Sequence record: MH051917
Source: Enterobacteria phage vB_EcoM_IME341
Length of the DNA stretch: 64,000 nt
Strand: one strand, 5' to 3'
In this document: positions 1-64,000 of the stretch, in pieces
How the letters are laid out: each line of letters starts with the position of its first letter
Position numbering within the stretch: position 1 is the first letter of the stretch
Translations under genes and position numbers: made by a program
The notes under the pieces: generated by a model
What the model was told of the DNA's origin: nothing
Database searches by the model: none
What the model saw: the letters and a program-made list of their open reading frames with translations, nothing else

Positions 1-375
1 GGAATACGAATATTCTTTTCATTAAGGGCCTGAGTACACGTAAGCATTACGGTAGTTTTTGCCGCTGATTTAGAACTAGGAAGATATCCGTTATCCTGTG
101 CAGCCTGGACAACCGAAGAACGAAGGTTTGCAGTTCCTATAAAAGATTCGTATAAAGCTGTGTTAGCAAATTGTTGCATATAAAGGGTATTATAAGCAAG
201 CATATCAATAAGGATATTCATTCGAGAACCAACGAAATCATAATCCTTAAATTCGTCCTGGCTAGAAAGCCAGTCTATAATATTCTTTTTAATTTCTTCA
301 AACGTAGCTCCCACAAATACTTTTGGGATAGCGTTAACGGTTCTTGTTAATTGGTAATTCGTAGGAGTAGCCATT
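1..375 (-). CDS. 6: baseplate wedge subunit gp6, N-terminal part (CDS runs off the window start)
   Basis: Reverse-strand ATG at 375; translation MATPTNYQLTRTVNAIPKVFVG... resembles T4 gp6 N-terminus; follows gp5.4 as in T4. Confidence 0.8.
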
Positions 376-382
376 TTAATTC

Positions 383-676
383 CTATTTTATGAATACTTT
401 GGATGAGGCTTGTGCGACTGTATCTCCGCATGAAATAGGGTCCGCCATCTGGACAGCCTTTTTGCCTGTAACATATACCTTTGATGTTCTAGGTTGGGTT
501 ACCCCACCGTGGGTTTCATATGGTTTTTTAATTTCTGTGTGTTCTGTAATAGGGTCCCCTGCAACTAATACAGGAATACCACCCGTAAATACTTTACCTT
601 GGGTGGCATTTATTACTGTAGGAGGCCACGCTTCATGACCTGCCGTTACGCATTGGTTGTAACTTAAGCCTGACAT
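383..676 (-). CDS. 5.4: gp5.4 PAAR-repeat baseplate spike tip protein
   Basis: 97 aa, same size and position as T4 gp5.4, immediately downstream of gp5/gp5.1. Confidence 0.8.
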
Positions 677-1234
677 TTACGGCCTCGCATATACGTATTC
701 TCTTAATTGGTGAGCCCATTTGCTCCAATTACCCACTATAACCTTGGTATAAACCTTAGTAAGGGTTTTTCTTACTGGTGCTGGAGGAGGGTCTGTTTCG
801 TTACCAGCTCTAGAATTACTCCCTCCTGAGCTCCCTGTATCACCTCCTGACGTCTCTTCCTGAAAGTCATAGATTAATGTGACAGTATAAGAAAAAGTCT
901 TCTGGAGATTGCTAGGGGCTTTCCAGAGGTATAATTGAGTGCTCTCGTCCTCTGGTAAATCTTTCCATGAACCAGCAGTTTTAAATTCATCGTTTAATCG
1001 GTATTTTAATGCATCCTCGGAGAATCCAAATACTGATTCGTAGGTTCCATATAAACGGGCCCCATCGACAATAATGCCTTCTGTAGGCTCATATTCTGTT
1101 ATATTTATTTCAACTAATGTTTCGTTTGTTTCTAATTGAGCAGTAAACGTAACATCGATTGAGGCTCCTTCCATGGAGTCTCCTAAATCTGTGCTCATAG
1201 GTAAAATATTAGCCAATGTCAATCCTCGAACCAT
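677..1234 (-). CDS. 5.1: gp5.1-like protein (position-based)
   Basis: ORF between gp5 and gp5.4 as in T4; start ambiguous (TTG 1237 / ATG 1234), overlaps gp5 3' end. Confidence 0.5.
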   Translation of the reverse strand: MVRGLTLANILPMSTDLGDSMEGASIDVTFTAQLETNETLVEINITEYEPTEGIIVDGARLYGTYESVFGFSEDALKYRLNDEFKTAGSWKDLPEDESTQLYLWKAPSNLQKTFSYTVTLIYDFQEETSGGDTGSSGGSNSRAGNETDPPPAPVRKTLTKVYTKVIVGNWSKWAHQLREYVYARP

Positions 1235-2951
1235 CAATAGTGTATTGACCTGATGCTATAGAACTCATGGTCGACATAGTTTCAGACCAATTACCGGCAA
1301 CAGTCATATCAACGTTTCCGTTTACAGACCATTTAACGTTTCCATTTACTGTGTAATCATGGTTGCCTTCAACTAATGTTTTTGCATCACCTTTAACAGT
1401 TATATCGGCATTGCCTTCAACAATAACCGTAACGTTCCCTTTAACAATAAGGGTCCCATCACCTTCTACAGTTTTGGTTTCATTACCGCGAATATGGATG
1501 CTTTCGGACCCATCAGTTTGACGGCGCACGTTTGCCATATTATAATAGGTTTCATCACCACCTATATTGACTTTATTATTACCACCAACATAAGTATTTG
1601 AATCACCTTGGGTCATATAATACCCATCAGCTACAGTCTTAGAAGTTTTACGTCCGTCGGGAGCAACTTCTTCATAACTACCAGTTGGGTGGATTAAACG
1701 ATAACGTTCTTGCCCTGGGGTGTTATCGAATTCTTGAATATGTCCACCTTCAGTTTGCATGGTTTGGACATATGGGTATTCGCCTTTATAACTAGAATCA
1801 GGCTCTTTAAAAAGAATCCTTGTGTCTTCTGGAGTCCACGGATCGGCCGGGTCTGAATTTGTAGGAGCAGCAAAAGTTTGAATCATCCTATACGAACGCC
1901 CTTTAAATTCTCGTTCTTTAGGAGCCATTATGCCGTATGATTCCATATTACCGGTAAGGATAATCATTGATACCCTTGATGCACGCCCTTTAGTTTGGTT
2001 AAACCATACCGAATTTCTAGCTTCTTCAAATGCCTTTTTATAATCGCCTACTAACATTGCACCGAGCATACCACGGAATTTAGCCAACCCACCTAATCCC
2101 ATTTGGAAAGCCATGTTTTCAAGGGCCATTTGTCTTGAACGGTTTTCTTTATTGTAAACAGGACCTACAACACTGTGCCTACCTATATCATTTTGAACTT
2201 TTTTAAGGTCCTCTTGGAATAATTTAGAAGCCTCGTCCATTGATATTGCACCAGGGTTACCTTTAACTTCACGGCCTATTTGATTAGATAATATTTTGTT
2301 TATCTGATTCATATCTCTAATAGGTTGTGGTGTAATAAGGTGGCCTATACCTATAGTAGGATACCCTTCGGTGTCCCAATATACTTTAAGACGAAGACCC
2401 TCATCACGATGAAGCATGTTTTCTATTGTGAAATTAGGATTATCGTCAGGCTTGACTTGACTTAAATCTAAACCATCAGGATTAATACCTACATCAGTGT
2501 TTGCATCTTGTATTACGTTAGAAGTCGCATCATATCCAACTTCACCACCTCGGTTTAGTGCAGCAGCATCATTACCTAAATAAAGTGGGTATTGGCCTGT
2601 TGGGTCACTAAAACCTTCATTAGGGTTTGCTTTTTGTTTTGAAGCGGAACCGTATGTACCAAGGACAAGCCCGTTTAATTTCCACTTATCAAGAAAGTGG
2701 CCATAAACTTGTGTACCCGGGACCATACCTGTCATAGCGGTTTGGATACCAGAAACAGAGGCTGAAGATGTAGGCATTAATACTGACATCCATGGTAAAT
2801 CTTCTGTACGAAGGCCTTTTACAGGGCCCTGTACCTTTTCATAGGGATGCATACCCCATACGCGTACACGCACGCGACCTTGTTTGAGAGGGTCCATTCG
2901 GTCTTCAACCACACCGACGAACCAACTTACATTATCAGACATGTTAATCAT
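1209..2951 (-). CDS. 5: gp5 baseplate hub subunit and tail lysozyme
   Basis: 580 aa; N-terminal MINMSDNVSWFVGVVEDRMDPLKQGRVRVRV, lysozyme core YWDTEGYPTIGIGHLI, C-terminal VxGNxxV beta-helix repeats; T4 gp5 architecture. Confidence 0.95.
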   Translation of the reverse strand: MINMSDNVSWFVGVVEDRMDPLKQGRVRVRVWGMHPYEKVQGPVKGLRTEDLPWMSVLMPTSSASVSGIQTAMTGMVPGTQVYGHFLDKWKLNGLVLGTYGSASKQKANPNEGFSDPTGQYPLYLGNDAAALNRGGEVGYDATSNVIQDANTDVGINPDGLDLSQVKPDDNPNFTIENMLHRDEGLRLKVYWDTEGYPTIGIGHLITPQPIRDMNQINKILSNQIGREVKGNPGAISMDEASKLFQEDLKKVQNDIGRHSVVGPVYNKENRSRQMALENMAFQMGLGGLAKFRGMLGAMLVGDYKKAFEEARNSVWFNQTKGRASRVSMIILTGNMESYGIMAPKEREFKGRSYRMIQTFAAPTNSDPADPWTPEDTRILFKEPDSSYKGEYPYVQTMQTEGGHIQEFDNTPGQERYRLIHPTGSYEEVAPDGRKTSKTVADGYYMTQGDSNTYVGGNNKVNIGGDETYYNMANVRRQTDGSESIHIRGNETKTVEGDGTLIVKGNVTVIVEGNADITVKGDAKTLVEGNHDYTVNGNVKWSVNGNVDMTVAGNWSETMSTMSSIASGQYTIDGSRIDIG

Positions 2952-3553
2952 TAGAGGGCTTTCTCCATTTCGCGAATAAGGGCAGAAATAAAGGACTCAA
3001 TATCATTAGGGTCTACAATCTTTATTTCGCGCTTATATTCATTTTTACGAATAGCATCCTCGTAAATATCTACTGCGGCCAAAGGGCCCTCATATTGAGG
3101 ATAACGTTTTTCTGTATCGCCTTTATCATACCAAGTGTACGGGTTTTCTGGAGTGTTAACAAGATTCCAGAATTTCTCACCCTTTTCATTAACATGATAA
3201 AGAACTTGATTACCACCTGCAGTAGAATATCTTTGGATAGCTGCTTGATAGGCCGCTTCTTGACCTGTAATCCAGCCGTAATAGGGGTCGTATATATTAT
3301 TGCACATCAATAAAACCCAGTATAATTGAACATTGCCATAAAGTTGATGGGCCAATTCTTCCGGACGAGGAGCCCCATTGATATAATAAGTTTTTAGTGT
3401 ATAATTTTTAGCCACTTTATCAAAATATTCTTTATAATTTCTAAATATATCAGTCATCGGCACGCTCAATACATCGGCATTGGTTAATGAGCCCGAATCC
3501 GGCTTGACTGTTTTTGATTCGTAATCGATAGGATCGAAAAATGAGAAGAGCAT
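2951..3553 (-). CDS. 53: gp53 baseplate wedge subunit
   Basis: 200 aa ORF directly upstream of gp5 on the same strand, divergent from gene 4 as in T4; SD GGAGG upstream. Confidence 0.8.
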   Translation of the reverse strand: MLFSFFDPIDYESKTVKPDSGSLTNADVLSVPMTDIFRNYKEYFDKVAKNYTLKTYYINGAPRPEELAHQLYGNVQLYWVLLMCNNIYDPYYGWITGQEAAYQAAIQRYSTAGGNQVLYHVNEKGEKFWNLVNTPENPYTWYDKGDTEKRYPQYEGPLAAVDIYEDAIRKNEYKREIKIVDPNDIESFISALIREMEKAL

Positions 3554-3564
3554 AGGGCCTCCGA

Positions 3565-3572
3565 GTATAAAT
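3565..3572 (+). promoter_or_regulatory. T4-type late promoter TATAAATA for gene 4
   Basis: Exact TATAAATA about 27 nt upstream of gene 4 ATG, followed by SD AAGGAGG. Confidence 0.6.
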
Positions 3573-3579
3573 AATATTA

Positions 3580-3587
3580 ATATTTAT
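3580..3587 (-). promoter_or_regulatory. T4-type late promoter TATAAATA (minus strand) for gene 53
   Basis: Plus-strand TATTTATA = minus-strand TATAAATA about 27 nt upstream of gp53 start. Confidence 0.6.
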
Positions 3588-3599
3588 AAGGAGGCGACT

Positions 3600-4049
3600 A
3601 TGGCTTACTCAGGGAAATTTAAACCTACAAACTTACAAAAATATAAAGGTGACTGGAAGAAAATCCAATATCGTTCCTCTTGGGAAGCATGGTTTATGCG
3701 TTGGCTTGACAACCATCCTAATGTAGTCCAGTGGAATTCAGAAGAGGTGGTTATCCCATACTTTTGCAATGCTGAAGGAAAGAAAAGACGTTATTTTATG
3801 GACTTCTGGGTTAAATTTGATACAGGTCAACAATTCTTTTTTGAAGTCAAACCTTTTAAAGAAACCCATGCTCCTGCGGTGCCTGTTAAAATGACTACGG
3901 CCGCTAAAAAGAGATATATCAACGAACACTATACTTGGTCTGTTAATACCGATAAGTGGAAAGCAGCTAAAGCTACAGCAGATAAAATGGGTATCACCTT
4001 TAGATTGATTACCGAACATTCACTGAAAAAATTAGGATGGAAAGGATGA
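3600..4049 (+). CDS. 4: gp4 head completion protein
   Basis: 149 aa, [22 protein letters not shown]... matches T4 gp4 N-terminus; synteny 4-2-3-1. Confidence 0.9.
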
Positions 4050-4873
4050 GTATATTTTCCTACATCAATGAGGCTACTGAAACCACAAAAGGTTCTAAGC
4101 CTACCCGTTCAGAACAACAATGGATAGCTTTAGGTGTTGAATATGCCAAAGCTAAGGCTAAAGGTGTCTCGGCTAAGAAATTCGCTGAAGATAAAGGCAT
4201 TAAGTATTCTAGCTTTACATCTGCGATGTCTCGATACTCGAGTCGAATTAAAACCGCTGTACAGGTTGAAAAGCTTCAGAAGAAACCTGGCAATAAATTA
4301 ACCAAAGCCGAACGTCAATTAATTTTGGTAAACAGTTTTAGAAAGAGTATTCGTGATAAGATTGCTAACGAAGGCGCTGCTGTAAACAATAAATCCGCTA
4401 AATGGTTTACAGAAACATTAAAGAAAGGAATTCGTGGACACCAGGTATCTAAACCACAACCTGGAAAGCTTTATGCTTATATCTATGACGCTAAACACAA
4501 GGATACCCTACCGTACTGGGACAAATATCCTTTAATCATTTATCTTGGGTTAGGTAAGCATAATTTAATGTATGGTCTGAACTTACACTATATCCCACCT
4601 AAAGCACGCCAACAATTTCTAGAAGAATTGCTGAAGCAATACGCGAGTACGCCTACCATTACCAACTCGACTAAATTAAAAATCGATTGGAGTAAGGTAA
4701 AAGGATTCGCTGGTGCAGACGTTATGATTAAGGCTTATATCCCTGGAAATATTAAAGGACCTTTAGTAGAGATAAAACCATCTGATTGGGCTAATGTGGT
4801 CATGATGCCTCTCCAACAGTTCATGTCTAAAGGCAAGCGTTATTCAGCTCAGAAAGTATGGAAGAACTCATAA
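4037..4873 (+). CDS. 2: gp2 DNA end protector protein
   Basis: 278 aa (T4 gp2 about 274 aa), position between genes 4 and 3. Confidence 0.85.
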
Positions 4874-4958
4874 TAATCTATTATCCCAGCCAGTTATTGA
4901 ATGGAACAGACCTAGGACCATTATACACTGTCTGGGACTTAAGCAATATAGGAACCCT

Positions 4959-5549
4959 ATGAACGGTTTATTTAACCAAACTAACACCACCAACTTTATC
5001 TTAGAGGTTAGTGACTCAGGAATGACCCAGTCATTCAAATTGAACGTACAAGATGTAACACTACCTGGTATCCATATTCCGATCTCAGACGTCCCAGGAT
5101 CGACCCAGGGTATACATCGTGCTAAGCTGCCAGGTTCTACAGTAGAATTCGACCCATTGGTCGTGAACTTTCTTGTAGACCGTGAATTGAAATCATGGCT
5201 TGATGTTTATAAGTGGATGTTGTCATTAAACAACTACGTAACCCACGAATCCGAAGCTTGGCATCCTAAAGGCTTACCTGAAGCAATTACGCTCCATATT
5301 CTTGATAATAACAAACAGAAAATCGTAATGAGCATTCATTACTACGGTGGTTGGCCATCCGACCTATCCGAAATCCAGTACTCATATAAAGAGGATTCCG
5401 ACCCTGCGATAATCGCTACAGCAACATTCAACTTCAAATCGTTTGCTGTAGAAATAGATGGTACAATAGTTACAGGTCGTCCACAAATTGATTCGTATGC
5501 CGAACAACGTGTGGCTCGTATGTCTATGCATCCATCTATGAGAAAATAA
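4959..5549 (+). CDS. 3: gp3 tail completion / sheath stabilizer protein
   Basis: 196 aa ORF between gene 2 and gene 1 as in T4. Confidence 0.7.
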   Translation: MNGLFNQTNTTNFILEVSDSGMTQSFKLNVQDVTLPGIHIPISDVPGSTQGIHRAKLPGSTVEFDPLVVNFLVDRELKSWLDVYKWMLSLNNYVTHESEAWHPKGLPEAITLHILDNNKQKIVMSIHYYGGWPSDLSEIQYSYKEDSDPAIIATATFNFKSFAVEIDGTIVTGRPQIDSYAEQRVARMSMHPSMRK

Positions 5550-6302
5550 TGAAACTAATATCAATTGTAGGAATCAAACGTAGCGGTAAGGATACCGTTG
5601 CTAACTATGTAATCGAAAATATGGATTCGGTAAAATTTCAGCTCGCGGGTCCTATTAAAAAGTATCTGGCTGAAGCCTATGAATACATCTCTGATGACCC
5701 TGTATTCGACCGTAGTTATATGCCTAAACTCGATTTTAACTGTTTTGAAGGTATCGGTTACGACCGCGAAGAAATCCTTCCTTTAAAACCATATGATGTG
5801 ATTGATATCTTTGAAAATGCTATTGTCAAACTGAATAATATCCTTCCTATTCCGGGAATTGATGTTCTTACCGCATATCATTATGGTCTTACCCCAGTCC
5901 AGTATCTGTCTGAAGAAACAAAAGACCAACTGTTTGAAGTAATAAATAAAAATAACAATTGGTCAGTACGTCGTCTCATGCAGACCCTTGGGACCGATAT
6001 TATTGTTAACCAATTTGATAAGATGTATTGGGTTAAGTTGTTCGCTTTAGACTATTTTGATAAAATATACTCTGATGCGAAATACTATGTCGTACCTGAT
6101 GTTCGTCAAACACACGAAATTGATTCGCTCAGAGCGATGGGTGCTACGATTATTCATGTAGTTCGCGCTGAAACCGGTCAAGTACAAGACTCGCACATCA
6201 CTGAAGCGGGTCTACCAATTTTACCTGGTGACGTTGTTGTTGAAAATAACGGCACTCTTTCTGAACTATACACTACTATTGATAAATTATTAGGAAATAA
6301 AA

Positions 6303-6310
<8 letters not shown>
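5549..6310 (+). CDS. 1: gp1 deoxynucleoside monophosphate kinase
   Basis: 253 aa, P-loop IVGIKRSGKDT near N-terminus; T4 gene 1 position upstream of 57A. Confidence 0.85.
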
Positions 6311-7194
<884 letters not shown>

Positions 7195-7205
7195 TTTAAA
7201 AAAGG

Positions 7206-7234
7206 TGTTTACAAGGTCTATAGGCATGATACTA
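7206..7234 (+). promoter_or_regulatory. early promoter cassette (GTTTAC -35, 17-bp spacer, TACTAT -10)
   Basis: gtttacaaggtctataggcatgatactatagacctatcaa; spacer contains inverted repeat aggtctatag/ctatagacct. Confidence 0.6.
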
Positions 7235-7272
7235 TAGACCTATCAAAACAAACTAACCAAACGGAAATCAAA

Positions 7273-7497
7273 ATGAAAACTTATCAAGAATTTATTACCG
7301 AAGCTAAAAAACACGAAGACCAACTGCCGGTTGTTACAAAAACCTTTGACGGTTCATTGGCTGATTTTAAAAAAGTCCCTAGTGATAAGCTCGCTAAATT
7401 GACCGGGAGCATCGGCGAAAAAGACGGCAAGGTCACATTTTCTGCTCAAGGCACCGCTAATCTTAAAAAACTTTTGAAAGCCGCTGGCGCTGAATAA
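7273..7497 (+). CDS. internal protein (IP) with capsid-targeting sequence
   Basis: N-terminus MKTYQEFITEAKK; 74 aa. Confidence 0.7.
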   Translation: MKTYQEFITEAKKHEDQLPVVTKTFDGSLADFKKVPSDKLAKLTGSIGEKDGKVTFSAQGTANLKKLLKAAGAE

Positions 7498-7499
7498 AA

Positions 7500-7772
7500 A
7501 TGAAAACATATCAAGAATTTATCGCTGAATCTATTCTTAATGAAGAAGTAAAAATTAACAAATCTGTTAAGACTATGATTGATAATATAAATCATCTCTA
7601 TAACATCGATTTGACTAATCATGTAACTTTAGGCAATAAGCGAAACTTTTTTGTATTTGATACTTCAGAACTCGACCAGAATCAAATTAACAATATTGAA
7701 CGTTTTGCTAATGAAAAAGGGCTGCGTCACGAAACGGCTGGTTATAAAAAGTATGCAATTTATTTAAAATAA
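7500..7772 (+). CDS. internal protein (IP) with capsid-targeting sequence
   Basis: N-terminus MKTYQEFIAESIL; 90 aa; tandem to previous IP. Confidence 0.7.
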   Translation: MKTYQEFIAESILNEEVKINKSVKTMIDNINHLYNIDLTNHVTLGNKRNFFVFDTSELDQNQINNIERFANEKGLRHETAGYKKYAIYLK

Positions 7773-7774
7773 TT

Positions 7775-7804
7775 GTTTACAACGGGCTCTAGTGATGGTA
7801 CTAT
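7775..7804 (+). promoter_or_regulatory. early promoter cassette
   Basis: gtttacaacgggctctagtgatggtactatagccctatcaa. Confidence 0.55.
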
Positions 7805-7840
7805 AGCCCTATCAAAACAAATGAGTGATTGGAGAATAAA

Positions 7841-8026
7841 ATGAAACGTTGTGAATTAATTAGAAATGTTACTGCACTGGCAGCCGTTACTGCTTTTGGC
7901 TTTAGTATGTTTGCAGGATTCATGCTCGATATGCTTTCAACTTCCGAGAATATAATCTCTTTAGTAGTGGCATTTTTAATTGGTTCAATCTCTTTCGTAA
8001 TGGATAAAATCTCTAAAGGTGAATAA
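7841..8026 (+). CDS. small membrane protein
   Basis: 61 aa from ATG after SD GGAG in the cassette 3' end; hydrophobic; ORF-track start 7829 is a TTG inside the shared leader. Confidence 0.55.
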   Translation: MKRCELIRNVTALAAVTAFGFSMFAGFMLDMLSTSENIISLVVAFLIGSISFVMDKISKGE

Positions 8027-8427
8027 TGAACGTTGAATATTATGTATATGCGGATTATGAAAATAACCCGTCTAAAGATGAAGATAACCGTTTAGGTGTT
8101 GATGCTTTTGACTCTCCTGCTGCAGCTTGGCAATGGGTTGAAAGTACTGATATCCCTTATCGTTATATTGAAGTGGTAGACCATGCAGGAAACAAGTATC
8201 CTAAGGAAGCATATATTCCTTCTGGAAAGGTAAATTTCCTTTTGTTCGCCGGTGACAACTATTATCCACGTGGTGGATACACTGACTTAATCGCAAAAGC
8301 TGCTACTGAAGATGAACTACGTAATATCATTAAAGATAACGAGAATAAGCCTTGTTACGGTTCTAATCGTTTTGACTGGTGGCAGATTGTTAATGCCAAT
8401 ACCCACACAATTGTAGACGAGGGTTAA
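8026..8427 (+). CDS. hypothetical protein
   Basis: 133 aa ORF, ATGA overlap with upstream gene. Confidence 0.5.
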   Translation: MNVEYYVYADYENNPSKDEDNRLGVDAFDSPAAAWQWVESTDIPYRYIEVVDHAGNKYPKEAYIPSGKVNFLLFAGDNYYPRGGYTDLIAKAATEDELRNIIKDNENKPCYGSNRFDWWQIVNANTHTIVDEG

Positions 8428-8712
8428 ATGCTATACGTTAAGGTTACTAATCCAGAGAATGGCTATAAATCCGATCAGGTTGCAGCTGAGTTGTTGATTC
8501 GCAATTATGGCAAAGATGCTGTTCTTGATGTTCAACAGGTTAATATAGGACGTAGTTCAAGCGATGTTAAGCTCAAAGTTAACAGCCATCGTTATAATTC
8601 TGTTAACTTTACTTTTTATACCGCAACTGAAAATGGATTGGTCGAATACGACATCTTTAAAAATCCTTTGAAGATTGCTTCTATTAAACTTGATTACATT
8701 AATATGCTTTAA
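8428..8712 (+). CDS. hypothetical protein
   Basis: 94 aa ORF directly abutting previous stop. Confidence 0.5.
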   Translation: MLYVKVTNPENGYKSDQVAAELLIRNYGKDAVLDVQQVNIGRSSSDVKLKVNSHRYNSVNFTFYTATENGLVEYDIFKNPLKIASIKLDYINML

Positions 8713-8815
8713 GAATTATGTGATATTATTACTCTATCATTAATACCCTCTATTACCAAAGGTTCTTCCCTCAAAGAATCTTTCATAATAGAATTAATCA
8801 ACTAATGAGGAAAAT

Positions 8816-9235
8816 ATGATTACTCCAATTCTTATCGATTTTAACAGCGAAACCTGGGAAAATCCAGAAATCGCTACAGAAGTATTTTATAACTGCCAAC
8901 CATCTGAAATTAACTATAATTGTTTTGACGGGAATTTAATCCGTATTTGGTTAAAATCTAAAGAACACTCGGCCCATATTGTGGCTACAGTCTGTGATGA
9001 CGAGTTATATGAAATGTGTTCCGGCGTAACAGAATTTGATGCCGATTTAATTGCTGGATGGTTATTCACTGTTTTATTTGAAGATGTTTGGTCACCAGGC
9101 GGTGAACAATTCTGTTTCAGCGAGTTTGGTAAAAAGTTAGGTGTTTTTTCTTCGGATGACACCAATTTTAATATTTCGCCTGATATTTGTGTACACTATG
9201 ATGGCCCTTCCGAAGGTTGGAATTGGTCTAGTTAA
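8816..9235 (+). CDS. hypothetical protein
   Basis: 139 aa ORF with SD GAGGAA upstream. Confidence 0.5.
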   Translation: MITPILIDFNSETWENPEIATEVFYNCQPSEINYNCFDGNLIRIWLKSKEHSAHIVATVCDDELYEMCSGVTEFDADLIAGWLFTVLFEDVWSPGGEQFCFSEFGKKLGVFSSDDTNFNISPDICVHYDGPSEGWNWSS

Positions 9236-9242
9236 GAATTAA

Positions 9243-9319
9243 GGCCCTGTAGCTCAATGGTTAGCAGCAGTCCCCTCATAAGGGAAAGGTTACCAGTTCA
9301 AATCTGGTCTGGGTCACCA
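9243..9319 (+). tRNA. tRNA with CAU anticodon (Met, or Ile2 lysidine-type)
   Basis: GGCCCTG acceptor, D-arm GCTCAATGGTTAGC, anticodon loop CTCATAA, T-arm ACCAG-TTCAAAT-CTGGT, 3' CCA; one acceptor mismatch. Confidence 0.7.
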
Positions 9320-9387
9320 ACTTTGATTAGGTAGAGCAGTCAACTTCTCCATGAATAAATATCTATATAAAATTCATGGAGAAAATT

Positions 9388-10047
9388 ATGCTTTGCCAAT
9401 ATTGTTCTAAAGAATGTAAAAACTTAAATTCACTAAAGCAACATGAAAAACGGTGCAAATCTAACCCAAATGGATTAGATATGAGCGGCCCTAATAACCC
9501 TCGTTTCGGTCTTAAAGGTGTCAATCAATTTACAAAAGCCAAAGAACTAGGTAAAGAAATAAAGGTTTCTGATAAAACCAGAGAAAAACTTAGAAAAGCC
9601 AATACAGGATATGTATGGTCTAATGAACGCAAAGAAGCACATTCTAAAAGAATGCGGCAAGCTGTTCTTGATAATCCTGATTCATATTCTGCTTCTAATG
9701 TTTCTGGTCGAGTAAAAACATATGAGTTTGACGGATTTAAATTTAAAGGGACTTGGGAATTAAAAGTTGCTAAGTTTTTAAAAGAACACAATATCAAATA
9801 TACTAATGAAATAAAGCCAATTCCTTACGAATGGGAAGGTTCAGAACATCTCTATTTTCCTGATTTTTATTTACCCACTTATGATTTTTATATAGAAGTC
9901 AAAGGATATAAAAGAGATAGAGACCTTTGTAAATGGAAAGCTTTAGAAAATTTGATAGTTTTAGAAAAAGATGAGATTTCCGATTTGTCTTGTCTTTTAA
10001 ATAAATTACGTCCCGCTGGTGTAATGGATAGCATACGATCCTTCTAA
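9388..10047 (+). CDS. putative freestanding homing-endonuclease-like protein
   Basis: N-terminal Cys cluster CQYCSKEC...HEKRC, NUMOD-like basic repeats, C-terminal PD-(D/E)xK-like FPDF...YIEVKG; inserted between tRNAs like seg genes in T4; ORF-track start 9376 lies inside a hairpin. Confidence 0.5.
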   Translation: MLCQYCSKECKNLNSLKQHEKRCKSNPNGLDMSGPNNPRFGLKGVNQFTKAKELGKEIKVSDKTREKLRKANTGYVWSNERKEAHSKRMRQAVLDNPDSYSASNVSGRVKTYEFDGFKFKGTWELKVAKFLKEHNIKYTNEIKPIPYEWEGSEHLYFPDFYLPTYDFYIEVKGYKRDRDLCKWKALENLIVLEKDEISDLSCLLNKLRPAGVMDSIRSF

Positions 10048-10084
10048 GTTTGCGGTCCTGGTTCGATCCCAGGGCGGGATACCA
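10010..10084 (+). tRNA. tRNA-Arg (anticodon UCU)
   Basis: Acceptor GTCCCGC/GCGGGAT, T-arm CCTGG-TTCGATC-CCAGG, anticodon loop with TCT, 3' CCA; first ~38 nt overlap the endonuclease ORF 3' end. Confidence 0.75.
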
Positions 10085-10342
10085 AATGAAGACTATTATA
10101 TAGTCAAGCCGTCGTATGAAGACTGATTGCCAGCATTCACCGGCGCAACAAACAAGAAACCGGGTCGCTACCGGTAAGTCGTCGGACTGAAGTTCTCTGG
10201 AGTATAGTTCCTCCCACAGTTGTACTGTGTTCTGGTTCTTTACTATCACAGCTGAAACGGCGCACCGAACACTTGCCTAGCAGGTGGAACCCCGACAAGG
10301 TTGCCGCAAGGCATAGCCCCTTCCGAAAGGTTGGGGCTTTTT
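10085..10342 (+). ncRNA. candidate structured small RNA(s) downstream of tRNAs
   Basis: About 260 nt without ORF, GC-richer than surroundings, ends in strong terminator; T4 encodes stable RNAs C/D of unknown function in its tRNA cluster. Confidence 0.3.
10315..10342 (+). terminator. intrinsic terminator
   Basis: agcccc-ttccgaaaggtt-ggggct followed by TTTTT. Confidence 0.65.
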
Positions 10343-10383
10343 GGCATAATAAATAGATAAGTTAATTAACTTAGGAAATAATA

Positions 10384-10848
10384 ATGAAAACTTACAATGA
10401 ATTTTTGACTGAACAATCTAGTTCAGATGTAAAAGCCGCTGCGATTGCAGCAATTCAAGCAGGTAAATATTCTTACAAAGACGCCTCTGATGAAGAACGT
10501 TTCCGTTTTATTAAAGATTTTAAAGCCGAAGGTTTTACTAATGCTAATACTGTTAGCCGAGTTTTTAAAAGCCTAGCTGCATCAGGTGAATTGTTCCAGA
10601 AAGCTACAGGTAAAGCACCTGCGCCAAAAGCGGACCCTAAAGCCGCTCAAGAAAAAAATATCGCCAAAGGAATTATTTCTAAGTATGAAGCAATTCTTAA
10701 AGAGCTTTTAGTAATCAAAACAGAAGGCCAGAAACTGGCACGGGCACATAGCTTCAAAGATAATCCGCATGCTCACGACTTAGAGTATGTTGAAGATATT
10801 CAGAAAATCATCAAAGACCGTATCTGGTCTGCTAAACAAATCAAATAA
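10384..10848 (+). CDS. internal-protein-like protein with capsid-targeting sequence
   Basis: N-terminus [11 protein letters not shown]; 154 aa; flanked by two near-identical terminators. Confidence 0.65.
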   Translation: MKTYNEFLTEQSSSDVKAAAIAAIQAGKYSYKDASDEERFRFIKDFKAEGFTNANTVSRVFKSLAASGELFQKATGKAPAPKADPKAAQEKNIAKGIISKYEAILKELLVIKTEGQKLARAHSFKDNPHAHDLEYVEDIQKIIKDRIWSAKQIK

Positions 10849-10852
10849 CGAA

Positions 10853-10872
10853 AGCCCCGTCTGGGGTTTTTT
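10853..10872 (+). terminator. weak intrinsic terminator
   Basis: cccc-gtct-gggg followed by TTTTTT. Confidence 0.4.
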
Positions 10873-10962
10873 GGTTAACTTAGAGAAATATATGAAACTT
10901 TTAAAATAAAGCTATGTTAGCCTTCCACATAAACCCATTCCGGTTCTACAAGAACTGATTCT

Positions 10963-10991
10963 AGGCCCTTCCGAAAGGTTGGGCCTTTTTT
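10963..10991 (+). terminator. intrinsic terminator (duplicate of the 10315 module)
   Basis: aggccc-ttccgaaaggtt-gggcct + TTTTTT; loop identical to 10315 terminator. Confidence 0.65.
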
Positions 10992-11014
10992 GTTTCTAAA
11001 AGTTTAAAAAAGTT

Positions 11015-11043
11015 GTTTACACCTCCTTTAAACATGATACTAT
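11015..11043 (+). promoter_or_regulatory. early promoter cassette
   Basis: gtttacacctcctttaaacatgatactatagacctatcaaaacaa. Confidence 0.6.
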
Positions 11044-11078
11044 AGACCTATCAAAACAACAGAGTGAAGGAGAGTAAA

Positions 11079-11342
11079 ATGGATAATTATGGTGAATTGT
11101 TTAATTTCTTTATGAAATGCGTTCCTGAAGAATTTGGTGCTACTGTTAACGATATTAAGGTTATAGGTGACGACCATCCTATATTTGAAACGTATGCAGT
11201 AATGGGTAATGATGATGGCCAGTGGTATACCGTAAAGGTTGTGGTTAATATGTTTGCCGCCGAAGGTTATGTTAAATTGTCTACCAAAGTTTATCATGAT
11301 AACGATTTTGATGCGGAAGAGTATTTCAATAATATGAAATAA
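11079..11342 (+). CDS. hypothetical protein
   Basis: 87 aa from ATG after SD GGAG; ORF-track start 11064 is GTG in the leader. Confidence 0.5.
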   Translation: MDNYGELFNFFMKCVPEEFGATVNDIKVIGDDHPIFETYAVMGNDDGQWYTVKVVVNMFAAEGYVKLSTKVYHDNDFDAEEYFNNMK

Positions 11343-11344
11343 TT

Positions 11345-11374
11345 GTTTACATGGGCTCATGATTAAGATATTAT
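11345..11374 (+). promoter_or_regulatory. early promoter (GTTTAC / TATTAT) with flanking inverted repeat
   Basis: gtttacatgggctcatgattaagatattatgagcccat; arms atgggctcat / atgagcccat. Confidence 0.5.
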
Positions 11375-11399
11375 GAGCCCATAATTTGAGGAGAACATA

Positions 11400-11798
11400 A
11401 TGAATATCGAAGATAAAGAAATGCAAGAGTTGTACAATTCATTAACGCCTGAACAACAAAAAGCTGCCAAAGAATTAGAGAAAGCTCTTACTTTCAACTT
11501 GGCAAAAACTGATTGGGCTGCCATGTATGAAGAAAAAACTAGATTAGAACTTGAAGCGGTCGAGAGAAATGAATGGATTGTCGAAACCAAGATTTCTGAT
11601 GGTGGTTGCTCTGTTGAGGTGTCAGCTGTAGTTAAAGGTACCCATGGCGAAAAATCATGGGGCTGGCATAATGAGACAAACAAATATATTGTTCTCTCAA
11701 CGTCAAAAACTTATGGCCAAAGGGCTCCTGTATCCAAAGCTATTATTAAGCAAGCTCAATGGGAAGCCAATGAAATCTGCCTCGCAAAAATGAAATAA
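11400..11798 (+). CDS. hypothetical protein
   Basis: 132 aa, SD GAGGAG upstream. Confidence 0.5.
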   Translation: MNIEDKEMQELYNSLTPEQQKAAKELEKALTFNLAKTDWAAMYEEKTRLELEAVERNEWIVETKISDGGCSVEVSAVVKGTHGEKSWGWHNETNKYIVLSTSKTYGQRAPVSKAIIKQAQWEANEICLAKMK

Positions 11799-11801
11799 AA
11801 T

Positions 11802-11831
11802 GTTTACATCCCTCAGAGGACAGGGTATAAT
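11802..11831 (+). promoter_or_regulatory. early promoter (GTTTAC / TATAAT) with inverted repeat
   Basis: gtttacatccctcagaggacagggtataatgtcctc. Confidence 0.55.
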
Positions 11832-11873
11832 GTCCTCATGGATTATAAATCTTAACCAACTGAAGGAAATACT

Positions 11874-12467
11874 ATGAACACTTTAAAGAAAATCGTTGAA
11901 TTCATCCGTTCTAAACTGGGTACTGCAATGGCTCAGAACCTGTCAATCGAAGACCAGTATACTAAAGCTGCTTCTACCCTGATTGATAAAATCACTGAAC
12001 TCCAGACTGCTCATGTTAAGTCTGTGAATGAAGAAAAACGTATTCGGGCGTTGGCTAATGAAAAAGACCAGCTTGCTGCTTCTAAAGAACGTGAAATTCG
12101 TAAACTGATTGCCGAAGGCGCTGATGTCCAGGTACATGCTAAACTCGGCCTCCTTTATCGTCGTACGGCTACTCAGCTTCGTAAGAAAGCCGATGATTAT
12201 ATCGAAATGCGTAATGAAATTAAACTGAAGGTCAAGGAACTTGATGACTCTCGTCAGGAACTGGCTGTTAAGCTCGAGTACATCCGTGAAACTCGTAATA
12301 TGGCTGCCCTTGGTATTGCTACTGCCGATGATGTTGTTGAAATCGCTGCACTGACTAAGATTGATATTGAAGATACCCTGCTGCGTGTAGAAACGTTTAA
12401 AGGCCCACAGGTTGGAATGGATACGACTTCTGCTGATATCGACGACTACATTAATTCACTTAAGTAA
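11874..12467 (+). CDS. coiled-coil protein, tentatively PspA/IM30-like
   Basis: 197 aa, long predicted helices rich in E/K/R/A/L; family assignment not verified. Confidence 0.5.
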
Positions 12468-12478
12468 TGTTACCGGGA

Positions 12479-12500
12479 GACTTCGGTCTCCCTATTTGGA
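12479..12500 (+). terminator. stem-loop / weak terminator
   Basis: gggagac-ttcg-gtctccc followed by TATTT. Confidence 0.35.
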
Positions 12501-12515
12501 GGAGAGGAGAATATT

Positions 12516-13058
12516 ATGAGTTTATATGATGACCTGATATCAAATATTGATTGGTTTAAACATAGCGGTCTTTCCCATGAAACTAATGCAGTTCTTTATA
12601 GAATTCGCCAAGACCTAGGTTATTCCAATGATTTCTTAAGTCGAACAAGTAGCCATGGACACACTACCAAATTGCCCTTTATCTTCGCTTTAGCTGAAGA
12701 CCTTTCTTTTGCAGAAGCTTTAGAAATTATTGACGTAAATCTGGGTATTCAACGAGTGGAATTCGCTGGATTATGCTATTCAGTATACGCTTTAAATGAA
12801 CCAAGTGATTGTAAACAGCTTGTTGATGCTGACGATGATTACCATTTAGTATGCTATTTGATGTTAGAAAATGGTGACCACTTTGGTATGGTCGACCGCC
12901 GCCCGAGTTATTCGGATATTAAAAATTACGATAAAGATGAGCTTATTATTTTGGCTAATGAGTATACATCAGAGATTCGAAAACAACAACGGAAGCTTAA
13001 TCGTTTTATTGCTGAATGTCGCGAATACGCTAAAGAGGTTCAAAATGGAACGGCCTAG
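12516..13058 (+). CDS. hypothetical protein
   Basis: 180 aa, SD GGAGGAGAGG upstream. Confidence 0.5.
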   Translation: MSLYDDLISNIDWFKHSGLSHETNAVLYRIRQDLGYSNDFLSRTSSHGHTTKLPFIFALAEDLSFAEALEIIDVNLGIQRVEFAGLCYSVYALNEPSDCKQLVDADDDYHLVCYLMLENGDHFGMVDRRPSYSDIKNYDKDELIILANEYTSEIRKQQRKLNRFIAECREYAKEVQNGTA

Positions 13059-13398
13059 TCTTTCATCACATGTTTATCAATTGGCTGAATATGATATTGC
13101 TATTTCCTTATTTATGGGAATTGTCACCGGTATGCTAGGAGGTTTGGTTGGTCTGGTAATGACCACGGTTATGGCGGCAATCGAAGGAGTCACGCCTATT
13201 GAGATGGGTTTTTATATGATAATCGCTCCGGCTGTCGTGGCTTATTTTATCCCTGTTGTGTATGATATTTGCCATACAAACGCTTTGAATGCTCCCATCC
13301 GTAAGAGATATGCTTTAGAGATGGCTAATTATAATGAGCATGTAAAACAAACTAAACGTAATGACCTTGAAATCTTTATTAAGGAATGTAAATCATGA
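13045..13398 (+). CDS. small membrane protein
   Basis: 117 aa from ATG 13045 (ORF-track start 12871 is inside preceding gene); two hydrophobic helices; C-terminus FIKECKS. Confidence 0.5.
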   Translation: MERPSLSSHVYQLAEYDIAISLFMGIVTGMLGGLVGLVMTTVMAAIEGVTPIEMGFYMIIAPAVVAYFIPVVYDICHTNALNAPIRKRYALEMANYNEHVKQTKRNDLEIFIKECKS

Positions 13399-13685
13399 AT
13401 AAAATTGAAATCGAAATCCCAGAACACAACGATGAGAAATCTGCAGAAAAGGCTATCTATGCTCTTCTGAATAAAGTGAATACCATCGAACATGAATGTG
13501 AAGCTATTGCCGATAAGTATGGTATCCAATTCGGTACCGGTGATTATGGTTCAGGCCGTACATATTATCCTGTCGGTTATGAATGCTCCCAGTGGTTTAA
13601 AGATGAAATTGAAAACAACGGCGGTGAAGTTGAAAACGGCGTCGTTACAGTTGGTGCTTGGGTCTCCTCTTCAGCAATGTGCTAA
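13395..13685 (+). CDS. small acidic protein, WxSSSxxC-tail family member 1
   Basis: 96 aa, ends GAWVSSSAMC; first of five tandem paralogs. Confidence 0.55.
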   Translation: MNKIEIEIPEHNDEKSAEKAIYALLNKVNTIEHECEAIADKYGIQFGTGDYGSGRTYYPVGYECSQWFKDEIENNGGEVENGVVTVGAWVSSSAMC

Positions 13686-13694
13686 GGAAACGCT

Positions 13695-13976
13695 ATGATG
13701 AATGATAACCATAACAACCCGGAGCTTCTGGCCGCAGTAAAAGAAATCCATGAAGCTATTCGTCGTGCTGAGGAAATTGCAGACAAATATGAGACTCATT
13801 TTAATATATACCCTGCTCGCGGTATGGGCGGTGACTATTATTCTCCTGGCGCCCTGAAAGCTGACCTGGCCCACTGGGAAGAAGATGGTCATCCTGAATG
13901 GGCTATTGTTAATACTCATGACTATACAACTGACCTGGAAAATGGTGGTTGGGTGTCCTCTTCTTCTGAATGTTAA
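13695..13976 (+). CDS. small acidic protein, WxSSSxxC-tail family member 2
   Basis: 93 aa, ends GGWVSSSSEC. Confidence 0.55.
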   Translation: MMNDNHNNPELLAAVKEIHEAIRRAEEIADKYETHFNIYPARGMGGDYYSPGALKADLAHWEEDGHPEWAIVNTHDYTTDLENGGWVSSSSEC

Positions 13977-13985
13977 GGAATTATT

Positions 13986-14183
13986 ATGTCTCGTGAATTA
14001 GATTGTGCAATCCGTACTGCAGCCGCAGCTATTGAAAACGTTATCCAGATTTGTAAAGAAGAACGCGAAGAAGCCGATATCTATATCGATGGTGTTCGTG
14101 ACCTAGAACGACATATCACGCTTTATAACGGTTGTATTACTATTAGTGGTACCTCTTGGGTGTCCTCCTCTTACGAATGCTAA
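13986..14183 (+). CDS. small protein, WxSSSxxC-tail family member 3
   Basis: 65 aa, ends TSWVSSSYEC. Confidence 0.55.
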   Translation: MSRELDCAIRTAAAAIENVIQICKEEREEADIYIDGVRDLERHITLYNGCITISGTSWVSSSYEC

Positions 14184-14192
14184 GGAAATAAA

Positions 14193-14402
14193 ATGACTAT
14201 TGATGAAATTGAAAAACAAATCCGTGAATTAGTACGTAAAGGCCAGTCTGTGGCTGACGAAACAGGTCAGCACTTCCACGCTGGTGGCGAAGAATATATT
14301 CCAGCTTCTAGTCCGGAATATGATGATTACGAATGGGTCCGTGATGACTACGGTATTCCTGAAGGTGAAGGTTTCTGGTTTAGCTCCTCTATGTCTTGCT
14401 AA
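14193..14402 (+). CDS. small acidic protein, WxSSSxxC-tail family member 4
   Basis: 69 aa, ends GFWFSSSMSC. Confidence 0.55.
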   Translation: MTIDEIEKQIRELVRKGQSVADETGQHFHAGGEEYIPASSPEYDDYEWVRDDYGIPEGEGFWFSSSMSC

Positions 14403-14412
14403 GGTGATAAAA

Positions 14413-14637
14413 ATGACTGATATTAATGAATTAGAAAAAGCGGCACTTGAACTGGCTGCACTGTATAAGAAAGTAAAAGATATGGCTTCTGCTCAGGATT
14501 TTGGTGTTGAGCTCGATGATTATGACGGTGAAGTTCGTCTCGAAGATTGGCTGAATAGCTCTTGTTATGGTGAAGAAGCTGGTCGCACCTTCGTTGCTCG
14601 GTCCGATGGTAAAATCTGGTACCCAAGCTCATGCTAA
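14413..14637 (+). CDS. small acidic protein, WxSSSxxC-tail family member 5
   Basis: 74 aa from ATG 14413 (SD AAGGTGA), ends KIWYPSSC. Confidence 0.5.
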   Translation: MTDINELEKAALELAALYKKVKDMASAQDFGVELDDYDGEVRLEDWLNSSCYGEEAGRTFVARSDGKIWYPSSC

Positions 14638-14858
14638 AATTGAAAAAACGATACATTCGTAAAATAAACGGTCTTCGCGATTATGCCAAAGGTTGGCCAC
14701 TAAGTATTATTATGGCTGATAGACACCCACGTTATAATACCGAGATGACTTATTACAAAAAGTATGATTCGTATTGTCGGTCTAAAGCAGGCCGTTTAGA
14801 TGGTTCTTACGAAGACTATTTTGGTAAAAAACCTACTCGTGTTTCGTTAGGAAAATAA
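14631..14858 (+). CDS. hypothetical basic protein
   Basis: 75 aa ORF overlapping previous stop; no clear SD. Confidence 0.35.
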   Translation: MLKLKKRYIRKINGLRDYAKGWPLSIIMADRHPRYNTEMTYYKKYDSYCRSKAGRLDGSYEDYFGKKPTRVSLGK

Positions 14859-14888
14859 TTTAACCACATGGATGTGGTAGGAGGACTT

Positions 14889-15218
14889 ATGCATAAAGAT
14901 TCAGTATTCAAATATCTTTTGAAAACAGATAAAGAATTCTATATGAATGGGCAAGCCTTCTTGTTCGTTCGTGGTAAACGTGAGATGTTTTACAAATGCG
15001 ACCTCTCAATGCACCATCATATGTATCACACCCATGGCGAGCCTATACTGGGGTTCTCTGGTGACGAAACTAGACGTATAGCTATGTACTACGACCATTT
15101 TAAGCTCAATGATTGTGGTGACAACGCTCTGGTCTGGAATCCATCTTGGCGTCGTTGGGATACGGTAGACAACGATAAATTATTTTTAGAATATTGCAGA
15201 AGTGATGTACAACTCTAA
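14889..15218 (+). CDS. hypothetical His-rich protein
   Basis: 109 aa from ATG after SD AGGAGGA; alternative start 14868. Confidence 0.45.
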   Translation: MHKDSVFKYLLKTDKEFYMNGQAFLFVRGKREMFYKCDLSMHHHMYHTHGEPILGFSGDETRRIAMYYDHFKLNDCGDNALVWNPSWRRWDTVDNDKLFLEYCRSDVQL

Positions 15219-15261
15219 AAATACGTGTTACTATTACCCTACACAAACATGAGGAGAACAT

Positions 15262-15501
15262 ATGTGGTATTACGCTCCGATGTCCGATAAGTCTAATGAA
15301 CCGGTACGCATTACTCGTGCCAAGTTTAAAAAGATTTATGGCTTTGCTTATAAGAAGTCTGATTACGGTGTTCGTTTTGAAGATGCTCACTGTATCAATG
15401 ACCCTTATGCAGAAGAAATTTCTAATGAGATAATTCCTATCGTTGAGAGTAATTCCAATGATATGTGGGAATTGCATAACACTTACGTTGCCGAAATTTA
15501 A
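15262..15501 (+). CDS. hypothetical protein
   Basis: 79 aa, SD GAGGAG upstream. Confidence 0.5.
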   Translation: MWYYAPMSDKSNEPVRITRAKFKKIYGFAYKKSDYGVRFEDAHCINDPYAEEISNEIIPIVESNSNDMWELHNTYVAEI

Positions 15502-15520
15502 GTTTACTGAGGAAAATATT

Positions 15521-16480
15521 ATGATGCTAGTTATTGGTTCTCGCGCACTGCACCACGCTGGTCTGATTGAAAATAAGTATATCGAAAATTCTGATTGGGA
15601 TTTCATTGCCGACCAAGGCTCATGGAACCACTTTAAAGCTCGGATGTTCGGCGCCCATGTACACGTTGACAATCCTGATGTTCAGGCTTTCAAATGTATG
15701 CATAATGGTAAAGAAACCTATTTCGAAGCTTATATCGTCCGTGCTCTGACTAACGTACGTGAAATCACTGGTGAGCTCCAAGACGAAGATTTCACCTCAA
15801 GTTATCGTCTCCTGAAATATGCTGAAAATCGTATTAAAAAGGACCGTCTTACAGGTTTCTATTGGGCTACGCCTGATATCTGTCTGGCTATCAAAACCTC
15901 TCATCGTTTCCTGAAGAATAATCCTTTCTTCTTGAAAACTATGTCCCACATCAAATACCTTCGTAATAAAGGTATCACCCTGAATGAAGAACTCCAGGAA
16001 ATTATGCTGCAGCGTCAAAAAGAAACGTTGAGCTATTCCCACCCTAAATTGGATGTAAACAAATCATCGTTCTTTAACGATACCATTTATACGCTAGACC
16101 ACGACTCTATCCATGAAGCCGTGGCATTGGCAGGGCGCCCGGCATATACCTTTTATATGAAGGAAGGTTCTGAAGTCATGACCTCTCGTGAGAAGTTCGA
16201 GGCTTTGCCTGAAGCTATTAAACTGGCTGGTGTATATGAAGAAACTTGTGTCCTGGCACTAGAACGTTCACAGGTTCCTAATGACTTCAATATTTCACCA
16301 TCATTAAGTTTCTATATGGCTCTTGAGAAAGTGTGTACCTCAATCACTTCAGGTTGGTTCCGTGAGTACGCCTGGGAAAACTACCAAGCTGTGGTTAATA
16401 TGTACAAGACTTTAGGTGAAAACGACTACATCAAACGATTCCAAGATAACCATCATTTAATTCGTCCTTTCGAAAAATAA
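15521..16480 (+). CDS. hypothetical protein, possible nucleotidyltransferase-fold N-terminus
   Basis: 320 aa from ATG 15521 (SD GAGGAA); N-terminal GS...DWD resembles a loose Pol-beta NTase motif. Confidence 0.5.
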   Translation: MMLVIGSRALHHAGLIENKYIENSDWDFIADQGSWNHFKARMFGAHVHVDNPDVQAFKCMHNGKETYFEAYIVRALTNVREITGELQDEDFTSSYRLLKYAENRIKKDRLTGFYWATPDICLAIKTSHRFLKNNPFFLKTMSHIKYLRNKGITLNEELQEIMLQRQKETLSYSHPKLDVNKSSFFNDTIYTLDHDSIHEAVALAGRPAYTFYMKEGSEVMTSREKFEALPEAIKLAGVYEETCVLALERSQVPNDFNISPSLSFYMALEKVCTSITSGWFREYAWENYQAVVNMYKTLGENDYIKRFQDNHHLIRPFEK

Positions 16481-16492
16481 TTGCATAAAATT

Positions 16493-16521
16493 GTTTACAA
16501 GGTCTATAGGCATGATACTAT
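16493..16521 (+). promoter_or_regulatory. early promoter cassette
   Basis: gtttacaaggtctataggcatgatactatagacctatcaaaacaa, identical to the 7206 copy. Confidence 0.6.
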
Positions 16522-16558
16522 AGACCTATCAAAACAACAGAGTGAAATGGAGAATAAA

Positions 16559-16771
16559 ATGAAACTTTCTAACCAAGCAATCAACATGTTAAACGAAGTT
16601 CGTGCAGCTGGTGCTAAATGCCTGATGGTTAACACTCGTGACGGTGACCTTCGTCAAGCATTCGGTGAATTGAAATCTGCTGACCTGGTTAAATGTTCAG
16701 TTGGTATCGGTAACGCACTTCGTGTATCCTTATCCCCTAAAGGTAAAATGTACTTTTTCAACAAAAAGTAA
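16559..16771 (+). CDS. hypothetical protein
   Basis: 70 aa from ATG after cassette SD GGAG; ORF-track start 16481 is a TTG inside the promoter. Confidence 0.5.
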   Translation: MKLSNQAINMLNEVRAAGAKCLMVNTRDGDLRQAFGELKSADLVKCSVGIGNALRVSLSPKGKMYFFNKK

Positions 16772-16785
16772 GTGAGGAAAATATT

Positions 16786-17472
16786 ATGAACGGTCCAAAA
16801 ACTTTTAATTCTAAAGCTCGTGCAGTAGGTGGTTTCGCTGGTAAAATTTCTAATGATAAAATCAAAAACGAACCTATGTTCTTCAACAGCTCGTTGGCCT
16901 TCGCTTTTGATAATGGTGGCCCTATTACTCGCAGCTTCATCATGAACCTACCGGATGATTGGAACACTGACCGGGTTGTATTTGATTCTCGTGTTCATAT
17001 GCTGATGCCTGGCTGGTACCCTGCTATCCCAGGTTATCACCATGATGATGTACCACGTCCGGATATTCCGGTTGGCCAACACTTTATTACCGCAGGGCAG
17101 CCTGATTATGATAATCCTCGTTACCATTCTGAACATATTCTTGGTCTTGTTAACGCTGATGTGTGTCCTACCCATTTTGCAACCGGAACTGCGCAATTTA
17201 GCCAGATTCCTGAAGGCGAACTTATCTATCGCCAGTGGCATAAAGAAGTTCTGGAAAAAATTGAGTCCAATGAATTAACCAAGTGGGATGCTCCTGACCG
17301 CACGTTGCTCCAATTTGATTGGCAGACATGGCATACAGGTTCTCGTGCAGTAAGTAACGGTTGGCGCTGGTTTGGTCGTGTCTCTCGTAATACCGACCGT
17401 GTTAAAAAGATTACTAATGAAATCCGTGTTAATGCTCAAGTTTATCTGGAATTCCCTATGGAGGGCTGGTAA
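16786..17472 (+). CDS. hypothetical protein
   Basis: 228 aa, SD GAGGAA upstream. Confidence 0.55.
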   Translation: MNGPKTFNSKARAVGGFAGKISNDKIKNEPMFFNSSLAFAFDNGGPITRSFIMNLPDDWNTDRVVFDSRVHMLMPGWYPAIPGYHHDDVPRPDIPVGQHFITAGQPDYDNPRYHSEHILGLVNADVCPTHFATGTAQFSQIPEGELIYRQWHKEVLEKIESNELTKWDAPDRTLLQFDWQTWHTGSRAVSNGWRWFGRVSRNTDRVKKITNEIRVNAQVYLEFPMEGW

Positions 17473-18059
17473 TGGCCCTTTATGAACCCGGGTGTATGGG
17501 CATTGATGTAAACTTCATCCGTCGGTCGGAAAATGCCGGAATTATTATCCCAAGAGGTGAGAATATGATTATTAAAAAGTCCTGGCGAAATCTCGATGAC
17601 GGTGATGAAGGAATTTCAGCCAGTACAATAGATTGGTCAGGTTGTACTGCTGAAATGAAACAGCTTTTAATTGAGGAATATAAAATGGGTTATATCGTAA
17701 ACGGTTGGCAACCTGAACCACATAAAGAGCAGACTCCGGACCCGTTGATTTGTTATAGTAAAAAATACGGCTTTCGCGCATGGAGTGACGAATATGACAA
17801 ATTAGTGAGTTCTAGGTTCTATGTTTGGATGGGAATATTATTTTTTCCACTCCTTTGGTTTTTCCTGACAACAGATAATGACCTGCCTATTTGTGTATTC
17901 GCTTCAGCGATGTCTGCGGCTATCTCGGGTCTTATTGCGTCATTTTTATGGACCTCGGTTATCGAAGTACCTTTTCGTATTTCTAAAGTTAAAAAGGTAT
18001 ATGATGATATCTCCAAGAAAAATACATTAAACTCTTTTATTGAGGAATGCCGTAAATGA
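17472..18059 (+). CDS. membrane protein
   Basis: TAATG overlap with previous gene; alternative start about 17565 after SD AGAGGTGA; hydrophobic segments; C-terminus FIEECRK. Confidence 0.5.
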   Translation: MALYEPGCMGIDVNFIRRSENAGIIIPRGENMIIKKSWRNLDDGDEGISASTIDWSGCTAEMKQLLIEEYKMGYIVNGWQPEPHKEQTPDPLICYSKKYGFRAWSDEYDKLVSSRFYVWMGILFFPLLWFFLTTDNDLPICVFASAMSAAISGLIASFLWTSVIEVPFRISKVKKVYDDISKKNTLNSFIEECRK

Positions 18060-18292
18060 GTATTGCAATTTATATTAAATCTGAGTCATGTGATTCTTAT
18101 CTGTATTCCTATGATACCGGAACGTCAGAAGAAAAAATCAAAGAAGATTTAGAAAGCGACTTGGATATGTTCCGACCTATTTCTGATTATATGGTCCAAA
18201 TATCTGATAGTGAAAGTCCGTCAACAGAAACGTGTGTTGAAATTATTATACGAGATATCTTTAAACAATCATGGGACCGAGACAATGAGTAA
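18056..18292 (+). CDS. small acidic protein
   Basis: 78 aa, ATGA overlap with upstream gene. Confidence 0.45.
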   Translation: MSIAIYIKSESCDSYLYSYDTGTSEEKIKEDLESDLDMFRPISDYMVQISDSESPSTETCVEIIIRDIFKQSWDRDNE

Positions 18293-18734
18293 GAAAGCTA
18301 AGGAATTATCGGCAGGTATTTTGTTCATGACTGTTGATAAAGAACTGGTCATGGGGCGTGTAACAGGCTCTCGTAATCCAGAGAATATGCGTCATAAATG
18401 GGACATTCCTAAAGGTCATGTCGAACCAGGCGAAGAGCCTATTCAAGCGGCAATGCGTGAAACCGAAGAAGAGATTGGATTCACAGCATACGATCCTGCG
18501 TTCCTGAAAGACCTAGGTGAGTTCAAATATTCAAGCAATAAGAATCTACATCTGTTCTTATATACGGTGCCTGTGGAACACGAGCAGTTCAAGAATTGCA
18601 AATGTACGGCTTACCATACGTTCCCTGACGGTCGCACGATTCCTGAATTCGATGCGTTTGCCTTGATTAAACGTCCACAATGGGAATATGTCATGGGTAA
18701 GTCGATGTTTAAGGTTTTAGATTCGCTCTTTTGA
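18285..18734 (+). CDS. nudE: Nudix hydrolase (T4 NudE / e.1-like)
   Basis: Nudix box GHVEPGEEPIQAAMRETEEEIG; immediately upstream of lysozyme gene e as T4 e.1. Confidence 0.8.
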   Translation: MSKKAKELSAGILFMTVDKELVMGRVTGSRNPENMRHKWDIPKGHVEPGEEPIQAAMRETEEEIGFTAYDPAFLKDLGEFKYSSNKNLHLFLYTVPVEHEQFKNCKCTAYHTFPDGRTIPEFDAFALIKRPQWEYVMGKSMFKVLDSLF

Positions 18735-18742
18735 TATAAATA
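18735..18742 (+). promoter_or_regulatory. T4-type late promoter TATAAATA for gene e
   Basis: Exact TATAAATA 23 nt upstream of e start, overlapping the 5' arm of an RBS hairpin. Confidence 0.6.
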
Positions 18743-18764
18743 CCTCCTATACTCAGGAGGTATT

Positions 18765-19259
18765 ATGGATATTTTTGATATGTTACGTCAAGACGAAGGT
18801 CTTGATTTAAATCTTTATAAAGACACCGAAGGTTATTGGACTATTGGGATTGGCCAGTTGATTACCAAAAACCCTTCAAAAGATGTTGCTCGTGCCGAAC
18901 TTGATAAGCTTATGGGCCGGGTTTGCAACGGTCGTATTACTATGGCTGAAGCTGAACAACTCTTTAACCGATCGGTTGAAAATGCTCGTAGAGCTATTCT
19001 GCGTAATCCTAAATTGAAACCTGTTTATGATGTACTGGACGAAGTTCGTCGTTGTGCTTTAATTAACATGGTCTTCCAGATGGGTGAAGCAGGTGTAGCT
19101 GGGTTCACTAACTCTTTACGTATGCTCCAACAGAAACGTTGGGACGATGCGGCAGTTAACCTGGCTCAATCCCGTTGGTATAAACAAACTCCTAATCGTG
19201 CTAAGCGCGTGATTTCAACATTTAAAACAGGTACTTGGAAAGCATATGAAAACTTATAA
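18765..19259 (+). CDS. e: endolysin (T4 lysozyme, gene e)
   Basis: 164 aa; [54 protein letters not shown]; highly similar to T4 lysozyme. Confidence 0.95.
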
Positions 19260-19548
19260 TGAATTTATCACTGAAGCCCGCGTAACCGCAGGTAAATTAG
19301 AAGCCGCTGTAAATAAAAAGGCCCATTCATTTCATGATTTGCCAGATAAAGACCGTAAGAAACTTGTAAGCCTTTATATTGACAAAGAGCGTATTCTCGC
19401 TCTCCCGGGCGCTAATGAAGGTAAACAGGCCAAGCCTTTGAATTCTGTCGAAAAGAAAATTGATAACTTTGCTTCTAAGTTTGGTATGTCTATGGATGAC
19501 CTTCAGCAAGCGGCTACCGAAGCAGCTAAAGCAATTAAAGGTAAATAA
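19246..19548 (+). CDS. internal protein (ipII/ipIII-like) with capsid-targeting sequence
   Basis: N-terminus [13 protein letters not shown]; 100 aa; between e and denV where T4 has ipIII/ipII. Confidence 0.7.
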
Positions 19549-19551
19549 CAG

Positions 19552-19580
19552 TTTACTTTTACAATAGCTGTGATATAGTG
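19552..19580 (+). promoter_or_regulatory. early promoter (GTTTAC / TATAGT)
   Basis: gtttacttttacaatagctgtgatatagt; downstream inverted repeat gtgttctc/gagaacac covers the denV SD. Confidence 0.45.
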
Positions 19581-19608
19581 TTCTCACACAAACATGGAGA
19601 ACACTAAA

Positions 19609-20025
19609 ATGACTCGTATTAACCTTACCTTAGTATCTGAATTGGCCGACCAACACTTAATGGCTGAATATCGCGAATTACCACGTGTTTTCGGTGCAGT
19701 TCGTAAGCATGTTGCTAATGGTAAACGTGTTCGTGATTTTAAAATTAGCTCTACTTTTATCCTTGGTACCGGCCATGTTACTTTCTTTTATGATAAGCTT
19801 GAATTTTTACGTAAACGTCAAATCGAGCTTATAGCCGAATGTTTAAAACGTGGTTTTAATATCAAGGACACTACGGTCCAAGACATTAGTGATATTCCTC
19901 AGGAATTCCGTGGTGACTATACTCCACACGAAGCTTCTATTGCTATATCTCAGGCCCGTTTGGACGAAAAAATTGCACAGCGTCCTACCTGGTACAAACA
20001 TTATGGCAAGGCTATTTACGCTTAA
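19609..20025 (+). CDS. denV: endonuclease V, pyrimidine dimer DNA glycosylase
   Basis: [35 protein letters not shown]... nearly identical to T4 endo V; ORF-track start 19594 is an upstream in-frame ATG. Confidence 0.95.
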
Positions 20026-20067
20026 TTAAATCCGTGATAGAATACTTCTATCAACTTAAGGAATAAT

Positions 20068-20367
20068 ATGAAAACTTATCAAGAATTTATTACAGAAGCC
20101 AAAGCTCCTAAAGCATTTCAAATTGGAGTTCAAGGCAATTTAGACCAAGAATATGTTGATGCTATTGTAGCAAGCCTCGGTAAACAGGGTGTACAAGTGG
20201 ATTTTGTTGATTTTACCAAAGGTAATACTTTTAATATTGTTACATCTAAAGGTTCTTTAGCTAAAGTTAAAAAGGCCTTTGGCGTAGCACAAGCATATGA
20301 AATCGACCACTCCGAATTGGAAAATAAAGGTCGCCAGAACACAATTAAAGGTTCTGGTTCTTTCTAA
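20068..20367 (+). CDS. internal-protein-like protein with capsid-targeting sequence
   Basis: N-terminus MKTYQEFITEAKAP; 99 aa. Confidence 0.65.
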   Translation: MKTYQEFITEAKAPKAFQIGVQGNLDQEYVDAIVASLGKQGVQVDFVDFTKGNTFNIVTSKGSLAKVKKAFGVAQAYEIDHSELENKGRQNTIKGSGSF

Positions 20368-20463
20368 TAAAGGCAAGCCGGCCCTCTCCTCATGAACGTC
20401 GCGTCCTCTGAGTGATGGACCTTTCCCTACCTGTAATAAGGTCGAGCCCAAGTGCGGTAAAGG

Positions 20464-20492
20464 GTTTACATACGGATACATGGACGAATTAT
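20464..20492 (+). promoter_or_regulatory. possible early promoter (GTTTAC, weak -10)
   Basis: gtttacatacggatacatggacgaattat. Confidence 0.3.
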
Positions 20493-20527
20493 GTGCCAAG
20501 GAACGGCCCCACCACTAAGAGACTACT

Positions 20528-21055
20528 ATGAAATTTTTAACTCCCATTTATCTAACCTTAATGCACGCCTTCGCTGAACGCGCCATTGAACGTTTAGACT
20601 CAGACCAATATACCTGGTATGAACCTGCTTCAAGAATGCAAGAGTTTGGTACTCTTCGACTTGATGGCGGACGCCAAACAGGTAAAACAAGTGCCCTTGC
20701 TCAGTTCGCAGCTGATTGGGTTTCCAAGGGTAATGATGTGATTGTTATGTCAAGTTCTTCGCATCGCTCGCGGGAAATCTGTAATATAATAAAGCGGGTT
20801 TCTAAGGCACAACCGCATCTTAATGTTGACCAACCCGGTTTTATCGTCTACGATACTGTTCGTTCATTTTTAGATGAAGATCATTTCCATAAGTACCGTG
20901 GGCTATCTGTTACCCGATTATTGATTATTATTGAAGAGCCGATGCGCCTTCCGGCAATGGATAAGTTCTATGAAGCTTATCAGGTAATGATTAATAAATT
21001 TATGTGCCAAGGCGACAAACCTTTACCTCTGTTCTTTGTGATAGGAATGCAATGA
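20528..21055 (+). CDS. P-loop NTPase of unknown function
   Basis: Walker A GGRQTGKTS; 175 aa. Confidence 0.55.
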   Translation: MKFLTPIYLTLMHAFAERAIERLDSDQYTWYEPASRMQEFGTLRLDGGRQTGKTSALAQFAADWVSKGNDVIVMSSSSHRSREICNIIKRVSKAQPHLNVDQPGFIVYDTVRSFLDEDHFHKYRGLSVTRLLIIIEEPMRLPAMDKFYEAYQVMINKFMCQGDKPLPLFFVIGMQ

Positions 21056-21348
21056 TGACTGATGAAGAACTTTTTGAGTTCTGTTATTTCTCACGTAAGG
21101 TTCGAAGAGAGGACCTTACCGCGAATTTTGAATATGCTTATTTTTACCCACTAGAATACGTGTTCATGACAGGGCCCTTTAAGGGCTCTCGTTTTAGATG
21201 TCATGCCCCAAGCATCCGATTAATGAAACAGGTTCCTTACTTTACCCTCGAGTTCATCTCAGGGCCTTGTAAGGGTATTATTACTCGCAGTCTCTTAACT
21301 TATGACCAAGAGATTCATATGATTTCTGACTGGAAGAAATATGTCTAA
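21052..21348 (+). CDS. hypothetical protein
   Basis: 98 aa from ATG overlapping previous stop. Confidence 0.45.
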   Translation: MMTDEELFEFCYFSRKVRREDLTANFEYAYFYPLEYVFMTGPFKGSRFRCHAPSIRLMKQVPYFTLEFISGPCKGIITRSLLTYDQEIHMISDWKKYV

Positions 21349-21559
21349 ATTGACAATTGAAGGCTCTGATGAAGCTCTGAAGATGTTTGTTGACTGGTTC
21401 CACGGACAGGGCGAACAAGGCTTTTTGGAATGTTGGGATGGCGGACGCTGGAATGGTAAAGAAACCGTTTATCCTAGCACATATATCTCTGTTCGTGGTG
21501 GATATGACGGGATTCATTTAGTTGAATACGATATTGCATCTGATGAGGAAGTGAAATGA
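21341..21559 (+). CDS. hypothetical protein
   Basis: 72 aa, overlaps previous gene end. Confidence 0.45.
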   Translation: MSKLTIEGSDEALKMFVDWFHGQGEQGFLECWDGGRWNGKETVYPSTYISVRGGYDGIHLVEYDIASDEEVK

Positions 21560-21834
21560 TTGAAGATATTAAGGGTTACAAACCACATACCGACGACAAA
21601 ATCAGTAAAGTGAACGCGATTAAAGATGCTGAAGTTCGATTAGGGTTAATCTTTAAAGCCTTGGAAGAAGAATATGTTGAAGCCTTTACATGCTCGGGTG
21701 TTGACAAAATGAGTGATGAAGAATTCAACCTCACCCATGAACGCCTAGCCCAGATTCGTACGGCAATCGAACGCTTGAAAGAAGCAAGCATGTGGGCGTG
21801 TCGTTCCGTTTTCCAGCCCGAGGAAAAATACTGA
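21556..21834 (+). CDS. hypothetical protein
   Basis: 92 aa, ATGA overlap. Confidence 0.45.
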   Translation: MIEDIKGYKPHTDDKISKVNAIKDAEVRLGLIFKALEEEYVEAFTCSGVDKMSDEEFNLTHERLAQIRTAIERLKEASMWACRSVFQPEEKY

Positions 21835-22043
21835 TGAAAATTGAAAGTTTACAAGATTTCCAGCGTATCATTGGTGAAGCCTGTACCGGCTACCACAAAT
21901 ACTTGCTTGACGACCAAATGGCTTGTCTCGAAGAAGGTGAAGTACAGTATGCAGCCCAACGCCTTGAACAAGTGAAAGAGTTTTATCCTGTATTGGTAGA
22001 AATTTGTTCAGCTGCTGGAAAACTTACCCCATTCCAAGAATAA
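21834..22043 (+). CDS. hypothetical protein
   Basis: 69 aa from ATG overlapping previous TGA. Confidence 0.45.
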   Translation: MKIESLQDFQRIIGEACTGYHKYLLDDQMACLEEGEVQYAAQRLEQVKEFYPVLVEICSAAGKLTPFQE

Positions 22044-22047
22044 AGCA

Positions 22048-22076
22048 GTTTACATCTCCTGTAGACATGATACTAT
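22048..22076 (+). promoter_or_regulatory. early promoter cassette with RBS-sequestering inverted repeat
   Basis: gtttacatctcctgtagacatgatactataaacctatcaactacaggag; arms ctcctgtag / ctacaggag (SD in 3' arm). Confidence 0.6.
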
Positions 22077-22104
22077 AAACCTATCAACTACAGGAGATTA
22101 CAAA

Positions 22105-22563
22105 ATGTCAGAAATTAATTCAGAAGTATTCATCCGCCGCAACAAATTACGTCGTCAGTTCGAAACCGAATTCCGTGAACTGAATGCGTCCATCAAAAAA
22201 GCCGCCATTAAGAGCGGTGTCCCAGCCTTCTTTATTAAGTACTCTAATCACTTGTTGGACCGTGCTATCCAACGTGAAATCGACGAAAAATACGTTTTTG
22301 CTTTATTCAAGCAACTCCATAACCATGTTAAAGAAATCCACGAATTCTTAATCCAGGAACCTCTGCCTGATGTAGAATCCGAAATTGTCCCTGGTAAAGT
22401 GTATCGTCCATTGCGTCTCGAAATTACCGATAAAACCTTATGGCTAGGTATGACAGTAGACCGTAAACATCCTGATAAAGGATATTCCCTTAAATGTCGT
22501 ATGGCATTTGTTAACTCTAAACGTTTAGAAGGTAAAACCAGCACTAAAGTAATCTATCTTTAA
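22105..22563 (+). CDS. hypothetical protein
   Basis: 152 aa after cassette. Confidence 0.5.
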   Translation: MSEINSEVFIRRNKLRRQFETEFRELNASIKKAAIKSGVPAFFIKYSNHLLDRAIQREIDEKYVFALFKQLHNHVKEIHEFLIQEPLPDVESEIVPGKVYRPLRLEITDKTLWLGMTVDRKHPDKGYSLKCRMAFVNSKRLEGKTSTKVIYL

Positions 22564-22575
22564 TAATGAGGTCTC

Positions 22576-23115
22576 ATGAAAAAAGTATTAGCCACTTTAC
22601 TATTGACAGTTAGTATGTCTGCCCATAGCGTAGAGCCTACTTTCAGTAATGAACAACTCGATAATTTACATTACGCGTATGCTTTCGGTGAACAATACCA
22701 AAAGTCGGGAAAGTTCAAAGAAAACCCTAATCAAAAAGGATTAGGATATATCATGGCCGGATTACTATGGCAGGAATCATCCGCCGGAATTAATCAAGGT
22801 TTAAATAAAGATAAGCACCATGCTTATGGCATGTTCCAAAATTACTTGCCTACGTTAAGAAGTCGTGTTCAACAGGTAGGTTGGAAGATGTCAGACAAAG
22901 AAATAATTCGTATGGTCCAAAAACGACAGAACAGTGCCTCTTGGGCCTACATTGAGCTGTCTTATTGGATTGATGTTCACAAAGGTGACCTGAGAAAAGC
23001 GATTGCTTCTTATAATGCGGGCTGGAACGTCAAAGCAGGCAGTAAGTATGCTTCTGAAGTTCTAGAAAAGGCCAATTACCTAAAATCTAAAAAGATGTTT
23101 GAGGCGGTATATTAA
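22576..23115 (+). CDS. secreted lytic transglycosylase-like protein (SLT domain)
   Basis: Signal peptide MKKVLATLLLTVSMSAHS; SLT motifs ES (WQESSAG), YGMFQ, ASYNAG. Confidence 0.65.
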   Translation: MKKVLATLLLTVSMSAHSVEPTFSNEQLDNLHYAYAFGEQYQKSGKFKENPNQKGLGYIMAGLLWQESSAGINQGLNKDKHHAYGMFQNYLPTLRSRVQQVGWKMSDKEIIRMVQKRQNSASWAYIELSYWIDVHKGDLRKAIASYNAGWNVKAGSKYASEVLEKANYLKSKKMFEAVY

Positions 23116-23472
23116 ATGATTAAGCAGATGACTATAGCGCTTATGTTGATCGCTCCGGGAGTATTAGCGTCACAAGTTGATGATAGCAATAATTCAATTG
23201 TTGAGTATGCTACCCGCACAGCAAAAGATTATTGTCATCCAAGTAATACTGAATGCGTTATCGAATTCAGTTCAAAAATCACAGCGGCTTTTAAAGATGG
23301 ACAGAACGACGTAGAGCATCGCAGAATGAAAGAGAAAACTCTTTCTAAAAGGTACGAGCAACGTCTAAACGTTACTGAATGTGTTCCATCTGATAAAAAG
23401 TACAAAGAAATGTGTGCGTCTATGGTAGACAGACTCGTTGACTCATACAACCGAGGATTAAACTCTAAATGA
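23116..23472 (+). CDS. secreted protein of unknown function
   Basis: 118 aa with N-terminal signal peptide MIKQMTIALMLIAPGVLAS, four Cys. Confidence 0.5.
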   Translation: MIKQMTIALMLIAPGVLASQVDDSNNSIVEYATRTAKDYCHPSNTECVIEFSSKITAAFKDGQNDVEHRRMKEKTLSKRYEQRLNVTECVPSDKKYKEMCASMVDRLVDSYNRGLNSK

Positions 23473-23936
23473 TTATTGATTATATTAAGGGCGATATAGT
23501 CGCCCTGTTTCTTCAAGGTAATAATGTTGCACACGGGTGCAATTGTTTCCATACAATGGGTTCAGGTGTAGCCGGACAATTGGCTAAGGCTTATCCGCCT
23601 ATTCTCGCTATCGATAAAACCACTTATTTAGGTGGGGTAGAAAAACTTGGCACGTTTACCCAAGCCACAGGTAATAATGGCCAAATTTGCTATAATCTTT
23701 ATACGCAATACGAACCTGGCCCTAATCTTGATTATGGTGCTTTAGTAAACTGTATGATAGAATTAAACCGTACCGCAAAGGGTCTTTTGTTTAAACCCAG
23801 AATTTATATTCCTCGCATCGGTTGTGGTATTGCTGGTGGTGATTGGGACAAGGTTTATCAATTGATTAATTTGTTTACTCCTGATATTAATTTAGTGGTG
23901 GTAGATTATGAAAGCCCATTACCCACATCCGTTTGA
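23469..23936 (+). CDS. macro domain (ADP-ribose-binding/processing) protein
   Basis: 155 aa; N-terminal glycine-rich loop NVAHGCNC...MGSGVAGQ and C-terminal GCGIAGGDW as in macro domains. Confidence 0.55.
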   Translation: MIIDYIKGDIVALFLQGNNVAHGCNCFHTMGSGVAGQLAKAYPPILAIDKTTYLGGVEKLGTFTQATGNNGQICYNLYTQYEPGPNLDYGALVNCMIELNRTAKGLLFKPRIYIPRIGCGIAGGDWDKVYQLINLFTPDINLVVVDYESPLPTSV

Positions 23937-24120
23937 CCCTAAAAACAAAGCGGAAATTATTCGACGCTGGACCGAAACCCGAGTAACCAAATGTCCTATA
24001 AAAAGTCAACACAACACCGATAAATGGTATATCGGTGAATACGTTGAATATACTTTTATAGATAAAAATAAACGTAAACATCATGTAGAAGAATATTGCT
24101 TAAAGGTGCAATGGCTATGA
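23908..24120 (+). CDS. hypothetical basic protein
   Basis: 70 aa ORF overlapping previous gene 3' end. Confidence 0.35.
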   Translation: MKAHYPHPFDPKNKAEIIRRWTETRVTKCPIKSQHNTDKWYIGEYVEYTFIDKNKRKHHVEEYCLKVQWL

Positions 24121-24302
24121 GTCTGAGTAAAGAACAGAAAGATAAATTGTTTGAGCTTATCCATGAGCTTTTGGATGAGCATACAGAAGCAAACGCCTTT
24201 TATGATGAATACGGTCCAATAGATGCCGAACATCAGGAAGAATTTGCCAATCGATTTGATGAGAAAGAAAATGAATTAATAGCTTATGTAAATAGTCTTT
24301 AA
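24117..24302 (+). CDS. small acidic protein
   Basis: 61 aa from ATG overlapping previous TGA. Confidence 0.4.
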   Translation: MSLSKEQKDKLFELIHELLDEHTEANAFYDEYGPIDAEHQEEFANRFDEKENELIAYVNSL

Positions 24303-24311
24303 GAAGGTAAT

Positions 24312-24884
24312 ATGGCCCAACTTTATTTTCACTACGCAGCAATGAATTCCGGGAAGACCGCTTCATTGCTAACAGCCGCTCATAACTACAAAGAACGTGG
24401 TATGGGCGTACTTCTTTTAAAGCCTGCGATAGACAATAGAGAATCAAGCCATAGCATTTCGTCTCGTATAGGGATTAGCCAAGAGGCTAATGCAGTGACT
24501 CCAGATATGGACCTATACGAGTTCTATCGTTGGGCTGAATCTCAAAAAGATATCCACTGCGTGTTTGTGGATGAAGCACAGTTCTTAGAACCAATACAGA
24601 TAAAACAACTGGCAAAGATAGTAGACAATTATAATGTTCCAGTTATGTGCTATGGGCTAAGAACTGATTTTCAGGGTAAACTGTTTCCTGGTTCTGCTGA
24701 ATTACTCGCTACAGCAGATAAACTCGTTGAGTACAAAGGTGTGTGCCATTGTGGACGTAAAGCTACTATGACGGCTCGTATCCAAGATGGTATCGCAATT
24801 AAGGACGGTGACCAAGTTTCTATAGGTGGCAACGATTCTTACGTGTCATTGTGCAGGAAGCACTGGATAGAAATAACGAGTTGA
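24312..24884 (+). CDS. tk: thymidine kinase
   Basis: 190 aa; P-loop MNSGKT, VDEAQF, C-terminal Zn ribbon CHCGRKA...CRKH; resembles E. coli Tdk and T4 tk. Confidence 0.9.
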   Translation: MAQLYFHYAAMNSGKTASLLTAAHNYKERGMGVLLLKPAIDNRESSHSISSRIGISQEANAVTPDMDLYEFYRWAESQKDIHCVFVDEAQFLEPIQIKQLAKIVDNYNVPVMCYGLRTDFQGKLFPGSAELLATADKLVEYKGVCHCGRKATMTARIQDGIAIKDGDQVSIGGNDSYVSLCRKHWIEITS

Positions 24885-24891
24885 GGGTACT

Positions 24892-25170
24892 ATGGACCTA
24901 AATTCAAAGATTTTAATTCTAGCGTTCGCTGTGGCTATTTCTTATATTGTTCTTTCGCCTATCATGGATGATGTGGCTTACAAAAGAGAGATAGAGGTTG
25001 TAGCAGCGACGTATAATGCTAATAATAAAGAATGCCCTAATAAAAATGGGATGGATTTAATTAAAGCGCATTATATGCTTTCCATTACCTCGCCTATACA
25101 GAGGAATTGGGTTGAATATAATTTTAACGACGTGTTCTATTCTTATTGTCGTAAGCTTAAAAAGCTATAA
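24892..25170 (+). CDS. small membrane protein
   Basis: 92 aa, N-terminal hydrophobic helix. Confidence 0.45.
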   Translation: MDLNSKILILAFAVAISYIVLSPIMDDVAYKREIEVVAATYNANNKECPNKNGMDLIKAHYMLSITSPIQRNWVEYNFNDVFYSYCRKLKKL

Positions 25171-25262
25171 ATAATAATACTAACCGTAGAGCTTTAGCTT
25201 TTGGTAATCGCTATCGGTTAAGGCCGAAAGGCAAATAGTATAAAACAACAAAGGACATTTGT

Positions 25263-25556
25263 ATGGATATTTTCCGTACAGCGGCTTGTATCCTTATGGC
25301 GGGATGTTTAGGCCCTTCAGTTTCACTAGCAAATGATACCAATGATAAATTGATGGACGCGTTTGCTAGTAGTGCGATGCCTGTTTATGCGCAAATGAGT
25401 AGACCCAGCGTAAAAGCCTCCGAAGATTATTGGGCCTATGTTACGGCTTCCTGGAAGAATTCAAGTTGTCGGACTATAGAAGCGTGCTCAATTGAAGGTC
25501 GTGCCATCGGAGAGCGTTATGCAAAACTAATGAAGGTAGAAGATGAAATTCAATGA
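25263..25556 (+). CDS. predicted lipoprotein
   Basis: Signal peptide with lipobox LMAGC. Confidence 0.5.
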   Translation: MDIFRTAACILMAGCLGPSVSLANDTNDKLMDAFASSAMPVYAQMSRPSVKASEDYWAYVTASWKNSSCRTIEACSIEGRAIGERYAKLMKVEDEIQ

Positions 25557-25926
25557 TTTCGTACCCGGTCGAGGGTCTGAAGTGGATTCTTATATTGGTT
25601 GGCTACTGGTTTCTTTAGCCTATTTTAAGTCAGCCCATTTAGAAACCAAAAGCTATGCAAGACACAAAGCGTATGACTTCTATTATGTAGAAGTTCAAGG
25701 ACCTCTGGACCAATTTAGTGAGCAATATCTTGGATTCAGTGGCAAAGAATATAAAGCATCATTACCGTCTGCTTCAGACTTGCCTAAGGACCCTGTAGAT
25801 TTCCTTGATGAGCTTCTTAAAGCAACTGATAAAATCTATGGCACTCTTCCTAAGGCCATCCAGTCGACTTTGGACGATATCACTGGCGTCTTTTACCAGA
25901 CTAAGTATTTGCTGACGTTAGAATAA
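25543..25926 (+). CDS. hypothetical protein
   Basis: 127 aa, followed by strong terminator. Confidence 0.5.
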   Translation: MKFNDFVPGRGSEVDSYIGWLLVSLAYFKSAHLETKSYARHKAYDFYYVEVQGPLDQFSEQYLGFSGKEYKASLPSASDLPKDPVDFLDELLKATDKIYGTLPKAIQSTLDDITGVFYQTKYLLTLE

Positions 25927-25930
25927 TCAA

Positions 25931-25957
25931 AGGTCTCACTTCGGTGGGACCTTTTTT
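25931..25957 (+). terminator. intrinsic terminator
   Basis: aggtctcac-ttcg-gtgggacct + TTTTTT. Confidence 0.7.
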
Positions 25958-25966
25958 CGTTTAGGT

Positions 25967-25995
25967 GTTTACATCCTCTAGGAACATGATACTAT
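25967..25995 (+). promoter_or_regulatory. early promoter cassette
   Basis: gtttacatcctctaggaacatgatactatagacctatcaactaatgagg. Confidence 0.6.
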
Positions 25996-26023
25996 AGACC
26001 TATCAACTAATGAGGAAAACAGT

Positions 26024-26260
26024 ATGAAACTTACAAGTACTACGGTTTCATTAGAATATGAAATCAACGGTCGTATCCTTGAGATTAAGATATTCGACGA
26101 CCGAAGTATCTTTGCCGATTATCGAGGATACAGAATTCGTCTGGAAAAGGACGAGCTCAAGGAACCGTGGCTCCTTAAAGACACATTAAAGGGTTGTGGG
26201 TGTAAACTGAAAACCACCCAAGCCCAAGAATTAATTTCTACTATCAACAAATACTGGTGA
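26024..26260 (+). CDS. hypothetical protein
   Basis: 78 aa. Confidence 0.5.
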   Translation: MKLTSTTVSLEYEINGRILEIKIFDDRSIFADYRGYRIRLEKDELKEPWLLKDTLKGCGCKLKTTQAQELISTINKYW

Positions 26261-26264
26261 TATT

Positions 26265-26447
26265 ATGTTAACTACTGAACAGTGTGCAAAAATTCTTAAA
26301 TTGGCTATTGAAATTGAAAGAGATTCTAACGACCTTGCGGTTGAGATGTGTGAAGGTTATTCATATTCCGGAATAGAACGGTGTAAACGAGATTTGGCTA
26401 AATCAAAACAGGCTTTGGTTGATTATTTAGAAGAATTGAAAGCATAA
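26265..26447 (+). CDS. hypothetical protein
   Basis: 60 aa. Confidence 0.45.
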   Translation: MLTTEQCAKILKLAIEIERDSNDLAVEMCEGYSYSGIERCKRDLAKSKQALVDYLEELKA

Positions 26448-26471
26448 TGGCTGGTGGCATAGGAGCATGAT

Positions 26472-26567
26472 ATGATTTACTATCTTGAACCTTGGGCTTG
26501 GCTAACAATGGCTGTAGGGCCTGTTTTAATTGGTTTATTCTTTTCATGGTTAGCGAGGAAACTGTAA
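26472..26567 (+). CDS. possible 31-aa hydrophobic peptide
   Basis: MIYYLEPWAWLTMAVGPVLIGLFFSWLARKL after SD AGGAG; TAATG overlap with next ORF; below ORF-track size cutoff. Confidence 0.3.
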   Translation: MIYYLEPWAWLTMAVGPVLIGLFFSWLARKL

Positions 26568-26764
26568 TGTTATACGATCCGAGTGGTTGTTCTGAAGATG
26601 GTATTATTGTTCTTTTGGCAGATGTTGAAGAATCTGACGATGATATCTTTGTTAAAGATTGGGAAGAAAAAGGTGGAATTACGCTCCAACAAGAAAATGA
26701 TATGATTTGTCTGAACGCAAGCCAAGTCGAAGAGCTTTATAGTATTTTAAAACACAACCGGTGA
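26567..26764 (+). CDS. small acidic protein
   Basis: 65 aa from ATG after SD GAGGAA (ORF-track start 26492 is TTG). Confidence 0.45.
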   Translation: MLYDPSGCSEDGIIVLLADVEESDDDIFVKDWEEKGGITLQQENDMICLNASQVEELYSILKHNR

Positions 26765-26767
26765 TTT

Positions 26768-26950
26768 ATGAAAACCGAAGAAAAGCACTTAAAGCTTGAA
26801 GAGCTTATCGAGATATATTCTGGAGCAGTGGCCAGATTTGAAACTGCGTTTTGCAACGATTACCCAGCTAGTGAATGCAGCAGGCTTTCTAAAGAAGAAG
26901 ATGAAGCTCTTAAAGAGTTGTTAAATTTTATTAAACAAAATGTGAAATGA
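26768..26950 (+). CDS. hypothetical protein
   Basis: 60 aa. Confidence 0.45.
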   Translation: MKTEEKHLKLEELIEIYSGAVARFETAFCNDYPASECSRLSKEEDEALKELLNFIKQNVK

Positions 26951-26960
26951 GGAACGGAAA

Positions 26961-27521
26961 ATGATTATTGAAACATCTGGGTTGTTTGGTGACCTGACCG
27001 CTGAAGTAGTTGATAATGCAATTGTGCTTTCACAAGAAGACGATAAAATCGTACTGACTATCCAAGATATCAAACCACTTTACGATTTAAAGGTTTTGGA
27101 CAAACACCAATATCTTAATGGTAGTTTTAGAGGTGTATTTAATATTAACGATGATATGTGGGCCCAGATTTATAACCATGACAACGGGTTTAATTTGGAA
27201 ACGGATAGGGAATGTCTAAGCATTAGTGATTCTGCTAATTTCTTTAAATGTATTTTTAAACTGTTCCAGGAAGAATGTAAGCCAGAAGTCGAATGGAAAG
27301 TCCCTGGCCAAGATGCGGTGATTCGTTCTAGTGAAACCTTTGAGGGTGACGAAGAAGAACTGGATTATGACACCGAATTGTCCGTGTATCAACACCAGGG
27401 TCGTGATTTGCTATCCTTGACCCAAAGACATGACGGTGAAAATGAAGTGGTATTTACTAAGGACGAGCTCAAGGCTTTAGTCTCTTATCTGAACTCTGTT
27501 ATCCCAACTATGAACTCTTAA
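26961..27521 (+). CDS. hypothetical acidic protein
   Basis: 186 aa, SD GAGGAA. Confidence 0.5.
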   Translation: MIIETSGLFGDLTAEVVDNAIVLSQEDDKIVLTIQDIKPLYDLKVLDKHQYLNGSFRGVFNINDDMWAQIYNHDNGFNLETDRECLSISDSANFFKCIFKLFQEECKPEVEWKVPGQDAVIRSSETFEGDEEELDYDTELSVYQHQGRDLLSLTQRHDGENEVVFTKDELKALVSYLNSVIPTMNS

Positions 27522-27530
27522 GGAAATATT

Positions 27531-27983
27531 ATGATTATCAATACAAACTCTTGGCACGTTAAATTACACGACCGTTTTTATGACCGTCATTCTCGACCGC
27601 ACTCTTTATGTGCTTACTTCTGGAAAATGGTTTGGGCCTGTTTTGCTTGTGCTGTTGTTGCAGGTAGTACGCTTTTTGGATTAACTGTTGCAGGCGCTGG
27701 TGTATTAGAGCATTTCTTTGTATTAAGTACCCCTGTTCTGTTGAGTCTAGGGTTTGTTTTAGGGTTGATTACGATAGCTCTTATTATTGCGCTATCCATT
27801 GGTTTGGCATTCGGTGCGATGAATTTACACGCATGGTATGATGCCCGTAGAGAAGAAAAGGAATGGCAACGTATTCAAGCTGAGCGTGAAGGCCGAGAAA
27901 CTAAAGAAAACGTTGTCATCCAATATATTAAAGCTCGTAAATCTAAGGTCTGCCCTGTAATCCACTTCGAGAACAAAGAATGA
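27531..27983 (+). CDS. membrane protein
   Basis: 150 aa, two long hydrophobic segments. Confidence 0.5.
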   Translation: MIINTNSWHVKLHDRFYDRHSRPHSLCAYFWKMVWACFACAVVAGSTLFGLTVAGAGVLEHFFVLSTPVLLSLGFVLGLITIALIIALSIGLAFGAMNLHAWYDARREEKEWQRIQAEREGRETKENVVIQYIKARKSKVCPVIHFENKE

Positions 27984-28990
27984 GAACAGTTATGAAAGGC
28001 TACTTCGGTAGCCACCTTTATGGAACAAGTACTCCGGAATCTGATGTCGATTTTAAAGAAATCTTTGTTCCACATCCGCGTGATATTCTGTTAGGTACGG
28101 CTATGAACCATACCAACCTGAATACGAATAACACCGCTTCCAAAAACACTAAAGATGATGTTGACCACGAGCTTTATAGCCTGAAATATTTCTTTAAACT
28201 AGCGGCTGAAGGCGAAACCGTTGCTCTGGACATGATTCATACTCCACCTGAACTGGTGGTTAAATCTGATTTACCTGATGTATGGAAATTTATCCAGGAT
28301 AACCGTTCACGGTTCTATACAACCAACATGAAAGCCTATTTAGGGTACGTCCGTAAGCAAGCTTCTAAATATGGTGTTAAAGGTTCTCGTCTGGCTGCTC
28401 TGCGTGGTGTACTGGCTATTGTTAACCAGATTCCTGAACAGTGGGTCGATTATCAAGAAGATGGTTCGACTAAGCAACGTCGCTCTAAGGTGGAAGATAT
28501 CAAACATCGGCTCCCTGAAAACGAATTCTGTGAATGGGTATTCCATAACCATGAGAAAACAGGTCCTCAAACGTTTTATACTGTTCTCGGACGTAAATAC
28601 CAAACCACTCTGTCATTAATCGAGCTCAAGCAATCTCTGAATAAGCTCGATGCGGAATATGGTGAACGTGCTCGTAAGGCTGAAGCCAATGAAGGTATTG
28701 ACTGGAAAGCTCTGAGCCATGCTTATCGTGCTGGTTATCAGTTGAAGGAAATCTATCAAACAGGTGACCTGGTTTATCCGCTTAAAAATGCTTCTATTAT
28801 TAAAGCAATAAAAGCAGGTGATATGCCTTTTAAAGTGGTCCAAGGGCTGTTGGAAAATATTGTTGATGAAGTCGAAGTCCTGGCTATCCAGGCTCATAAG
28901 AACGGTATGCCTGAGAAGGTAGATATGAAGTTCTGGGACAAGTTCGTTGAAGAGGTGTACCTTGACAACCACAACGCTTATTACCGCTAA
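27980..28990 (+). CDS. Pol-beta superfamily nucleotidyltransferase, unknown substrate
   Basis: N-terminal GSHLYGTSTPESDVDF (hG[GS]x9-13DxD) plus downstream ALDMIH acidic motif; 336 aa. Confidence 0.55.
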   Translation: MRTVMKGYFGSHLYGTSTPESDVDFKEIFVPHPRDILLGTAMNHTNLNTNNTASKNTKDDVDHELYSLKYFFKLAAEGETVALDMIHTPPELVVKSDLPDVWKFIQDNRSRFYTTNMKAYLGYVRKQASKYGVKGSRLAALRGVLAIVNQIPEQWVDYQEDGSTKQRRSKVEDIKHRLPENEFCEWVFHNHEKTGPQTFYTVLGRKYQTTLSLIELKQSLNKLDAEYGERARKAEANEGIDWKALSHAYRAGYQLKEIYQTGDLVYPLKNASIIKAIKAGDMPFKVVQGLLENIVDEVEVLAIQAHKNGMPEKVDMKFWDKFVEEVYLDNHNAYYR

Positions 28991-29186
28991 AGAAGAAATT
29001 AACGTCTTTCTATCGTATGGAAGACCTCATAAAACTCGACGTTGGTATCTTGAAGCCGTCTGTAAAGAAACCGGACGTCGAGTCAATATCAAGTACGCAT
29101 GCAAACCTACGCCTAAACAGACAAGACGATTTGTTAACTGGGCTATAAATGATATCCGCTTCTATAATTTTTGGAGCGCAATTTAG
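28947..29186 (+). CDS. possible small basic protein
   Basis: ORF-track ORF with TTG start overlapping NTase 3' end; ends at terminator. Confidence 0.25.
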   Translation: MKRCTLTTTTLITAKEEINVFLSYGRPHKTRRWYLEAVCKETGRRVNIKYACKPTPKQTRRFVNWAINDIRFYNFWSAI

Positions 29187-29207
29187 GAACCTTCGGGTTC
29201 CTTTTTT
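29185..29207 (+). terminator. intrinsic terminator
   Basis: aggaacc-ttcg-ggttcct + TTTTTT. Confidence 0.7.
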
Positions 29208-29226
29208 GGGTTTAGTGCAAAAAGGT

Positions 29227-29255
29227 GTTTACAACCTCGTAGAGCATGATACTAT
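29227..29255 (+). promoter_or_regulatory. early promoter cassette
   Basis: gtttacaacctcgtagagcatgatactatagacctatcaaataa. Confidence 0.6.
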
Positions 29256-29303
29256 AGACCTATCAAATAAATGAACTGAAACAACTTAAAACGGAGATAC
29301 AAA

Positions 29304-29558
29304 ATGAATATTAAAGCACCTTTCGCCGGTAATGTTATTCGTGAAGATTCAATCGAAATCAACGGTGTGGTAGTTAAAGCGGTTTTAACTGATATCAAAA
29401 CCCTGGTTAAAGTTGATTACTTAACCTTTAATTTCGAAAACATTGAAGGTTATATTAATTTCCCACCAAGCATTAAAATGCATGTACGCCATGAAACTTG
29501 GTCTAAAGCAGATCAGCAAAAAGCAGTAGATTTTATTATTGAGTTCTTCTCAAAATAA
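29304..29558 (+). CDS. hypothetical protein
   Basis: 84 aa. Confidence 0.5.
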   Translation: MNIKAPFAGNVIREDSIEINGVVVKAVLTDIKTLVKVDYLTFNFENIEGYINFPPSIKMHVRHETWSKADQQKAVDFIIEFFSK

Positions 29559-29560
29559 GT

Positions 29561-29589
29561 GTGTACATATGCTTTAAACGTGTTATTAT
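29561..29589 (+). promoter_or_regulatory. degenerate early promoter cassette (GTGTAC / TATTAT)
   Basis: gtgtacatatgctttaaacgtgttattatagacctatcaa. Confidence 0.4.
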
Positions 29590-29626
29590 AGACCTATCAA
29601 ATCTACTGAGTGAAATGGAGAATATA

Positions 29627-30607
29627 ATGTTAACTATCAAAATCAACAAAGGTATCTATCGCGGTAATGAAATCTCTGGTACGTTCATGAGTTCAGGTAA
29701 AACCTGGTTCCCTAATAAAATTCATGAATCCGAAGCTCACCTCGGTGATGGCAAGGTATTCGTACAGATTGATGGTGTTGAACGTGGTGTATGGGTGTTC
29801 AAATGTGACGTTGAAATGGAAGGTGCTGAAGCTCCTGTAGTGGTTACTGAATCCGCTGAAGAAATGAAACATCGCATCAACAAACGTTTTAAAGTAATGA
29901 ACATGATGACTAACGGAATCATCGATGGTAAAATTCGTTCCCTTATCATCTCTGGTGCCGCAGGTATTGGTAAAACGTATTCTTTGGATAAAGCATTACA
30001 GAATGCCCATGAAAATGAAACTATCGAATATAAATCAATCAACGGAAAGATTAGTGGAATCGGTCTTTACGAGCAGCTTTGGAATAACCGCGGCCCTAAT
30101 AGTGTTCTTCTTATCGATGATGTTGATGTATTCTCTGATATGGATATCCTGAACCTGTTAAAAGCAGCATTGGATACCGGTGAAAAACGTAAGGTGTGCT
30201 GGAGCACTTCAAGTTCTTACCTCGATGATAAAAATATCGATAAAGAATTCGAATACGAAGGCACCATCGTGTTCATCACCAACGTTGATATTGACCGTGA
30301 ATTAGAACGTGGAACTAAACTTGCTCCACACCTCCAGGCTTTAGTATCTCGTTCAGTTTACTTAGACCTCGGAGTTCACTCTAACGAAGAGATTATGGTT
30401 CGTGTTGAAGACGTTATCCTGTCCACTGATATGATGCAAAACCGAGGTCTGTCTGATGCTGAGACCTATCAAGCTTTAGCATGGATGAAGGCTAATGTAT
30501 CTCGTCTTCGTAACGTATCATTACGTACAGCTCTTTATCTAGCGGACTTCATTGCCACCGATAAAAATGACTGGAACGAAATCGCTGAAGTTACCCTTCT
30601 GAAATAA
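29627..30607 (+). CDS. P-loop AAA-type ATPase of unknown function
   Basis: Walker A SGAAGIGKT, Walker B VLLIDDVD; 327 aa from ATG after cassette SD. Confidence 0.55.
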   Translation: MLTIKINKGIYRGNEISGTFMSSGKTWFPNKIHESEAHLGDGKVFVQIDGVERGVWVFKCDVEMEGAEAPVVVTESAEEMKHRINKRFKVMNMMTNGIIDGKIRSLIISGAAGIGKTYSLDKALQNAHENETIEYKSINGKISGIGLYEQLWNNRGPNSVLLIDDVDVFSDMDILNLLKAALDTGEKRKVCWSTSSSYLDDKNIDKEFEYEGTIVFITNVDIDRELERGTKLAPHLQALVSRSVYLDLGVHSNEEIMVRVEDVILSTDMMQNRGLSDAETYQALAWMKANVSRLRNVSLRTALYLADFIATDKNDWNEIAEVTLLK

Positions 30608-30617
30608 AGGTGAAATT

Positions 30618-30959
30618 ATGTTCGAACAATTTAGTTACGACCTTATAAAAGCAGAGTTGAAGTACTCTAATGCCATGAAACAGTCCGTCGAGGACTACGA
30701 TAATGAATTTAAATACAAATTCGCCGAAAAGGTTTATAAAACCGATTGTGAAGAAGGAGACTACAAGAGACTGGCCTTGGCCGCTAAGACTCAGGCCTTA
30801 ATAAATCTAGACCGTAAGCAGGTAAAGTTGGCAGGCGACTTCCGAGGTGAACTCTGCGCCATCAGGAATGAATACCTTATTCGTATTAAACACCAACGGA
30901 AAGAGAACAACCAATCCGCTTGGTTTAGTGGTCAATCAGGTGAAAAAAGTTTCTATTAG
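30618..30959 (+). CDS. hypothetical protein
   Basis: 113 aa. Confidence 0.5.
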   Translation: MFEQFSYDLIKAELKYSNAMKQSVEDYDNEFKYKFAEKVYKTDCEEGDYKRLALAAKTQALINLDRKQVKLAGDFRGELCAIRNEYLIRIKHQRKENNQSAWFSGQSGEKSFY

Positions 30960-30961
30960 TT

Positions 30962-30990
30962 GTTTACATCTCCAGTAGAAATGATACTAT
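30962..30990 (+). promoter_or_regulatory. early promoter cassette with RBS-sequestering inverted repeat
   Basis: gtttacatctccagtagaaatgatactatagacctatcaactactggag; arms ctccagtag / ctactggag. Confidence 0.6.
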
Positions 30991-31016
30991 AGACCTATCA
31001 ACTACTGGAGGTTATC

Positions 31017-31541
31017 ATGAACGCTAAAGATATTTTTTCACTGATTAATTTCAACAACGGTAATTTCAAATCTGAAAAACAAAGCAAGTTCTTTAACGAC
31101 GTTGCTTGTGGTAATGAGATTACCGTATCTGGAGGAGAGATTTACAAAAGCCGTTGGAACTGGATTGCTATCATCGATTCAGTTGGTATTGTAGAGCTCT
31201 ATAAAAACACTAACAAAAAACGTATTCTTTACTGGAGTCGTGAAAACAATCAAGCTTATCAAGCTGAACGTAACAAACGTTTAATGCCTACTGAATCTGA
31301 CCTGGCAAACGTTAAATCTGATATCGCTTATTTCGATAATCTGATTGCCGAACAACAAGCAGTTATTGATAAGTTTGACGAAATCAAAGCTTGTAAAGAG
31401 ATTCCTGAATTCATGCGGGAATCAGTAAACGAACAGTACGCCCTCACTTCAGGTCGTATCGAGCAGTACAAATCACAACGAGCTGAACGCCAAGCTCTGC
31501 TTCAGAAATTTGAAGAGCGTTTAAAGACGGTTCTCGCATAA
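31017..31541 (+). CDS. hypothetical protein with C-terminal coiled coil
   Basis: 174 aa. Confidence 0.5.
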   Translation: MNAKDIFSLINFNNGNFKSEKQSKFFNDVACGNEITVSGGEIYKSRWNWIAIIDSVGIVELYKNTNKKRILYWSRENNQAYQAERNKRLMPTESDLANVKSDIAYFDNLIAEQQAVIDKFDEIKACKEIPEFMRESVNEQYALTSGRIEQYKSQRAERQALLQKFEERLKTVLA

Positions 31542-31542
31542 A

Positions 31543-31567
31543 CGCTTTATACCAAGGATGGTATAAT
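31543..31567 (+). promoter_or_regulatory. possible T4-type middle promoter (MotA box + -10)
   Basis: cGCTTTA, 12 bp, TATAAT; palindrome tacca/tggta across the -10. Confidence 0.35.
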
Positions 31568-31604
31568 GGTTCTAGGTTCTTAATTACTTACTGAGGAAAT
31601 TATT

Positions 31605-32447
31605 ATGTCACAGGCAATTAATCAAATTCGTTCTGAAGTTAAAAAAGTTATTAAATTTGGTCGTATTCCACTGAATAAAGAAGTGGTTGAAAAGGTTTTG
31701 GCCATGATGTGGGAAAAGTTTGAAGTTTGTATTTCTGTAGATGAATTCACTAAAATCTTTGACAAGACTAAAGGTTTGTTTACGTTAGAAGACAGAGTCA
31801 TGAAATCTCTTCACAGGGCCGGTATGTTGACTCGTGCTAACGCCAGAATTATTCTTAGAAATTATAACAAAGGCTACGACCTCTATGGTCGTTTAATCCC
31901 GGCGATGTCATTTGATGAAGTTGTTAAAGATCTTCGTACTAACCAACGTCGTTTACTAGCACTGGGTGCTCGTCTGGCTTTAGGTAAAGATAAGCAAATG
32001 CCATTTAAGACTAATGGTTCGGGCGATTGGATTATCTTTAATATTGTCAACCAACCAGGTAACGAAAACGAGTATCTTACTTCAACTTTTAGTGGTTGTC
32101 AATATGACAATTGGAAATTCCATCTTCGATTAGCTTTGTCCGAACTCGAACGTAGCGGTATTCTTACCTTCGATAATGTTAATACCAGTACAGGCTGGCG
32201 TATTAAACTTGTTAAGCCCGGTAATGAAGTTAAAAGTCATTCAGAAGCTCCTAAACCAGAACCTGTGCCAGTGCGCAGCAATGAGAAGCATCAAGCCCAG
32301 ATTGAGTATTTTAGCAATTTGCTTACTTGCTTGAATGTTACAATCCAACAACAAGATGATGAGATTTTCCGACTCTCTGGTCTGAATGCTAAAGCTAAGG
32401 CTGAACGTCAAAAATATATCGATATCCTAAATCTTCTTAAGGATTAA
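31605..32447 (+). CDS. hypothetical protein with C-terminal coiled coil
   Basis: 280 aa. Confidence 0.5.
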   Translation: MSQAINQIRSEVKKVIKFGRIPLNKEVVEKVLAMMWEKFEVCISVDEFTKIFDKTKGLFTLEDRVMKSLHRAGMLTRANARIILRNYNKGYDLYGRLIPAMSFDEVVKDLRTNQRRLLALGARLALGKDKQMPFKTNGSGDWIIFNIVNQPGNENEYLTSTFSGCQYDNWKFHLRLALSELERSGILTFDNVNTSTGWRIKLVKPGNEVKSHSEAPKPEPVPVRSNEKHQAQIEYFSNLLTCLNVTIQQQDDEIFRLSGLNAKAKAERQKYIDILNLLKD

Positions 32448-32448
32448 T

Positions 32449-32652
32449 ATGGCTATAATTATCAGTTTTATTTTTGGATACCTTGTGATAGGATTCATTA
32501 CTGTCCTTATTGGTCGTAATCATATGGAAATTAACTCAGGTGGTGAAGCAGTATTCGCTACCTTTATTTGGCCTGTGCTTGTTTTATTTGGAATAGTTTC
32601 TATTGTGACTTGGCCTTTAGCTAAACTCTATGAAAAATTATTTGGACTTTAA
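32449..32652 (+). CDS. small membrane protein
   Basis: 67 aa, two hydrophobic helices. Confidence 0.45.
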   Translation: MAIIISFIFGYLVIGFITVLIGRNHMEINSGGEAVFATFIWPVLVLFGIVSIVTWPLAKLYEKLFGL

Positions 32653-32653
32653 T

Positions 32654-33523
32654 ATGAACATTAAAACACGTAAAGAATATTCCCGATATGATTTTGATAC
32701 CACACGTCGTATCGCTATCGATCGGCTGGCCGACTTCGGCCATATTTGTAATGGTAATTATACTTATGGTGTAGGACGTAAAGGGACTTATATTAGTTCT
32801 TTGAACGATTATTGCCGTTGCCCAGCCCATCTGTTTGGAGCAACATTGCGAGCTAATATCAAAGACCTCTTGGCTACTGCAGGACGTATTTCTACGGTTC
32901 CTGTCAATATCAAGAATATTAATTTTACGGCTCGTAACCTAGTCATTAATATTCTGTCTGACGGTATCCAAGTTCGTTTCCGTCCTACCTCAAAAGGTAA
33001 TAAGGCCCTTCGTGAAGCATTCGAAACCTTATTCAGAGAAGCAATGACTCGTATTAAGGCAGTAGAATCATATAAAGTTACAACCGATGAATATGCTGAT
33101 TGTTCCGGACGGCCTGATGCAGTGTATTTTAATGTTAAACTAACTCGTGAATATCTTTTGTCTTATGCCCCTTATCAATCCCAACAAAAGGACCCACAAA
33201 TGGAACGTCGTATCTCTGCAGTATCATGTGACAGTGTAGGCCAGTATGCAGCCTATGACAAATTCAAAACCACAGCCGTGCCTAGTCCATTCAATTCTGA
33301 ACCGTATCATTGGAAAATTAAACCCGAGAATTCTTTGGTTGTTACTAACCCTACGATGAAACCTATCGAGAAGTATCATGAGGACCACCTCCAGGAATCA
33401 ATCCACCGTTTAAACGGTCAGATCGAAGATGAGAAAAAGAGTATTCAAGACGTACTGATTCGCATCAAGAACATGGAACTCCAGCGTGACAAGCTCCGCT
33501 CGGCAGTATTAGCTCTAAAATAA
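32654..33523 (+). CDS. hypothetical protein with C-terminal coiled coil
   Basis: About 290 aa; start ambiguous (32630 or 32654). Confidence 0.45.
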   Translation: MNIKTRKEYSRYDFDTTRRIAIDRLADFGHICNGNYTYGVGRKGTYISSLNDYCRCPAHLFGATLRANIKDLLATAGRISTVPVNIKNINFTARNLVINILSDGIQVRFRPTSKGNKALREAFETLFREAMTRIKAVESYKVTTDEYADCSGRPDAVYFNVKLTREYLLSYAPYQSQQKDPQMERRISAVSCDSVGQYAAYDKFKTTAVPSPFNSEPYHWKIKPENSLVVTNPTMKPIEKYHEDHLQESIHRLNGQIEDEKKSIQDVLIRIKNMELQRDKLRSAVLALK

Positions 33524-33524
33524 T

Positions 33525-33554
33525 GTTTACATCCAAGGACGGATGGAGTATAAT
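33525..33554 (+). promoter_or_regulatory. early promoter (GTTTAC / TATAAT)
   Basis: gtttacatccaaggacggatggagtataat. Confidence 0.55.
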
Positions 33555-33580
33555 CTTTCTATCAACTTGAGGAGAATATC

Positions 33581-34591
33581 ATGACTCGTACTGAATACAT
33601 TAATGCCTTTACTACTTATATCACTGCCAATACCCCTCCATTAACCCCATATGTGGTAATAGTTTCTAATATCAATAAATGGGTCGACCAAATTGATGAT
33701 GCATTATCGCGCTGTTTCAAAGCTGAAATCGAAAAGATTGCAGGCCGTTTGTGCATTCATGATATCATTAAAACATTTAAAGGTTCTCGACTGCTTTCGC
33801 GACTGGTCAATAAGGACATCCTTTCAGAGTTTGGCAAAGAGAAACATCCGGGTTCTAGCCATGCTGTTAGCTACAAATGGTTTGGTGATACCATAAAAAG
33901 TTATATCAAAATTAAAGGTATGGACCCTAGTAGTTTATTTCCGCAACGTTGGGTTACCGAATTCAAGGCTAACTCTGCATTAATTCTCAAAGCGGCCTCT
34001 AAAACTATAGTTTCCGGTGATTGTCGTACTATTCACCCGATGGCTAATTGCATGATTAAAACAAATAGTTATAAAGGAAAAGCTATTATTTCTGTTATTT
34101 GGTCACCTAATAGGAAACCTAAAGATGATGCGGAAGTTGTAAAGTATCAAGATATTGCTTACGATACCTTGAATACTATCGAACAAGCTTTAGCTCTGAT
34201 GGATACCGTAGAGAAATATGAGACCCAAGAAGTTAAACACCACTTAGGCTGGAAAGGATATGAAGTCTTAGTAACAGTTCGCGAAATCAAATGTACTGTT
34301 CCAAAAACTGATGCTGAAATTTACCAAGAAAAATGTGAGGAAATTGTGAATACTGATAAAGAGCCTGCAACATTAGAAGACTTGATTAACGACTTGAACA
34401 GCCCTATCATGGCCCCTACACCAATTACTAAATCCAAGTTACCAGAAATCGTTGCCTTAGAAAAAGCGTATAAAGATGCCCTGGCTATCAACAAAAAACT
34501 GACCGGACAATATACTGCTGCCAAGAAACTTTGGGAAGAGTCTACCAATCGTTTAGACCGTCTTGAACAGGCTCTGGAGCTGCTGAAATGA
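33581..34591 (+). CDS. hypothetical protein with C-terminal coiled coil
   Basis: 336 aa. Confidence 0.5.
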   Translation: MTRTEYINAFTTYITANTPPLTPYVVIVSNINKWVDQIDDALSRCFKAEIEKIAGRLCIHDIIKTFKGSRLLSRLVNKDILSEFGKEKHPGSSHAVSYKWFGDTIKSYIKIKGMDPSSLFPQRWVTEFKANSALILKAASKTIVSGDCRTIHPMANCMIKTNSYKGKAIISVIWSPNRKPKDDAEVVKYQDIAYDTLNTIEQALALMDTVEKYETQEVKHHLGWKGYEVLVTVREIKCTVPKTDAEIYQEKCEEIVNTDKEPATLEDLINDLNSPIMAPTPITKSKLPEIVALEKAYKDALAINKKLTGQYTAAKKLWEESTNRLDRLEQALELLK

Positions 34592-34899
34592 AACAACGTT
34601 TAGCTGAAGATATTGCTTCAACAACCAATACCGGTTTATTGAAATTTATTAAAGCCGAGGATGTTGAAGTTGAATTGGTTGGTAAAATTCATGGCTGTGA
34701 TGAATATAGTGATGCTGTTAATTGGGATGCTGTAATGGCTATGGTCGCACGCCGCGAGCAAGCTTCTAAGAATGTACCAAACTGTCCTGAGTGTGGTACA
34801 GAACAGGTCCAATTGGTCCATTGGCAGACTAGTAATCTTCGTTACAAATGCCGTCATTGTAAACACAAATTTGAGCGAGACGAAAATGGCAAAGCGTAA
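34588..34899 (+). CDS. zinc-ribbon protein
   Basis: 103 aa; CPEC...CRHC four-Cys motif. Confidence 0.5.
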
Positions 34900-35122
34900 A
34901 GAATATGTAGAGGCTGCCGATAAGGCAGTCCGCGAACTTACTCTAGCTTATTATAAAGAGCATGGTAAATTCCCAGACAGTTATTCAGTATTGAAATCTG
35001 CTTTAACTCGCTCGTATAATAATATACTATCTGATGTATATGATTTAAAATATGAGCACATGGAAAAATATGGAACAGAACTCGACCGTTCTGAAGCATT
35101 CAAACAAATATTAGGAATTTAA
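34886..35122 (+). CDS. hypothetical protein
   Basis: 78 aa from ATG overlapping previous gene end. Confidence 0.45.
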
Positions 35123-35124
35123 AA

Positions 35125-35388
35125 ATGTTTAAAGTTTATGGTTACGATTCAAATATTCACCGCTGTGTTTTCTGTGATAATGCCAAACGTCTGCTTGATG
35201 TTAAGAAACAACCTTACGAATTCATTAACGTGATGCCTGAAAAAGGCGTATTTGATGATGAGAAGATTGCTGAACTCTTGACTGCTCTTGGTCGCGAATC
35301 TCAGGTAGGTTTGACTATGCCTCAGGTATTTGCTCCGGACGGAACTTCTATTGGTGGCTTTGACCAACTGCGAGCTTATTTCAAATGA
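35125..35388 (+). CDS. nrdC: glutaredoxin/thioredoxin NrdC
   Basis: MFKVYGYDSNIHRCVFCDNAKRLL...; CxxC active site; highly similar to T4 NrdC. Confidence 0.9.
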   Translation: MFKVYGYDSNIHRCVFCDNAKRLLDVKKQPYEFINVMPEKGVFDDEKIAELLTALGRESQVGLTMPQVFAPDGTSIGGFDQLRAYFK

Positions 35389-35546
35389 TTGAATTAATGT
35401 TGGTTGTTTTATATCTTATCATCGGTATTGGTTATGCTAAGACCCTAGCTAAATTAGATGATTCCGGTGATTTTTGTTGGTGGCTGACGTCTATGATTTG
35501 TTGGCCTTTATTTCTGGTTGGTGCTTCATTCTGGAACTTCAAATGA
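35385..35546 (+). CDS. possible 53-aa membrane peptide
   Basis: MIELMLVVLYLIIGIGYAK...; ATGA overlaps on both sides; below ORF-track cutoff. Confidence 0.35.
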   Translation: MIELMLVVLYLIIGIGYAKTLAKLDDSGDFCWWLTSMICWPLFLVGASFWNFK

Positions 35547-35719
35547 CTGAATTTGATATAGCTTATGAAACCTGCGCAAGTGAGTTTGATACTCCTGCGC
35601 CTAGTAAAGAAACCGTATTGGCAAATCTCCCGGATTGGTTAAAAGAAGAAGCCAACGAATGGGGTTGGACTGATACCTGTGTACGTGACCAGCTATTTGA
35701 ATTTATGGTGGAGTTATGA
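35543..35719 (+). CDS. small acidic protein
   Basis: 58 aa from ATG 35543. Confidence 0.4.
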   Translation: MTEFDIAYETCASEFDTPAPSKETVLANLPDWLKEEANEWGWTDTCVRDQLFEFMVEL

Positions 35720-36024
35720 TTGAATTAAACGAACAAACCATTTTTCTAGGTGATGGCACCGAAGATGACCTGGAATATAAACTATACGAATATATGGTTT
35801 GGTTGGCTAAAGCAGAAGGTATAGACTTTGCTGTAGCTCACCCATATGGCGAGAACACTGTTGTAATCGGTGGCACTGCTTATGAAGTCCAATGGCAATA
35901 CGTTGGGCTTGAATCTGAAGAATTTGAAGAAGATGAACATGGCGATTGGCATCCAGTCGGCCCTTGGTACTGGGAACACGGTGAACCTGATTTTGAAGTA
36001 AGTAGTTGGTGGTGGGACCGTTAA
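35716..36024 (+). CDS. hypothetical acidic Trp-rich protein
   Basis: 102 aa. Confidence 0.45.
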   Translation: MIELNEQTIFLGDGTEDDLEYKLYEYMVWLAKAEGIDFAVAHPYGENTVVIGGTAYEVQWQYVGLESEEFEEDEHGDWHPVGPWYWEHGEPDFEVSSWWWDR

Positions 36025-36070
36025 GCCATGGTATACCGCTCGATGGGAAACTGTCGAGCCAGAGGAACCT

Positions 36071-36100
36071 GTTTACAACGATTCCGAAATAGAGTATAAT
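36071..36100 (+). promoter_or_regulatory. early promoter (GTTTAC / TATAAT)
   Basis: gtttacaacgattccgaaatagagtataat. Confidence 0.5.
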
Positions 36101-36140
36101 GAACCTTCAAACAATGATTTAATCGATATGGAGTTTGGAT

Positions 36141-36314
36141 ATGAGTACCAAAATTGAAGTTGGCCGTCATAAAGGCCGTCTGATTGAACATTCGCTTTAC
36201 GAGTTGTCGGATTCAGGTTCTTTACCTGACCTAGAATCCGATTTGATTAAAGCTGCGGCCGATTATATTCATTGGCTTGAAGCTCAACTTCGCTTTTCCG
36301 ATGAGGCCTTCTGA
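36141..36314 (+). CDS. small protein
   Basis: 57 aa after SD GGAG; not in ORF track (below cutoff). Confidence 0.4.
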   Translation: MSTKIEVGRHKGRLIEHSLYELSDSGSLPDLESDLIKAAADYIHWLEAQLRFSDEAF

Positions 36315-36616
36315 TGAATTTATTTGAATTTGAAGGTAAAACTGTTCGTATTACTGAAGAAGATGTCGACCATTATGTTGACTGGCCTGAATTAAATGGT
36401 AATCGTGGTTTTGAGTCAGGTGAGCTCTGTGAAGGCGCCGAAGTTAAAATCCTTAAGGTGGAAATGTCTCCATGGGGCGACCCTGAAATCATCGGCGTAA
36501 CTGCTATCGAATTCAATGGTAAGGTATACGAATACACTAAAGAAATGTTTGAAGATACTAAAGCTTCATTCTGGTGTTTTTGGACCAACGATGATAATGA
36601 ATTTGAGGTCGCATGA
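36314..36616 (+). CDS. hypothetical acidic protein
   Basis: 100 aa. Confidence 0.5.
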   Translation: MNLFEFEGKTVRITEEDVDHYVDWPELNGNRGFESGELCEGAEVKILKVEMSPWGDPEIIGVTAIEFNGKVYEYTKEMFEDTKASFWCFWTNDDNEFEVA

Positions 36617-36789
36617 AAACTGTATTAGTCTATACCGAAAAGTTGAATGGTGGTAAGGTCTGGAAACTTCTTATCAAAGGAAGCCCTACCGACCAGTTTA
36701 TGGCCACCTGTATAGGATTATATACCCGTCCTACTAAAAAGATGATTCGACAATTTAAACGTTTGCATCGTTCGTTCTATGGGGTCTGA
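36613..36789 (+). CDS. small basic protein
   Basis: 58 aa, ATGA overlap. Confidence 0.4.
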   Translation: MKTVLVYTEKLNGGKVWKLLIKGSPTDQFMATCIGLYTRPTKKMIRQFKRLHRSFYGV

Positions 36790-36790
36790 T

Positions 36791-36883
36791 ATGGATGCTC
36801 TTATTACGGTATTTTGGGTAGGAGTTGTTTTATTCGGATTGTTGTTAGTGCTAAGTTGCACTGCTAAACTATTAGGATATTAA
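36791..36883 (+). CDS. possible 30-aa hydrophobic peptide
   Basis: MDALITVFWVGVVLFGLLLVLSCTAKLLGY. Confidence 0.25.
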   Translation: MDALITVFWVGVVLFGLLLVLSCTAKLLGY

Positions 36884-36888
36884 TAAAT

Positions 36889-36913
36889 ACCCTTATCTAA
36901 TAATGGTAAGGGT
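36889..36913 (+). promoter_or_regulatory. stem-loop upstream of gene 49
   Basis: accctta - 11-nt loop - taagggt ending 5 nt before the gene 49 ATG. Confidence 0.45.
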
Positions 36914-36918
36914 TTATT

Positions 36919-37392
36919 ATGTTGTTGACCGGCAAATTATACAAAGAAGAAAAACAAAAACTTTATGATGCACAATGTGGTAAGTGTTTGATTTGTAAAC
37001 GTGAATTAAACCCTGATGTTCAAAGTAACCACCTTGACCACGACCACGAGTTAAACGGGCCAAAAGCCGGTAAGGTTCGTGGTTTACTATGTAACCTGTG
37101 CAATGCTGCAGAAGGACAAATGAAGCATAAGTTCAACCGTTCTGGTCTTAAAGGTCAAAACGTTGACTACCTCGAATGGTTAGAGAATTTGCTGGTCTAT
37201 CTGAAAGCTGATTATACTGAAAACAATATTCATCCTAATTTCGTTCCTGATAAAACCAAAGAGTTCAGCAGGTTGGGTAAGGAAGAAATGATTGCTGAAA
37301 TGCTTTCACATGGAATGACTTATAATGAATCTGCTACTAAGAAACAAATGGTCGATTCGTTTAAAAAACAACTGAGGAAATCGCTTAAATGA
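36919..37392 (+). CDS. 49: endonuclease VII (Holliday junction resolvase)
   Basis: MLLTGKLYKEEKQKLYDAQCGKCLICKRELNPDVQSNHLDHDHELNGPKAGKVRGLLCNLCNAAEG; highly similar to T4 gp49. Confidence 0.95.
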   Translation: MLLTGKLYKEEKQKLYDAQCGKCLICKRELNPDVQSNHLDHDHELNGPKAGKVRGLLCNLCNAAEGQMKHKFNRSGLKGQNVDYLEWLENLLVYLKADYTENNIHPNFVPDKTKEFSRLGKEEMIAEMLSHGMTYNESATKKQMVDSFKKQLRKSLK

Positions 37393-37513
37393 TTAATTTT
37401 TATGGCTACACATTTTATGCTTTAGCCGAATCTCTGAACGATGCAGTGCGTATTATGGGTGTTGAGTATCCTGCTCAATGGTTATTTGTTGTAACTAACA
37501 TGTGGGTTCTTTA

Positions 37514-37729
37514 ATGAACAAATTTCGTAATGCTGTTTCCGATATCCTGGCCAATATTACATTTGCCCTGTTTATCGTGTGCCTTTTAATCCTGGTCATC
37601 CCGTTTGGATTACTGTTTGTTATTATCGGTGCCCTGAGTACTGAAAAAGGTCTTGAAGGGTCTGAGTTCGAAAAACGAATCCAGTCTGTTCATGGTGTTA
37701 TTTCTAAAATGATGAAGGTGAAAGAATGA
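37514..37729 (+). CDS. small membrane protein
   Basis: 71 aa from ATG 37514; one TM helix. Confidence 0.45.
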   Translation: MNKFRNAVSDILANITFALFIVCLLILVIPFGLLFVIIGALSTEKGLEGSEFEKRIQSVHGVISKMMKVKE

Positions 37730-38022
37730 AACGTTTTGAAGAATATGTAGCTACTAATTGGACCGCATGGGACAAGTTCGGTGATGATTGGTACTTCCAT
37801 GACTGTGACCTGAACCCGGAATTCTTTGTCGGTAAGGAAGAAGACCTCAAGGACATCTATACTCTTTCAGAGATTCATGGTATCAAACCTACTGTCTACT
37901 TCTCTTTTGATGATACCGGGTTCCTTATCAAGATTTACGTCCCGTATGGAACTAATGAGGACGAAGTTCTAAAAACCTGGGACTACCAAGGAGTTATTTC
38001 CTGTGGACCAAAAGTTAACTAA
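37726..38022 (+). CDS. hypothetical protein
   Basis: 98 aa. Confidence 0.5.
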   Translation: MKRFEEYVATNWTAWDKFGDDWYFHDCDLNPEFFVGKEEDLKDIYTLSEIHGIKPTVYFSFDDTGFLIKIYVPYGTNEDEVLKTWDYQGVISCGPKVN

Positions 38023-38320
38023 AATCGAAATCTACGGCATTCCTGAGACAGTTATGCGCTGTCCAGGGTGCATTGCAGTTCTATCGCTCCTAAATTCCCT
38101 TTCTATCCCACATACTTTCTATCCTGTGATTAACCAGACGCCGTCAGGCGCGGTATATGACAAGCCTCTTATAGTATCATTGGCTAAACGCGCCGGCTTC
38201 AAGAGCTTAGCGATACGCTATCCTGTCATCTTTGTCGATAATAAGAAAATAGAAAATATTCCTGCCTTCAAATCACTTTTGATTGAACTTGGTTATGACC
38301 AAGATTTAATTGAAGATTAG
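38003..38320 (+). CDS. glutaredoxin/thioredoxin-like protein (CPGC)
   Basis: KIEIYG...CPGC resembles NrdC/NrdH N-terminus; GTG start after SD AGGAG. Confidence 0.45.
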   Translation: MDQKLTKIEIYGIPETVMRCPGCIAVLSLLNSLSIPHTFYPVINQTPSGAVYDKPLIVSLAKRAGFKSLAIRYPVIFVDNKKIENIPAFKSLLIELGYDQDLIED

Positions 38321-38321
38321 T

Positions 38322-38350
38322 GTTTACTTCCTCTCCTCACGTGTTATAGT
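38322..38350 (+). promoter_or_regulatory. early promoter with RBS-sequestering inverted repeat
   Basis: gtttacttcctctcctcacgtgttatagt...aacacatgaggag; arms ctcctcacgtgtt / aacacatgaggag. Confidence 0.5.
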
Positions 38351-38379
38351 CTATCCTATCAACACATGAGGAGAACATT

Positions 38380-38562
38380 ATGACTATCCAAGATAAAGAA
38401 ATTAAAGCCGACCAGTATTATTTGGTAAATGGGCGTGCGGTTCGTGTAATTGCTGCTAGCGATTCAGACGTATGGTATCGTGTACTGGACCATAGAAATA
38501 TTCCATTGATGGTATGTGACCGTAGTTTGTTTTGTTCGATAGCTAAGGAAATTAAATTATGA
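38380..38562 (+). CDS. hypothetical protein
   Basis: 60 aa. Confidence 0.45.
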   Translation: MTIQDKEIKADQYYLVNGRAVRVIAASDSDVWYRVLDHRNIPLMVCDRSLFCSIAKEIKL

Positions 38563-38813
38563 GCCTGAAATTACACTCAATGGAAAATATCATTACCCTT
38601 AATCTGGATGATGAGCGCCTGATTTTTCTCACCATCACTGATAAAAATATTGAAATCGCTAACGGCCCGAAAACTTATTGCTGTCCTGTTAAGAATTGGA
38701 AACGCGTAACATTTCTTACTCTGGCCGAACGCCTGAAAGATATTAAGTTAGATTTGGATGTCAAAGATGTCCAATACATTAAAAATCTTATTGGATACAA
38801 ACTGCTGAGGTAA
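38559..38813 (+). CDS. hypothetical protein
   Basis: 84 aa. Confidence 0.45.
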   Translation: MSLKLHSMENIITLNLDDERLIFLTITDKNIEIANGPKTYCCPVKNWKRVTFLTLAERLKDIKLDLDVKDVQYIKNLIGYKLLR

Positions 38814-38815
38814 CT

Positions 38816-39109
38816 ATGGGTAAAACTATCCGTCGTAAAGAATTGTCTGTAAAAGATTTTTATTATTCCGGACGCCGTAAAGCACCGGACGGCGTAAGTC
38901 AGGATTTGGTTGAAGAAAATATCTTCCGTTCTGACAAGTGGAAACGTATGCGCGGTGTTGATTCCGAAGTTAAGAATGAAATGAATCGCCAGCTTCGTAA
39001 AGAAGTGAGAAAGCTGAAAAAAGATGTTTACAACGATGATGAACCTGATTACAATACTTCTCATCAAGTTGCAAAACGTAAATCAAACGAATGTTATCGT
39101 TACAGCTGA
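38816..39109 (+). CDS. hypothetical basic protein
   Basis: 97 aa, K/R-rich. Confidence 0.45.
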   Translation: MGKTIRRKELSVKDFYYSGRRKAPDGVSQDLVEENIFRSDKWKRMRGVDSEVKNEMNRQLRKEVRKLKKDVYNDDEPDYNTSHQVAKRKSNECYRYS

Positions 39110-39248
39110 GGAAAATATGAATATCAAACGAATGCTTTTTAAGCAAGGGTTATATACCTTAAATGTTGCTCCAAAAGGCGATACAACCAAGTGGTCAGTA
39201 AATGACTGGGTTAAATTCATTGATGAAAATGGCAATTGGAAAATTTAA

Positions 39249-39449
39249 ATGAATCCTGAATCTAAATTATCACAGCAAATTTCTGAAGCCCGTCGTCAGT
39301 TCTTTGAAAATATGATAGCCCAAGGTATTGATGACGAAGTTTTTCTGAACTGGTTTTGGAACCACAAATATTCAGCTTGTTCAGGCGCTTTGTTAATTTC
39401 CGCAGCAATGATGTTCGAAGGTTGGAAAGGCGCTAAAGCACAAAAATAG
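39249..39449 (+). CDS. hypothetical protein
   Basis: 66 aa. Confidence 0.45.
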   Translation: MNPESKLSQQISEARRQFFENMIAQGIDDEVFLNWFWNHKYSACSGALLISAAMMFEGWKGAKAQK

Positions 39450-39478
39450 TTTACAAACTCTTGGGACCAGAGTATAAT
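39449..39478 (+). promoter_or_regulatory. early promoter (GTTTAC / TATAAT) with inverted repeat
   Basis: gtttacaaactcttgggaccagagtataatggtcc. Confidence 0.5.
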
Positions 39479-39517
39479 GGTCCTACGGATTATAACTTTA
39501 AAACTGAGGAAATTATT

Positions 39518-39847
39518 ATGTCACAAGCTATTAAAAACGTACTGAACTCTTTCGCTTTCGATAAAGTAAACGAACTGATGAAAACAGGTTTTGTAACTCC
39601 TCAGGTTCTTGACCAATGGGTTGCCGAACTGTTACCAATCATGCACTCCAAAGACCAGAAAATTGGTAAGAATGGTATTCGTGAAATCCTGGTCCAATAT
39701 ATCCTCGATGAATTCGATGTCGCTGCCTTTGGTGTTGAATCTAAAGCTTGGGCCCCTGGTGAAATCTCGGATAAAACTATCCGTCGTATGAAAAACCAAC
39801 GTAAGAAAAAATTCGTTGACCTTAAAATTGTTAAGGCGGCGAAATGA
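39518..39847 (+). CDS. hypothetical protein
   Basis: 109 aa from ATG after SD GAGGAA. Confidence 0.5.
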   Translation: MSQAIKNVLNSFAFDKVNELMKTGFVTPQVLDQWVAELLPIMHSKDQKIGKNGIREILVQYILDEFDVAAFGVESKAWAPGEISDKTIRRMKNQRKKKFVDLKIVKAAK

Positions 39848-40092
39848 GTAATTTGCCTGAAGATGTATCGGTTATAATAGTTCTTAAAGCTTTAGCCGGT
39901 TTCCAACGTACACCCATGATGGATAATATTGAAACTATTATAAAAGCGGTTAAGAGGCTAAGTGTAATCCATCGTGATTTCAGGATATTTCCTATAAGCT
40001 CTGAGACCACTTATATGAAAATGCCTAATCCTAAAACAGCTTGGGATGAAGGCATGACATTAAATGAATTTGAGGATTATTTAAATGATTAA
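39844..40092 (+). CDS. hypothetical protein
   Basis: 82 aa. Confidence 0.45.
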   Translation: MSNLPEDVSVIIVLKALAGFQRTPMMDNIETIIKAVKRLSVIHRDFRIFPISSETTYMKMPNPKTAWDEGMTLNEFEDYLND

Positions 40093-40351
40093 AATAAAAC
40101 TCTCTAATTACGATAAAAACTTGGAAATGATTACTATGAAAGAAGAACTCCTGAATGATGTCCGCTTTACCGGTTATGCAGTTCAATTTAATGGCGATGG
40201 GACTCTTCAAATTGAAGGCGACCACTTTATTATTGAATATGAATTCCACCAGTATTGGTTGTATGCGAAGGACGAAGTTGGCGGTGTTGATTACGTCGAT
40301 GAGTTTGATAATCTTGATGACGCACTAGAAGGAGCTCGATTCCTACAATGA
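40085..40351 (+). CDS. hypothetical acidic protein
   Basis: 88 aa. Confidence 0.45.
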   Translation: MIKIKLSNYDKNLEMITMKEELLNDVRFTGYAVQFNGDGTLQIEGDHFIIEYEFHQYWLYAKDEVGGVDYVDEFDNLDDALEGARFLQ

Positions 40352-40611
40352 CCCCTGTATCCACTACCCTCGCCTACGAAGGACTAGGGATTTTCTTAAT
40401 AGATAGTTATATGAATGTTGAGTTTATTTGTGGAGAGACTTCTGAAGTGTGGAAGTCTCATATTTCCAAATATAACCAATCAGAATATTTGGTCCTTTAC
40501 CAACAATTCTGTCTTTACATTCAAAGCCAAGGGTTTGAAGGAGCTCCTTCCTTTGAAGAGTTCAAAAAAATCCTTGAAACAGTATTTCAGGCTTATTGCT
40601 TACTCCGTTGA
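40348..40611 (+). CDS. hypothetical protein
   Basis: 87 aa. Confidence 0.45.
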   Translation: MTPVSTTLAYEGLGIFLIDSYMNVEFICGETSEVWKSHISKYNQSEYLVLYQQFCLYIQSQGFEGAPSFEEFKKILETVFQAYCLLR

Positions 40612-40677
40612 TGCTTTAAACGGGTCTTCAAATACTATGATATAATAGACCTATGATTTGAGTTATCTGAGGTAACA

Positions 40678-41235
40678 ATGACCGAAATTAAACTGACTAA
40701 AAATAACTATGTAAATAATAAGGAGCTTCTGAAAGCTATTACCCAATGGAAAACAGAGCTCAGAGAAAATACCGATCCTAATAAAATAGTTCGTCAGAAC
40801 GACGTTATCGGCTTGGCTATTATGCTCATTGCTGAAGGACTAAGTAAACGTTTCAACTTCTCAGGATATACCCAATCTTGGAAGCAAGAAATGATTGCTG
40901 ATGGAATCGAAGCTTCGATTAAAGGTCTTCACAACTTCGACGAAACAAAATACGACAACCCACATGCATATATCACTATGGCTTGTTTTAATGCCTTCGT
41001 TCAGCGTATCAAAAAAGAACGTAAAGAAATGGCAAAGAAATATAGCTACTTCGTCCATAACGTCTATGACAGTAATGATGACGACATGGTAGGTATTGCA
41101 GATGAAACCTTTATCCAAGATATCTACGACAAAATGACTCAGTATGAAACCTCTTTAACTAAAGCACCAGGGTCTGATAAGAGTGCCGAACCTAAAGTTG
41201 GTGAACTGGATTTTTTATATGGAACATCAGATTAA
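40678..41235 (+). CDS. 55: gp55 late-transcription sigma factor
   Basis: 185 aa; [71 protein letters not shown]; highly similar to T4 gp55. Confidence 0.9.
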
Positions 41236-41449
41236 TATCACTCCACTTTTGGATGGAATGGAAGACTTTGAAGCACTCCCTTATTTTATTAAATTGATAT
41301 TACGGGATGTTAAAGGCCTTCCTATTGATATTGACCCACTTAACGTCAGGAATATTGAATTCACTTCTCCTGACAATAACGTAGATTATCGTTATCATGT
41401 TGAGAACGCTAATTTCTACTTCACTATTGAATTGACTCCAAAGGATTAA
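41219..41449 (+). CDS. hypothetical protein
   Basis: 76 aa from ATG overlapping gp55 end. Confidence 0.4.
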
Positions 41450-41450
41450 T

Positions 41451-41762
41451 ATGCAAAGCCATGACATTTCTCAATTGACTGATGAGCAAATTGAAGAAGC
41501 CCAGCAACGTTTAGAAGAGCACAATATTAAAGAAGCTAATTCTCAAGCGGCTAAGATTCTTAAGAAGAATGCTCGTGAAATCCGTCGTTTAAATCTCCAT
41601 GCCCAAGGCGCTGTACTTGAAAACAACTTTGAAGCATATAAGTACGCTTTAATTAAATTACGTGGTATTTACCGTCAACCTGTTACTGATGAACTTGTTC
41701 AATTGATGTGGGAATCTACTCGCAAACAAATTTGGGAAATCGTCAATGGCTCTAGTAAATAA
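41451..41762 (+). CDS. hypothetical protein
   Basis: 103 aa. Confidence 0.5.
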   Translation: MQSHDISQLTDEQIEEAQQRLEEHNIKEANSQAAKILKKNAREIRRLNLHAQGAVLENNFEAYKYALIKLRGIYRQPVTDELVQLMWESTRKQIWEIVNGSSK

Positions 41763-41946
41763 ACCCTTTAAACGGCTTCTTATTGGAGCCGCCTTTAGAC
41801 TTCGCTCATACGGTAATATCTGTATTAAGCAGTCCGAAACCGAATATAAAATGATGGGCCAATATTCTGATGGTATTTTTCAGATTGAGCCCGTAGCCAA
41901 GGTTTGGGTAGATTCTCATCAACTTAAGAAGTGGTGGCAGAGATGA
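41746..41946 (+). CDS. hypothetical protein
   Basis: 66 aa. Confidence 0.4.
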   Translation: MALVNKPFKRLLIGAAFRLRSYGNICIKQSETEYKMMGQYSDGIFQIEPVAKVWVDSHQLKKWWQR

Positions 41947-42168
41947 TAACATGGACTGCAGGCTAATGAAAGACGAATACGAAAAAGTTTAAGAGGCTGT
42001 ATGAATGACGAATTCGATGGATTTTGATAAGATTAAATCTGACAAAAATGAGATGTTGCTTCAATTTGAAGCCGCTCGTATTAAAGCAGAAAATGAAGGT
42101 ACTATTACCTATAAGCCTATCAAGTTCAGGTCTAATCACGAACCTCTGTACGGTGTATTAGTTGGTAA

Positions 42169-42189
42169 AGGAGCTTAGGCTCCTTTTTT
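42169..42189 (+). terminator. intrinsic terminator
   Basis: aggagc-ttag-gctcct + TTTTT. Confidence 0.6.
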
Positions 42190-42213
42190 GCTTTATGCAT
42201 ATCGGAGTACAAT
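42188..42213 (+). promoter_or_regulatory. possible T4-type middle promoter (MotA box TGCTTTA + TACAAT)
   Basis: tTGCTTtA, 12 bp, TACAAT upstream of small ORF and gene 47. Confidence 0.35.
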
Positions 42214-42374
42214 AGTCTAAACTGAGGAGAACATATGGAATTATTTTTAGGATATGTCGTGCTATTAATGGCATTCTATACATTCACACGAGCTTGTTGG
42301 ATAGGATTCTTTTCCACTCCTGACGGGTTCATTTCAATAATTTTATTTTGCACTGCGATAACGGCGCTTGGCTT

Positions 42375-43397
42375 ATGAAAATACTAAACACAGGTGACTG
42401 GCACCTTGGAGTTAAGAACGATGATGTGTGGGTACAGAATATCCAACGTCAAGGTATCCAAGACGCTATTGATTATTCTAAAGCAAATGGTATTACTGTC
42501 TGGATTCAGTACGGTGATATCTTTGACGTTCGTAAAGCAATTACCCACAAGTGCATGGAATTCGCTCGCGAAATTTCCGATTTGCTTAAAGCCAACGGCA
42601 TTACCATGTATACTATCGTTGGCAACCATGATATGCACTACAAAAATACCTTGACTCCGAACGCAGCTTCAGAAGTTCTGGGTAAATATGACCATATCAA
42701 GGTTATTGAGAAACCTACTACGGTTAACTTTGATGGCACCGAAATTGATTTGATTCCATGGATGTGTGAAGAAAACACGACCGATATCATGGACCATATC
42801 AAAAATACCACAGCAGATTTCTGTATAGGTCACTGGGAATTAAATGGTTTCTATTTCTATAAAGGAATGAAATCTCATGGTTTAGAACCTGATTTCCTTA
42901 AGAAGTATAAGCAAGTTTGGTCAGGCCATTTCCACACTATTTCTGATGCAGCAAACGTTAAGTATATTGGTACGCCATGGACCCTGACTGCTGGAGATGA
43001 GAACGACCCTCGCGGCTTTTGGATTTTCGATACAGAAACCCATAAGATGGATTTCATCATTAATGAAACCTGTTGGCACCGTAAGATTCATTATCCAAAT
43101 GCGACTATCGATTACAAAGATTTTACAAATATCGCAGTTCGTGTTATAGTCGATAAAATTGATGACGGTCTTACTAAGTTCGAATCAGAGCTTGAAAAGG
43201 TTGTCCATTCTTTACGTATCGTGTCTAAGGTAGATAACAGTGTTGATATCGATGATTCTGAAGAGGAAGATGAAGTTAAGTCCCTCTTGGATATGATGTA
43301 TGATTATATCGATGCCCTTCCTGATGGCCACACTGAAGACGATGTTAAAGCCCTTAAGACTATGGCTGCACAACTTTATAATGAGGTTACACGATGA
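42375..43397 (+). CDS. 47: gp47 recombination endonuclease subunit (Mre11-like)
   Basis: MKILNTGDWHLGVK..., phosphoesterase motifs GDIFD, GNHD; ORF-track start 42348 is upstream non-ATG. Confidence 0.9.
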   Translation: MKILNTGDWHLGVKNDDVWVQNIQRQGIQDAIDYSKANGITVWIQYGDIFDVRKAITHKCMEFAREISDLLKANGITMYTIVGNHDMHYKNTLTPNAASEVLGKYDHIKVIEKPTTVNFDGTEIDLIPWMCEENTTDIMDHIKNTTADFCIGHWELNGFYFYKGMKSHGLEPDFLKKYKQVWSGHFHTISDAANVKYIGTPWTLTAGDENDPRGFWIFDTETHKMDFIINETCWHRKIHYPNATIDYKDFTNIAVRVIVDKIDDGLTKFESELEKVVHSLRIVSKVDNSVDIDDSEEEDEVKSLLDMMYDYIDALPDGHTEDDVKALKTMAAQLYNEVTR

Positions 43398-43657
43398 CTT
43401 TAGATGAATTCAAAAAATCAGGCCTTGAACTAGAACACGACTGTATCGTTATTGATGACGATAACCAAACGAGCATCATTAAGTTCTGGTTTGAAGCCGT
43501 GAGCACTCGTGATACCAACGAGCTTATTAAAGTTTATGTTGCTACTGATTGGGCTGTGGAATTTAGCTTTAATGTAATGGTAGATGATACTCCAGAAACA
43601 TTAATTCATATGGCTGAATCATGCATCAAGGATGCTTATAACGATGAAGACTTTTAA
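43394..43657 (+). CDS. hypothetical protein between genes 47 and 46
   Basis: 87 aa. Confidence 0.45.
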   Translation: MTLDEFKKSGLELEHDCIVIDDDNQTSIIKFWFEAVSTRDTNELIKVYVATDWAVEFSFNVMVDDTPETLIHMAESCIKDAYNDEDF

Positions 43658-45326
43658 GTTAAAGAAAGTAACGTATAAAAATATTATGTCGGTAGGCCAG
43701 CAACCTATTACAATCCAACTTGACAAGGTCCAAAAGACCTTAGTCACCGGTAAAAATGGCGCTGGTAAATCTACGTTCCTTGAAGCCGTTACATTTGCTC
43801 TGTTCGGTAAGCCTTTTCGTGATGTTAAGAAAGGGCAGTTGATTAACTCAAGTAATAAGAAAGACCTTTTGGTCGAACTGTGGATGGAATATGATGGCAA
43901 AGAATACTATATCAAGCGCGGGCAAAAACCCAATATTTTTGAAATCTCTTGTGGCGGTGAACGTCTTGATGAATCTGCCAGCAGTAAAGACTTCCAAGCA
44001 GAATTTGAACAGCTTATCGGAATGTCATATGCCAGTTTCAAACAGATTGTCGTACTTGGTACAGCAGGGTATACCCCTTTCATGGGTTTGTCGACCCCTG
44101 CGCGCCGAAAGCTTGTGGAAGACCTCTTAGAGGTTTCTGTATTGGCGGATATGGACAAGTTGAACAAATCTTTGATTCGTGAGACTAATAGCCAAATCCA
44201 GGTAATCGACGTTAAACAGGATTCTATTACCCAGCAAATTAAAATTTATAATGACAACGAAGAACGTCAGCGTAAATTATCCGGCGAGAATGCAGCACGT
44301 CTACAAACAATGTACGATGAGCTCGTGAAGGAAGCCAGGACTGCGAAGGGCAATATAGAAAAACTGACTGATGAATTACTCAATGTCATCGTCGATGATG
44401 ACCCTAGCAACTCTATGAGTGACCTGAGCAATAAAGGATTTGCAATCAAGAATGATATGGCAACCTTTACTAAGGTTGTGAAATTATACGAAACCGGTGG
44501 TAGTTGTCCTACATGTATGCAAGGATTGGAAGAGCATGGAAATATCCTTACTAAAATTAAGGATAAGAACTTTGAGCTTCAAAAATCTTTGGATAAGATT
44601 AATGAGCAGTACCAAGAACTCAAGCTCATTAAGGACCAAGTAACCGAACAACGTAATAAAGCACTGGCTATTAAATCTCAGATAGCTACTCATAAGCAAC
44701 AAGCCATTACTGCTGTAGAGAAAGCTAAAAAGGTTAAAGTATTAATTGACCAAGCTGCGGCAGAGTTCGTAAGTAATGCCGAAGAGATTGCCACGCTTCA
44801 AGCAGAGCTTGATAAAATCGTCTCTACCAAATCGTCCTTAGTAATGGAAAAATATCATCGTGGAATTCTGACAGAAATGTTGAAGGATACCGGTATTAAA
44901 GGTTCCATTATTAAGAAATACATTCCTATCTTTAATAAGCAGATAAATTCTTATTTGAAGATTATGGAAGCCGACTACGTCTTTACACTGGACGAAGAGT
45001 TCAATGAGACGATTAAATCACGTGGACGTGAAGACTTTAGCTATGCTTCATTTTCACAGGGTGAGAAAGCACGTATTGATATCGCACTACTTTTTACATG
45101 GCGCGATATTGCTTCTAAGGTATCAGGTGTTAATATCAGCACGTTAATTCTTGATGAGGTATTTGACAGTGCTACTGACGCTGAAGGCGTTAAGACCATT
45201 GCAACCATCTTGAATAGCCTTGAGGATACGAACGTGTTCATTATCTCTCACCGAGACCATGACCCACAAGCTTATGGCCAACATCTTCAAATGAAGAAAG
45301 TTGGACGATTTACGGTGATGGAATGA
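43644..45326 (+). CDS. 46: gp46 recombination endonuclease subunit (Rad50/SbcC-like)
   Basis: Walker A GKNGAGKST, long coiled coil, CPTC zinc hook, signature/Walker B LILDEVFD. Confidence 0.9.
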   Translation: MKTFKLKKVTYKNIMSVGQQPITIQLDKVQKTLVTGKNGAGKSTFLEAVTFALFGKPFRDVKKGQLINSSNKKDLLVELWMEYDGKEYYIKRGQKPNIFEISCGGERLDESASSKDFQAEFEQLIGMSYASFKQIVVLGTAGYTPFMGLSTPARRKLVEDLLEVSVLADMDKLNKSLIRETNSQIQVIDVKQDSITQQIKIYNDNEERQRKLSGENAARLQTMYDELVKEARTAKGNIEKLTDELLNVIVDDDPSNSMSDLSNKGFAIKNDMATFTKVVKLYETGGSCPTCMQGLEEHGNILTKIKDKNFELQKSLDKINEQYQELKLIKDQVTEQRNKALAIKSQIATHKQQAITAVEKAKKVKVLIDQAAAEFVSNAEEIATLQAELDKIVSTKSSLVMEKYHRGILTEMLKDTGIKGSIIKKYIPIFNKQINSYLKIMEADYVFTLDEEFNETIKSRGREDFSYASFSQGEKARIDIALLFTWRDIASKVSGVNISTLILDEVFDSATDAEGVKTIATILNSLEDTNVFIISHRDHDPQAYGQHLQMKKVGRFTVME

Positions 45327-45514
45327 GTGATTTTATAACAGGCCAGCATTTGTTGGCCGTTCCTGAACTAAAGCGATACGTTTTAGTTAACAACTTCTCT
45401 GGTGACGAACACCTTGTTACTGAAGATTATCTCCGAAATGCTTTTAAGTCAGAGTATGATAGAATCATGTCGAACAGGAACCCTGCCTGGTTCGTTTATG
45501 AATACTTTGATTAA
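45323..45514 (+). CDS. hypothetical protein (45.2 position)
   Basis: 63 aa. Confidence 0.45.
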   Translation: MSDFITGQHLLAVPELKRYVLVNNFSGDEHLVTEDYLRNAFKSEYDRIMSNRNPAWFVYEYFD

Positions 45515-45574
45515 ATTAAGTGCTTTAAAATATTGATTTATAATACATCTACCAACCAAATGAGAGAAAATATT

Positions 45575-45988
45575 ATGTTTGCTAACGCTATTACTGTTAA
45601 AGATATCCAAGTTAAAACCATTCGTACTGACTCTAACCCACACAATCAAAACCGTATTCGTAAATCATGGGTACTGAATATTGATACCAACTCTGCACGT
45701 CGTCTGCAGTCTCTTCCACAAGAAACTAAGTTCATGCTCTATGGTATCATTGATAACGACGTATCCGATAAGTGGGTAGAAATTATGCGTCGTCATTATA
45801 ATGATTCTCTGGCCGCAGGTGCTAAACTGGTTATCGACCGTGATGGTTCTGAACGTCTCGAAGATGATTATTGCGTAGATTTTGACGAACAACTGCTTGA
45901 AGCCGGTGCTATTGTTGCTTCCCAGATTCCAGAGTATATTGAATCTCTGCCTGAATCCATTCGTAAACAAATGATCGTTATTGCTTAA
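45575..45988 (+). CDS. putative RNA polymerase-binding protein RpbA (position-based)
   Basis: 137 aa between 45.2 and gene 45 as T4 rpbA. Confidence 0.45.
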   Translation: MFANAITVKDIQVKTIRTDSNPHNQNRIRKSWVLNIDTNSARRLQSLPQETKFMLYGIIDNDVSDKWVEIMRRHYNDSLAAGAKLVIDRDGSERLEDDYCVDFDEQLLEAGAIVASQIPEYIESLPESIRKQMIVIA

Positions 45989-46016
45989 TTAATTTTTGAC
46001 TTGATAAGGAAACATT

Positions 46017-46715
46017 ATGAAATTCTCTAAAGAAACTCTGAACATTCTGAAAAACTTCTCCGGTATTAACCCAGGTATCATGCTTAAACCTGGTAACACT
46101 ATTCTAACTCGTTCAGTAACGGGTGCCAGTTATGGTGAAGCTACTGTAAATGACACCTTTGATATCGAAGCCGCAATTTATGATTTGAATGGCTTCTTAA
46201 GTATTCTGTCATTGGTATCCGATAGTGCTGAAGTTTCGGTAAGTGAAGACCAAACCACCTTAATTATTAAAGACCAACGTTCAACTATTAAGTGGCCTAT
46301 TGCCGACCCAAGTACAATTGCATTCCCAAGCAAAGCTATTCCGTTCCCGGTGGCTGAAGTTATTTTTGACCTTAAAGCCGAAGATTACCAACAGTTGATG
46401 CGTGTGTCCTCTGGACTGAGTATTGATACATTTGCTATCACTGTAGACAATGGTAAAATTGTAATCAACGGTTACAAACAAGTTGATGATAAGGACCTGG
46501 CACGTCCATTGTATTCCTTAGTGGTTGCGGACCATGATGGCCCTGAATTCAAATTCATTATTAACAAAACTAATATGAAAATGATGCCGGCTGATTACCA
46601 TGTATTGCTATGGGCTCGTGGTGAAGGTCAAGACGCTCGTTTCGCAGCCAAGTTTGAAGGTTCACAAGCTTCTTACGTATTAGCTATGGAAGCAGGCTCA
46701 AGCCACTCGTTCTAA
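46017..46715 (+). CDS. 45: gp45 sliding clamp
   Basis: 232 aa; NPGIMLKPGNTILTRSV, DPSTIAFPSKAIPFPVAEV; resembles T4 gp45. Confidence 0.9.
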   Translation: MKFSKETLNILKNFSGINPGIMLKPGNTILTRSVTGASYGEATVNDTFDIEAAIYDLNGFLSILSLVSDSAEVSVSEDQTTLIIKDQRSTIKWPIADPSTIAFPSKAIPFPVAEVIFDLKAEDYQQLMRVSSGLSIDTFAITVDNGKIVINGYKQVDDKDLARPLYSLVVADHDGPEFKFIINKTNMKMMPADYHVLLWARGEGQDARFAAKFEGSQASYVLAMEAGSSHSF

Positions 46716-46740
46716 AGCATGGGGAGGAGATTCCTCCCTT
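46712..46740 (+). promoter_or_regulatory. stem-loop followed by TTGGAGTATAATG upstream of gene 44
   Basis: gggagga-gat-tcctccc then ttggagtataatg. Confidence 0.35.
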
Positions 46741-46776
46741 GGAGTATAATGTAAAAACAAACCTGAGGAAATTAAT

Positions 46777-47736
46777 ATGCTTACAGTAAATAATAATGAA
46801 TTCATGTGGGAACAGAAATATCGTCCGGGTACTTTATCTGAATGTATTCTGCCTGCACATGATAAAGAAACTCTCCAAGCCATTGTTAATAAGGGCCTAA
46901 TCCCTAACATTATCCTAGTCTCTGCTTCACCAGGCACAGGCAAAACTACCGTAGCTAAAGCATTGTGTGCTGATACAAATTCAGATATGCTGTTTGTTAA
47001 CGGTTCTGACTGTCGTATTGATTTCGTTCGTAATGAACTTACTCGTTTTGCATCTTCCAAATCTATCGAAGGTAAGCGTAAGGTAATTGTTATCGACGAA
47101 TTCGACCGTGCTGGTGTTGCTGAAGCTCAACGTCACCTTCGTTCGTTCTTAGAAGCCTATTCCTCAAACTGTTCTGTAATTATTACAGCAAACAATATTG
47201 ATGGTATTATTGGCCCACTTCAATCCCGTTGTCGCGTTATTAAATTTGGTGAAGCCACTCCGGCTGACCAAACATCCATGATGAAAGAAATGATTCATCG
47301 TGCTGTAGCAATCTGTAAAAACGAAAATATCGAAGTCGAAGACCTTAAAGTTATTGCTGCTTTAGTTAAGCAAAACTTTCCTGACTTCCGAAAAACAGTT
47401 AACCAACTAGACCGTTACTCATCCAGTGGTAAAATCGATACAGGCATTTTGAGTATTGTAATGAATACCAATTCGCCTATAGATGAAGTAGTGGCTGCAC
47501 TGAAAGATAAAAACTTTAAAGAACTCCGTGCATTAGCTCCACGCCACGTCAATGACTATTCCAACTTTATTATGACACTGGCTAACGAACTCTATGGTAA
47601 ATTGCCTGGGCCAAGCATTGTTAGAATGTACGAAATTGTCGGTGAAAATAACCAATACCACGGTATTGCGGCTAACCCAGAAATTCACATGACTTATCTG
47701 TTCATCCAACTTGCTCTGGAGCTCCAATGGCTATAA
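46777..47736 (+). CDS. 44: gp44 clamp loader large subunit
   Basis: AAA+ Walker A SPGTGKTT, Walker B VIVIDEFD. Confidence 0.9.
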   Translation: MLTVNNNEFMWEQKYRPGTLSECILPAHDKETLQAIVNKGLIPNIILVSASPGTGKTTVAKALCADTNSDMLFVNGSDCRIDFVRNELTRFASSKSIEGKRKVIVIDEFDRAGVAEAQRHLRSFLEAYSSNCSVIITANNIDGIIGPLQSRCRVIKFGEATPADQTSMMKEMIHRAVAICKNENIEVEDLKVIAALVKQNFPDFRKTVNQLDRYSSSGKIDTGILSIVMNTNSPIDEVVAALKDKNFKELRALAPRHVNDYSNFIMTLANELYGKLPGPSIVRMYEIVGENNQYHGIAANPEIHMTYLFIQLALELQWL

Positions 47737-48299
47737 GTCTTTTTGATGATGACGTTGAACTGAACGAACATGAAGTTGCTTGGAAACAACGTAACGATGC
47801 TGCTATTCAAGCCTTGGCCGATTCATTTAAAGAAAAGGCTGAAAACGAACTGTTCGCTATTATGAACGATATCACATATGGTAAGAACCAACGTAACCTA
47901 GCTCAATCGGAAAACTATAATCAATTTTGGCTCGATAATAGTTTGAGCCAACATGTGGATTGCATTATGCAAGCTGCAATGGTTAACTGTTTGAAACTTG
48001 ATGACCAAAGTCATTTTAACTATCTTTTACACGCCGTTCCTAAGGGTAAGAGATTTGGTAAATGGGCTAAGGCCCATGATGATGAAGTTAGTGTAGTTTT
48101 TATTACTCGTTTATTGATGAAATACCATTCAATTAATAATGATGACGCTTATCGTTATCTCGAGACTTATAAAATTAAAGGCCATCTTCCGGCAGTGCTT
48201 AAGAAGATGAAAGGGTTGGTTACGGACGAATTCCTGAAATCCGTAACTAAAAATGTTAAAGAACAAAAAGACTTGAAAAAGAAAGCATTGGAATGGTAA
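47727..48299 (+). CDS. 62: gp62 clamp loader small subunit
   Basis: 190 aa immediately after gp44. Confidence 0.8.
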   Translation: MAISLFDDDVELNEHEVAWKQRNDAAIQALADSFKEKAENELFAIMNDITYGKNQRNLAQSENYNQFWLDNSLSQHVDCIMQAAMVNCLKLDDQSHFNYLLHAVPKGKRFGKWAKAHDDEVSVVFITRLLMKYHSINNDDAYRYLETYKIKGHLPAVLKKMKGLVTDEFLKSVTKNVKEQKDLKKKALEW

Positions 48300-48305
48300 A
48301 TTAAA

Positions 48306-48668
48306 ATGATTGAAATTACTCTGAAACAACCTGAAGACTTCTTGAAAGTGAAAGAGACCCTAACTCGTATGGGTATTGCTAATAATAAAGAAAAGAAACT
48401 ATATCAATCCTGCCACATTCTGCAAAAGCAAGGGCTATATTATATCGTCCACTTTAAAGAGATGTTGCGTATGGATGGCCGCCAAGTTGATATTGATGGT
48501 GAAGACTACCAACGTCGGGATTCTATTGCCCAGCTTCTTAAGGAGTGGGGACTGATTGATATTGTAGATGAATCTGAACTGTTTGAAATCACCAATAACT
48601 TCCGTGTCATTTCCTTTAAGCAGAAAAATGACTGGGAACTATTGTCCAAATACACAATCGGTAATTAA
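48306..48668 (+). CDS. regA: RegA translational repressor
   Basis: MIEITLKQPEDFLKVKETLTRMGIANNKEK...; highly similar to T4 RegA. Confidence 0.9.
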   Translation: MIEITLKQPEDFLKVKETLTRMGIANNKEKKLYQSCHILQKQGLYYIVHFKEMLRMDGRQVDIDGEDYQRRDSIAQLLKEWGLIDIVDESELFEITNNFRVISFKQKNDWELLSKYTIGN

Positions 48669-48669
48669 T

Positions 48670-48885
48670 ATGATTCATGAAATTGAAACGTGTGAACGAC
48701 TTAAAGAGGTGTACGGGCTTTCCACAACTCAAACTGTTTTTGACCTTTCCGAAGAGCTCCAAATAGAATTTCAAAAGGACCTCCAAAAGTTACTACATCC
48801 TGGCCAGCAAGTCTTCCAGGCTATGATTAAAACTAAAGACGAAGATGGTAATTCAACTATTAAACGTCAGACAATAGAAATTTAA
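48670..48885 (+). CDS. hypothetical protein
   Basis: 71 aa between regA and gene 43. Confidence 0.45.
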   Translation: MIHEIETCERLKEVYGLSTTQTVFDLSEELQIEFQKDLQKLLHPGQQVFQAMIKTKDEDGNSTIKRQTIEI

Positions 48886-48888
48886 GCA

Positions 48889-48908
48889 AAGGGACTTCGG
48901 TCCCTTTT
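48889..48908 (+). terminator. stem-loop / terminator followed by TTGGAGTATAATG
   Basis: aagggac-ttcg-gtccctt + TTTT. Confidence 0.45.
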
Positions 48909-48966
48909 GGAGTATAATGATTCATCAACAAACAAAAGACAATCACTCGTCTATAAAGGAAATGAA

Positions 48967-51678
48967 ATGCAAGAATTCTATTTGACAGTCGAACAAATCG
49001 GTGATAATATTCTCGAACGTTACATCGATAAAAATGGTAACGAACGTAGTCGTGAAGTTCCTTACAAGCCCACAATGTTTATGCATGCCAATCCAGAGCA
49101 AGCCGTAAAATACATTGATATCTATGGTAAGGGTTGTGTTAAGAAAGAATTCGACTCTATGCGCGATGCATCCCAATGGATGAAACGTATGGACGATATG
49201 GGTCTCGAAGCCCTGGGTATGGACGACTATAAATTAGCCTATTTGTCTGATACCTATCGTAAAGAAATCAGGTATGATTCTTCTAAGATTCGTATTGCTA
49301 ACTTCGACATCGAGGTAACATCTCCTGATGGATTCCCTGAACCAGCTCAGGCTAAACATCCTATCGATGCCATTACCCACTACGACTCGATTGACGATAA
49401 ATTCTATGTATTCGACCTTTTAGTTTCGCCTTATGGTACCGTCGAAGAGTGGTCGATTAAAATCGCTGAGAAACTCCAAGAAGAAGGTGGTGACGAAGTT
49501 CCACAAGAAATCATTGACAAAATCGTTTATCTTCCGTTTAATTCCGAAGAAGAAATGATGCTTGAGTATCTGAATTTCTGGCAACAGAAAACTCCTGTGA
49601 TTTTGACTGGATGGAACGTTGAGTCGTTTGACGTACCATACGTTTATAACCGTCTGAAAAATCTGTTTGGTGAGAACACTGCTAAGCGATTAAGCCCGCA
49701 TCGTAAGACTCGTGTTAAAGTTATCGAGAACATGTACGGTGCTCGTGAAATTATTACATTGTTCGGTATCTCTGTTCTAGATTATATCGACCTGTATAAA
49801 AAATTCAGCTTTACCAACCAGCCTTCTTATTCTCTGGATTATGTTTCTGAATATGAATTGAAAGTAGGTAAGTTGAAATATGATGGTCCAATCTCCAAGT
49901 TACGTGAGACTAACCACCAACGATATATTTCCTATAACATTATCGACGTATATCGTGTAGTGCAGATTGATATGAAACGCCAGTTCATTCTTTTGAGTTT
50001 GGACATGGGTTATTATGCTAAGATGCAGATTCAGTCGGTGTTCAGTCCAATTAAGACTTGGGATGCTATTATCTTTAATAGCCTTAAAGAACAAGGCAAG
50101 GTCATTCCGCAGGGTCGTTCACACGTGGTCCAACCTTATCCTGGTGCTTTCGTTAAGGAACCTATTCCTAACGCTTACAAATATGTAATGAGTTTCGACC
50201 TTACATCTCTGTACCCGAGTATCATTCGACAAGTGAATATAAGCCCAGAGACCATCGCAGGGACATTCGCTAACGCACCTATACATGAATATATTGCCGG
50301 AACAGCTCCGCGTCCTAGCGACACCTACAGTTGCTCTCCTAACGGCATGATGTACTATAAAGACCGTGAAGGTGTGATTCCGACAGAAATCACTAAGGTG
50401 TTCTTACAACGTAAAGAACATAAAGGTTATATGCTTGCAGCCCAACGTAATGGTGAGTTAATTAAAGAAGCATTAGAAAATCCTAATCTCTCGGTTGATA
50501 GTCCACTGGATATCGATTATCGTTTTGACTTCTCTGACGAAATCAAAGCCCAGATTAAAGCACTGTCAGCGCCTTCTTTAAGAGAAATGTTGAAGAAAGC
50601 CGAGCTCACTGAAGTTGCAGGTAATACGGCTCAGATTAACCGTAAGTTGCTTATCAACTCCCTTTATGGTGCACTTGGTAACGTATGGTTCCGTTACTAC
50701 GACCTCAGGAACGCAACTGCAATCACACTGTTTGGTCAAATGGCCCTCCAATGGATTGAACGTAAGGTTAACGAATATCTGAATAGCGTGTGTAAGACTG
50801 AAAACCAGAAGTTCGTGCTCTATGGTGATACTGACTCCATTTATGTTAAGGCAGATGCAATCATCAATAAAGTAGGTGAAGATAAATTCCGTGACACTAA
50901 CCACTGGGTCGACTTCTTAGATAAATTTGCACGTGAACGTATGGAACCGGCTATTGATGCAGGCTTCCGTGAGATGTGCGAGTACATGAACAACAAACAA
51001 CACTTGATGTTCATGGACCGAGAAGCTATCGCAGGTCCTCCACTTGGTTCTAAAGGTCTTGGTGGATTCTGGACAGGCAAGAAACGTTATGCACTGAACG
51101 TTTGGGACATGGAAGGTACTCGTTATGCCGAACCACACTTGAAAATCATGGGCCTTGAAACTCAGAAATCAAGTACGCCTAAAGCGGTTCAGAAAGCTCT
51201 GAAAGAATGTATCCGTCGTATGCTTCAGGAAGGCGAGGCCTCTTTGCAAGAATATTTCAAACAGTTTAATAAGGAATTTAACGAACTAAACTATGTAAGC
51301 ATTGCAGCAGTATCCAGTGCTAACAACATTGAGAAATATAACGAAGGCGGATTCCCTGGTTCTAAATGCCCGTACCATATCAAAGGTTGCTTAGCTTACA
51401 TGCGTGCTTCTGCAGGTGATTTGACTATGCCTCGTATCGTTGATGGTGAAAAGGTATATGTACTGCCACTTAAAGAAGGCAACCCGTTTGGTGAAGCCTG
51501 TATGGCATGGCCGTCAGGTATTGAACTTCCAGTTCAGATTCGTGACCAAGTCCTCCGTTGGATGGACTACAACGTACTGTTCCAAAAGACCTTTATCAAG
51601 CCTCTGACTGGTTTTACTGAGTCCGCTAAAATCGACTACGAGAAAAAAGCAACATTATTTGATATGTTCGACTTTTAA
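48967..51678 (+). CDS. 43: gp43 DNA polymerase (family B)
   Basis: 903 aa; MQEFYLTVEQIGDNILERYID..., exo and pol motifs (FDIE, YGDTDS); ORF-track start 48907 is upstream. Confidence 0.95.
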   Translation: MQEFYLTVEQIGDNILERYIDKNGNERSREVPYKPTMFMHANPEQAVKYIDIYGKGCVKKEFDSMRDASQWMKRMDDMGLEALGMDDYKLAYLSDTYRKEIRYDSSKIRIANFDIEVTSPDGFPEPAQAKHPIDAITHYDSIDDKFYVFDLLVSPYGTVEEWSIKIAEKLQEEGGDEVPQEIIDKIVYLPFNSEEEMMLEYLNFWQQKTPVILTGWNVESFDVPYVYNRLKNLFGENTAKRLSPHRKTRVKVIENMYGAREIITLFGISVLDYIDLYKKFSFTNQPSYSLDYVSEYELKVGKLKYDGPISKLRETNHQRYISYNIIDVYRVVQIDMKRQFILLSLDMGYYAKMQIQSVFSPIKTWDAIIFNSLKEQGKVIPQGRSHVVQPYPGAFVKEPIPNAYKYVMSFDLTSLYPSIIRQVNISPETIAGTFANAPIHEYIAGTAPRPSDTYSCSPNGMMYYKDREGVIPTEITKVFLQRKEHKGYMLAAQRNGELIKEALENPNLSVDSPLDIDYRFDFSDEIKAQIKALSAPSLREMLKKAELTEVAGNTAQINRKLLINSLYGALGNVWFRYYDLRNATAITLFGQMALQWIERKVNEYLNSVCKTENQKFVLYGDTDSIYVKADAIINKVGEDKFRDTNHWVDFLDKFARERMEPAIDAGFREMCEYMNNKQHLMFMDREAIAGPPLGSKGLGGFWTGKKRYALNVWDMEGTRYAEPHLKIMGLETQKSSTPKAVQKALKECIRRMLQEGEASLQEYFKQFNKEFNELNYVSIAAVSSANNIEKYNEGGFPGSKCPYHIKGCLAYMRASAGDLTMPRIVDGEKVYVLPLKEGNPFGEACMAWPSGIELPVQIRDQVLRWMDYNVLFQKTFIKPLTGFTESAKIDYEKKATLFDMFDF

Positions 51679-51680
51679 GT

Positions 51681-51710
51681 GTTTACATACCACAAGGAAC
51701 GTGGTAGTAT
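51681..51710 (+). promoter_or_regulatory. early promoter (GTTTAC / TAGTAT) with inverted repeat
   Basis: gtttacataccacaaggaacgtggtagtat. Confidence 0.5.
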
Positions 51711-51741
51711 CCTTCCTATCAACTACTTAGAGGAAATTACA

Positions 51742-51978
51742 ATGGAAGCTTTAATCGTTAGTGCTGGTGTTTTAGGATTTGGTTCTCTGGTTATTATGTT
51801 CATCGGTTACTTTTTACCATGGATTTTAGCTCTTCTGCGAGGCACTCGTAGTAATGTAGGAATTTTCTTCCTTAATCTCCTGTTGGGTTGGACGATGATT
51901 GGTTGGGTAGTGGCTTTAATCTGGGCTATCGTCGCTGAACGTAAATCAAACGCACAAATCATTATCGTTAAGCAATGA
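51742..51978 (+). CDS. superinfection immunity (Imm)-like membrane protein
   Basis: 78 aa, two TM helices; directly after gene 43 where T4 has imm. Confidence 0.55.
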   Translation: MEALIVSAGVLGFGSLVIMFIGYFLPWILALLRGTRSNVGIFFLNLLLGWTMIGWVVALIWAIVAERKSNAQIIIVKQ

Positions 51979-52112
51979 AAATAATTATTTTATTTCTTAT
52001 AATGGCTGCCTTTACCGTTTATTGGGCAGTGGCAATTCCGCCAATGATTCCGACACTAATCATCGGATGGATTATTCTTATAGCACAAATTAAGTATAAC
52101 TGTTTTAATTGA
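51975..52112 (+). CDS. possible 45-aa membrane peptide
   Basis: MKIIILFLIMAAFTVYWAVAIPPMIP... Confidence 0.35.
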   Translation: MKIIILFLIMAAFTVYWAVAIPPMIPTLIIGWIILIAQIKYNCFN

Positions 52113-52119
52113 GGATATT

Positions 52120-52620
52120 ATGAAAAAGTTAATTATCGCAATGAGTATACTCCTATCAGGTTGCGCGGCCCAATATGGTGATGCAGTTTCAGCCGATGAA
52201 GTTGGTAAAGCTCGTATCGCAGCTGAACAGAAACAATTCGATGGCGAAATGAAATTCCGTGCAGGTTCTGGACTTGTGTATACCCGAGCTAATAATCAAT
52301 GCGGTAATAACTGTGCAAAATATGCTCAAAGGGAAATCGAATTCCAACGTGAACAAGAGTCTAAGCGTGAAGCGGTACTAGCCAAACACCAGGCAGAAAT
52401 GAAGCGCCAAGATGATTTGTACAAAAAGCAGAAACTGTATGCGATGTGCGTAAACCATATCAATCTACAGATTTCTATCCATGAGGCTCGTTATTACGAA
52501 ATGCTCGAAACCGAGAGCTTCGATAAAGCCCGTGATTATAAGAAACAAATCAATAAGCTCAAGACCAAAGTACCGGCGGCAATAGAACAGTGTATTGAAA
52601 TCGGTAAAGATAAGATTTAA
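52120..52620 (+). CDS. predicted lipoprotein
   Basis: Signal peptide with lipobox LLSGC; coiled-coil rest. Confidence 0.55.
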   Translation: MKKLIIAMSILLSGCAAQYGDAVSADEVGKARIAAEQKQFDGEMKFRAGSGLVYTRANNQCGNNCAKYAQREIEFQREQESKREAVLAKHQAEMKRQDDLYKKQKLYAMCVNHINLQISIHEARYYEMLETESFDKARDYKKQINKLKTKVPAAIEQCIEIGKDKI

Positions 52621-52680
52621 GCAATACCAATTTATTAAAAATAGTGTATAATGTACCTACATTCACTTGAGGAACAGATA

Positions 52681-54354
52681 ATGAAAAAGGTTGTTATTTT
52701 AGGCGCAGGTCTTGGCTCACGGTTGTATCCAATTACTAACGAAATCCCGAAGGTATTGGTTAACTACAAACAACATACTGTATTAAAACATTTGTATGAT
52801 TTGTATAGTAACCAATCGGATGAAATTATTCTGGTTATTCACAGCAAATTTAACGACCTCGTTAAAGGCTATATTAAATCCATTAACATGATTAATAGTG
52901 ATAAGCCTAAATTCACTATTCGTAACGTAGATGTGGCTAATGGTTCAGCTCATGCTATTGATTGCATTGCCGAAGATATCATCGGGCACAATGTCTTGTT
53001 TAACTGGTGTGATATTATTCCTGAAGGTTATAAAGTTGAGTGGGATAACGACTATTGCTATACCTACGGGACTGACTGTCGTTTTACATTTGAAGAACCG
53101 TACTTGCGTGAAATTGGTACCGGTGGTGGCGTAGTTGGCTTGTATCAGGTGGCTAATTGGACAGGTTTTAACGGTCTGTATTATGGCGAAGACCTGGCCG
53201 ACAACCTGGATTCAATGGTCCATTTGACCGAACGTAAGCTAGACTTTGTAGTTGATGTCGGTGACAAACTGAAACTGGCTAAGGCCCATGAAGAATCTGA
53301 AATTAACCGTGAATTTAATAAATTAGAGTTCACTGAGAATCTGGCTATTAAAGTACCTACCAACGAATTAGGTAAAGAAATCCAATCTAAAGAAATCAAT
53401 TGGTATAATTCTATTGATTCTGAATTTGTTCCGAGCATTGTAGACTTTGCTCCAGGTGAATTCATTAAAATGGAACGTATCTTTGGTCGTACTATGGCAG
53501 ATGCCTATCGGTTTATGTCTAAAGAAACTAAAGTCCTCATGGTTTATAAGGTCATTAGTGCATTACGTTCATTCGGTGGAACTATCGATAATCCATCCGA
53601 TGAGCAATGGTATTCCGATGTTAAGAAAGAAGTATTGGACAAGGTCCTTATTCGTAATGCTTCTATTGCCGGATTGATTGAAGGCTTTGCTCCACAGGGC
53701 ATTACCCATGTCAATGACTTTAAGGTAGGCGACCCTGAAAAACTTCTTCGCCATGCACTAGAAATTCTGTCTGAACATAAAGAACCGTACCAACTTATTC
53801 ATGGCGACCCGCACTACAGTAATATTATGTTGTCGGACGAAGGTGATATTAAAATCATCGACCCACGTGGTTATTTTGGTAATAGTTCTAAAGGCCCTGC
53901 GATTTATGACGAAGCTAAAGTGCTTTATTCTATCGATGGTTATGACAAATTTAACTCTGACCCTCTATGGGGCGGCTTAACTCGTAACGGAACTCGTGTA
54001 TTCGTTGATATTGAAAAGGTTATGCCTTTAGACGATATTCCGATGTGTACATTTAAGCACAAGCTCTGGATTGCTGTTATCTGGATGGCATTGGCAGGTT
54101 ACTTTAAAAATAACCCTCTGAAAGCTCTGGGTGCTTATTACAACGGGTTGTACCAACTGAGTGTGCTGCTTAAGCGGCATCCTCGTAAGCGTAAGCTTAT
54201 CACAGGTGAATTTGTCGATGAAGTTCGTGACCCTATCACGGCTCAAATTATCACTCGTTGTCCTGATAAGTGGGTTTTGCTTGACCAAGAAACTGGTGTA
54301 AAATATAAACCTACAGGTTCTACTGAACTCCACAAACAATGGAAGAAAATTTAA
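52681..54354 (+). CDS. bifunctional sugar-1-phosphate nucleotidyltransferase / APH-fold kinase
   Basis: N-terminal NTP-transferase motif ILGAGLGSRLYP; C-terminal kinase motifs LIHGDPHYSNIML and IDPRGYFG (Brenner / DFG-like); 557 aa. Confidence 0.65.
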   Translation: MKKVVILGAGLGSRLYPITNEIPKVLVNYKQHTVLKHLYDLYSNQSDEIILVIHSKFNDLVKGYIKSINMINSDKPKFTIRNVDVANGSAHAIDCIAEDIIGHNVLFNWCDIIPEGYKVEWDNDYCYTYGTDCRFTFEEPYLREIGTGGGVVGLYQVANWTGFNGLYYGEDLADNLDSMVHLTERKLDFVVDVGDKLKLAKAHEESEINREFNKLEFTENLAIKVPTNELGKEIQSKEINWYNSIDSEFVPSIVDFAPGEFIKMERIFGRTMADAYRFMSKETKVLMVYKVISALRSFGGTIDNPSDEQWYSDVKKEVLDKVLIRNASIAGLIEGFAPQGITHVNDFKVGDPEKLLRHALEILSEHKEPYQLIHGDPHYSNIMLSDEGDIKIIDPRGYFGNSSKGPAIYDEAKVLYSIDGYDKFNSDPLWGGLTRNGTRVFVDIEKVMPLDDIPMCTFKHKLWIAVIWMALAGYFKNNPLKALGAYYNGLYQLSVLLKRHPRKRKLITGEFVDEVRDPITAQIITRCPDKWVLLDQETGVKYKPTGSTELHKQWKKI

Positions 54355-54713
54355 TGCATCTGTGTTTTGATATCGATAACACAATCACGGTTTGGAACCA
54401 CGACCGTGATTATGAAAACTTTAAACCGGACACCGAAATGGTGTCCATGATTAATAAGCTTTATGACGAAGGTTATGAGATTACACTGTTCACTGCTCGT
54501 GGCATGACTTCATGTGGACCCGGTCGAATCTTGGTTGAAGTAGTTCCTGCATTGGTTAAGAACCTTGAAAAGATTGGATTGAAATATCATAATCTGCTTA
54601 CACACAAGCCGAGTTATACTTTTATCATCGATGACCGAGCAATCCGTCCTGACCACTTTAAAGAAATGGTTCGTGAAGGAACTCTTGAAACCTATAAGGC
54701 ATATCATCCGTGA
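54354..54713 (+). CDS. HAD-superfamily phosphatase
   Basis: Motif I FDIDNTIT (DxDxT), motif II TLFTARG, motif III K...IIDD; 119 aa. Confidence 0.65.
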   Translation: MHLCFDIDNTITVWNHDRDYENFKPDTEMVSMINKLYDEGYEITLFTARGMTSCGPGRILVEVVPALVKNLEKIGLKYHNLLTHKPSYTFIIDDRAIRPDHFKEMVREGTLETYKAYHP

Positions 54714-55246
54714 AACCAAAAATCATTGTTATCGACGGCCCGGATAATTCCGGGAAGTCTACTTTAATTGAATCACTTTTATCTGATAAGAAATATCGTC
54801 TTATTGATTTTCCTAAAAAGATTAATGGCAAATGCATTTCATTAGGGACTGATAATGACAAGGCTTTAGTCGAGACGTTGTATAAGTTTTTAGACCCTAA
54901 TTTCGTTTACATCCTCGACCGTGGTTATCCAAGTAATATAGTTTACTCAGGATTCCTTCGTGGTGAAATGGACCCTTATGTGGAACTAGCAGATTGGATT
55001 GATTTCAAAAAAGAATTCAATATCATTGAGATTATTTTAACCCGTAATCCGTTGGATAAAGACTTTGAAGATGACCTCATTAAACTGACTAAAGATGAGT
55101 TCAACTTAACTATTCAGAAATATGAAGACTGTTTTAAAAATGTTTTTAAAGTTTTAAACCATGACGGACATAATAACTTGCTTAACGTCGATATGGTAGA
55201 ATTAAAACGTCTGAATGAATATATTGAAAATAAGGTGAATAAATGA
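54710..55246 (+). CDS. P-loop nucleoside/nucleotide kinase-like protein
   Basis: Walker A IDGPDNSGKST in a 178-aa protein (dNK/TMK-like size). Confidence 0.55.
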   Translation: MKPKIIVIDGPDNSGKSTLIESLLSDKKYRLIDFPKKINGKCISLGTDNDKALVETLYKFLDPNFVYILDRGYPSNIVYSGFLRGEMDPYVELADWIDFKKEFNIIEIILTRNPLDKDFEDDLIKLTKDEFNLTIQKYEDCFKNVFKVLNHDGHNNLLNVDMVELKRLNEYIENKVNK

Positions 55247-55941
55247 AACACATTACCGCTGTTAGTTTTGAAAACGCGTTTAAGCAAATGAACGAAGAAA
55301 TCCTGGAAGCTCCACAGTTTGCAGTTGATTCTCGTATCGGCCGTTGTTATGAAATTGGTTCTGCTTCGGTAGAAGTACTGGATGCAAGCACTTACAAATT
55401 CACCGATCCCCGCATTAATCGTATCAACTATGATTATGCCGAATCTTTCTGGAAATTTATGATTTCTGGTGGTACTGATGCCGCCGAAGCATTTAAGGAA
55501 TATCCTAATGTTGCTAAGTTCATTGATAAGCCGAAAAGTGACGTATTGCCTGCAAACTTCAACACTTTCTATGGACCTCGAATTGTGGCCCAACTCCCAG
55601 CCCTACTTAAAGAGCTTAAAGAAAAGCCTAACTCGCGAAGAGTTGTGTTCCAGATTCTCCAAGAACAAGACCAAGCCCTCCTTGATTCTGACGAATCCTT
55701 AGAATATCCGTGTACCGATTCGGTAACATATTATATTCGTGATGGACGTCTGTATGCACACACTCATATGCGTTCACAGAACTGTGCTATCGTTATGCAG
55801 CTGGATTTCTATCTGCAGGGTAAACTGATGGCCTTTATTGCTGAACAGTGTGGTGTTGGTCTGGGTACGTATTCCCATACTATGGTTAGTGCACATGTAT
55901 TTGAACGTGATTTTGACTACGTTCGAGGATTCCTGAAATGA
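55243..55941 (+). CDS. thymidylate-synthase-superfamily pyrimidine hydroxymethylase (divergent gp42-like)
   Basis: Recalled TS/dCH motifs: NSRR, catalytic PC (EYPCTDSVTYYIRDG), HMRSQN, Asp at specificity position, HVFERDF. Confidence 0.6.
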   Translation: MKHITAVSFENAFKQMNEEILEAPQFAVDSRIGRCYEIGSASVEVLDASTYKFTDPRINRINYDYAESFWKFMISGGTDAAEAFKEYPNVAKFIDKPKSDVLPANFNTFYGPRIVAQLPALLKELKEKPNSRRVVFQILQEQDQALLDSDESLEYPCTDSVTYYIRDGRLYAHTHMRSQNCAIVMQLDFYLQGKLMAFIAEQCGVGLGTYSHTMVSAHVFERDFDYVRGFLK

Positions 55942-56831
55942 GTCTGTTTATCGTTCCTATTTTCAGTATGCGTAGTTACGAAACAGGTGAATATGCCGTC
56001 CTTAAGGACGGTAATTTTCAACTCCATTTAAACCGTGCTTGCCCAGGTGATTATCTGGCTTATCCTAGAAATTCGAGCGATATCAAAGAATGTATTGAAT
56101 TGTTTCCTGAACTGAATTTTGTACCGCTTTGGTATAAAGAAAATGCTTATGAAACCCGTAAACATTTTTGGTCTGAAAATGAGTTCGTTGTTGATTCGCT
56201 AATCGAATACTATGACTGCTCAGGATTAGTAACCGATATCACAGGTTATGATGGTGCTCAGACAGTACAATTCAACTTTAACATTACAATGGACCCTGAA
56301 GTTCCTCGTTATTATATTGATGAGTTCATTGATATCGATGTGTCTTCGGTTGAACGTTCGATTTATACTACAGTCCTTAACCAATGCCAGAAAGACGTCC
56401 TGGTGTCACGAGGTGCGTCCTCTGATAAGATTTTTGTAGACCAAAAGGTAATTAATCCTGCAATAATTGAGCGTTACTCTGAAGGTCTAGCGCCTATTAA
56501 AATTGATGGTATTTTCCATCCATTCCGTATCTCTGATAAATGCTATCAATTCGAAAGAGTTGTAGACCAAGCTGCGGCTGAAGGTTCTCGTCTTTACATC
56601 ACCGATCCGAATGATTCATTTAAGCGTGAAGACTATCGTCCTGATGTAGAGATTATTAAATTCAAACCGAGTAAGGTTGAATATTATCAGATTCTGAAAT
56701 CAAGACCTCATATCATTTATCATGAGAATCCTGGTTTAGTATTCCATCCTGGTCTAGCTGAATTCATTTATTTCGGTGCCCATATCCATTCTGAGTACGA
56801 AATGCCGAGTTATGAGGACGTAGTATGCTAG
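55938..56831 (+). CDS. hypothetical protein in the position of T4 beta-glucosyltransferase
   Basis: 297 aa; no motif recognised by eye. Confidence 0.5.
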   Translation: MSLFIVPIFSMRSYETGEYAVLKDGNFQLHLNRACPGDYLAYPRNSSDIKECIELFPELNFVPLWYKENAYETRKHFWSENEFVVDSLIEYYDCSGLVTDITGYDGAQTVQFNFNITMDPEVPRYYIDEFIDIDVSSVERSIYTTVLNQCQKDVLVSRGASSDKIFVDQKVINPAIIERYSEGLAPIKIDGIFHPFRISDKCYQFERVVDQAAAEGSRLYITDPNDSFKREDYRPDVEIIKFKPSKVEYYQILKSRPHIIYHENPGLVFHPGLAEFIYFGAHIHSEYEMPSYEDVVC

Positions 56832-56956
56832 GTCCTTTATTGCTTTTTATAGGTTTGTTATTATTCTCTTTCGGAGCCTTGTTATTATTATGCTGGCTCG
56901 AGAAACGAGAAGTCCGGAAGATAGTCGATAAGGCTATCAACCGAGGAATAAAATAA
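56825..56956 (+). CDS. possible 43-aa membrane peptide
   Basis: MLGPLLLFIGLLLFSFGALLLLCW... Confidence 0.3.
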   Translation: MLGPLLLFIGLLLFSFGALLLLCWLEKREVRKIVDKAINRGIK

Positions 56957-57033
56957 CGCTGTAAATGTGAAGTGATATAATTACCCTATCTTAAAACGTG
57001 AGTAAAATATAATGGTGCCTATGGAAAAATATA

Positions 57034-58215
57034 ATGTCCGATTTAAAATCCCGTTTGATTAAAGCTTCTACTTCTAAAATGACTGCCGACCTGACCAAAT
57101 CTAAATTGTTTAATGGTCGTGACGAAGTTCCTACTCGTATCCCTATGCTTAATATTGCATTAGGCGGTGCATTGAATGCAGGCTTACAATCAGGTTTGAC
57201 AATCTTTGCTGCTCCATCTAAACACTTTAAAACGTTGTTTGGACTTACCATGGTTGCGGCATATATGAAGAAATATCCAGACGCAATTTGTTTGTTCTAT
57301 GACTCTGAGTTTGGTGCTTCAGAATCTTATTTCCGTTCGATGGGTGTTGACCTGGAACGTGTGGTTCATACACCAATCCAGTCAGTCGAACAGCTTAAAG
57401 TTGATATGACCAACCAGTTAGAAGAAATTACTCGCGGCGAAAAGGTTATTATCTTTATCGACTCCATTGGTAACACTGCTTCTAAGAAAGAAACCGAAGA
57501 TGCTTTGAACGAGAAAGTTGTAGGTGATATGACTCGTGCTAAGTCACTGAAATCTCTGTTCCGTATCGTAACACCTTATCTGACCATCAAAGATATCCCT
57601 TGTGTAGCAATTAACCACACGGCTATGGAAATTGGTGGAATGTATCCTAAAGAGATTATGGGTGGTGGTACTGGTATTCTGTACTCTGCTTCTACCGTGT
57701 TCTTTATCTCTAAACGTCAGGTTAAAGATGGTACTGAGCTCACTGGTTATGACTTCACACTGAAGGCTGAGAAATCTCGTACGGTTAAAGAGAAGTCAAC
57801 GTTCCCTATCACCGTTAACTTTGAAGGCGGTATCGACCCGTTCAGTGGATTGCTTGAAATGGCTACTGATATCGGCTTTGTCGTGAAACCTAAAGCTGGT
57901 TGGTATAATCGTGCATTCCTTGACGAAACCACGGGTGAAATGGTTCAAGAAGAAAAAGCATGGCGTGCCAAAGCTACCGATTGTGTTGAGTTCTGGGGAC
58001 CTCTGTTTAAACATGCCCCGTTCCGTGAAGCAATCGAGAATAAGTATAAGCTTGGTGCAATTAATTCTATTAAAGAAGTTGACGATGCAGTGAACGACCT
58101 TATTAACTCTCGTGTCTCTAAGAACGTTGCTGTTAAATTAGGCGGAAATACCCAAAGCGCCGCTGACATCGAAAGCGATTTAGAAAACATGAATTTTGTG
58201 AGCGACCATGACTGA
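57034..58215 (+). CDS. uvsX: UvsX recombinase (RecA-like)
   Basis: 393 aa; RecA fold motifs incl. Walker A-like region FAAPSKHFKT and loop regions; position before gp40/gp41. Confidence 0.9.
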   Translation: MSDLKSRLIKASTSKMTADLTKSKLFNGRDEVPTRIPMLNIALGGALNAGLQSGLTIFAAPSKHFKTLFGLTMVAAYMKKYPDAICLFYDSEFGASESYFRSMGVDLERVVHTPIQSVEQLKVDMTNQLEEITRGEKVIIFIDSIGNTASKKETEDALNEKVVGDMTRAKSLKSLFRIVTPYLTIKDIPCVAINHTAMEIGGMYPKEIMGGGTGILYSASTVFFISKRQVKDGTELTGYDFTLKAEKSRTVKEKSTFPITVNFEGGIDPFSGLLEMATDIGFVVKPKAGWYNRAFLDETTGEMVQEEKAWRAKATDCVEFWGPLFKHAPFREAIENKYKLGAINSIKEVDDAVNDLINSRVSKNVAVKLGGNTQSAADIESDLENMNFVSDHD

Positions 58216-58537
58216 TTTATCTGATTTAGATAATTTTGTTAAAGATACCGAAGAGGGTCCTAGTGACCCTCGTTATTATGAGAAATCATTAGATATAATC
58301 CGTAAGTCAATGGGTTCTGTTAAGCAGGAAATTATGCTTACTTTACCCGATGGCACTGCTCACATCGTTTATGTGATGAATATTGTTATTGAGAAAGATG
58401 GAAAAGTGTCGGTTGATTTCGGAACACCTTCCGAAGACCGAAAAGAAGAGCTAGCGCTTCATGTAGAAAAATGTGTTACAATGCAAATACAAGAAGAACT
58501 GGATAAAATTAAATCTAAGAGGTGGTGGAAGTGGTAG
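58208..58537 (+). CDS. 40: gp40 head vertex assembly chaperone (position-based)
   Basis: 109 aa between uvsX and gene 41. Confidence 0.55.
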   Translation: MTDLSDLDNFVKDTEEGPSDPRYYEKSLDIIRKSMGSVKQEIMLTLPDGTAHIVYVMNIVIEKDGKVSVDFGTPSEDRKEELALHVEKCVTMQIQEELDKIKSKRWWKW

Positions 58538-59961
58538 AAACTATTTTGGCTCAACTGCTAGGCAATAGTGATTATTTCACTAAGGTCTGGCCTTATATGA
58601 ATGATTCATATTTTGACCAGGGTCCTGCAAAGACCCTTTTCAAAGAAATTAAAAAACACGTCAATGAATATAATGCAGTGCCTTCTAAGAACGCATTGAG
58701 CATTGCATTAGATAACAGTACGCTTTCAGAAGTTGAACATCAAGGCGCTAAAGAGCTTTTAAGCTCACTGAATGCTGGACCTGAAGACCAAGAATGGTTG
58801 GTTAAAGAGACGGAGAAATACGTTCAGAAAGCAGCGATGTATAATGCAACTTCAAAAATCATTGAAATCCAAACTAATGCCGACCTTCCGGTTGAGCAAC
58901 AAAATAGAAAACTTCCAGGTATTGGTGCTATTCCAGATATCATGCGTGATGCATTATCGATTTGTTTCGATTCTGAATTAGGTCATGACTGGATGGATGA
59001 CTATGAAGAACGATTCAAAAGTTATTCCGATAAAGCACGTAAGGTTCCATTCCGTCTTAATATTCTGAATAAGATTACCAAGGGCGGTGCTGAGTTTGGT
59101 ACTGAAAACGTATTGTTGGCAGGAACAAACGTAGGTAAGTCTCTTGGGCTGTGTTCATTGGCTGCTGATTACCTTCAATCCGGATACGATGTTCTTTATA
59201 TCTCCATGGAGATGGCAGAGGAAGTATGTGCTAAGCGTATCGATGCCAACCTTCTGGATGTATCACTGGATGATATCGATGATGGTCACGTCTCTTGGCC
59301 TGAATATAAAGCTAAGATGGATAAATGGCGTTCAACTGCTACTTTAGGTCGTTTAAAGATTAAACAGTATCCTACCGGTGGTGCTAATGCCGATACATTC
59401 CGAGCATTATTAAACGAATACAAGCTCAAACAAAACTTTGTCCCACAGGTCGTTATCGTCGACTACTTGGCCATCTGTGCATCATCTCGTACGAAAGTTT
59501 TCTCTGAAAACAGTTATGGATTGATTAAGATGGTAGCCGAAGAACTACGTGGACTTGCAGTAGAGAAGAAATTATTGTTGTGGACTGCAGCCCAGACTAC
59601 TCGTGGTGCGAACGTTGCCGCCGAAATCGATATGGCTGATATTGCTGAATCCTTTGGTATTGCACATACTGCCGACTTCATGTTGGGTGTGGTCGAGACA
59701 GAAGAGTTTGCCCAGATGGGTATGCAGATGGTTAAGCAGCTTAAATCTCGTTATGGCGATAAGAGCTACTACAACAAATTTAAGATTGGTGTTAAGAAAG
59801 GAAATCAACGTTGGTACGAAGTTGAAGATGATTCCAATCCGGGTCCAGTGAACACTGTTCGTGAGGCTACAGGTGAGATGAATCGTCAAGCCGAGGTCAA
59901 TCGACAGACGCGTGTTAATAGAAGTGATTTGGATGATTTAGCAGCATCTATCAAATTTTAA
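58531..59961 (+). CDS. 41: gp41 replicative DNA helicase
   Basis: DnaB-like Walker A GTNVGKSLG; likely GTG start (MVETILAQLL) after SD GAGGTGG. Confidence 0.9.
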   Translation: MVETILAQLLGNSDYFTKVWPYMNDSYFDQGPAKTLFKEIKKHVNEYNAVPSKNALSIALDNSTLSEVEHQGAKELLSSLNAGPEDQEWLVKETEKYVQKAAMYNATSKIIEIQTNADLPVEQQNRKLPGIGAIPDIMRDALSICFDSELGHDWMDDYEERFKSYSDKARKVPFRLNILNKITKGGAEFGTENVLLAGTNVGKSLGLCSLAADYLQSGYDVLYISMEMAEEVCAKRIDANLLDVSLDDIDDGHVSWPEYKAKMDKWRSTATLGRLKIKQYPTGGANADTFRALLNEYKLKQNFVPQVVIVDYLAICASSRTKVFSENSYGLIKMVAEELRGLAVEKKLLLWTAAQTTRGANVAAEIDMADIAESFGIAHTADFMLGVVETEEFAQMGMQMVKQLKSRYGDKSYYNKFKIGVKKGNQRWYEVEDDSNPGPVNTVREATGEMNRQAEVNRQTRVNRSDLDDLAASIKF

Positions 59962-59982
59962 GGAGCTTCGGCTCCTTTTTTG
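59960..59982 (+). terminator. intrinsic terminator after gene 41
   Basis: aggagc-ttcg-gctcct + TTTTTT. Confidence 0.7.
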
Positions 59983-59990
59983 TTTTAAGG

Positions 59991-60019
59991 GTTTACATCT
60001 CCTGTAGGCGTGATACTAT
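59991..60019 (+). promoter_or_regulatory. early promoter cassette
   Basis: gtttacatctcctgtaggcgtgatactatagacctatcaacttggag. Confidence 0.6.
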
Positions 60020-60043
60020 AGACCTATCAACTTGGAGAACAAA

Positions 60044-60361
60044 ATGAAAACCATCGACTGTAAAGCAGAATATAAAGTGTATTACCACGGAAGTTGTAGT
60101 GTTGCTAATATCGGTAATATGCTTTGTCCTCCTGAGGAAACAGGAGTTCTGTCTGAAACTGGTCGTAAGAAAAACCTGAATCGTGTGTTCTTTACTGAAG
60201 ATATCGGTTTGGCTAAGATTTATGCTGGACGTGCAGCTCGTTCAGTGGGAGGAGAACCTCGTCTTTATCGTGTAATTGCTCCGGTAGATGTGGTTTGTTT
60301 AAATGATACTAAAGGCGCTACGGTTTATCATGCTGAATGGGCCTTCTGTGAGGAAATCTAA
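60044..60361 (+). CDS. hypothetical protein
   Basis: 105 aa from ATG after cassette SD. Confidence 0.5.
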   Translation: MKTIDCKAEYKVYYHGSCSVANIGNMLCPPEETGVLSETGRKKNLNRVFFTEDIGLAKIYAGRAARSVGGEPRLYRVIAPVDVVCLNDTKGATVYHAEWAFCEEI

Positions 60362-60556
60362 ATGTCTGAATCAATTAAAGTAAAATTTGTCGGCCATTTC
60401 ACCAACGGCGATACCGCTACCAAAGAAGCTTCAGTGCGTGAAAACGATATCGTGTGGGTGACTACCCAATTCGCTGAAGTCAATAATATTTTGGTTAAGG
60501 CGTATGTCGACGATGTAGAAGTTTATGAACATGATGCCCGTATTGAGGAAATCTAA
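60362..60556 (+). CDS. dmd: Dmd, antitoxin against RnlA/LsoA
   Basis: 64 aa; VWVTTQFAEVNNILVKAYVDD resembles T4 Dmd (61.5); position between genes 41 and 61. Confidence 0.65.
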   Translation: MSESIKVKFVGHFTNGDTATKEASVRENDIVWVTTQFAEVNNILVKAYVDDVEVYEHDARIEEI

Positions 60557-60697
60557 ATGGAAGAATTTGAATGTGTAGTATGTGGTTGTTCGGTCTGTGA
60601 AGACCAGGCAGTATTTGATGCTTGGGACAACGCAACCTGTTTAGACTGTGACAGCGAATTCGAAGAAATTGCTCATAAACATGAAGGCGAGGAATAA
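60557..60697 (+). CDS. possible small zinc-ribbon protein
   Basis: 46 aa, CVVCGC...CLDC. Confidence 0.4.
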   Translation: MEEFECVVCGCSVCEDQAVFDAWDNATCLDCDSEFEEIAHKHEGEE

Positions 60698-60937
60698 ATG
60701 AATATCGTACTAATGAAACCAACTCCTAGCTCTTTTTGGAATAAATCTTTCGGTAAGCATAATATGTTTATCCACCGCACTGTAAGCAACTGGGAACTGG
60801 TTCTTTCAGTGGGCCACAACGATTATGAACAAGAATACGTAGAGTTCTTCGAATTTCCTGTGAAGCCTACTAAGCGTCAGATTCGTCAGACAAAACGTAA
60901 ATTCCGTAAGATTTATTTGGAAGATTCGTTAAAATAA
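60698..60937 (+). CDS. hypothetical protein
   Basis: 79 aa. Confidence 0.45.
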   Translation: MNIVLMKPTPSSFWNKSFGKHNMFIHRTVSNWELVLSVGHNDYEQEYVEFFEFPVKPTKRQIRQTKRKFRKIYLEDSLK

Positions 60938-60938
60938 A

Positions 60939-60968
60939 GTTTACAACGGTCTATGGTAGTGATACTAT
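60939..60968 (+). promoter_or_regulatory. early promoter cassette
   Basis: gtttacaacggtctatggtagtgatactatagacctatcaactaacgagg. Confidence 0.6.
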
Positions 60969-60996
60969 AGACCTATCAACTAACGAGGAGTTAAAA

Positions 60997-61290
60997 ATGA
61001 AAAAGTTATTAATCGCAGCAATCCTTACAGTAGCATCATGTGGCACGGCTCCAGTTACGGCTGGATTGGATAAAGACCTTTGTGAATGGTCTATGACTGC
61101 AGACCAAGAATCGGTTGAACATCAGATTTATGCTGATATCATGAACATCACTAAACGCGACCGCCCTGATATGGCTAAAGAAGTGTCAGACCAATTAGCT
61201 TCAGGTGGCGTTATGCAATATAACTATGTTTTGTATTGCGATGCCAATTTCGATAACAAAAATATCGTTAAAGAGGTGACAGGTGAATAA
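60997..61290 (+). CDS. sp: Spackle (Sp) periplasmic protein
   Basis: 97 aa; signal peptide/lipobox LTVASC; DKDLCEWSMTADQ and GGVMQYNYVLYCD resemble T4 Sp (61.3). Confidence 0.75.
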   Translation: MKKLLIAAILTVASCGTAPVTAGLDKDLCEWSMTADQESVEHQIYADIMNITKRDRPDMAKEVSDQLASGGVMQYNYVLYCDANFDNKNIVKEVTGE

Positions 61291-61723
61291 GATTAACAGA
61301 AATTTAGTTATCAAAAAACTTTGTTGTAAAAATCCAAATGCACAAGCATACAGGATGTTTTGGAGCGACGACCACCAATACCTAGGTTATTTTCTTGTTG
61401 ATAGTGATGATCGAATCACAATGGCTCATAAACTTCTTAACAGAGAATTAAACCATTGGCAAGAACTTATTGCGGTGAGGTCTAAATTATTTTCGTGCAA
61501 TACAATGCACCAATTGGTTTATTTTTTCGCTGAAGGTATTCCTGACAAGGTCGAGTTTGATGGATTCGAATTTAAAGATATCCTCCCGGACAACGAATTG
61601 AATGACGGCGTTAATATGGATATCCCTAGCAAGTATATCAAAAACAGTCTGTTGAAAATTCTGGAAGCTCCGGTTTATTCAATAGATGACCAAATTTTTA
61701 ATGCTTTTATGAATCGAGGTTAA
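61283..61723 (+). CDS. hypothetical protein
   Basis: 146 aa. Confidence 0.5.
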   Translation: MNKINRNLVIKKLCCKNPNAQAYRMFWSDDHQYLGYFLVDSDDRITMAHKLLNRELNHWQELIAVRSKLFSCNTMHQLVYFFAEGIPDKVEFDGFEFKDILPDNELNDGVNMDIPSKYIKNSLLKILEAPVYSIDDQIFNAFMNRG

Positions 61724-61724
61724 T

Positions 61725-61946
61725 ATGTTTGTCTTAACTCAATTCTCTAAAGCAGTGTATAGTTACTCTTGTCAGTGGGAAGTCTTTATCGATTCTCCTT
61801 CACCTAAGTACGGTGTTTTTGGACGAGTAACTACCCAATCTTATGTTGCGCGGCCAACTAAGCGCCAGCTTCGTAAACTTAAAAAGGCTCATCGCCAACT
61901 GATTAAAAGAAGGGAACAATATGAGTGCAATGTGTACGGGCTCTAA
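61725..61946 (+). CDS. hypothetical protein
   Basis: 73 aa. Confidence 0.45.
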   Translation: MFVLTQFSKAVYSYSCQWEVFIDSPSPKYGVFGRVTTQSYVARPTKRQLRKLKKAHRQLIKRREQYECNVYGL

Positions 61947-62112
61947 GATTTCTGTATTCGAATTATTCGAAGAATATGAAATAGTATCAAAAGACCAAGA
62001 AGCTATCCATATTATTGCTGGTGATGGCGTAACTTGGATTATTCCACTTTACCACGAAGATACCTATGAAGTCACTGATGCAAATGGTGATAAAGCTATT
62101 TTCGTAATATAA
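61921..62112 (+). CDS. hypothetical protein
   Basis: 63 aa. Confidence 0.4.
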   Translation: MSAMCTGSKISVFELFEEYEIVSKDQEAIHIIAGDGVTWIIPLYHEDTYEVTDANGDKAIFVI

Positions 62113-62328
62113 ATAAGGCCAGGAGCCTATGAAATCTTTTAAAGAAGTTATGAACGAAGATATGGTCGCAGGTGATGCAGGCGGAAATCCTACTGCTATT
62201 GCCTCCGGAACTACCTCAGGCGCTGTCGTCAACAAAGGGCCTGAACAAATCCCATCTAAAAAGCGTAAAGAAAAATCTGAAAACGAATGATATAATGGCT
62301 CTATTAATTTAGAGCCCAAGGAAAAATA

Positions 62329-63357
62329 ATGTCATATGTCGATAGAGAATTTGCTGTACGTGCCTTGAATTACCAACCTAAATTCAGACAAGTAACTGGT
62401 AGTGATTTTAAATTAAACTGTCGTTGCCGTGTATGTGGCGACTCCCTAAAAGATGAGAACAAAGCGCGTTTTTGGGCCTATCCGGCTAATGACGGCTCTG
62501 TAATGCTGCACTGTTTTAACTGTGATTATTCAGCAGGAATTAAGAAGTATCTATACGAATATGAGCCTGATTTATATCGCGAATATATTCTTGAGAAACA
62601 TAAAGAGCAATCGTTCGGGAGACAAGCTGCACCTAAGGTGGAGATATCTGAAAAAATTAAAGCTAAGATGCCTGTCATCGAAAAGCTTAATTTCTGTGAA
62701 CGATTAGATAGAATGCCAAAGGACCATCCTATTATCAAATATGTGACACTACGTTGCATTCCTGAAAACAAATGGAATCGGCTGTGGTTTACTAAAGAAT
62801 GGCCTGCATTAGTTAACTCTGTGAATCCAGGGACCTATTCTAAAGAAATGCCTGAGCCTCGTTTGGTTATTCCAATTTTCAATAAGAATAAACAAATTGA
62901 AAGTTTTCAGGGTCGAGCCTTACGTAAAGATGCTCCACAAAAATATATTACAATAAAAGCTCATGACCAAGCTACAAAAATATATGGAATGGATACAGTT
63001 GATGAACGTCAATTGGTGTGGGTAATGGAAGGTCCTATCGATTCATTATTCGTACCGAATGCAATAGCAATTACTGGCGGATCGTTGGACTTGGCTATGG
63101 TTCCGTGTAAAGAAACACGTGCCTGGGTAATGGACAATGAACCCCGCCATCCTGACACAATTAAGCGTATGCAACGATTAGTTGATGCCGGCGAAAGGGT
63201 TCTATTCTGGGACAAGGCTCCGTGGCCTTCTAAAGATATAAATGATATGGTTATGAAAGATAAAGCCGATATAAATGATGTACTGGCATATATGAAAGCT
63301 AATATCGCACAAGGTCTAATGGCAAAAATGAGACTTTCAAAATATTCCAAGATTTAG
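62329..63357 (+). CDS. 61: gp61 DNA primase
   Basis: 342 aa; N-terminal zinc ribbon CRCRVCGD...HCFNCD; TOPRIM-like core; same size as T4 gp61. Confidence 0.9.
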   Translation: MSYVDREFAVRALNYQPKFRQVTGSDFKLNCRCRVCGDSLKDENKARFWAYPANDGSVMLHCFNCDYSAGIKKYLYEYEPDLYREYILEKHKEQSFGRQAAPKVEISEKIKAKMPVIEKLNFCERLDRMPKDHPIIKYVTLRCIPENKWNRLWFTKEWPALVNSVNPGTYSKEMPEPRLVIPIFNKNKQIESFQGRALRKDAPQKYITIKAHDQATKIYGMDTVDERQLVWVMEGPIDSLFVPNAIAITGGSLDLAMVPCKETRAWVMDNEPRHPDTIKRMQRLVDAGERVLFWDKAPWPSKDINDMVMKDKADINDVLAYMKANIAQGLMAKMRLSKYSKI

Positions 63358-63554
63358 GCAGGAATTCCGCTAAAGAATCCAACTATGCTTAACACATGCT
63401 CCATTGTAACCGCTGGTAAAATTACACCCTGACTAGCGGCTACAGGGACTACCAGAAGATTCCAAAGGAATACGTCTAGCGCAAGAAAACCTAACATCAT
63501 TTTCTTGTCTTTCTTTTCGGCCAATTTCCAGATTTGGTAAAAAATACTACCCAT
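63354..63554 (-). CDS. small membrane protein (minus strand)
   Basis: 66 aa; strong RBS AGGAGG 5 nt upstream of ATG on minus strand; convergent with gene 61. Confidence 0.5.
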   Translation of the reverse strand: MGSIFYQIWKLAEKKDKKMMLGFLALDVFLWNLLVVPVAASQGVILPAVTMEHVLSIVGFFSGIPA

Positions 63555-63635
63555 GTTATCCTCCTGTTAAATTATTATTTATTCGCTTTAATTTAACAGT
63601 TTATAATTATCTAACTTATTAATGAATTGAAAAAG

Positions 63636-64000
63636 GAAAAATATAATGGCACACTTTAATGAATGTTCACAACTTATTGCTGGTGTTGATAAAGCTGAGA
63701 AAGCTTATTTTAATGCTCTGATTCACGAAGATAAAGACCCTCTGCAGGTTATGCTTGATATGCAGAAATCATTACAGGTCCGTTTGGCTAAAGATAAACC
63801 TGAATATAACCGTCATCCTGATGACTTGGCTACTGCAGGTGAAGTTGTTGATTGGTTGCGCAATCAGAAAGATTATATTGATGATGAATTCCGCGAACTT
63901 CTGACTTCTCTTGGTGGCATGAGCAATGGCGAAAAAGATGCGAGCGCTGTATGGAAGCCTTGGAAAGCTCAACATGCTGAACGTCGTGAAACCCTGATTA
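63636..64000 (+). CDS. 56: gp56 dCTP pyrophosphatase (MazG-like), N-terminal part; continues past window end
   Basis: MAHFNECSQLIAGVDKAEKAYF...DPLQVMLDMQ...DDEFRELLTSLG highly similar to T4 gp56. Confidence 0.85.

Follow-up and report, generated by a model that had tools for sequence, protein, structure and literature searches.

Two abutting open reading frames of Enterobacteria phage vB_EcoM_IME341 (sequence record MH051917), at positions 22576-23115 and 23116-23472 of the 64,000-nucleotide stretch analyzed here (hereafter the window), are by sequence the Dhakavirus orthologues of the T4 early genes vs.1 and vs. Overall, the pair is probably best explained as an exported enzyme with a GH23 fold and an exported, disulfide-containing partner that is likely its inhibitor. 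Both are catalogued T4 genes and the enzyme finding is already known. We consider the pair of interest on several grounds. With 2040 records, vs.1 ranks among the accessory genes most broadly distributed in the large virulent myophages that infect Gram-negative bacteria, and an early exported, non-lysing enzyme predicted to cleave peptidoglycan represents a gap in the well-mapped T4 envelope program (gp5, Spackle, Imm, RI, T, E and spanins). The predicted export signals of Vs and its linkage to vs.1 clash with a textbook cytoplasmic role and could re-assign a classical gene. The timing is also favorable, as a 2025 screen ranks vs as the strongest conditionally required gene of T4 in minimal medium (bioRxiv 10.1101/2025.11.20.689424).

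The region shares 98% DNA identity with phage IME08, in which regB, vs.1, vs and tk.4 are annotated beneath the match, and the window is from a Dhakavirus. The order regB-vs.1-vs-tk.4 is common to the window, IME08 and T4, this being the canonical position of both genes. The upstream neighbor is the endoribonuclease gene regB (22105..22563, plus strand; Pfam REGB_T4, E = 4.7e-69; annotated likewise in IME08 and T4), and the locus is therefore read as regB-vs.1-vs. Both frames lie on the plus strand and abut, as the initial annotation had placed them: the vs.1 orthologue (22576..23115) encodes a 179-aa precursor and has its ATG 4 nt after a GAGG, and the vs orthologue (23116..23472), annotated as 'valyl-tRNA synthetase modifier', encodes a 118-aa precursor. 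The vs ATG directly follows the vs.1 TAA (TAAATG), and the vs stop overlaps the start (ATGA) of the downstream neighbor tk.4, which encodes a macro-domain protein (23469..23936, plus strand; Pfam Macro, E = 5.9e-08). T4 Tk.4 has been named AdfM, an anti-DarTG2 factor (bioRxiv 10.1101/2025.11.20.689424). A consensus scan returned a sigma-70-like promoter match just upstream of regB (TTTACA-16 nt-TACTAT with TG; 22049..22076, plus strand). This is a possible early promoter for regB-vs.1-vs-tk.4, on weak evidence since promoter-like sites in the scan (n = 20) were not enriched over the 17.8 expected from shuffles.

Both proteins fall within established families. Vs.1 matched phrog_600 over residues 1-177 (E = 1.9e-67), and the allele found here is 99-100% identical to existing database proteins. 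T4 Vs.1 (NP_049725, 'uncharacterized 20.7 kDa protein in vs-regB intergenic region', PHROG 600) is an orthologue of 181 aa, compared with 179 here, which can be aligned with the family over its full length; its position, signal-peptide layout and motifs are all shared with Vs.1 of the window, with no substantive difference, and Tequatrovirus relatives are ~67% identical. Vs matched phrog_1256 (E = 3.7e-34) and is 46% identical to its T4 orthologue (tau, PHROG 1256, PF26829), with all invariant blocks kept. The T4 gene likewise lies between vs.1 and tk.4, and its product shares the four cysteines and the C-terminal SMVDRLVDSYNRGL block. PF26829 was found on all Vs family members detected, and NCBIfam contained no model matching either Vs.1 or Vs. 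The initial annotation had missed that the cysteine-containing partner is vs, the valyl-tRNA synthetase modifier.

The same annotation had called a periplasmic muralytic enzyme expressed from the early region unusual for T4-type phages, and this we could not uphold. The two frames are copies of T4 vs.1 and vs at their canonical position, so such an enzyme is ordinary for T4-type phages. Vs.1 relatives were found in 2040 phage records including T4 and T4-like phages of Aeromonas and Acinetobacter and, more distantly, FelixO1 and Det7. The SLT similarity was moreover published in 2006, citing an earlier report (PMC1524935). UniRef names Vs.1 relatives 'Transglycosylase SLT domain-containing protein'. 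Genes for lysis or its timing occur in the vicinity of Vs.1 relatives: rI in the window, in T4 and in Acinetobacter phage Melin, and rIIA/rIIB together with an Rz-like spanin in FelixO1.

We then assessed the linkage of the two genes in a sample of 69 diverse IMG/VR loci encoding Vs.1, which were scanned with a Vs HMM. A Vs-like frame followed vs.1 in 63/69 loci, and in 55/69 it abutted vs.1, starting between -8 and +25 nt from the vs.1 stop and often with start/stop overlap. Profile comparison with hhalign supported the identity of such frames: the Vs profile matched the frame after vs.1 in Klebsiella phage Roth80 with 97.7% probability (E = 2.3e-12) and that in Acinetobacter phage Melin with 69.8% probability (E = 4e-5). 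Among T4-like phages with Vs.1 down to ~41% identity, a Vs-like gene lies directly downstream, abutting or overlapping vs.1; in more distant relatives the two genes share a strand and lie no more than 1.2 kb apart. Vs was undetected beside Vs.1 in Aeromonas-type T4-likes and in two jumbo-phage contigs, and none was seen beside Vs.1 in FelixO1 and Det7, where the loci were read directly and the HMM was applied elsewhere. Vs.1 is thus present without detectable Vs in several lineages and accordingly does not depend on it.

Both proteins carry predicted Sec signal peptides, which agrees with the initial annotation of each frame. A heuristic n/h/c analysis placed them at residues 1-18 of Vs.1 (22576..22629, plus strand; MKKVLATLLLTVSMSAHS, followed by VEP) and at residues 1-18 of Vs (23116..23169, plus strand; MIKQMTIALMLIAPGVLA, followed by SQV). 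Each N-terminus combines a positive n-region, a hydrophobic core of 10-13 residues and a small-x-small site (AHS/VEP and VLA/SQV). By the same heuristic the layout is kept in 44/44 Vs.1 homologues and 26/26 close Vs homologues tested, among them T4 Vs, whose predicted signal peptide is MTKILVLCIGLISFSASASA, followed by D. It is also present in 27/27 distant Vs family members aligned. In the Vs segment the layout is thus universal among more than 50 diverse members, with the sequence itself poorly conserved. Vs-like proteins from five loci, forming one clade, have the lipobox LSGC instead. The AF2 models have low confidence over both segments (pLDDT 50-58 for residues 1-20 of Vs.1; below 50 for residues 1-3, 7-10 and 13-21 of Vs). 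The rule is a crude one; of the 138 ATG-initiated frames in the window that encode 70 aa or more, it passed 8. Among the eight is Spackle, a known periplasmic protein. Vs.1 as a lipoprotein or a SAR-type anchored enzyme was considered and rejected: it has no lipobox and its hydrophobic core spans only ~13 residues, and for these reasons its N-terminus is considered a cleavable signal peptide. We infer that both proteins reach the periplasm early in infection and that their signal peptides are cleaved.

The SLT motifs reported in the initial annotation were all recovered in Vs.1. E67-S68 (22774..22779, plus strand) forms the 'ES' motif, its glutamate being the predicted catalytic residue, and lies at the C-terminal end of a modelled helix (residues 57-68). 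It is followed by Y84-G-M-F-Q-N89 (22825..22842, plus strand; through Q88, 22825-22839), which corresponds to GLMQ in family-1 lytic transglycosylases, by A144-S-Y-N-A-G149 (AYNAG motif; 23005..23022, plus strand) and, further downstream, by Y158 (23047-23049, plus strand). In a 44-sequence alignment, E67, S69, G85, Q88, N89, Y146, N147, A148, G149 and Y158 are invariant, as is one additional acidic residue, E127. The set ES / G-x-x-Q / AYNAG / Tyr characterizes the bacterial family-1 lytic transglycosylases, and every signature residue of that family is kept. Vs.1 scored 15.9 bits against Pfam SLT (PF01464; E = 0.0099), below the gathering threshold of 21.3, whereas the model matched 43/44 family members with E no higher than 0.1 (lowest 1.3e-7) and several relatives carry precomputed PF01464 matches.

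Structure prediction pointed in the same direction and bore out the SLT fold suggested by the motifs. The AF2 model of Vs.1 (pLDDT 87.7) has a lysozyme-like alpha-helical GH23 fold, consistent with GH23/SLT membership, and Foldseek ranked lytic transglycosylases or a g-type lysozyme (ostrich egg white) highest in the PDB, with probabilities reaching 0.99 and weak E-values (0.06 or higher). As modelled, Vs.1 is a signal peptide plus one domain of GH23 (SLT / goose-lysozyme) fold, and we predict that it is an exported single-domain glycosidase, a lytic transglycosylase. The systems compared, family-1 lytic transglycosylases (GH23 SLT), include Slt70, MltC, MltD, MltE and MltF and the small 'specialised' EtgA and VirB1. 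In contrast to these, Vs.1 is encoded by a phage early gene, scores below the Pfam gathering threshold, lacks a lipobox and any accessory domain, and has a conserved N-terminal helix specific to its family (residues 23-38). Descent of Vs.1 by divergence from the e lysozyme, which is also encoded in the window (18765-19259), was rejected: BLASTP detected no similarity to the e product of the window (E = 0.27), in line with the distinction from e made in the initial annotation.

Vs.1 could instead be a hydrolytic GH23 enzyme, either a muramidase resembling goose-type lysozyme or, with a different GlcNAc polymer as substrate, a chitinase-like enzyme; we regard this as unlikely. A single-sequence search of the PDB with Vs.1 gave no match. 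When the family profile was used, g-type lysozymes, which hydrolyze their substrate, were the only sequences approached beyond chance-level matches (metacaspase-9 and IAPP), at non-significant E-values of 0.36-0.82. In the profile alignment E67 is matched to the RES-motif glutamate in two g-type lysozymes, 3mgw and 4g9s, and invariant E127 could act as a general base. The similarity to goose-type lysozyme (E = 0.36) is, however, not significant, the complete motif set is typical of family-1 lytic transglycosylases, and most of the strong structural neighbors are lytic transglycosylases. A chitinase-like activity would further need a substrate, and the periplasm of these hosts is not known to contain a chitin-like beta-1,4-GlcNAc polymer.

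Being an exported protein with a muralytic fold whose relatives adjoin lysis or lysis-timing genes, the predicted lytic transglycosylase might also be viewed as a Sec-delivered auxiliary or back-up endolysin for lysis at the end of infection, with Vs unrelated or merely delaying it. We find this improbable. T4 e mutants do not lyse, and Vs.1 is therefore insufficient for lysis; e is, moreover, already encoded in the window. Expression argues against such a role as well, since in T4 vs.1 and vs are transcribed as early rather than late RNA, with both proteins detected (PMC9697503 supplement). Finally, T4 vs.1 and vs are both non-essential in LB, whereas t was scored as essential in the same screen, with no insertions recovered (bioRxiv 10.1101/2025.11.20.689424).

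Vs looks like a small exported protein with four helices and four cysteines. In its AF2 model (pLDDT 78) the helices span residues 23-39, 45-68, 73-89 and 94-115. The cysteines (23233..23415, plus strand), whose presence the initial annotation had noticed, are C40 (23233-35), C47 (23254-56), C89 (23380-82) and C100 (23413-15). By the modelled helix limits, each cysteine pair, a putative disulfide, flanks a helix-helix turn. All four cysteines are invariant in close homologues and kept family-wide down to ~17-20% identity. We found no domain fusions of Vs-like proteins (Rosetta-stone test), 56/56 relatives being single-domain proteins of 54-136 aa, and a single-sequence search of the PDB with Vs returned noise only. 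Vs as a relative of Spackle was rejected (hhalign probability 7%, the signal peptides alone aligning).

The predicted export of Vs conflicts with its cytoplasmic annotation. A possible if doubtful alternative is that Vs is a cytoplasmic polypeptide (tau) that binds and modifies host valyl-tRNA synthetase (ValRS). Adjacency to vs.1 would then reflect operon organization only, the N-terminus would not be an efficient export signal or would give partial export, and Vs.1 would act alone. In classical work a cytoplasmic function was attributed to the vs product, which was reported to bind host ValRS, a ts ValRS was reported to be stabilized after infection, and tau was reported as a 10-kDa polypeptide, with which the size of mature Vs (~11 kDa) is compatible. 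In T4 and in all close relatives vs is annotated as the ValRS modifier, and PMC8076793 and the HIDEN-SEQ preprint cite literature in which the vs product binds host ValRS. The occurrence of Vs.1 without Vs in several lineages also favors this alternative, and vs is the most depleted gene in minimal medium (log2FC -2.19), a condition that limits translation and the supply of amino acids (bioRxiv 10.1101/2025.11.20.689424). A function in either of these would account for the phenotype no less well than one in the cell wall.

Several observations are nonetheless hard to reconcile with a cytoplasmic Vs. A signal-peptide layout is maintained in all of the more than 50 diverse members despite poor sequence conservation in that segment, and the lipobox of one clade is sensible only for an exported protein. 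Four cysteines at two helix-helix turns are conserved to ~17-20% identity, and the gene is tightly linked to that of an exported enzyme (55/69 loci). In addition, full-length T4 Vs with an N-terminal His tag was not soluble when retained in the cytoplasm of E. coli (PMC8076793). While the name of T4 Vs implies a cytoplasmic location, its signal peptide, the lipobox variants, the cysteine pairs and the linkage to the enzyme thus point to the periplasm.

We infer a periplasmic enzyme-plus-modulator pair. In the proposed mechanism, Vs.1 and Vs would be exported early to the periplasm with removal of their signal peptides. In host peptidoglycan, Vs.1 would cut the MurNAc-beta-1,4-GlcNAc linkage, with Glu67 serving as its only acid/base and 1,6-anhydroMurNAc as the most likely product, and would thereby remodel or loosen the sacculus without by itself causing lysis. 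Once oxidized, Vs would form a two-disulfide helical bundle and act on the same periplasmic process as Vs.1, most likely by stoichiometric modulation (inhibition) of the enzyme. Such an arrangement would resemble the way in which Spackle restrains gp5 lysozyme, or in which a muramidase effector is held in check by its periplasmic immunity protein. Vs can be likened in this respect to small periplasmic inhibitors of peptidoglycan glycosidases (Spackle with T4 gp5 lysozyme, Ivy/PliG and type VI immunity proteins such as Tsi3), although neither homology nor fold similarity to known muramidase inhibitors (Spackle, Ivy, PliG, T6SS immunity) was found. If the modulator model is right, the cytoplasmic ValRS-modifier label would be an ORF mis-assignment or no more than part of the story. 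We put forward only tentatively the more specific proposal that Vs is exported, disulfide-stabilized, forms a two-gene module with Vs.1 and is most likely its inhibitor or regulator, that the ValRS label stems from a mis-assigned ORF or a secondary or in-extract interaction, and that the need for vs in minimal medium reflects uncontrolled wall cleavage and not a translational role.

The sign of the modulation can be weighed against mutant phenotypes in T4. In LB, transposon mutants of both genes were scarce, with mean read counts of 26.6 for vs and 22.6 for vs.1 compared with 179 for regB, 290 for tk.4 and 652 for vs.3, that is roughly 7- to 30-fold below their neighbors (bioRxiv 10.1101/2025.11.20.689424). 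This similar under-representation in LB competition would also suit a positive partner of Vs.1, such as an export or folding chaperone, an activator or a targeting subunit, and co-conservation and translational coupling fit any stoichiometric partnership. Yet in minimal medium vs was far more depleted than vs.1 (log2FC -2.19 and -0.87, the latter with p = 0.0055 and adjusted p = 0.155; bioRxiv 10.1101/2025.11.20.689424). If Vs acted only via Vs.1, loss of vs.1 should harm at least as much as loss of vs, and Vs.1 of several phage lineages functions without Vs; we thus give a positive partner little credence. The order of depletion fits the inhibitor model, because loss of an inhibitor would be worse than loss of its enzyme. 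Two points speak against this model: the weaker depletion of vs.1 could simply be polarity on vs, and in the nearest relative of the window, vB_EcoM_005, vs is truncated and the adjoining vs.1 is intact.

Six-frame translation and inspection of the DNA placed the ORF pair of the initial annotation, a secreted lytic-transglycosylase-like protein and a secreted, Cys-containing partner, at 22576-23115 (+, 179 aa) and 23116-23472 (+, 118 aa), as described. GAGG lies 4 bases ahead of the first ATG, the TAA of the first ORF and the ATG of the second are contiguous with zero spacer (TAAATG), the stop of the second overlaps the start of the next gene (ATGA), and the neighborhood genes are on the + strand throughout. 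Megablast with 22000-24400 matched 656 phage records, the top one being Escherichia phage IME08 (Dhakavirus, Straboviridae; 98.1% identity, entire query), whose annotation beneath the matched region reads regB, vs.1, vs, tk.4, tk.3 and two more names. Gene order in T4 is the same (regB - vs.1 - vs - tk.4 - tk.3 - tk.2 - tk.1 - tk - rI.1 - rI). By Pfam and PHROGs, the neighbors are RegB (E 4.7e-69), a macro-domain protein (tk.4), thymidine kinase and RI antiholin, and of the two ORFs the first falls in phrog_600 ("unknown function", E 1.9e-67) and the second in phrog_1256 ("valyl tRNA synthetase modifier", E 3.7e-34). It is therefore near certain that they are the orthologues of T4 vs.1 and vs, a feature already known and annotated.

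On its own, Vs.1 matched Pfam SLT under the gathering score (E 0.0099, 15.9 bits against 21.3), and a PDB search with the single sequence returned no match. A database search yielded 100 relatives, the lowest at 41% identity, several of which carry a precomputed PF01464 match or are listed in UniRef as "Transglycosylase SLT domain-containing protein". When 44 diverse members were aligned, the invariant residues included W65, E67, S69, G85, Q88, N89, E127, W131, Y146, N147, A148, G149 and Y158, and 43 of the members matched Pfam SLT (best E 1.3e-7). We take the resulting ES / G-x-x-Q / AYNAG / Tyr pattern to be the family-1 lytic transglycosylase signature. Nearest to the family profile in the PDB were g-type lysozymes (E 0.36-0.82, not significant), in an alignment that spans the whole domain and sets E67 opposite the Glu of the RES motif. 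The AlphaFold2 model built from the 44-member alignment (pLDDT 87.7, pTM 0.82) confines disorder to the first 20 residues and puts E67 at the C-terminal end of helix 57-68. Foldseek against the PDB ranked MltD, ostrich g-type lysozyme, Slt and Cj0843c on top, with probabilities up to 0.99 and weak E-values. Given the confident model and these lytic transglycosylase and lysozyme matches, the SLT-type fold proposed initially stands, as does the separation from the e lysozyme of the window (18765-19259), to which we found no similarity. Vs.1 is thus probably a GH23 enzyme that is exported and keeps its active site intact; that it is specifically a lytic transglycosylase on peptidoglycan we favor with less assurance, and the predicted fold by itself would be compatible with either anhydro-muropeptide formation or hydrolysis. 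Its role may be a controlled loosening or remodeling of the sacculus during infection.

Export was called with a simple n/h/c rule (positive n-region, hydrophobic core, small-x-small site) rather than SignalP. The N-termini read MKK-VLATLLLTVSMSA-HS/VEP in Vs.1, MIKQ-MTIALMLIAPGVLA/SQV in Vs and MTKILVLCIGLISFSASASA/DTSY in T4 Vs (slash, predicted cleavage). Signal peptides had been proposed on both ORFs, and the layout was present in the window copies as well as in 44/44 Vs.1 and 26/26 Vs homologues, with a positive n-region, a small-x-small site, a mean Kyte-Doolittle value of 1.8-3.75 over the core and a freely variable signal-segment sequence. Across the window just 8 of 138 ATG-ORFs of at least 70 aa pass the rule (Vs.1, Vs, a lipoprotein-like ORF, Spackle and four doubtful ORFs), and two adjacent positives would therefore be unlikely by chance. 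The orthologue of Spackle (sp; 60997-61290, +, 97 aa; phrog_1586, E 1.2e-42), a periplasmic protein known to inhibit the gp5 tail lysozyme, served as positive control; Vs itself was considered as a Spackle relative and rejected, with no homology. We regard Vs as probably exported. Elsewhere, a 166-aa ORF at 52120-52620 (+; phrog_1754, function unknown) carries a canonical lipobox (MKKLIIAMSILLSGC) along with 5 Cys, and is predicted to be another exported protein.

Relatives of Vs.1 were found by tblastn in 2040 of 50,697 phage records, covering T4-likes of Escherichia, Klebsiella, Salmonella, Shigella, Aeromonas and Acinetobacter and, at ~30% identity, FelixO1-like and Ackermannviridae phages. 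With so many relatives and a known T4 orthologue, the enzyme is not unusual for T4-type phages; the earlier interpretation is supported on SLT fold and secretion and wrong about rarity. The SLT similarity of Vs.1 was already in print from Nolan et al., who credited earlier PSI-BLAST matches for T4 (PMC1524935). In T4, vs.1 and vs give early RNA, with both proteins detected (PMC9697503 supplement).

The partner does contain Cys: in close homologues of Vs, four Cys are invariant and a SMVDRLVDSYNRGL block is shared at the C-terminus. In its AF2 model (pLDDT 78; below 50 at residues 1-3, 7-10 and 13-21) Vs is a four-helix bundle (H23-39, 45-68, 73-89, 94-115) in which the two Cys of each pair sit on either side of a helix-helix turn. 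Database relatives are all single-domain proteins of 54-136 aa (Pfam PF26829, a family newer than the Pfam copy used for our domain scans), and no domain fusions were found among them.

Vs was detected in just 794 phage records versus 2040 for Vs.1 (tblastn), which at first suggested a loose association, a view that changed once the ORF next to vs.1 was inspected in phages seemingly lacking Vs. In two of them, Klebsiella phage Roth80 and Acinetobacter phage Melin, this ORF overlaps the vs.1 stop and encodes a 106-108-aa product that has four Cys and a signal peptide, which hhalign matched to the Vs profile at full length with all Cys aligned (Roth80, 97.7%, E 2.3e-12; Melin, 69.8%, E 4e-5). 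We then seeded a Vs-like HMM on a wider set including these proteins and searched all ORFs of 69 IMG/VR loci with Vs.1 relatives of 100% down to 26% identity. A same-strand Vs-like ORF was present in 63 of the 69, at E 1e-60 to 1e-7 in all but one locus (L039), where it is broken into two (better fragment, E 9.6e-09). It starts -8 to +25 nt from the vs.1 stop in 55 loci and lies 0.3-1.2 kb downstream in eight (Vs.1 34-38% identical); the HMM found none in four Aeromonas-type loci and two 310-kb contigs. Signal peptide, four Cys, G62 and G114 are kept in 27 representatives at ~17-27% identity to the window Vs, and five loci have a lipobox (LSGC) instead of the cleavage site.

Some loci differ in content. 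Escherichia phage vB_EcoM_005, whose Vs.1 is 100% identical to that of the window, has a truncated vs ORF (85 aa, 2/4 Cys; 3041-3298 of its locus), which would reflect natural loss of vs with vs.1 left intact, or else a sequencing error. Roth80 (locus 2363-2755) and Melin (2312-2737) encode after the Vs-like gene a third signal-peptide protein of 130-141 aa with a common C-terminus (...RV(Y/W)N..NEY.TYK...), absent from the window and T4, where vs directly adjoins tk.4. The Aeromonas-type T4-likes (L060-L062, L074), with no Vs-like gene downstream of vs.1, carry ~0.3-0.9 kb downstream a protein of 140-146 aa that resembles a signal-peptide protein or lipoprotein at its N-terminus and could be an analogue; ...YGC stands near the end of its hydrophobic core in 3/4 loci, and it directly precedes a macro-domain gene in 3/4, L061 ending before that point.

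Judged from sequence, the universal signal peptide, lipobox variant, Cys pairs and coupling to an exported enzyme would mark Vs as an exported, disulfide-bonded protein. This is at odds with its name, which comes from classical work on a ~10-kDa phage polypeptide bound to cytoplasmic valyl-tRNA synthetase. Mature Vs (~11 kDa) would fit the size given for that polypeptide at least as closely as the 13-kDa precursor. Wrong ORF assignment, a secondary interaction or incomplete export could each explain the conflict. In PMC8076793 and the HIDEN-SEQ preprint (bioRxiv 10.1101/2025.11.20.689424), the binding is cited second-hand from the classical work. As a further sign of export, full-length His-tagged T4 Vs proved insoluble when made in the cytoplasm of E. 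coli (PMC8076793). We tentatively suggest that Vs acts with or on Vs.1; that it is an inhibitor, and would thus restrain Vs.1, is the more doubtful proposal.

In a saturating transposon screen of T4, vs.1 and vs were non-essential, with insertions at 46/52 and 30/32 TA sites respectively (bioRxiv 10.1101/2025.11.20.689424). Comparing M9-glucose with LB (Data S8 of the same preprint), vs was the most depleted T4 gene (log2FC -2.19, adjusted p 0) and vs.1 was mildly depleted (log2FC -0.87, p 0.0055, adjusted p 0.155); mean read counts in the LB control (vs 26.6, vs.1 22.6) were far below those of regB (179), tk.4 (290), vs.4 (265) and vs.3 (652). Both genes therefore add to fitness, loss of vs being worse than loss of vs.1. 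This order fits restraint of Vs.1 by Vs, and equally well two proteins independent in function, vs.1 insertions being partly polar on vs. What keeps the pair of interest is the role of a very widespread phage enzyme, and a Vs sequence in cheaply testable conflict with its name.

Vs.1-like genes tend to lie close to lysis-timing genes, with rI nearby in the window, T4 and Melin, and rIIA/rIIB plus an Rz-like spanin in FelixO1. Upstream in the window, the vs.8 orthologue (20528-21055, +; phrog_1488) has weak P-loop NTPase-like matches (STAND NTPase, AAA_14, terminase N-terminal; E 0.002-0.07), and a 92-aa ORF (21556-21834, +) is the counterpart of IME08 vs.4, the T4 version of which is the Acb2 cyclic-nucleotide sponge. 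The tk.4 orthologue (23469-23936, +; Pfam Macro E 5.9e-08) corresponds to T4 Tk.4, named AdfM, an anti-DarTG2 factor that probably strips ADP-ribose from DNA (bioRxiv 10.1101/2025.11.20.689424). Its label in database records is still "phosphatase". From vs.4 to tk.4, anti-defense genes are thus interspersed with the vs.1/vs pair. The 92-aa ORF at the T4 rI.1 position (24892-25170, +; phrog_6298, unknown) has a hydrophobic segment near its N-terminus, and just downstream is the rI antiholin (25263-25556, +; Pfam Antiholin E 5.9e-24). A strong terminator-like hairpin (25929-25954, +; 11-bp stem, then a T-run) is followed by a promoter match (25968-25995, +; TTTACA-16-TACTAT with TG) of the same form as the match upstream of regB.

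What the first reader, a model, noticed from the sequence alone, without database searches (positions are those of the whole stretch)
23469..23936. Macro-domain protein in the early region
The 155-aa ORF has the two glycine-rich loops characteristic of macro domains (N-terminal ...GCNC...MGSGVAGQ and C-terminal GCGIAGGDW). Macro domains bind or hydrolyse ADP-ribose adducts. In a phage whose relatives encode ADP-ribosyltransferases (Alt/ModA/ModB) and whose hosts use ADP-ribosylation- or NAD-based defenses, this is a plausible counter-defense or regulator of phage-induced ADP-ribosylation.
Basis: partly seen in the sequence, partly recalled or inferred. Interest (0 to 1): 0.55.

Follow-up and report, generated by a model that had tools for sequence, protein, structure and literature searches.

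The report
Phage macrodomain Tk.4/AdfM, anti-DarTG2 factor
This small phage gene really does encode a macrodomain enzyme; it is the counterpart of phage T4 gene tk.4 (adfM), recently shown to protect T4 from a bacterial defence that tags phage DNA with ADP-ribose, so it is real but already explained.

Summary
Window 23469..23936 (+) is a 155-aa ORF with both glycine-rich loops. It passes the Pfam Macro threshold and gives a confident macrodomain model (pLDDT 94.5). Its five best structural neighbours all belong to the TARG1/DarG/SCO6735/Poa1p class.

The window is a T4-like Dhakavirus, about 98% identical to phage IME08. The ORF is 100% identical to IME08 Tk.4 and 53% identical to T4 Tk.4, with the same length and the same regB-vs.1-vs-tk.4-tk.3-tk.2-tk gene order.

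A 2025 preprint found T4 tk.4 to be the only T4 gene needed to resist the DarTG2 defence and renamed it adfM. The most likely function here is therefore removal of the ADP-ribose that DarT2 puts on thymidines in single-stranded phage DNA.

My additions:
- The family carries an invariant glutamine (Q80) where DarG and TARG1 have their catalytic lysine, as in Streptomyces SCO6735.
- It fails the curated DarG test, and its closest bacterial relatives are not next to darT genes. It works like DarG but is not a DarG member.
- It is also only distantly related to the PhiKZ protein that is likewise called AdfM.

Verdict: already known kind, low-to-moderate interest. Separately, a conserved hairpin lies inside the 5' end of the gene.

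The parts
23469..23936 (+). tk.4 / adfM orthologue: 155-aa single-domain macrodomain protein (end coordinate includes the stop codon)
   Evidence: ORF. 100% identical to IME08 Tk.4 and 53% identical to T4 Tk.4, E 1e-61. Pfam Macro. AF2 model pLDDT 94.5. Fold matches.
23453..23456 (+). Shine-Dalgarno-like GAGG, 12 nt upstream of the ATG, inside the end of gene vs. The ATG overlaps the vs stop codon (ATGA at 23469-23472), which suggests translational coupling.
   Evidence: Read from the sequence. The same CGAGGATT lies upstream of T4 tk.4. That it functions as a ribosome-binding site is inferred.
23532..23546 (+). H22-G23-C24-N25-C26 motif. N25 aligns with SCO6735 Asn27 and PhiKZ AdfM Asn23. H22 aligns with SCO6735 His24. 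G23 aligns with Val25, the residue whose backbone was proposed to position the catalytic water.
   Evidence: H22, G23 and N25 are invariant in 64 homologues. Alignments. Mutagenesis of the equivalent residues: N27S nearly inactive in SCO6735 (PMC9411070); N23A reduces PhiKZ AdfM activity (PMC13309987).
23556..23579 (+). Glycine-rich loop 1 (M30-G-S-G-V-A-G-Q37), the GxG loop after strand 2 that lines the ADP-ribose cleft
   Evidence: G33 and A35 invariant, M30 and G31 nearly invariant. G31 and G33 are conserved across TARG1, DarG, SCO6735, BT1257 and PhiKZ gp104.
23706..23708 (+). Codon for Q80, the glutamine at the position of the catalytic lysine of TARG1 (K84) and DarG (K80). It is equivalent to the essential Gln85 of SCO6735.
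   Evidence: hhalign of the family profile against SCO6735 and Taq DarG, plus HMM and MAFFT alignments. Invariant in 64 phage/metagenome homologues and in 54/54 bacterial homologues, where it was not part of the search pattern. Q85A inactivates SCO6735 (PMC9411070).
23820..23846 (+). Glycine-rich loop 2, the phosphate-binding loop G118-C-G-I-A-G-G-D-W126. G120 aligns with SCO6735 Gly128.
   Evidence: G118, G120 and W126 invariant; A122, G123 and G124 at 90% or more. Identical in type to PRIGCGLAGG of SCO6735 and BT1257. T4 itself is atypical here (GAGIGKGNW).
23488..23506 (+). Conserved GC-rich hairpin inside codons 7-13 (AGGGCGAT-ATA-GTCGCCCT), followed by a T-rich tract. Its role is unknown and its membership in the functional unit is uncertain.
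   Evidence: Flagged as terminator-like. Present at the same codons in T4, other Tequatrovirus, Krischvirus and Vequintavirus relatives, with compensatory changes at three pairs. The strong form has P about 0.005 under synonymous recoding with the window's codon usage.

Best explanation
The ORF is the Dhakavirus orthologue of T4 tk.4 (adfM). I propose it is an early-expressed, stand-alone macrodomain ADP-ribosylglycohydrolase that protects the phage from DarTG2-type defence. DarT2 uses NAD+ to attach ADP-ribose to thymidines in TNTC motifs of single-stranded DNA, which blocks phage DNA replication. This protein binds the ADP-ribose moiety in the cleft formed by its two glycine-rich loops and hydrolyses the bond between the thymine base and the ribose, restoring unmodified DNA. 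The chemistry is probably the lysine-independent type described for Streptomyces SCO6735. In that mechanism Gln (here Q80), held in place by Asn (N25), positions the distal ribose, and a backbone-held water attacks. It is not the Lys-dependent chemistry of DarG and TARG1. What is shown: the fold, the class, orthology to T4 Tk.4, and conservation of every residue found important in SCO6735. What is shown only for relatives: the requirement for DarTG2 resistance (T4 Tk.4, genetics) and thymidine-ADP-ribose hydrolysis (SCO6735, DarG, TARG1, PhiKZ AdfM, biochemistry). What is inferred: that this orthologue has the same substrate, the Gln-type mechanism, and early expression.

For: Orthology. The protein is 100% identical to IME08 Tk.4 and 53% identical to T4 Tk.4 over 154 aa, E 1e-61. 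Length is the same, and the regB-vs.1-vs-tk.4-tk.3-tk.2-tk order matches.

Function of the orthologue. T4 tk.4 was the single significant hit on a DarTG2 host, and a clean knockout was sensitised to DarTG2 (bioRxiv 10.1101/2025.11.20.689424). T4 lacking adfA and adfN remains DarTG2-resistant, which had predicted a further factor (PMC11825919).

Active site. Q80 aligns with SCO6735 Gln85, N25 with Asn27, G120 with Gly128 and H22 with His24. H22, N25, Q80 and G120 are invariant across the family. In the bacterial homologues Q80 is 54/54, an independent test because it lay outside the search patterns; H22, N25 and G120 lay inside those patterns. SCO6735 cleaves DarT-made thymidine-ADP-ribose on ssDNA and rescues DarT toxicity. 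Its Q85A mutant is dead and N27S nearly dead (PMC9411070).
Confidence: 0.75

Rival explanations
1. It is an enzyme for soluble ADP-ribose derivatives, as its database name 'phosphatase' implies. Candidate substrates are ADP-ribose-1''-phosphate (as for yeast Poa1p), O-acetyl-ADP-ribose, or ADP-ribose-derived immune signals or toxins. In that case it would not act on DNA.
Against: The T4 orthologue has a specific DarTG2 phenotype, and DarT2 acts on DNA. As far as I know, T4-type RNA repair (Pnk/Rnl) does not go through the Tpt1/KptA step that makes Appr1p. My reading is that the 'phosphatase' label comes from the old domain name A1pp (T4 note 'contains A1pp phosphatase motif') and not from an assay. 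The second loop of Poa1p (PQINSGIFGVPW) differs from this protein, whereas SCO6735 has the same PRIGCG[IL]AGG.
Confidence: 0.08
2. It neutralises DarT2 or another ADP-ribosyltransferase toxin mainly by a route other than DNA de-ADP-ribosylation. It could bind and inhibit the toxin directly, or erase uracil-linked ADP-ribose from RNA, acting as a broader eraser of base-linked ADP-ribose.
For: Catalytically dead SCO6735 Q85A still inhibits DarT in vitro, more strongly than DarG or TARG1 mutants (PMC9411070). SCO6735, TARG1 and DarG also remove ADP-ribose from uracil in ssRNA (PMC13036486).
Against: The protein is a bare 155-aa macrodomain without the C-terminal DarT-binding domain of DarG. Strict conservation of the catalytic-site residues across hundreds of homologues points to enzymatic activity (Q80 also 54/54). 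No RNA uracil ADP-ribosylating defence against T-even phages appears in the papers I read.
Confidence: 0.1
3. It reverses or tunes the phage's own ADP-ribosylation of host proteins by Alt, ModA and ModB.
For: T-even phages encode these transferases (established knowledge, also summarised in PMC9503650), and a matching eraser would make biological sense.
Against: Alt and Mod enzymes modify arginine (established knowledge). The characterised members of this macrodomain class act on thymine/uracil-linked and glutamate/aspartate-linked ADP-ribose; none is reported to cleave arginine-linked ADP-ribose. No alt or mod gene is linked to tk.4 in the IME08 stretch matching this window. According to the preprint, the T4 knockout phenotype is specific to the DarTG2 host.
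Confidence: 0.03

Closest known systems
T4 Tk.4 = AdfM (anti-DarT factor Macrodomain), bioRxiv 10.1101/2025.11.20.689424
   Same: Orthologue: 53% identity over the full length (E 1e-61), 155 aa in both, and the same position between vs and tk.3 in the regB-tk cluster. Both have the HGCNC motif, the NLYTQ motif with Q80, the short loop after Q80, and the 5' hairpin.
   Different: The phosphate-binding loop is GCGIAGGDW here, which is the family consensus and matches SCO6735. T4 has the atypical GAGIGKGNW. This orthologue has not been tested experimentally.
Streptomyces coelicolor SCO6735 and Bacteroides BT1257 (PDB 5E3B, 2FG1/2AFC): stand-alone thymidine-ADP-ribose DNA hydrolase, PMC9411070
   Different: Only about 26% identity. 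The loop after the Gln is 5-6 residues shorter and lacks the lysines. The motif is HGCNC instead of H[VI]CND, and Gly replaces Val25.
DarG antitoxin macrodomain of DarTG2 (PDB 5M3I, 5M31/5M3E, 7OMU)
   Different: Q80 replaces the catalytic Lys80. There is no C-terminal DarT-binding domain. The NCBIfam DarG equivalog scores 20 bits against a cut-off of 250, and the PADLOC DarG model only 24 bits. There is no linked darT.
PhiKZ gp104, also named AdfM (Cell Rep 2026, PMC13309987)
   Same: A phage macrodomain that counters DarTG2. It was shown to remove DarT2-made ADP-ribose from DNA, and the equivalent Asn (N23) is important.
   Different: It belongs to a different clade. It is a true DarG-like macrodomain with the FPTK lysine (PADLOC DarG 133 bits; best PDB hit Mtb DarG, E 9e-25) and is only 20% identical to this protein. 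It is imported into the phage nucleus. Two unrelated recruitments therefore share one name.
Human TARG1/OARD1 and yeast Poa1p
   Same: Same class of macrodomain (Foldseek E 8e-10, TM 0.76-0.83). TARG1 removes thymine- and uracil-linked ADP-ribose. Poa1p shares the H-x-C-N-C motif.
   Different: TARG1 uses a Lys84/Asp125 dyad, which corresponds here to Q80 and A122. Poa1p is named an ADP-ribose-1''-phosphate phosphatase in its PDB entries and has a different second loop.

Membership tests
Macro domain superfamily (Pfam PF01661) | Match to the family profile above the curated threshold | tested here: met
   33.1 bits against a gathering score of 22, E 5.9e-8, covering profile positions 2-117 of 118.
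Macro domain superfamily (Pfam PF01661) | Three-layer alpha/beta/alpha fold with a central mixed sheet, superimposable on solved macrodomains | tested here: met
Macro domain superfamily (Pfam PF01661) | Binding of ADP-ribose or a derivative in the cleft between the two glycine-rich loops | not testable with these tools
   Both loops are present and conserved. Ligand binding needs an experiment or docking on coordinates.
TARG1/ALC1-like macrodomain class (TARG1, DarG, SCO6735/BT1257, Poa1p) | Closest sequence and structure neighbours all lie in this class and are clearly separated from MacroD, viral Mac1 and PARG types | tested here: met
T4 Tk.4 / AdfM orthologous group | Full-length similarity to T4 Tk.4 | tested here: met
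   53% identity, 71% positives over 154 aa, E 1e-61; both are 155 aa.
T4 Tk.4 / AdfM orthologous group | Conserved genomic position between vs and tk.3 in the regB-tk cluster | tested here: met
   The IME08 annotation of the near-identical region (97.8% DNA identity) and the T4 annotation give the same gene order.
T4 Tk.4 / AdfM orthologous group | Needed for phage growth on a DarTG2-expressing host | not testable with these tools
   Shown for T4 only. Needs phage genetics.
DarG antitoxin (DarTG2) | Catalytic lysine (Lys80 in T. aquaticus DarG) | tested here: not met
   Q80 occupies this column. Gln is invariant in the family.
DarG antitoxin (DarTG2) | Two-domain architecture with a C-terminal DarT-binding domain; score above the curated DarG model cut-off | tested here: not met
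   NCBIfam NF048014 scores 20.2 bits against a cut-off of 250 and matches only profile positions 3-138 of 338. The PADLOC DarG model gives 24 bits, against 133 bits for PhiKZ gp104.
DarG antitoxin (DarTG2) | Encoded next to a darT toxin gene | tested here: not met
   There is no DarT2-like sequence in the window or within about 4 kb (less where the contig ends) of the 80 closest bacterial homologues: tblastn best E = 2.2 for the loci and 7.9 for the window. No DarT family appears among the 25 commonest Pfam families in the flanking ORFs of 59 of those loci. tblastn with one DarT2 sequence has limited sensitivity.
SCO6735/BT1257 subclass (lysine-less thymidine-ADP-ribose hydrolases) | Gln at the catalytic-lysine position, plus the Asn, His and Gly shown by mutagenesis to matter | tested here: met
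   Q80=Gln85, N25=Asn27, H22=His24, G120=Gly128; mutagenesis in PMC9411070.
SCO6735/BT1257 subclass (lysine-less thymidine-ADP-ribose hydrolases) | 'Mobile loop' about five residues longer than in DarG and TARG1 | tested here: not met
   The stretch Q80..Y89 is 10 residues here and in T4, against 15 in SCO6735, 16 in BT1257 and 13 in most bacterial homologues. The gap is visible.
SCO6735/BT1257 subclass (lysine-less thymidine-ADP-ribose hydrolases) | Hydrolysis of thymidine-linked ADP-ribose on ssDNA | not testable with these tools
   Needs an enzyme assay.
Poa1p-type ADP-ribose-1''-phosphate phosphatase | Structural and motif similarity to Poa1p | tested here: inconclusive

The most novel reading that the evidence does not exclude
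The Tk.4-type AdfM proteins may be a third, mechanistically distinct lineage of thymine-ADP-ribose DNA glycohydrolases. They would be lysine-less like SCO6735 but have the short loop of DarG and TARG1. T-even and other large phages would have recruited them from widespread stand-alone bacterial macrodomains and not from the DarG antitoxin. In that case 'orphan antitoxin' would be the wrong origin story, and the name AdfM would cover two independent inventions (the T4 type and the PhiKZ type). In addition, their expression may be controlled by a conserved hairpin embedded in codons 7-13.
Probability: 0.4. Interest if true: 0.4.

Novelty: already known. Interest (0 to 1): 0.3.

Why it matters
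DarTG systems stop phages by ADP-ribosylating their DNA. T-even phages carry layered counter-measures: AdfA, AdfN against DarTG1, and Tk.4/AdfM against DarTG2. Recognising this ORF as adfM replaces the misleading database label 'phosphatase' for a gene present in more than 2,700 phage records. It also predicts that IME08/JS98-like phages, some of which are considered for therapy, resist DarTG2-carrying E. coli.

The useful new point is mechanistic. The family has a glutamine, not the DarG lysine, at the catalytic position, and it is not a DarG by curated criteria. Inhibitor or specificity studies should therefore model it on SCO6735. The two proteins called AdfM should not be treated as one family.

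Tried and rejected
1. DarG membership. I tested it with the NCBIfam and PADLOC models and by the catalytic-lysine column, and rejected it.

2. Co-opted DarG 'orphan antitoxin' origin. I fetched 80 bacterial loci, scanned the flanking ORFs of 59 of them with Pfam (116 ORFs), and ran tblastn with a P. aeruginosa DarT2 sequence taken from PMC13309987. No darT linkage was found. This argues against the idea but does not disprove it, because a single DarT2 query has limited reach and only the 25 commonest Pfam families were listed.

3. Equivalence with PhiKZ AdfM. Rejected: 20% identity and a different clade.

4. Promoter and terminator scan of 20000-26500. Promoter-like sites were not above the shuffled expectation (21 found against 18.2 +/- 4.7), so I make no promoter claim. 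A TTTACA-16-TACTAT site with an upstream TG at 22049-22076, just before regB, is only a candidate.

5. MAFFT alignment of the eight reference macrodomains. It misplaced the middle of BT1257 and SCO6735, so I relied on the HMM and hhalign alignments for Q80.

6. CmdTAC (an mRNA ADP-ribosylating defence) as a target. The CmdTAC paper mentions macrodomains only in its reference list, and a later paper calls CmdT's adenine modification irreversible. I did not pursue it.

7. Poa1p paper. I could not find it in the library, so the residue equivalent to Q80 in Poa1p remains unresolved.

8. Model coordinates could not be inspected, so active-site geometry was not checked.

Full report
**Observation.** The window has an ATG-initiated ORF at 23469..23936 on the + strand encoding 155 aa. 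Its start codon overlaps the stop codon of the upstream ORF (ATGA at 23469-23472). A GAGG lies 12 nt upstream. The ORF passes the Pfam Macro gathering threshold (33.1 bits against 22, E 5.9e-8, nearly the whole profile). It matches PHROG 335 at E 6e-67.

**Where it sits.** The surrounding 2.5 kb is 97.8% identical to Escherichia phage IME08, a Dhakavirus of the Tevenvirinae. The protein is 100% identical to IME08 Tk.4. The gene order is regB, vs.1, vs, tk.4, tk.3, tk.2, tk, as in T4 except that T4 has an extra tk.1. The protein is 53% identical to T4 Tk.4 over 154 aa (E 1e-61), and both are 155 aa. Judged from the IME08 coordinates of tk.4, the whole window corresponds to roughly IME08 15.4-79.5 kb in reverse orientation. 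In the IME08 annotation that stretch carries other known counter-defence genes (57B/acb1, dmd) but no alt, modA or modB.

**Fold and class.** An AlphaFold2 model built on 64 homologues is confident (pLDDT 94.5, pTM 0.89).
- Foldseek against the PDB gives TARG1, Poa1p, DarG and BT1257 at probability 1.00, E 8e-10 to 2e-7.
- The family profile finds the same set by sequence: BT1257 1e-19, TARG1 3e-18, SCO6735 1e-16, Poa1p 2e-14, DarG 1e-11.

The protein is therefore a macrodomain of the TARG1/ALC1-like class. Tested members of that class (TARG1, DarG, SCO6735) remove thymine-linked ADP-ribose from DNA and uracil-linked ADP-ribose from RNA (PMC9411070; PMC13036486).

**What is known about the orthologue.** A November 2025 preprint (bioRxiv 10.1101/2025.11.20.689424) screened a T4 transposon library on E. 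coli expressing DarTG2. It found tk.4 as the single significant hit, showed that a clean knockout becomes DarTG2-sensitive, and renamed the gene adfM. This filled a gap left by earlier work, in which T4 lacking adfA and adfN stayed fully DarTG2-resistant (PMC11825919). The preprint infers enzymatic removal of ADP-ribose from DNA by analogy with DarG. I found no biochemical assay of T4 Tk.4 itself.

**Active site.** In HMM, hhalign and MAFFT alignments, Q80 occupies the column of the catalytic Lys84 of TARG1 and Lys80 of DarG. The same column holds Gln85 in SCO6735 and a Gln in BT1257. Q80 is invariant in 64 phage and metagenome homologues. It is also invariant in 54 of 54 bacterial homologues, where it was not part of the search pattern.

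For SCO6735, Q85A abolishes activity, N27S nearly abolishes it, and G128E reduces it. The enzyme removes DarT-made thymidine-ADP-ribose from ssDNA faster than DarG and rescues DarT toxicity. Its authors propose a lysine-independent, water-mediated mechanism (PMC9411070). The equivalents here are H22, N25, Q80 and G120, all invariant in the 64-sequence family alignment. The phosphate-binding loop PRIGCGIAGG matches the PRIGCGLAGG of SCO6735.

Two differences from SCO6735 stand out. The loop after the Gln is 10 residues, against 15-16. Gly replaces the Val whose backbone was proposed to hold the water.

T4 Tk.4 itself is the odd one in the second loop (GAGIGKGNW). The protein in this window carries the family consensus.

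**Is it a DarG?** No, by three tests.
- It lacks the catalytic lysine.
- It is a single domain. It scores 20 bits against the NCBIfam DarG equivalog (cut-off 250) and 24 bits against the PADLOC DarG model, where PhiKZ gp104 scores 133.
- It has no linked darT.

I also asked whether its nearest cellular relatives are DarTG antitoxins. At least 478 bacterial loci encode relatives; the 80 best are 32-43% identical and come from many phyla. The flanking ORFs of 59 of them are housekeeping or varied genes (rpoC, class I tRNA synthetases, EamA, NAPRTase, NADAR, NAD synthase), with no DarT among the 25 commonest families. A DarT2 query finds nothing in any of the 80 loci. The family therefore looks like a stand-alone macrodomain lineage that phages recruited. 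It works like DarG without being a DarG.

The other published 'AdfM', PhiKZ gp104, is different. It is a genuine DarG-like macrodomain with the FPTK lysine, it was shown to de-ADP-ribosylate DarT2-modified DNA (PMC13309987), and it is only 20% identical to this protein.

**Most likely mechanism.** The gene is probably expressed early from the regB-tk transcription unit (inferred from T4 synteny). The protein would bind ADP-ribose attached by DarT2 to thymidines in single-stranded phage DNA and hydrolyse the base-ribose bond through a Gln/Asn-positioned, water-mediated reaction, allowing replication to continue. I put this at 0.75. The fold, class, orthology and residue conservation are shown here. 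The DarTG2 phenotype and the enzymology are shown only for relatives.

**Rivals.**
- A soluble-substrate enzyme, such as a Poa1p-like Appr1p phosphatase. This is the source of the 'phosphatase' label. It cannot be excluded by sequence, but it does not explain the T4 phenotype (0.08).
- Protection mainly by binding DarT2, or by acting on RNA. This is suggested by SCO6735 Q85A inhibition of DarT and by U-ADPr activity (0.10).
It has no support (0.03).

**Novelty and interest.** The gene family, its name and its role are already published, and the GenBank record of the identical protein already calls it tk.4. I rate it already known, interest 0.3. The residual value lies in three points: the Gln-type active site, the failed DarG membership, and the fact that two unrelated macrodomain lineages now share the name AdfM.

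**Seen in passing.**
- Hairpin. A GC-rich hairpin occupies codons 7-13 (23488-23506). It recurs at the same codons in T4, other Tequatrovirus, Krischvirus and Vequintavirus relatives (13 distinct sequences with all 7 pairs, in a bimodal distribution) and has compensatory changes at three pairs. It uses the minor codons GGC, GTC and GCC. The strong form has P about 0.005 under synonymous recoding with the window's codon usage.
- Allele pattern. tk.4 alleles do not follow taxonomy. T4 and Sf22, both Tequatrovirus, are 58% identical, while Sf22 and this Dhakavirus are 77% identical. A Krischvirus and a Vequintavirus share 70%.

Noticed in passing
window 23488-23506 (+), inside tk.4 codons 7-13; same codons in L002 (T4), L083, L086, L088, L091-L095, L098, L099, L105, L111, L114: A conserved GC-rich hairpin (AGGGCGAT-ATA-GTCGCCCT, about -13 kcal/mol) followed by a T-rich tract, flagged as terminator-like. 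Thirteen distinct sequences keep all 7 pairs. Compensatory changes occur at three pairs: G:C to A:T by two synonymous changes in L098/L099, C:G to A:T with Ala to Ser in the Vequintavirus, and T.G to C:G or T:A. The loop and neighbouring third-codon positions vary freely. The stem uses the minor codons GGC, GTC and GCC; the strong form has P about 0.005 under synonymous recoding. It is absent from lineages with GN..[KE] at these residues. It could be an attenuator or terminator after vs, an mRNA stabiliser, or a translation control element; I have not decided between these.
   Followed up: partly
window 23820-23846 compared with L002 (T4 tk.4): T4 Tk.4 is the only member of this clade with a genetic phenotype, yet it has an atypical phosphate-binding loop: GAGIGKGNW against the consensus G[CA]G[IL]AGGDW, which A1 shows at 90% or more. 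The window protein carries the consensus, the same type as SCO6735.
   Followed up: partly
L002, L083, L086, L088 compared with window 23469-23936: tk.4 alleles do not track phage taxonomy. T4 and Sf22 (both Tequatrovirus) are 58% identical, while Sf22 and this Dhakavirus are 77% identical. Krischvirus W115 (Straboviridae) and Vequintavirus B9-1 are 70% identical. This suggests allele exchange between phage lineages, as expected for a counter-defence gene.
   Followed up: partly
L003-L082 (bacterial homologues of Tk.4): Of the 116 ORFs flanking the bacterial Tk.4-like macrodomains, several encode NAD-salvage or ADP-ribose enzymes: NAPRTase 4, NAMPT N-terminal domain 3, NADAR 2, NAD synthase 2. 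In Ruegeria the gene sits directly downstream of rpoC, and in Hyphomicrobiaceae directly downstream of a large ORF of about 1,050-1,100 aa that is probably the class I tRNA synthetase seen in the Pfam scan. None is next to darT.
   Followed up: partly
literature: T4 Tk.4 (this family) and PhiKZ gp104: Two papers independently coined 'AdfM' for macrodomains from different clades: T4 Tk.4 (Gln type; PADLOC DarG 36 bits) and PhiKZ gp104 (Lys type; PADLOC DarG 133 bits). PhiKZ gp104 is only 20% identical to the window protein.
   Followed up: yes
window 23908-24120 (+): The downstream ORF tk.3 (70 aa) overlaps the last 29 nt of tk.4 in another frame. With the ATGA overlap between vs and tk.4, this gives a tightly packed, probably translationally coupled gene string.
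   Followed up: no
whole window, mapped onto IME08 about 15.4-79.5 kb reversed (L170, L171): From the IME08 annotation of the corresponding stretch, the window should also carry other anti-defence or host-takeover genes: 57B/acb1 (anti-CBASS in T4), dmd (anti-RnlA/LsoA), nudE, sp, imm, pin, and several small ORFs next to 61.1, where T4/RB69 adfA (61.2) would be expected. I did not examine them or confirm them in the window sequence.
   Followed up: no

Follow-up and report, generated by a model that had tools for sequence, protein, structure and literature searches.

We analyzed a window of 64,000 nt from Enterobacteria phage vB_EcoM_IME341 (sequence record MH051917). The open reading frame (ORF) considered here encodes 336 aa, starts with ATG, and begins MRTVMKGYFGSHLYGTSTPESDVDFKEIF in the ORF listing (Table 1); the start codon and the upstream gene's TGA overlap in the sequence ATGA. 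An initial annotation had called this ORF and its GS-x10-DxD motif, and both calls stood, the first by the ORF listing and the second by conservation of the motif in 137 relatives. It knew of no T4 counterpart, but one exists. T4 NrdC.11 (T4p095; NP_049709.1), a nucleotidyltransferase (NTase) in RefSeq, has the same length and is 81% identical (273/336 residues, 0 gaps). The protein matched PHROG 388 with an E value of 7.5e-130. Matches over at least 80% of its length were found in 1441 phage records, and an nrdC.11-type gene is present in about 1,500 phage records.

The likeness to T4 extends to direction of transcription and to position. The gene lies upstream of nrdC.10, as it does in T4, RB3, and IME08, and downstream of a mobD.1 homolog. 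Full-length identity and the kept position in the nrdC-mobD early region place the protein in the T4 NrdC.11 orthologous group. The gene is thus the ortholog of T4 nrdC.11, a genuine and ordinary enzyme gene of a type already known: RefSeq lists the protein as a nucleotidyltransferase, the family to which it belongs has a Pfam name, and the T4 ortholog has drawn specific attention in the literature. Calling it nrdC.11 alters nothing as gene annotation.

The surroundings of the two genes differ. The upstream neighbor is a mobD homing endonuclease in T4 but a 150-aa membrane protein (phrog_944) here. The gap between nrdC.11 and nrdC.10, about 570 to 640 nt here, is shorter in T4 (about 115 nt) and in IME08 (22 nt). 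Small ORFs lie in the longer gap, together with promoter-like sites and a terminator-like hairpin. In the window, the neighbors of nrdC.11 are a mobD.1-like protein, the membrane protein, a small protein (phrog_8921), and the NrdC.10 ATPase; there is no RNA ligase or RNA-repair gene among the immediate neighbors. By its consensus match, the hairpin downstream of the gene probably marks the end of the nrdC.11 transcription unit. The upstream promoter-like site, which is directly preceded by a terminator-like hairpin (25929-25954), is possibly the start of an early unit running to nrdC.11. The same TTTACA/TACTAT hexamer pair repeats at 29228-29255 and 30963-30990.

Table 1. Features of the nrdC.11 locus, with coordinates in the window and residue numbers of the 336-aa protein
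Feature	Position	Strand	Basis
CDS, ortholog of T4 nrdC.11, divergent (NrdC.11-type) RlaP PF10127 member	27980..28990	+	Pfam, PHROG, T4 identity
NTase signature G10-S11-x10-D22-x-D24 (GSHLYGTSTPESDVDF)	28007..28054	+	Conservation in 137 relatives
D62, probable third metal-binding carboxylate	28163..28165	+	Start of beta-strand 61-67
D84 (within ALDMIH, aa 82-87), conserved acidic residue	28229..28231	+	Helix 80-85
Beta-rich insert, aa 154-208	28439..28603	+	DSSP strands in model
C-terminal-domain motif K243-x3-H247-x2-R250 within DWKALSHAYR	28706..28729	+	Conservation
Terminator-like hairpin then T-run	29185..29202	+	7-bp stem, 4 GC pairs, then TTTTTTGGGTT
Promoter-like site TTTACA-16-TACTAT with TG	25968..25995	+	Same hexamer pair at two further sites

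The nucleotidyltransferase core and the active site

Conservation was counted in an alignment of the 137 relatives, which are 35 to 82% identical. The signature is laid out as F9-G10-S11, ten residues, and D22-V-D24. Because G10, S21, D22, and D24 are invariant in this alignment, the GS-x10-DxD motif is not a chance occurrence; S11 is 99% conserved. With hhalign, the signature aligned to the motif GSRAWGFPSxDSDYD of canonical members of the RlaP family. Further along the protein, D60, D62, and D84 are each conserved in at least 96% of the relatives. T4 NrdC.11 has N at position 60 and keeps D62 and all other motif residues.

The third acidic site of the enzyme had initially been placed in the sequence ALDMIH. 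Its acidic residue, D84, is indeed conserved (96% D and 98% acidic among the 137 sequences) and falls in the alignment on the Glu that is invariant in the EW motif of canonical RlaPs, but its catalytic role was probably misassigned. D62 is a likelier third catalytic carboxylate than D84, since it stands at the start of a strand, is acidic in 137/137 sequences, and shares a column with the invariant Asp in LDxNGWD of canonical RlaPs.

An AlphaFold model of the protein (pLDDT 94.7, pTM 0.83) holds the beta-GS-helix-beta(DxD) NTase core. With the hG[GS] and DxD motifs in place and a third carboxylate conserved, the protein has the Pol-beta NTase fold. Structure prediction followed by a Foldseek comparison had been proposed as the check on membership in the Pol-beta superfamily, and the assignment came through it: the core is present, and the best solved-structure matches of the model are nucleotidyltransferases. 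The Pfam match given below agrees. The top structural neighbor is HalB of the Hailong system (PDB 9dbh and 9dbj), which is 14% identical, has 217 residues, and makes DNA oligomers. Searches of PDB sequences with the single protein and with the 137-sequence profile found no relative, in PDB copies that do not include the PfRlaP crystal structure.

The C-terminal half had been described as helical. A helical bundle is indeed present in the model (residues 213 to 335, with a long terminal helix at 316 to 335), but a beta-rich insert stands ahead of it. The DSSP strands of the insert are at 154-158, 164-168, 184-191, 195-202, and 205-208, with pLDDT values of >90, and its sequence is poorly conserved.

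Relationship to the RlaP family

The Pfam RlaP profile (PF10127) gave a score of 42.9 bits (gathering cutoff 23, E = 6.1e-11), with the match limited to aa 8-134 of the protein and positions 25-142 of 249 in the profile. Comparison with 11 canonical RlaPs by hhalign gave a probability of 94.6% and an E value of 6.5e-8, and the GS, DxD, D62, and D84 columns were matched. A canonical RlaP used as a probe directly matched phage NrdC.11-type genes (E about 1e-5 to 1e-6), and PF10127 was precomputed on 120/120 listed homologs. By these profile comparisons, the protein is a member of a divergent RlaP subfamily. A December 2025 preprint (Carruthers, Fatma and Huang, bioRxiv 2025; PMC12776372) likewise names T4 NrdC.11 as an RlaP, puts it in PF10127 cluster 5, and labels it "of unknown function."

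Canonical RlaPs (PF10127 cluster 1a) share with this protein the Pfam family, the NTase domain, the GS/DxD/Asp/Asp-or-Glu columns, operon association with RtcB, Pnkp, and Hen1, and, judged by secondary structure, the plan of an N-terminal NTase followed by a C-terminal helical part. They differ in length, about 255 to 275 aa versus 336 aa here, and the insert, which is extra here, is unaccounted for in these shorter proteins. Identity is about 22 to 25% and does not extend past the first ~130 residues; the C-terminal domains gave no significant alignment. [quoted passage not shown] The secondary structure of our model agrees with this architecture, but the insert is extra and the profile comparison of the C-terminal parts was nonsignificant (E = 0.065).

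The best conserved stretch of the protein is DWKALSHAYR, which served as a scanning pattern for relatives. In it, H247 and R250 are invariant among the 137 relatives and K243 is 99% conserved. The spacing parallels K-x3-Y-x2-R of canonical RlaPs, and these residues fall on that motif in the alignment, but the alignment is nonsignificant (hhalign probability <1% at the E value given above), and we do not claim homology of the C-terminal domains. Because the C-terminal half lacks significant similarity, the insert is extra, and the Pfam match covers aa 8-134 only, the substrate specificity of RlaP is not confidently transferable to NrdC.11.

A second, NTase-like ORF had been noted at 15521-16480. 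It is real, with the ATG at 15521 as the start best supported, and it holds at the level of the fold; the solved folds nearest to it are those of MenT toxins, which modify tRNA. We considered it as an RlaP relative and rejected this, as profiles aligned the GS...DxD motif only, and nonsignificantly. These profile alignments set it apart as an NTase lineage separate from RlaP. In every record inspected, it is described only as a "hypothetical protein." This second NTase-fold gene of the phage group is a by-product of the analysis that is perhaps of greater use than the nrdC.11 finding.

RNA-repair genes around NrdC.11-type relatives

We examined 80 cellular loci encoding full-length relatives (33 to 52% identical). 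RtcB, Pnkp, or Ro60 was encoded within 6 kb in 16/80 of these loci (11/50 among those with full flanks). The putative operon partners of the cellular NrdC.11-type genes include 11 canonical RlaPs, RtcB, RtcA, Pnkp, Hen1, and AAA_33 kinase-like proteins. One Nitrosospira cluster reads, on a single strand, Ro60-RtcB-RtcA-NrdC.11 type-RlaP-Hen1 (locus L036). Bacterial NrdC.11-type genes often lie directly upstream of a canonical RlaP gene. Such tandem pairing inside the same operons argues that the NrdC.11 type and canonical RlaP are not redundant, and their activities may differ. The tandem pairs in bacterial repair operons are a by-product that may be of more use than the main finding.

In six of 26 distant viral loci, a gene for RtcB, for an Rnl1-like ligase, or for a PseT-like kinase lay within 8 kb. 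No neighbor was shared across three metagenomic phage contexts. We rejected NrdC.10 as a conserved functional partner: it resembles neither the AAA_5 ATPase encoded in the Nitrosospira repair cluster nor the AcrVA2-like gene located after an RlaP homolog in a metagenomic phage, and its Pfam and PADLOC matches are weak and of a generic P-loop kind.

Adjacency to RNA-repair genes is thus a property of other NrdC.11-type members and not of the gene in this window. The related Dhakavirus genome IME08 encodes both pseT and rnlA, at a distance of ~87 to 91 kb from nrdC.11. Per-host-genus counts of NrdC.11, PseT, and RnlA are nearly identical; shared ancestry within the Straboviridae accounts for this likeness, and we therefore give the codistribution little weight.

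Proposed role in tRNA repair and its alternatives

The initial annotation gave the substrate as unknown, which is outdated at the family level, since activity of PF10127/RlaP proteins on RNA 3'-OH ends has been reported (PMC12776372). PfRlaP and PaRlaP (from Pseudomonas) add 1 to 2 NMPs to the 3'-OH of RNA and prefer Mn2+. The RlaPs tested favored a mimic of cleaved tRNA, and its break-site end over its acceptor end, and left E. coli proteins and DNA unlabeled (PMC12776372). Because the products carry a 3'-OH, they suit 5'-phosphate ligases. The lesion made by RloC, excision of the wobble nucleotide, has been proposed to defeat T4 repair (PMC3458546), and RlaP has been predicted to restore nucleotides lost to such excision (PMC7824862).

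Of the roles first suggested for the protein, the evidence favors an RNA- or tRNA-modifying enzyme. We consider it reasonably likely that NrdC.11 rebuilds the nucleotides trimmed from cleaved tRNA, ahead of resealing by the phage Pnkp and RNA ligase. NrdC.11 would be a template-independent enzyme that uses NTPs to extend the 3'-OH of broken RNA by one or two NMPs, with D22, D24, and D62 holding two divalent metal ions and with Mn2+ preferred, as in the tested RlaPs. The most plausible acceptor would be a tRNA 5' half, left after a host RloC-type anticodon nuclease has cut the anticodon loop and trimmed it. Before this step Pnkp (pseT) would strip the 2',3'-cyclic or 3'-phosphate from the broken end, and after it RNA ligase 1 (rnlA) would close the break by linking this 3'-OH with the 5'-phosphate on the remaining tRNA half. 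We infer the substrate, the number of nucleotides, the order of the steps, and the biological target from the characterized RlaPs and from gene context.

NrdC.11 would then serve the T4-type tRNA repair counterdefense as a third, accessory component, needed only after nucleotides have been lost and dispensable in laboratory hosts. T4 tolerates loss of nrdC.11-mobD.3 (PMC9825161), which fits an accessory role but is not positive evidence for it. Against a repair role we count that the tested RlaPs belong to cluster 1a and share their 22 to 25% identity with the 336-aa protein in the NTase domain only, that no repair gene lies beside nrdC.11, and that the best structural neighbor makes DNA oligomers.

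The same chemistry could serve outside break repair. NrdC.11 might tail or mark host or phage transcripts, altering their stability, or might repair or alter the 3'-CCA ends of tRNAs; all of the fold and family evidence applies equally to such an enzyme. PfRlaP in total RNA labels rRNA- and tRNA-sized species with little NTP specificity (PMC12776372), a CCA-adding enzyme is encoded 4.7 kb from the NrdC.11-type gene in one distant phage locus, and nrdC.11 has no adjoining ligase gene in T4-like phages. However, the cellular members accompany RtcB, RtcA, Pnkp, and Hen1 rather than RNA-decay genes, and the tested RlaPs halt after 1 to 2 additions and favor the break-site end of cleaved tRNA. On balance, we find this reading unlikely.

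It is quite improbable that NrdC.11 nucleotidylylates a protein or small molecule and so inactivates a host toxin or metabolite, in the manner of MntA-type antitoxins, which AMPylate HEPN toxins, or of aminoglycoside and lincosamide nucleotidyltransferases. Kanamycin nucleotidyltransferase ANT(4'), the NTase-like protein 3c18, and MNT-HEPN pairs do share with it an NTase domain joined to a HEPN/KNTase-C-like helical bundle, but they are 8 to 10% identical (Foldseek E about 1e-2, TM 0.26 to 0.31), have small-molecule or protein acceptors, and stand in unrelated gene contexts. The MntA model (NCBIfam NF047752) gave 13.3 bits against a cutoff of 60, matching aa 8-25 (GS-DxD) only, and the protein is not an MntA-type adenylyltransferase antitoxin. 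The tested RlaPs, as noted, spared proteins, the enzymes encoded beside the cellular relatives are those of RNA repair, and neither the recurrent neighbor families nor the 25 commonest operon-partner families included a HEPN toxin.

Least probable of all is that NrdC.11 makes short oligonucleotides, as HalB does, or another nucleotide signal that decoys or antagonizes a signal-monitoring host defense: HalB pairs with the HalA channel in bacterial defense, whereas no such partner or defense context was found beside nrdC.11, PADLOC gave no matches for the protein or its neighbors, the cellular relatives lie in RNA-repair clusters rather than in defense modules, and we assign the protein neither to Hailong HalB nor to the defense-system NTases. 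The suggestion of a signaling-nucleotide synthase or antagonist in the initial annotation thus found no support.

Beyond the repair role itself, we propose more tentatively, as a possibility about which we have real doubts, that NrdC.11-type proteins make up a second kind of RlaP with a function of its own. As their tandem placement within RtcB/RtcA/Hen1 or Pnkp operons of bacteria suggests, the two enzymes would divide the labor, by choice of nucleotide, by RNA end, or as a heterodimer, and the lone phage NrdC.11 would be the missing third part of Pnkp-Rnl1 tRNA repair, reversing wobble-nucleotide excision of the RloC type. If this is true, T4-like phages could undo a lesion thought to be irreparable by T4. 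Repair of nucleotide-excised tRNA by NrdC.11, if true, would widen the RNA-repair pathway that has been known longest, that of T4 Pnkp and Rnl1 against PrrC. The question also bears on whether "excising" nucleases of the RloC type escape phage counterdefense.

Identity and distribution of nrdC.11

The initial annotation had called a nucleotidyltransferase (NTase) gene with a GS-x10-DxD motif, and the open reading frame (ORF) lies at exactly those coordinates; its start codon and the stop of the upstream gene overlap in a shared ATGA. The motif in the encoded protein, hereafter the window protein, reads F9-G10-S11, 10 residues, D22-V-D24. Among 1.84 billion representative proteins searched, 3167 are related at E ≤ 1e-3, of which 816 reach E ≤ 1e-30. 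Of the relatives, 137 (35 to 82% identity) were aligned; G10, S21, D22, D24, Y131, H247, R250, and P267 are invariant, and conservation is 90% or higher at S11, D60, D62, D84, K130, and K243. A chance origin of the motif is dismissed.

The gene had been thought to lack a T4 counterpart, but T4 nrdC.11 (T4p095, NP_049709.1; annotated "nucleotidyltransferase" in the T4 reference genome) shares 273 of the 336 residues with zero gaps. By tblastn, 1545 phage records match the window protein, and in 1441 of these the match spans 80% or more of the protein. The source phage is Dhakavirus-like and T4-type: a 332-aa protein of vB_EcoM_IME341 is 100% identical to the window protein, the UPEC01 homologue is 98.5 to 99% identical, and the order mobD.1 homologue, nrdC.11, nrdC.10, and on towards nrdC is common to the window, T4, RB3, and IME08. 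Many GenBank phage records and UniRef entries name the orthologue "thioredoxin," probably an error inherited from the nrdC.N locus names. RefSeq has "nucleotidyltransferase," and one record or entry has "HNH homing endonuclease." The gene is already catalogued, as are its family and its T4 orthologue, and the family chemistry has recently been described.

A divergent subfamily of RlaP

The window protein scores 42.9 bits with Pfam PF10127 (RlaP, "RNA repair pathway DNA polymerase beta family"), above the model's gathering score of 23. The match is confined to residues 8 to 134, corresponding to profile positions 25 to 142 of 249; PHROG 388 ("nucleotidyltransferase") covers the protein end to end (E 7.5e-130). 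PF10127 is precomputed on all 120 of the 120 listed close homologues, and a PADLOC search of the window protein gave zero matches. Carruthers, Fatma, and Huang (bioRxiv, December 2025) studied two Pseudomonas RlaPs whose genes lie between rtcB and rtcA (PMC12776372). These enzymes add 1 or 2 NMPs to an RNA 3'-OH with low NTP specificity, favor Mn2+, are inactive on DNA and protein, and, on a cleaved-tRNA mimic, favor the break-site end (PMC12776372). An RlaP crystal structure combines an N-terminal NTase domain with a C-terminal helical domain whose last helix folds back onto the NTase domain, and in a PF10127 similarity network the tested enzymes fall in cluster 1a and T4 NrdC.11 in cluster 5, marked "of unknown function" (PMC12776372).

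An AlphaFold2 model built with the 137-sequence alignment had a mean pLDDT of 94.7 and a pTM of 0.83 (see table). The third acidic site had been assigned to ALDMIH (residues 82 to 87). Its D84 is indeed conserved, but it sits in a helix of the model; D62 opens strand 61-67, and its position is acidic in 100% of aligned sequences. On predicted topology, D62 is the likelier third catalytic carboxylate. T4 NrdC.11 has Asn at position 60 and keeps D62.

A scan of prokaryotic genomes, one per species, with the NrdC.11 alignment gave 156 encoded relatives, of which the best 80 loci were analyzed. These 80 encode full-length proteins 33 to 52% identical to the window protein and come from Desulfobacterales, Nitrospirota, Alphaproteobacteria, and some archaea, among other groups; several lie on megabase-scale contigs. 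At 11 of the 80 loci (L036, L061, L017, L019, L037, L056, L058, L064, L078, L079, and L085), a second PF10127 gene lies directly downstream, overlapping or after a gap of 15 to 64 nt. The partners are canonical RlaPs: 255 to 275 aa, with a strong Pfam match (E down to 6e-81) and the motif ESGSRAWGFPSxDSDYDVRF. Two NTase paralogues per operon, often set within RNA-repair clusters in bacteria, suggest a division of labor. Profile-profile comparison of the NrdC.11 type with canonical RlaP gave a probability of 94.6% (E 6.5e-8) over residues 2 to 129, matching GS with GS and D22 and D24 with DxD, and pairing D62 and D84 with invariant canonical residues, the Asp in "LDxNGWD" and the Glu in "EW," respectively. 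Profile alignment of the C-terminal halves was insignificant (E 0.065), and its best pairing, K243-x3-H247-x2-R250 with canonical K-x3-Y-x2-R, was set aside for that reason. The window protein is thus a member of a divergent, longer RlaP subfamily: it shares the catalytic domain but has an insert of its own and a substrate-side domain that has diverged.

The weaker NTase-like N-terminus that had also been flagged belongs to a real ORF (best-supported ATG 15521, end 16480; 319 aa). It matches Pfam DUF7277 and DUF7275 and PHROG 2141, all families with no assigned function, and G6, S7, D25, D27, and E69 are unchanged across 60 relatives. Profile comparisons with RlaP were without significance. 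The ORF is present in 732 phage records and called "hypothetical protein" in all records inspected; less is understood about it than about NrdC.11, and it may merit a study of its own.

Gene context in phages and cells

The neighbors of nrdC.11 in the window are uninformative on function. Two genes lie upstream, one encoding a mobD.1-like protein and the other a membrane protein of 150 aa. nrdC.10, which follows nrdC.11 also in T4, RB3, and IME08, gave sub-threshold AAA/STAND-NTPase matches and one HTH_37 match; comparison of its product with RNA-repair ATPases found no link. The spacer between the two genes is ∼570 to 640 nt, versus 22 nt in IME08. Most related genomes cover just 85 to 92% of a 27000-31000 query, which makes part of the spacer region resemble an insertion. 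An 84-aa ORF at 29304-29558 had no match in a PHROG search. IME08 carries pseT (Pnkp) and rnlA (RNA ligase 1) ∼87 to 91 kb from nrdC.11.

Features of the window, the NrdC.11 model, and two cellular loci
Feature	Position	Strand	Description
nrdC.11 ORF	27980..28990	+	ATG start, 336 aa, N-terminus MRTVMKGYFGSHLYGTSTPESDVDFKEIF
Small basic ORF	28947-29186	+	overlaps nrdC.11 3' end; phrog_8921, E 1e-36, residue 7 onwards; putative start
Terminator-like hairpin	29185-29202		small phrog_8921 ORF ends there
Promoter-like sites	29228-29255, 29562-29589		in nrdC.11-nrdC.10 spacer
nrdC.10	29627-30607	+	conserved P-loop ATPase, ~326 aa, GAAGIGKT, phrog_1250 (function not annotated)
beta1 and G10-S11	residues 2-9, then GS		followed by short helix; AlphaFold2 model
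beta2	residues 23-30		starts right after D22 and D24; AlphaFold2 model
Strands	residues 44-48 and 61-67		AlphaFold2 model
Helices	to residue 150		AlphaFold2 model
Beta-rich insert	residues 154-208		AlphaFold2 model
Helical bundle	residues 213-335		AlphaFold2 model
L036 (Nitrosospira)	1555-9158	one strand	Ro60, RtcB, RtcA, NrdC.11-type RlaP, canonical RlaP, Hen1
L061 (Asticcacaulis)	3338-8277		Pnkp, NrdC.11-type RlaP, canonical RlaP, Macro-domain protein; overlapping stop/start codons

Elsewhere in the window, in region 9243-10084, ARAGORN found just two tRNA genes (Met-CAT, 9243-9319; Arg-TCT, 10010-10084). Between them a 223-aa ORF (9376-10047) overruns the tRNA-Arg start; IME08, in contrast, has three adjacent tRNAs (Arg, Asn, and Met) and lacks this ORF. 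A mobile element, perhaps a homing endonuclease, may have inserted into the tRNA cluster. A 151-aa ORF at 6533-6988 (+) corresponds to gene 57B by synteny with IME08, where RefSeq labels it "RNA ligase," a name that is probably misleading because T4 57B is the 2H-phosphoesterase Acb1 (anti-CBASS).

In contrast to the window neighbors, the cellular context of the NrdC.11-type subfamily is informative. RtcB, Pnkp, or Ro60 lies within 6 kb at 16 of 80 cellular loci (11 of the 50 with full flanks): RtcB at 9, the bacterial Pnkp kinase-phosphatase-ligase at 5, and Ro60/TROVE at 4, two loci carrying two. By our estimate, the chance of such a repair gene falling in a 12-kb window should be well under 1%, given that a genome has at most about one copy of each. 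RtcA, Hen1, AAA_33 kinase-like proteins, and HD domains are further putative operon partners.

At T4-like viral loci, the context is T4 synteny only. Among 26 viral loci at ≤48% identity, RtcB lies within 8 kb in 3, an Rnl1-like ligase in 2, and a PseT-like kinase in 1. On a metagenomic phage contig (L003, 8001-14980), a 38%-identical RlaP homologue is directly followed by an "AcrVA2-like" domain gene (PF26125), with a CCA-adding-type enzyme (PolyA_pol plus HD) 4.7 kb downstream. A comparative study of jumbo phages reported that RlaP is distributed in parallel with RNA ligases and predicted that it replaces nucleotides lost to nucleases such as RloC (PMC7824862).

A possible role in tRNA break repair

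We consider it fairly probable that NrdC.11 is a template-independent RNA 3'-end nucleotidyltransferase acting in tRNA break repair with Pnkp and Rnl1. A host anticodon nuclease would cut the tRNA and trim it by one nucleotide, T4-type Pnkp would take off the terminal phosphate, NrdC.11 would add one or two nucleotides, and Rnl1, which requires a 3'-OH and a 5'-phosphate, would seal the loop. RlaP products fit 5'-phosphate ligases (PMC12776372). The scheme builds on an established gene identity, family, fold, set of conserved catalytic residues, and repair-operon context of the subfamily; its acceptor, number of additions, step order, and biological target are what we infer. Against it, homology to the tested enzymes is demonstrable for the catalytic domain alone, and the tandem arrangement with a canonical RlaP implies that the two types are not redundant. 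T4 survives deletion of nrdC.11-mobD.3 (PMC9825161), which is compatible with an accessory role and proves nothing.

RNA 3'-end tailing that serves something other than break repair would have identical chemistry, but the cellular gene contexts favor repair and make this alternative unlikely. Nucleotidylylation of a protein or small molecule, of the MntA or KNTase type, is very improbable: the sequence scores, including that of the sole NCBIfam match, the MntA antitoxin, fall far under threshold, and the tested RlaPs left proteins unlabeled (PMC12776372).
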